Of a DNA stretch of 4,399 nt, positions 1 to 4,399 are shown piece by piece. The DNA is from a virus. Lineage: Duplodnaviria > Heunggongvirae > Uroviricota > Caudoviricetes. The stretch lies in the IMG/VR virus record IMGVR_UViG_2671180695_000010; one strand, given 5' to 3'. A program made the translations under genes and the position numbers. The notes under the pieces were generated by a model. The model was given only the letters and a program-made list of their open reading frames with translations. It was not told the origin of the DNA and searched no databases. The first letter of the stretch is position 1. Every line of letters starts with the position of its first letter.

Positions 1-1085
1 GACTGCAGCGTGGCCGCTGCCAGCCCCAGACGGGCATTTTCCCGGTCATTCCATGCGCCCTGAAGGTTGGCCCGGAAAGAGGCGGTTTTTCCCCGGCGCT
101 GGCTCCGGCTCTGGTACCACTGCCATTTTTTATCCGCCTCATCAAATGCCTTCTGTGCACTGGCGAGCATATCCGCTGAGGACTCAGGACGACCGATATC
201 CAGAATGGCATCCCACATCGATTTGAATGCCTTCCCTGTTTTATCCGCCCAGGTCTCCAGTGTTCCCATGTTTTCTTTCAGGCGACGGGTCTGCTCATCA
301 AAGCCTTTCGTGGCGATATCGTTCGCCGCCTGCAATGCCCCGGCCTCGTCTCCGGAACGCTGCAGCTGTGCAACATACGCAATCTGCTCTGCCGTCACGT
401 TACGGAACTGGCGCGCCATCGCCATCAGTCCCGACGTCGGGNNNNNNGCAAAACGCGCGACACTCTGGTTGATGGCATCAAACTGTTCACCACCACGCAC
501 ACCGGCATTCACCAGGGCTGCCAGTGACTCACTCGCCTGGTTAAACGTCAGCCCTGCGGCCTGTCCGGCTCTGGAGAGCGTCAGCATGCGATCGGCAGTC
601 AGTCCGGACTGATTACCGGAAAGAACCAGGGTTTTATTAAACGCTGAAAGCGTGGAATCCCCCTGGTACCAGGCGTACGCCAGCGCACCTGTCGCCACCG
701 CCAGCGAGGTGACCCCGACCATCGGCAGGGTGATCGCACCGGCAAGTCCCCTGAACATGGGGATCATCCCGCCGAAGGAGTCCTTCACCTGACCGCCCTG
801 TTGCAGCAGGATCAGCCAGGGATTCTGACCACCGGCAAGCTGCGTGGCGATATCCGTAAACTGTGCGGGCAGGGTTCGCATGGCCGCTTTATACTGCCCG
901 ACGGAAATCCCGGCTTTTTGTGCAGCCAGCGCCTGGCGGCTCAGGCCCTGTTCAACAGCACTGGCGGTTTTTCTGGCGTCAGTCTCCAGTCCGGAAAAAT
1001 GACGCCTTACCCGGCTCATCTGCTCATCGAAACGGACCGCATCCAGACTCAGGTCAATAACAAGATCACCAACCGGCTGGGACAT
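1..1085 (-). CDS. H: Tail tape measure protein (lambda gpH-like), N-terminal ~361 codons; 3' end runs off the window at position 1; interrupted by a 6-nt N run at 442-447
   Basis: Not in the ORF track because no stop lies in the window. My translation from the ATG at 1085-1083 (minus strand) gives MSQPVGDLVIDLSLDAVRFDEQMSRVRRHFSGLETDARKTA..., closely matching the lambda gpH N-terminus as I recall it (MAEPVGDLVVDLSLDAARFDEQMARVRRHFSG...). A spot check at 601-719 gives VGVTSLAVATGALAYAWYQGDSTLSAFNKTLVLSGNQSGL, again matching lambda H. A GGAGGT Shine-Dalgarno lies 7 nt upstream. Only 1-180, 601-719 and 961-1085 were checked by hand in this frame; no stop was seen there. Confidence 0.9.
   Translation of the reverse strand, partial: MSQPVGDLVIDLSLDAVRFDEQMSRVRRHFSGLETDARKTASAVEQGLSRQALAAQKAGISVGQYKAAMRTLPAQFTDIATQLAGGQNPWLILLQQGGQVKDSFGGMIPMFRGLAGAITLPMVGVTSLAVATGALAYAWYQGDSTLSAFNKTLVLSGNQSGLTADRMLTLSRAGQAAGLTFNQASESLAALVNAGVRGGEQFDAINQSVARFXXXPTSGLMAMARQFRNVTAEQIAYVAQLQRSGDEAGALQAANDIATKGFDEQTRRLKENMGTLETWADKTGKAFKSMWDAILDIGRPESSADMLASAQKAFDEADKKWQWYQSRSQRRGKTASFRANLQGAWNDRENARLGLAAATLQ
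442..447. other. Run of 6 ambiguous bases (N) inside the tape measure gene; assembly or masking artefact
   Basis: Literal 'nnnnnn' in the sequence at 442-447. The length is a multiple of 3, so the H reading frame is preserved across it. Confidence 0.95.
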
Positions 1086-1937
1086 ATCTCACACCTCCGG
1101 AAATCCCCGCTGAAGCCATCATTAATGCGACATCATCCTCGCTGACATCCGCCACATCCGCAGACGATAAAATCTCACGCCCTCCGTCCCCACCAAACCG
1201 GACGCCTCCGGCAAGTCCTGCCGCTTTCTGCATCAGCATTTTTTCCTCATCCGGCATCTCCGTCTGCGCTTCCTCACGCCGGGGGGCAAGCAGACTGAAA
1301 TCAGAGGGATGCATATCCGGATCGCAAAAAAACAGGCTGAGTACGGCGTACGTCAGCCCGGAAAAATGCATATCCAGTTGGGTATCGAGAAAATAATGCG
1401 TACGGTAAAAATGTCGCCAGTCGGCATATTCGGTGGATGTCATCCCGGCAAGCATGGCGCGCCAGTCAGGCCTCCCCATCTCACGCGCCAGTCTGAGGGC
1501 AAAATTCAGCTCGCCGTCGAAGACTTTCCCGCAGAAAAATCATCATCAGTCAGCGCGTTATTTTTCGCCACTTCGGTGCTGTCAGTATCCGCATGAACAG
1601 CCCCGCTCATCCCGGACAGACGCAACACCACATCTTCCGCCCGGGCAATGGCATCCGCAGGCCAGGTGGTGAGCACCTCCTGTTCGATCTGCATCACAGC
1701 CTCATTCATTGACGGTGATGCCGTTTTCTGCGGATGGTTATGCCACAGGGACATCGCCACCAGAAACGCGCCGGTTCTGACGAGATCTTCCACGCTTACC
1801 TGCAGGTTGCCGCTGGATTCTGCCTGTTCTGCACGCCGTTTCAGGAGGGCAAGATGCTCAATACGCTGCAGCGCAGACAATTCGGAAAGCGTGACGGACA
1901 CACCGTTATATTCAAATTGTTCGGTTTTCAGAAACAT
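1066..1937 (-). CDS. T: Tail assembly chaperone fusion gpGT, made by a programmed -1 ribosomal frameshift from the G frame into the T frame at the slippery heptamer 1530..1524; T-frame stop at 1068-1066
   Basis: The T-frame ORF (track ORF 1066..1479 and its upstream extension) translates after the shift as ...GKVFDGELNFALRLAREMGRPDWRAMLAGMTSTEYADWRHFYRTHYFLDTQLDMHFSGLTYAVLSLFF..., matching lambda gpT as I recall it. There is no plausible independent start with an RBS for T. The slippery heptamer sits in the correct phase in the G frame (gcG GGA AAG). Confidence 0.85.
1093..1098 (-). promoter_or_regulatory. Shine-Dalgarno (GGAGGT) for the tape measure gene H
   Basis: Plus-strand 'acctcc' at 1093-1098 reads GGAGGT on the minus strand, 7 nt upstream of the H start codon at 1085. 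It lies inside the 3' end of the T reading frame. Confidence 0.6.
1506..1937 (-). CDS. G: Tail assembly chaperone gpG (143 aa)
   Basis: Track ORF 1506..1937 (-): MFLKTEQFEYNGVSVTLSELSALQRIEHLALLKRRAEQAE...AMSLWHNHPQKT...MNEAV.QIEQEVLTTWP...AEDVVLRLSGM, near-identical in blocks to lambda gpG as recalled. A strong GGAGGT Shine-Dalgarno lies 5 nt upstream of the ATG. Position between V and T/H matches lambda synteny. Confidence 0.93.
   Translation of the reverse strand: MFLKTEQFEYNGVSVTLSELSALQRIEHLALLKRRAEQAESSGNLQVSVEDLVRTGAFLVAMSLWHNHPQKTASPSMNEAVMQIEQEVLTTWPADAIARAEDVVLRLSGMSGAVHADTDSTEVAKNNALTDDDFSAGKSSTAS
1524..1530 (-). promoter_or_regulatory. Programmed -1 frameshift slippery heptamer G GGA AAG (G/GT recoding site)
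   Basis: Plus-strand 'ctttccc' at 1524-1530 is GGGAAAG on the minus strand. In the G frame the codons are gcG GGA AAG (A-G-K), 6 codons before the G stop. Shifting -1 here opens the T frame through to 1066. Confidence 0.85.
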
Positions 1938-1942
1938 GTATT

Positions 1943-1948
1943 ACCTCC
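1943..1948 (-). promoter_or_regulatory. Shine-Dalgarno (GGAGGT) for G
   Basis: Plus-strand 'acctcc' at 1943-1948 reads GGAGGT on the minus strand, 5 nt upstream of the G ATG at 1937, in the 13-nt V-G intergenic gap. Confidence 0.65.
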
Positions 1949-1950
1949 GT

Positions 1951-2703
1951 TTACCCTGCAGCGCCCGCTTCAGTAACGGTGACTTCAGCTACCGTGGCAA
2001 ACTGACCATTACCGGAAATCACGGGGATACTCACTTTTCCAGCCTTAACCCCCGTCACAGTGATCGCCATATCTTTCACAGCAATGGTTCCCGTTGACGG
2101 ATCGGCGGAAACCGCTCTGAACGTTTTGTCGGTTGCACTTTCCGGCTCAAAAGAAACCGTCAGGGTTGTTGTTTTCCCTTTTGCCACCGTACCAGATGTC
2201 GGCGTCACCTTAATCGCAGTGACCGGCGTAATTTCGCTGCGTTCTTCCGCCACAGAAGGTTTACCCACGTTGGTCACTTTCACCGTACGGGTGATCACTT
2301 CCTTCGCCGTTACGGCCTTACCGATACTGCTGACCCAGCCACGGAACACATCCACCGTGCCGTTCGGGAAACGGATTTTATAGGCCCGCACATCCCCGCT
2401 TTCAAACCAGCCTATAAGCCCTTTCTGACCTTCTTCTCCCGGTTTCCAGGCCAGCGTAAAACTGGTATCTCCTGCAGACTTCTGCCCCTGCCCGGTCGCA
2501 GTCCAGTCCGCGTCTTCATCATCCAGGTAGTTATCATCGTAGGGTTCTGCCGTCATCTCGCCCGGCGTCAGATCCTTTACCTGTGCCAGTCGCTGCCAGT
2601 TATCGTCTGACAACGGGTTTGCATAGGCATCACCCTGACCGTTATAAACCCACAGGGTGGTACCGGCACCTTTTACCGGTGCCAGAGGATTTGGTGTTGG
2701 CAT
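1951..2703 (-). CDS. V: Major tail tube protein gpV (250 aa) with a C-terminal Ig-like (Big_2-type) domain
   Basis: Track ORF 1951..2703 (-): [33 protein letters not shown]...[43 protein letters not shown]...[44 protein letters not shown], matching lambda gpV as recalled. The C-terminal ~90 aa is T/V/S-rich and beta-strand-like, as in the lambda gpV Ig-like domain. Confidence 0.95.
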
Positions 2704-2710
2704 ATCGTCC

Positions 2711-3106
2711 TCACATCTCGTATGTAATGGAATAAGTCAAATCAGCAGAACTCCATAACGCCATATCGTCATCACGACGATACTCATAGCCCTGCGTAAC
2801 CATCGTGGTAATCAGGCCTGACAGTGCCGGGATCGCACTCATCGCCGGATAAATCCGGCTTTCCATCCACGAATCCAGCTCTGAATCCGGCACCTGAGCA
2901 GGCAGGAAAACTTCAATATGCAGCTCCGCCTGCCAGGTATCGCTGTCCAGCGCTTCGCCCGTGTATTCAGCGCCGGTGAGATAAACAGCAATTGCCGGAA
3001 AATCCGCCTCATCAAAAACAGCGGGGCGACCATCAAACAGCGTCGCCCCGTGTTCATGCTGCTCGAGTGCATCCAGCACTGCAGCACGGATATCAGTATG
3101 TTTCAT
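2711..3106 (-). CDS. U: Tail terminator protein gpU (131 aa)
   Basis: Track ORF 2711..3106 (-): [131 protein letters not shown], same length as and near-collinear with lambda gpU as recalled. The start codon overlaps the Z stop (ATGA). Confidence 0.95.
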
Positions 3107-3678
3107 CGCTTTATCACAATCCTTAGTTGTTGTTTCAACGCATAGCCCAGTTCTTTTGGCAGACGTTCTCGCCGGATACGGTTAACGTTCTCATCAAAAG
3201 CCTGCTTCAGTGGGGCCGCCATCGGAATTTTAACCACCTGAATGGGAAGACGATTACGCTTTTTCCTTCCTTTATCGTCATTGCCCTTCGCATACCGGGC
3301 TTCTGGCAAACGTTGCATAACATGCCAGCGCCCATTATTTAATCGCTGGATGAATGCCCGCTGATAACGATGCTGACCGGCTTTAAGTATGCTGTTCGGA
3401 CGATGACCAAGCATCCTGATCCCCAGCTTAATAGCAGGGAGATCACCGCGGTTAACGATAATTCTGGCATTCGGATTTCTGACCGTCGCCCGTTTCAGTC
3501 TGGACCGTTCCTTTACCAGTTTCCGGCTCACCCTGGTCTCCCGGGCAACCTGTGATGAAGACTGATTAATCGCCGTTGTAGCCACGCGGTTAATAGCCAT
3601 TGCTGAAGCCGACGGAATGGCGTTTTTACGAACCCGGCTCAGATTTTCAATCGCCTGATCAAGCCCTTTTATCGCCAT
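3103..3678 (-). CDS. Z: Tail completion / minor tail protein gpZ (191 aa)
   Basis: Track ORF 3103..3678 (-): MAIKGLDQAIENLSRVRKNAIPSASAMAINRVATTAINQSSSQVARETRVSRKLVKERSRLKRATVRNPNARIIVNRGDLP.IKLG...AFIQ.L.NGRWHVMQR...KIPMA.PL...F..N..RIRRERLPKELGYAL.QQLR.VIKR, matching lambda gpZ at both termini as recalled. Position between FII and U matches lambda synteny. Confidence 0.93.
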   Translation of the reverse strand: MAIKGLDQAIENLSRVRKNAIPSASAMAINRVATTAINQSSSQVARETRVSRKLVKERSRLKRATVRNPNARIIVNRGDLPAIKLGIRMLGHRPNSILKAGQHRYQRAFIQRLNNGRWHVMQRLPEARYAKGNDDKGRKKRNRLPIQVVKIPMAAPLKQAFDENVNRIRRERLPKELGYALKQQLRIVIKR

Positions 3679-3692
3679 AATTCACCCTGCGT

Positions 3693-4046
3693 TTATCGTC
3701 GCCGGTTAACTGCGGGTGGTTGCCCACGGTTCAGCCAGAGATAACAACTGCCCCCGTCATCCGGAGAAACACGATCCACCCAGAACATCTCACCATTAAT
3801 GGTCAACGTGTCACCACGCCGCACGGCACGAACCGTATCCGTCCGCACAAATAATGACGGGCTGCTTCCTTCAATACGGATCCCACTACTGGCAAACCCC
3901 AGCGACTCCGGATCGTCAAAAACCCCCTGAACTTCGCCGCCACGCTGTGCACCGGAGGTGAACTGCGCACTGATGCCCATCACTTCAACAATCGTACTGT
4001 CCACCCCGGCAAGGGCGGCATCAAAGGCATTCTGAAAATCACGCAT
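3693..4046 (-). CDS. FII: Head-tail joining protein gpFII (117 aa from the ATG at 4046)
   Basis: Track ORF 3693..4082 (-) contains MRDFQNAFDAALAGVDSTIVEVMGISAQFTSGAQRGGEVQGVFDDPESLGFASSGIRIEGSSPSLFVRTDTVRAVRRGDTLTINGEMFWVDRVSPDDGGSCYLWLNRGQPPAVNRRR, matching lambda gpFII (MADFDNLFDAAIARAD...SPSLFVRTDEVRQLRRGDTLTIGEENFWVDRVSPDDGGSCHLWLGRGVPPAVNRRR) at the same 117-aa length. The start was chosen by homology at the third in-frame ATG (4046) rather than the track's 4082. Confidence 0.9.
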   Translation of the reverse strand: MRDFQNAFDAALAGVDSTIVEVMGISAQFTSGAQRGGEVQGVFDDPESLGFASSGIRIEGSSPSLFVRTDTVRAVRRGDTLTINGEMFWVDRVSPDDGGSCYLWLNRGQPPAVNRRR

Positions 4047-4399
4047 AAACAGCCATTCCACCATCAACGTGTGTTTTTGCATCTGAGGACATAATCAGAA
4101 TCACCCGACCAACATCCGCAAGCTCAACGGATTCCCCCGTTTCACCATCAACGCCACAGAGATGGAGGCAGGTCAGAACTCTGATGCGCGTTAACGCGCC
4201 GGATGTTTCCTCACGAACATCATGAGCCGCGTTTTCCCTCTCCCGGATATCCATATTCATAACCTGTACATCATCGCCGGATGACTGCATTTCCTCTTCC
4301 CATTCTGCCACCCGCTGCGCTATCTCTGCGGCACTCCCGGATATATCCGGCTCACGCCCCAGAATCAGGGCCAGTTCATCAAGCCGTTTCAGATTTTGC
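4039..4399 (-). CDS. FI: Probable DNA-packaging / head assembly accessory protein gpFI-like; 5' end off-window, stop at 4041-4039
   Basis: The minus-strand frame is open from the window edge (4398) to the stop at 4039: QNLKRLDELALILGREPDISGSAAEIAQRVAEWEEEMQSSGDDVQVMNMDIRERENAAHDVREETSG... The track's 'start' at 4311 is an internal GTG. Assignment rests mainly on synteny (immediately upstream of FII, as in lambda) and the acidic character; I cannot verify identity to lambda FI from memory. Confidence 0.65.
   Translation of the reverse strand, partial: QNLKRLDELALILGREPDISGSAAEIAQRVAEWEEEMQSSGDDVQVMNMDIRERENAAHDVREETSGALTRIRVLTCLHLCGVDGETGESVELADVGRVILIMSSDAKTHVDGGMAVYA

What the first reader, a model, noticed from the sequence alone, without database searches (positions are those of the whole stretch)
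1506..1535. Conserved G/GT programmed -1 ribosomal frameshift site (G GGA AAG) six codons before the G stop
The heptamer GGGAAAG is in the exact X XXY YYZ phase in the G frame (gcG GGA AAG). The -1 frame downstream is open for about 152 codons and encodes a gpT homologue with no independent start. This is the well-established mechanism in lambda, where a small fraction of ribosomes make gpGT to chaperone tape measure assembly. It is the strongest non-ORF signal in the window and means the T ORF should not be annotated as a stand-alone gene starting at the track's internal ATG (1479).
Basis: partly seen in the sequence, partly recalled or inferred. Interest (0 to 1): 0.5.

Follow-up and report, generated by a model that had tools for sequence, protein, structure and literature searches.

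The report
Lambda-type G/GT tail chaperone frameshift site
This is the well-known phage lambda "slippery" site, where a few percent of ribosomes slip back one base at the end of tail gene G to make a G-T fusion protein needed to build the tail; it is real here but ordinary, because the same site occurs in prophages of most E. coli genomes.

Summary
Confirmed and already known. The window carries, on the minus strand, a lambda-like tail module: FI, FII, Z, U, V, G, T, H. GGGAAAG lies at 1530..1524 in exact G GGA AAG phase of gene G (1937..1506). Five sense codons follow the AAG before the G stop.

The -1 frame opens only three codons upstream, at 1539, after TGA TGA TGA. It runs 152 codons past the Lys codon to a stop at 1068..1066. 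It encodes a gpT homologue that is 74% identical to lambda T. The conceptual 290-aa GT fusion matches phrog_32165 end to end (E 9e-173).

The heptamer has the same sequence, phase and distance to the stop as lambda's experimentally mapped site. Relatives keep a shift-prone heptamer at the same aligned position even where its sequence differs (A AAA AAG or G GAA AAG). The internal ATG (1479) used by RefSeq annotation has no well-placed Shine-Dalgarno sequence, is Phe in most of the family, and lies downstream of conserved T-family sequence.

G-T is 100% identical to an E. coli ML35 prophage. Similar DNA occurs in 3630 of 5426 complete E. coli genomes.

One loose end is a candidate conserved mRNA structure starting 7 nt after the heptamer. 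The evidence for it is moderate and it is untested.

The parts
1506..1937 (-). Gene G: tail assembly chaperone gpG, 143 aa. This is the zero frame. It has a strong Shine-Dalgarno sequence (acGGAGGtaatacATG).
   Evidence: ORF. PF06894 E 8.9e-50. TIGR01674 163.9 bits against a cut-off of 74.45. 69% identical to lambda G. SD duplex -10.9 kcal/mol at spacing 4.
1524..1530 (-). Slippery heptamer G GGA AAG (Gly137-Lys138 of G). This is the site of the -1 shift. In the -1 frame it reads GGG AAA, so the peptide is Gly-Lys either way.
   Evidence: Identical in sequence, phase and distance to the stop to lambda J02459 10109..10115.
1506..1539 (-). The 34-nt overlap in which both the G frame and the T (-1) frame are open. 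It is preceded by three -1-frame stops, TGA TGA TGA, at 1548..1540.
1066..1524 (-). T-frame segment translated after the shift: 152 codons (VFDGELNFALRLAREMGRPDW...) plus the TGA stop at 1068..1066. Base 1524 is read twice, so the fused product GT is join(1937..1524, 1524..1066), 290 aa.
   Evidence: TIGR01715 199 bits, matching fusion residues 143-252. PF06223. phrog_32165 matched 1-290 of 290, E 9.2e-173. 74% identical to lambda T.
1477..1479 (-). Internal ATG (Met154 of GT). RefSeq uses it as the start of a stand-alone T gene, but it is probably not a real initiation site.
   Evidence: PGAP CDS in the identical ML35 prophage starts here. Upstream sequence is ctggcgcgtgagATG, with a best anti-SD duplex of only -6.4 kcal/mol at spacing 1, against -10.9 for G and -13.4 for H at spacing 4-5. 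The residue is Phe in N15, phi80, HK225 and all 80 distant IMG/VR relatives.
1446..1516 (-). Candidate downstream mRNA structure (not established). Outer helix 1516..1509 (CGGCGAGC) pairs with 1453..1446 (GCUUGCCG), starting 7 nt after the heptamer. It encloses the hairpin 1490..1480 / 1465..1455, whose loop contains the internal ATG.
   Evidence: Folds (window z -2.4, lambda -3.5, N15 -4.5). Pair counts. Tree-based count. In a sliding scan of the window it ranks only 9th of 201.
1951..2703 (-). Gene V, major tail tube protein with a C-terminal Ig-like Big_2 domain. This is the upstream neighbour that defines the context.
   Evidence: PF16461 E 2.2e-68, PF02368 E 2.3e-16. phrog_41.
3..1085 (-). 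5' part of gene H, the tape measure protein. Its ATG at 1085 overlaps the end of T by 20 nt. This is the downstream neighbour and the substrate of G/GT.
   Evidence: PF06791 E 5.4e-57. phrog_4498 and phrog_24. Translation.

Best explanation
This is the lambda-type G/GT programmed -1 ribosomal frameshift site of a lambdoid E. coli prophage.

Ribosomes start at the G start codon (1937). Most terminate at the G stop (1508..1506) and make the 143-aa chaperone gpG. A few percent slip back one nucleotide when Gly-tRNA and Lys-tRNA occupy GGA and AAG of G GGA AAG (1530..1524), and re-pair on GGG AAA. They then read the T frame for 152 more codons and make a 290-aa gpGT fusion.

By analogy with lambda, many gpG molecules and a few gpGT molecules coat the tape measure protein H. 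The T part recruits the tube protein V. Neither protein ends up in the finished tail, and the fixed gpG:gpGT ratio (about 30:1) is set by the slip frequency.

Shown here: the ORF geometry, heptamer phase, family memberships, identity with lambda's site, and conservation across relatives. Inferred from lambda experiments: that the slip occurs, its frequency, and the assembly role.
For: 1. Geometry. The heptamer is in exact phase. The overlap is 34 nt. The -1 frame is open for 152 codons after the Lys codon.

2. Family membership. G matches PF06894 and TIGR01674. T matches PF06223 and TIGR01715. The context is V-G-T-H. The conceptual fusion matches phrog_32165 over 1-290 of 290, E 9.2e-173, so fusions of exactly this form are already catalogued.

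3. Same site as lambda. The sequence tctgcGGGAAAGt..ttcgacgg.gagctga is shared, with five codons to the stop in both. G is 69% and T 74% identical to lambda. The literature gives GGGAAAG as the lambda G/GT slippery sequence, with about 96% zero-frame reading, a 30:1 ratio and dependence on tRNA-Lys mnm5s2U (PMC3296357, PMC5009743, PMC7618472). G_GGA_AAG is described as highly shift-prone in E. coli (PMC5009743).

4. Comparative evidence.
- 79 of 79 close IMG/VR loci that carry the T motif keep GGGAAAG, while the bases just after it vary.
- CP-1639 and Stx1 phages have A AAA AAG at the same aligned position.
- N15, phi80, HK225, 10 Enterobacteriaceae-type prophage loci (one assembled in a Geobacteraceae MAG) and 80 of 80 distant IMG/VR loci have G GAA AAG there.
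- 'A AAG' and Lys138 are invariant, although the surrounding G C-terminal tail is poorly conserved.
- N15's record annotates this position as a -1 slippery sequence.

5. Evidence against a separate T start. T homology begins at fusion residue 143, 11 residues before the ATG. There is no SD at usable spacing. The Met is Phe in most of the family.

6. Uniqueness. It is the only one of four in-phase XXXYYYZ heptamers in the window's genes that leads into a long -1 ORF.
Against: - No protein-level or ribosome-profiling data exist for this sequence. The slip itself is inferred by homology.
- The heptamer alone is expected 0.7 times per window by chance.
- An ATG does exist in the T frame (1479), so independent initiation cannot be excluded from sequence alone.
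- The window may come from a defective prophage. A 6-N run replaces 60 nt of H relative to ML35. The site may therefore be intact but not currently expressed.
Confidence: 0.93

Rival explanations
1. T is an ordinary stand-alone gene translated from its own ATG at 1479, as RefSeq/PGAP annotates it. On this view the heptamer is an inherited but irrelevant sequence.
For: An in-frame ATG exists at 1479. PGAP calls a 137-aa 'phage tail assembly protein T' from it in the identical ML35 prophage and in every E. coli row listed. Several phage records do the same.
Against: - The best anti-SD pairing upstream is -6.4 kcal/mol and abuts the ATG at spacing 1. G has -10.9 and H -13.4 at spacing 4-5.
- The ATG sits inside a predicted stable hairpin.
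- The Met is Phe in N15, phi80, HK225 and 80 of 80 distant relatives, yet the T frame and its sequence (ELxFxLKLARE) stay conserved upstream of it, back to the heptamer.
- The -1 frame is closed by stops just upstream of the heptamer in many members, so conservation begins exactly at the slip site.
- From memory of Levin et al. 1993 (paper not held here): T-frame sequence in lambda is found only as gpGT.
Confidence: 0.04
2. The heptamer is a chance or relic feature and no recoding happens. The T frame would be a decaying remnant in a cryptic prophage.
For: GGGAAAG is expected about 0.7 times per window by chance. The window's H gene carries a 6-N run where ML35 has 60 nt. One related locus (L056) has a broken T.
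Against: - The T frame is intact for 152 codons and scores 199 bits against the T equivalog model.
- The heptamer is conserved in 79 of 79 close relatives while flanking bases vary.
- Other clades have different but still shift-prone heptamers at the same position. That is the signature of selection on slipperiness, not on sequence.
Confidence: 0.02
3. The GT fusion arises by transcriptional slippage (RNA polymerase stuttering on the A run) rather than ribosomal slippage.
For: Some relatives have a run of seven A (A AAA AAG in CP-1639 and Stx1 phages). Such runs can support some polymerase slippage. Transcriptional slippage is used in other length-ruler systems (PMC5009743).
Against: This window has only three consecutive A's (GGGAAAG), too short for efficient polymerase slippage. 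The strict X XXY YYZ codon phase, conserved across clades, is required for tRNA re-pairing and is irrelevant to polymerase slippage. Lambda's frameshift frequency responds to tRNA-Lys thiolation (PMC3296357), which is a ribosomal signature.
Confidence: 0.01

Closest known systems
Bacteriophage lambda G/GT -1 programmed ribosomal frameshift (G GGA AAG; Levin, Hendrix & Casjens 1993; Xu, Hendrix & Duda 2004, 2013, 2014)
   Same: - Same heptamer, same phase, and same five sense codons between AAG and the G stop.
- Same V-G-T-H gene order.
- G is 69% and T 74% identical. G-T DNA is about 76% identical.
- The first residues after the slip are the same (GKVFDGEL).
- The same internal ATG context (ctggcgcgtgagATGggg) is present.
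   Different: - G is 143 aa here, against 140 in lambda. GT is 290 aa, against 284 for the conceptual lambda fusion (138 + 146 by the same join).
- The acidic linker before the site differs (TDDDFSAGK against PAEPVSAGK).
- The -1 frame opens 3 codons before the heptamer here, against 13 in lambda.
- None of these differences affects the mechanism.
Identical or near-identical prophage copies: E. coli ML35 NZ_CP025747.1 (100% over G-T) and Stx2a-converting phages such as LC727840 (98.7%)
   Same: Same G, T and heptamer. Similar G-T DNA (at least about 75% identical) is found in 3630 of 5426 complete E. coli genomes, with a median of 2 copies per genome that has any.
   Different: The window is not ML35 itself. 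There are 7 substitutions at 936-962, and a 6-N run at 442-447 stands where ML35 has 60 nt of H. RefSeq annotates G and T as two separate CDSs without ribosomal slippage.
N15 / phi80 / HK225-type G-T frameshift (G GAA AAG; annotated in NC_001901 as 'slippery sequence for -1 translational frameshift')
   Same: Homologous G and T (about 40% and about 50-60% identical). The aligned position of the slip site is the same, as are the invariant A AAG Lys codon and the usual five codons to the stop.
   Different: The P-site codon is GAA rather than GGA, so it is not a perfect X XXY YYZ. Those phages probably rely mainly on the A-site A_AAG tetramer slip (the Z_ZZN motif class of PMC4066793). Their T is shorter and has Phe where this window has the internal Met.
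E. coli dnaX -1 frameshift (A AAA AAG with an upstream SD-like element and a downstream hairpin)
   Same: Same mechanism class: tandem or A-site slippage of tRNA-Lys(mnm5s2UUU) on A AAG in E. coli (PMC5009743).
   Different: dnaX shifts at about 50% and needs two stimulators. It also gives a shorter product. Here the expected rate is a few percent and the product is longer. No SD-like element lies 6-17 nt upstream (read). A downstream structure is only a candidate.

Membership tests
Lambda-type G/GT tail assembly chaperone -1 PRF | Two overlapping ORFs lie between the major tail (tube) protein gene and the tape measure gene. | tested here: met
   V (PF16461) at 2703..1951, G at 1937..1506, T frame at 1539..1066, H (PF06791) from 1085.
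Lambda-type G/GT tail assembly chaperone -1 PRF | The upstream ORF belongs to the lambda gpG chaperone family. | tested here: met
   PF06894 at 168.2 bits (cut-off 27). TIGR01674 equivalog at 163.9 bits (cut-off 74.45)..
Lambda-type G/GT tail assembly chaperone -1 PRF | The downstream ORF is in the -1 frame relative to G, overlaps its 3' end and belongs to the gpT family. | tested here: met
   The frame relation was read. The overlap is 34 nt. TIGR01715 equivalog at 199.1 bits (cut-off 77.35) and PF06223 at 45.9 bits (cut-off 25.9)..
Lambda-type G/GT tail assembly chaperone -1 PRF | An in-phase slippery heptamer (X XXY YYZ) lies inside the overlap, at the position homologous to lambda's mapped site. 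| tested here: met
   G GGA AAG at 1530..1524. It aligns base for base with lambda 10109..10115, and both have five codons to the stop.
Lambda-type G/GT tail assembly chaperone -1 PRF | The downstream ORF has no functional initiation site of its own. | tested here: inconclusive
   An ATG exists at 1479. It has a poor, mis-spaced SD, is not conserved (Phe in most relatives) and lies in a predicted hairpin. Sequence alone cannot exclude weak initiation.
Lambda-type G/GT tail assembly chaperone -1 PRF | A G-T fusion protein is made at a few percent of gpG, and both proteins are required for tail assembly. | not testable with these tools
   Known for lambda (PMC5009743, PMC3296357). No expression data exist for this sequence.
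Stimulated bacterial -1 PRF signals (dnaX / IS3 type) | A downstream hairpin or pseudoknot lies 5-9 nt after the heptamer and is supported by covariation. | tested here: inconclusive
   - A candidate helix starts 7 nt downstream. In 9 of 12 diverged relatives, independent folding gives the same architecture, with z from about -2.4 to -4.5 in most.
- Pair 25:93 is A-U in 26 sequences and G-C in 23, with no one-sided intermediates. That corresponds to about 2 independent switches on a neighbour-joining tree.
- Most other pairs are invariant. The L122 clade lacks the helix. In this window the segment ranks only 9th of 201.
Stimulated bacterial -1 PRF signals (dnaX / IS3 type) | An upstream Shine-Dalgarno-like element lies 6-17 nt 5' of the heptamer. 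| tested here: not met
   The upstream sequence is gctgactgatgatgatttttctgc. It contains no GGAG, GAGG or AGGA (read directly).

The most novel reading that the evidence does not exclude
The G/GT frameshift of the lambda/N15/phi80 family may not be 'heptamer only'. A conserved branched mRNA structure may both tune the slip frequency and hide the internal ATG of T.

Its outer helix starts 5-7 nt after the slip site (window 1516..1509 with 1453..1446). It encloses a hairpin at 1490..1455 that contains the ATG. This could explain why no free gpT is made.

The papers held here describe no stimulator for lambda G/GT. I could not read Levin et al. 1993 to check whether the structure was already tested.
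Probability: 0.25. Interest if true: 0.35.

Novelty: already known. Interest (0 to 1): 0.1.

Why it matters
Biologically this adds nothing new. It is another copy of one of the best-studied recoding sites.

Its practical value is for annotation. In the identical RefSeq prophage, and in all the E. coli rows inspected, T is annotated as a separate 137-aa gene starting at an internal ATG. The 290-aa GT fusion is not annotated. Proteomics databases and gene counts for a module with matches in about two thirds of complete E. coli genomes are probably wrong in the same way.

The comparative series is a clean illustration of selection on slipperiness rather than on sequence. G GGA AAG, A AAA AAG and G GAA AAG all sit at one aligned position.

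The candidate downstream structure, if real, would modestly revise the view of this frameshift as unstimulated.

Tried and rejected
- **Rfam.** A scan of the whole window at E<=1 found only a chance miRNA hit (22.6 bits against a gathering score of 60) and no frameshift element family.
- **PDB.** A sequence search with the GT fusion found no solved relatives at E<=0.01.
- **Primary papers.** Levin et al. 1993 (PMID 8230192) and Xu et al. 2013 (PMC3762263) are not held. Statements about the absence of free gpT and about downstream stimulators in lambda therefore rest on reviews or on memory and are marked as such.
- **Literature search for a lambda G-T stimulator.** It found nothing specific.
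- **RNAalifold on 17 junctions.** It gave a covariation term of only -1.1 kcal/mol and missed the long-range helix. I then tested the window's own minimum-free-energy structure explicitly.
- **First sliding z-score scan.** It timed out and was repeated with fewer shuffles.
- **Promoter/terminator consensus scan.** It found nothing relevant near the site.
- **Transcriptional slippage and chance.** Both were considered and rejected for the reasons given under the rival explanations.
- **Not done.** I ran no structure prediction and no large protein database searches. The family assignment was already unambiguous.

Full report
**What is in the window**

All long ORFs lie on the minus strand and form a lambda-like head-tail joining and tail module:
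- FI, partial, 4398..4042 (PF14000)
- FII, head-tail attachment, 4082..3693 (PF05354)
- Z, 3678..3103 (PF06763)
- U, tail terminator, 3106..2711 (PF06141)
- V, tail tube with a C-terminal Big_2 Ig-like domain, 2703..1951 (PF16461 and PF02368)
- G, 1937..1506 (PF06894)
- the T frame, 1539..1066 (PF06223)
- the 5' 361 codons of the tape measure gene H, from 1085 (PF06791)

The G-T segment (1040..1960) is 100% identical to a prophage of E. coli ML35 (NZ_CP025747.1). It is 98.7% identical to a series of Stx2a-converting phages and about 76% identical to lambda. Similar DNA occurs in 3630 of 5426 complete E. coli genomes, with a median of two copies per genome that has any.

**Checking the observation**

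GGGAAAG occurs once, at 1530..1524 on the minus strand. With G starting at 1937, the codons read ...TCT GCG GGA AAG TCT TCG ACG GCG AGC TGA. The heptamer is therefore in exact X XXY YYZ phase (gcG GGA AAG). Five sense codons follow the AAG before the stop at 1508..1506.

In the -1 frame the sequence reads TGA TGA TGA TTT TTC TGC GGG AAA GTC TTC GAC.... The frame is closed until 1540. It opens three codons before the heptamer and then runs 152 codons past the Lys codon to TGA at 1068..1066. The two frames are simultaneously open for only 34 nt.

The heptamer as a bare word is not significant, since 0.70 copies are expected per window. Its placement is significant:
- There are about nine in-phase positions in the overlap. 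A uniform estimate gives about 3.5% for any XXXYYYZ there and about 0.2% for an X XXA AAG.
- Among 1467 in-phase positions in the window's reading frames there are only four XXXYYYZ heptamers.
- The other three lead to -1 ORFs of 6, 15 and 17 codons. This one leads to 154.

**What the two frames encode**

A conceptual fusion is G residues 1-138 followed by the T frame, 290 aa in all. It matches TIGR01674 (phage tail assembly chaperone G, equivalog) over residues 1-138. It matches TIGR01715 (phage tail assembly protein T, equivalog, 199 bits) from residue 143. It also matches phrog_32165 over its whole length, 1-290 of 290, E 9.2e-173. Fusions of exactly this architecture are therefore already catalogued. 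G is 69% and T 74% identical to the lambda proteins. No solved structure is related at the sequence level.

**Comparison with lambda and other relatives**

In lambda (J02459) the heptamer GGGAAAG lies at 10109..10115. It has the same phase, the same five codons to the G stop and the same following residues, GKVFDGEL.

The literature held here states the following:
- GGGAAAG is lambda's G/GT slippery sequence.
- About 96% of ribosomes stay in frame.
- The gpG:gpGT ratio of about 30:1 is critical for tail assembly.
- Neither protein is in the virion.
- The G parts bind the tape measure protein, and the T part binds the tube protein.
- The slip frequency depends on the mnm5s2U34 modification of tRNA-Lys (PMC3296357, PMC5009743, PMC7618472).
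- G_GGA_AAG is listed among the highly shift-prone heptamers in E. coli (PMC5009743).

Across relatives the pattern is what selection on slipperiness predicts:
- 79 of 79 close IMG/VR loci that carry the T motif keep GGGAAAG, while the two bases after it vary (GTC, GTT, GCC).
- CP-1639 and an Stx1a phage have a different G C-terminus but carry A AAA AAG at the same aligned position, also five codons from the stop.
- N15, phi80, HK225, ten Enterobacteriaceae-type prophage loci from the genome collection (one of them assembled in a Geobacteraceae MAG) and 80 of 80 distant IMG/VR loci carry G GAA AAG there, five or one codons from the stop. The N15 record annotates it as a -1 slippery sequence.
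- Lys138 and 'A AAG' are invariant, although the 25 residues before them are the least conserved part of G.

**Is T a separate gene?**

RefSeq/PGAP annotates T in the identical ML35 prophage as a 137-aa CDS from the ATG that corresponds to window 1479. Four observations argue against that start:
- The sequence upstream is ctggcgcgtgagATG. The best pairing to the 16S 3' end is -6.4 kcal/mol and abuts the ATG. G has -10.9 and H -13.4 kcal/mol at spacing 4-5.
- The T equivalog model aligns from 11 residues upstream of the Met. The peptide between the heptamer and the ATG (ELxFxLKLARE) is conserved across the family.
- The Met itself is Phe (LAREFGRPDW) in N15, phi80, HK225 and all 80 distant relatives.
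- The ATG lies in the loop region of a predicted stable hairpin.

Weak internal initiation still cannot be excluded from sequence alone.

**A side observation: possible downstream structure**

Folding the 84 nt after the heptamer gives an outer helix, CGGCGAGC (1516..1509) with GCUUGCCG (1453..1446). It starts 7 nt after the heptamer, which is the classical spacing for -1 PRF stimulators. It encloses the hairpin 1490..1480 / 1465..1455.

Evidence in favour:
- Folded independently, 9 of 12 diverged relatives give the same architecture. The z-scores against dinucleotide shuffles are -3.5 for lambda, -4.5 for N15, -3.8 for phi80, -4.2 for L118 and -2.4 for the window.
- On 54 non-redundant junctions, 88.5% of cells pair. 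Pair 25:93 is A-U in 26 sequences and G-C in 23, with no one-sided intermediates. On a neighbour-joining tree built from T sequence outside the structure, this corresponds to about two joint switches.
- Synonymous positions inside the stems are less variable than those in the loops. For example GAC Asp22 is invariant in 54 of 54 and GAG Glu17 is kept in 49 of 54.

Evidence against:
- Most pairs are simply invariant.
- The protein here is itself highly conserved.
- One clade (L122-L126) lacks the helix.
- The phi80 group has a G.G mismatch in its middle.
- The structure was derived from one of the sequences tested.
- In a sliding scan of this window the segment ranks only 9th of 201. In N15 it ranks first of 98.

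I regard this as a candidate only. I could not read Levin et al. 1993 to see whether it was tested. The reviews held here mention no stimulator for lambda G/GT.

**Verdict**

This is a member of the lambda G/GT frameshift family, and in fact the same site in a close relative. It is not novel. Its main practical relevance is that automated annotation splits G and T and omits the fusion.

Noticed in passing
window 1446..1516 (minus strand); alignments A2 and A4: Candidate conserved branched mRNA structure. Its outer 8-bp helix starts 7 nt after the slippery heptamer, and an inner hairpin (1490..1455) contains the internal ATG of T. The same architecture is recovered by independent folding in 9 of 12 diverged relatives, including lambda (z -3.5) and N15 (z -4.5). 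One pair shows G-C/A-U covariation with no intermediates (26/23/0). Evidence is moderate, not decisive.
   Followed up: partly
window ~1317..1377 (minus strand), inside the T coding region: Very stable hairpin (-28.4 kcal/mol, z -5.07, 0 of 200 shuffles as stable). A GC-rich inner stem, GGGCUGACGUAC..GUACUCAGCCUG, is followed by UUUUUUU, so it resembles an intrinsic terminator in the sense orientation within T. It is conserved in lambda (z -2.7) and CP-1639 (z -3.7) but absent from N15, phi80 and L130. The simple terminator scan did not call it. Its function is unknown.
   Followed up: partly
window 442..447: A run of six N's inside the tape measure gene H. In the ML35 prophage H, 60 nt (20 aa, SASGVEVDKVAEAFGKLTTD) occupy this place, so 54 nt are missing in frame. 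This could be masking, an assembly gap or a real deletion. Just upstream, at 936-962, there are 7 substitutions relative to ML35.
   Followed up: partly
loci L092-L104 and L106-L110, L112, L114 (genome-contig scan): Lambda G sequence (69% identical to the window's G over its full length, the same value as lambda itself; L094 checked and it carries lambda's exact junction) turns up on short, roughly 1x-coverage contigs in assemblies labelled Neobacillus, Oceanobacillus, Kitasatospora, Pseudomonas, Shewanella, Leeuwenhoekiella and others, and shorter partial G matches (64-81%) in Bradyrhizobium, Enterococcus and others. This is almost certainly lambda control or spike-in DNA contaminating those assemblies.
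   Followed up: no
window 1066..1200 (minus strand); alignment A3: The C-terminus of T carries an internal duplication...LMQKAAGLAGGVRFG... and ...LMMASAGISGGVRY. It is shared with lambda. N15, phi80, CP-1639 and the Enterobacter-type T proteins have only one copy and end about 35 residues earlier.
   Followed up: no
window 1540..1548 (minus strand): Three consecutive -1-frame stop codons (TGA TGA TGA) arise from the Asp-Asp-Asp codons GAT GAT GAT of G. They end three codons before the heptamer, so any premature -1 slip further upstream would terminate at once. Lambda lacks them; its -1 frame opens 13 codons before the heptamer.
   Followed up: yes
L009 (E. coli ML35) 3524..4395, and the rows: RefSeq/PGAP annotates 'phage tail assembly chaperone G' and 'phage tail assembly protein T' as two separate CDSs, with T starting at the internal ATG. 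This held in every E. coli row listed. No ribosomal_slippage GT product is annotated. It looks like a systematic annotation gap for a module with matches in about two thirds of complete E. coli genomes.
   Followed up: partly
L056 ~1908..2030: In one IMG/VR relative the T frame diverges abruptly after ...RAMLA and hits a stop (ACSGTVNLAT*). This suggests an insertion, a rearrangement or a contig chimera inside T.
   Followed up: no
window 1066..1085 (minus strand): The H start codon (ATG at 1085, strong SD ccGGAGGtgtgagatATG, -13.4 kcal/mol) lies 20 nt inside the end of the T frame. H initiation therefore overlaps GT termination. In lambda the overlap is 8 nt.
   Followed up: no

Follow-up and report, generated by a model that had tools for sequence, protein, structure and literature searches.

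The tail tube of phage lambda is built from the major tail protein gpV, a protein of 246 amino acids with an N-terminal tube-forming domain and a C-terminal Ig-like domain. Structures have been solved for this protein (6p3e, 7t4f, 8iyk), including its N-terminal (2k4q) and C-terminal (2l04) domains. Ring-to-ring growth depends on two acidic residues in a loop of the tube domain, D61 and D62 (PMC8718954). The Ig-like domain is located at the tube surface, where its contact within the ring is small and where it can take up several arrangements (PMC8718954; PMC12617516). In its absence tails still form, but the biological activity is about 100-fold lower; adhesion to carbohydrates by this domain has been hypothesised but 'remains to be experimentally verified' (PMC8718954). 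A peripheral, surface-exposed location is common to the Big_2 domains of phage structural proteins; that of lambda is aligned with the tube axis and contacts an adjacent subunit, while that of T5 projects orthogonally (PMC8718954). Big_2 Ig-like domains are also carried by other proteins, such as T5 pb6 (at its C-terminus) and the capsid decoration protein of N4, and the bacterial surface Big_2 domains of LigA, SbsC and Big_2-CBM56 share the beta-sandwich with the C-terminal domain described below.

The gene described here lies in a stretch of 4,399 nucleotides, hereafter the window, to whose positions all coordinates refer unless they are counted within V. E. coli chromosomes match the window over its whole length, the best match being strain ML35 (99.8%). 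Among 5,426 complete E. coli genomes, 3,752 match some of the window and 1,532 cover at least 80% of it, so that the window represents a common lambdoid prophage tail region. Every sizeable ORF supported by a protein family is found on the minus strand, in the order FII-Z-U-V-G-T-H of the lambda tail module. FII (3693-4082, minus strand) is recognized by Pfam Phage_attach and Z (3103-3678, minus strand) by Minor_tail_Z. The longest ORF for FII encodes 129 amino acids versus 117 in lambda and its Pfam match begins at residue 19, indicating that the listed ORF over-extends upstream and that the true start is probably an internal ATG. The tail terminator gene U (2711-3106, minus strand; Phage_tail_U, E = 3.7e-61) is located directly upstream of V and its product is 85.5% identical to U of lambda. 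At about 2900-3050 on the minus strand, a central patch of U shows 95-97% nucleotide identity to lambda, as compared to 57-85% for the flanks of U and for Z. Against the PhiR12 phages, which match well on both sides of this patch, its identity is only 72-77%, and judging by these values it is a further small mosaic segment.

Directly downstream of V, the tail assembly chaperone gene G (1506-1937, minus strand; Phage_TAC_2, E = 1.4e-50) encodes a protein 71% identical to G of lambda and is followed by the T frame (1066-1479, minus strand; Phage_tail_T). A lambda-type -1 frameshift heptamer, G GGA AAG, occurs in the zero frame of G at 1524-1530 on the minus strand, within the codons GCG GGA AAG (Ala-Gly-Lys) and shortly before the stop codon of G at 1506-1508. 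Since a -1 slip at this heptamer enters the frame of the T ORF, the G-T fusion chaperone looks conserved in the window. The tape-measure gene H is on the minus strand as well, with its start inside the window and the remainder beyond the left end. H contains a run of six Ns at 442-447 (minus strand). In ML35, 4,453 bases correspond to the 4,399 bases of the window and the match is aligned in two pieces, thus the Ns appear to represent about 60 masked or missing bases.

V itself (1951-2703, minus strand) encodes a protein of 250 amino acids ending with a TAA stop codon at 1951-1953 (minus strand), an assignment which is based on the ORF list, on the Pfam families Phage_TTP_12 and Big_2 and on a phmmer match to lambda gpV. 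Searched against PDB sequences, V matches the full-length lambda gpV 6p3e with an E value of 1.3e-122. Its tube-forming domain (residues 1-156; 2236-2703, minus strand), assigned by Phage_TTP_12 and by its identity to lambda gpV, is matched by Phage_TTP_12 (PF16461) at residues 18-152 over all profile positions (1-135 of 135) with 228.8 bits (E = 2.2e-68; curated cutoff 26.1 bits), and by the solved gpV N-terminal domains 2k4q (E = 1.6e-86) and 7t2e. A model of the full-length protein retrieves 7t4f with a Foldseek E value of 1e-31. The C-terminal domain of this model is confident, and its low-confidence loops (residues 1-12, 45-77 and 149-160) coincide with loops whose flexibility is reported for the NMR structure of lambda (PMC8718954). 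V and lambda gpV share D61 and D62, the residues of polymerisation, which are invariant in 28 aligned homologues.

As in lambda, V shows the two-domain architecture and is located between U and G: it stands between the Phage_tail_U and Phage_TAC_2 genes, the Phage_tail_T frame comes next, and all of them share one strand. The two proteins differ by their C-terminal end, which reads TEAGAAG in the window and TAS in lambda, the last four residues (GAAG) extending beyond the C-terminus of lambda gpV. Differences in the N-terminal domain are clustered at residues 21-38 and 87-105, and the allele class of the C-terminal domain is not that of lambda. By every feature that could be tested, V thus belongs to the lambda-type gpV proteins and its C-terminal domain to Big_2, and the stretch 1951-2703 is the ordinary V gene of a lambda-like E. 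coli prophage. Public databases already contain this exact 250-residue sequence on 991 contigs, named for instance 'phage tail protein' or 'Phage major tail protein'; it corresponds to UniRef A0A0L1FAA9, whose 90% cluster comprises 1,492 members. Gene and protein are therefore already known and form a textbook lambda-type tail tube with domain structures solved in lambda, and the locus is of little importance beyond its correct annotation.

The linker and the Ig-like domain occupy residues 157-250 of V (1954-2235, minus strand), as supported by the Big_2 profile, the match to 2l04 and the structural model. Read on the minus strand, this interval encodes 94 amino acids, the peptide of 93 residues given in the first-pass annotation being the same without its leading Glu. 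On the full protein, Big_2 (PF02368) scores 59.9 bits (E = 2e-16) at residues 160-241 (1981-2226, minus strand), and on the isolated C-terminal 94 residues 62.2 bits (E = 4.7e-17) over the entire profile (positions 1-79 of 79), with a curated cutoff of 22.8 bits. The C-terminal NMR structure of lambda gpV, 2l04, is retrieved with an E value of 2.4e-26 in the PDB sequence search. An AlphaFold2 model of the same 94 residues (pLDDT 87.2) presents eight strands and superposes on the C-terminal domain of lambda gpV in 7t4f with a TMq of 0.93 and an rmsd of 0.7 Å, on 2l04 with a TMt of 0.82 and on the Big_2 domains of 7quz with a TMq of 0.83-0.85. The other Big_2 domains give a TMq of 0.72-0.85, an rmsd of 1.4-3.6 Å and an identity of only 23-28%. 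The first reading of this sequence, which proposed a lambda-type major tail protein V with an Ig-like domain formed by its last 90 residues or so, is therefore borne out by profile search, structure prediction and superposition.

The first-pass annotation also considered the C-terminal domain as more diverged than the N-terminal one, and the comparison of both domains across lambdoid V proteins agrees with it. The alignment of V with lambda gpV covers 246 residues with no gap, and the identity amounts to 131 of 156 positions (84.0%) in residues 1-156 versus 54 of 90 (60.0%) in residues 157-246 (Fisher p = 5.3e-5). An N-terminal domain similar to lambda 'almost residue-for-residue' was thus slightly overstated, given 25 differing residues, but the asymmetry itself was correctly described in direction and size and goes well beyond chance. 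Across the 45 pairs formed by ten codon-aligned lambdoid V genes (the window, PhiR12_2_star, VT1-Sakai, PhiR12_1, Stx2_14040, lambda, phi80, N15, mEp460 and Fels-1), the N-terminal domain is without exception the more conserved; divergence is thus not uniform across the two domains. When these ten are joined to 68 database representatives of normal length, the N-terminal identity exceeds the C-terminal one in 2677 of the 3003 pairs formed by the 78 proteins, with mean identities of 83.4% versus 61.1% and mean column entropies of 0.47 versus 1.11 bits. Family-wide, the amino-acid distance is about two to three times larger in the C-terminal domain, and dN is typically two to three times higher. 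Nevertheless, P187, R196, G222 and G233 are invariant in every class of the C-terminal domain, and the Big_2 fold is kept throughout.

Selection was assessed solely by pairwise Nei-Gojobori (NG86) dN/dS per domain, a measure that averages over sites and is blind to diversifying selection at few exposed positions; omega was below 1 in both domains in every computable pair (0.04-0.26 for N, 0.09-0.51 for C), several distant pairs being saturated with a dS that could not be computed. Both domains of V therefore remain under purifying selection. Against lambda, omega is not raised in the C-terminal domain (0.10 versus 0.14 in the N-terminal domain), and dS reaches about 3.0, a value both saturated and imprecise, versus 0.86 in the N-terminal domain. 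Similarly, identity at third codon positions is 34% in the C-terminal versus 60% in the N-terminal domain. The excess divergence being equally strong at synonymous sites, it points to N- and C-terminal segments that differ in age relative to lambda rather than to a faster protein evolution. In close pairs, omega is higher in the C-terminal domain (0.22 versus 0.07 between the window and Sakai, 0.35 versus 0.04 between PhiR12_2_star and Sakai), which could be due to relaxed constraint or to some positive selection.

Lambdoid phages are well known to be mosaic at the boundaries of genes and domains, and the exchange of V-domain cassettes reported here exemplifies this property rather than a new phenomenon; a literature search for a prior description of domain shuffling in gpV retrieved nothing specific. 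The closest phage record is Escherichia phage PhiR12_2_star, whose V gene is 95.5% identical at the nucleotide level over its whole length, with both domains about 96% identical in amino acids. V of the VT1-Sakai and Stx1a-converting prophages, also of 250 residues and ending with EAGAAG, is 96.8% identical in its N-terminal and 87.8% in its C-terminal domain. VT1-Sakai and the window have V in common, but their Z, U and G are quite different. They also differ by a mosaic patch inside the Ig-like domain (V nucleotides 609-714, codons ~203-238; 1990-2095, minus strand), where nucleotide identity falls to 67.0%, compared to 95% upstream and 100% downstream.

More generally, N-terminal domains 92-97% identical to that of the window are paired with C-terminal domains that are 97, 87, 78, 70, 60 or 36% identical. 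Two database representatives, P0023 from E. albertii (CP117615.1) and P0025, associate a window-type N-terminal domain (95-97%) with a lambda-type C-terminal domain (96-98% identical to lambda), and P0021 presents the reciprocal association of a lambda-type N-terminal domain (97%) with a Sakai-type C-terminal domain (97%), closely related to that of the window. Counting the window and lambda, each of the four possible combinations of these domains thus exists. In PhiR12_1 and P0076, a window-type N-terminal domain (92%) is followed by a C-terminal domain that is only 36% identical. The N-terminal class of the window comprises 24 cluster representatives with four C-terminal classes, among which 13 carry the lambda class and 8 the class of the window, these counts being of representatives at 90% identity and not natural abundances. 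Because the domains reassort, the low C-terminal identity to lambda mostly reflects a different and old class of C-terminal allele, not the faster evolution of one lineage.

At the DNA level, the transitions are sharp. From Z through V nucleotide 425, the E. albertii prophage is nearly identical to the window (about 100%, range 98-100%), with 3 mismatches in V nucleotides 1-425, whereas 113 mismatches are found in the 328 nucleotides that follow and the sequence is lambda-like through G and T. A max-chi2 test places the breakpoint after V nucleotide 425 (codon 142), and the observed chi2 value is reached in none of 300 permutations. The switch to lambda-like sequence at codon ~142, compared over 2279-3500 of the window, suggests a recent exchange of the head-proximal tail segment between prophages of E. 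coli and E. albertii. PhiR12_1 is 94% identical to the window in V nucleotides 1-310, 91.5% in nucleotides 311-440 and about 50% in the C-terminal domain, then 88-100% from the start of G onward. The max-chi2 breakpoints for PhiR12_1 and for lambda fall after V nucleotide 440, again with none of 300 permutations reaching the observed value. To judge from these identities, PhiR12_1 represents the replacement of the C-terminal domain alone, as a cassette restricted to this domain. The crossovers that exchange the C-terminal domain are located within or at the end of a near-invariant block at the 3' end of the tube domain (V nucleotides 311-440, codons 104-147; 2264-2393, minus strand), in which the lambda, window and Sakai types share 90-97% of their nucleotides, as compared to 54-76% identity to lambda in the flanks. 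On the other side of the cassette, crossovers are found at the V stop codon and at the V-G junction.

We consider it highly probable that the window encodes a lambda-type V whose outer Ig-like domain is more diverged through a combination of lower constraint and modular recombination of cassettes. According to this explanation, the N-terminal domain would form the hexameric rings of the tail tube, stacked around the tape measure protein, and the Big_2 Ig-like beta-sandwich (residues ~160-245) would decorate the outside of the tube on a short flexible linker. By analogy with lambda, the outer domain would be unnecessary for building the tube but would improve infectivity, possibly by weak contacts with neighbouring subunits and/or with cell-surface carbohydrates. 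The virion function proposed for the domain of the window is thus the one expected from lambda, and nothing in the window suggests another mechanism. The term 'dispensable', initially applied to this domain, is appropriate for assembly but not for full function, considering the roughly 100-fold loss of activity following its deletion in lambda (PMC8718954). Two causes, each of them measured here, would account for its divergence, namely a lower constraint, both domains being still under purifying selection, and the exchange between lambdoid phages of several old classes of C-terminal alleles, the window prophage carrying the PhiR12_2_star/Sakai-type allele and not that of lambda.

The lower constraint is visible in the two- to threefold higher dN of the C-terminal domain in most pairs and in its about twofold column entropy, and lambda can form its tube without this domain (PMC8718954). 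That it is simply a nearly neutral, faster-drifting appendage, with no role of recombination, is however very improbable, since nearly identical N-terminal domains (92-97%) are paired with C-terminal domains ranging from 97% to 36%, and since the reciprocal chimera P0021 and the abrupt breakpoints are left unexplained by drift, which the breakpoint tests contradict. Moreover, the invariant residues and conserved fold, an omega of at most about 0.5 and the cost of deletion in lambda indicate that the C-terminal domain is under selection. The first-pass annotation had rather seen in the divergence a possible adaptation to host or environment, and a glycan-binding Ig-like domain may indeed diverge faster under positive or diversifying selection for hosts or niches: the domain is exposed at the surface of the tube (PMC8718954; PMC12617516), several distinct classes of C-terminal alleles coexist in E. 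coli prophages, omega is three to nine times higher in the C- than in the N-terminal domain in close comparisons, and part of the variation is concentrated in the patch at codons 203-238. We nonetheless regard this as unlikely, as omega stays under 1 for each pair that allowed its calculation and is not elevated against lambda, protein-level adaptation does not explain an excess equally marked at synonymous sites, the sharp DNA breakpoints denote allele replacement instead of accumulated point changes, and the domain has no known binding partner (PMC8718954). The tests performed hence provided no support for adaptation.

The C-terminal domain might also diverge together with its chaperones G and GT, in which case the mosaic unit would comprise this domain, G and T. 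The E. albertii prophage, which switches the C-terminal domain, G and T together to the lambda type, is compatible with such a co-adaptation, as is the contig of P0021, where a window-type G (97-100% nucleotide identity) stands beside a Sakai-type C-terminal domain. On the contrary, PhiR12_1 exchanged its C-terminal domain only and kept a window-type G (88-100% nucleotide identity), and VT1-Sakai has a similar C-terminal domain with a G that is only 40-58% identical. These two cases rule out an obligatory linkage of the C-terminal domain with G, and co-adaptation as an explanation of the divergence is hardly plausible. Under the preferred explanation of lower constraint and cassette recombination, a C-terminal domain found 'more diverged' in a single comparison with lambda is in large part a recombinant allele that has its own history, and per-domain identity to a single reference is therefore not evidence of faster or adaptive evolution.

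A bolder proposal would consider the Ig-like domain of V as a discrete and exchangeable specificity cassette, of which at least four deep classes on this N-terminal backbone would be kept in populations of E. coli prophages by balancing or diversifying selection, the near-invariant codons 104-147 acting as an inbuilt linker for recombination. Selection might come from differing surface glycans, for instance O-antigens or capsules, or from the need to escape a host or immune factor that recognises the tail surface. We hold this to be decidedly unlikely. Should the C-terminal classes be found to track host surface chemistry, they would however offer a simple natural test of weak adhesion by phage Ig-like domains, a long-standing and unproven idea.

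Some homologues of V departed from the common architecture. About 33 records of Stx2a-converting phages match only the last ~40 residues of the Ig-like domain, with at least 95% identity. The possibility that these phages carry the domain on a different protein was ruled out by the one locus that was read, in Stx2a_JNE110649 (1158-3123), where a V remnant limited to the last ~40 codons abuts ORFs for IS-type transposases located directly upstream. Downstream of the remnant, G, T and H are intact and the G protein is 100% identical to that of the window. The Stx2a matches are thus V remnants truncated by IS, and the prophages concerned would, from this arrangement, harbor no tail tube gene at this locus. 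Similarly, homologues of 320-401 residues (P0001-P0007) were rejected as new architectures, as the four that were read (P0001-P0004, 350-401 residues) show internal duplications or joins, for instance N-C-partial-N-C, and each of them is present on one or two contigs. These long V proteins are most likely artefacts of assembly or gene calling in genomes harboring several lambdoid prophages.
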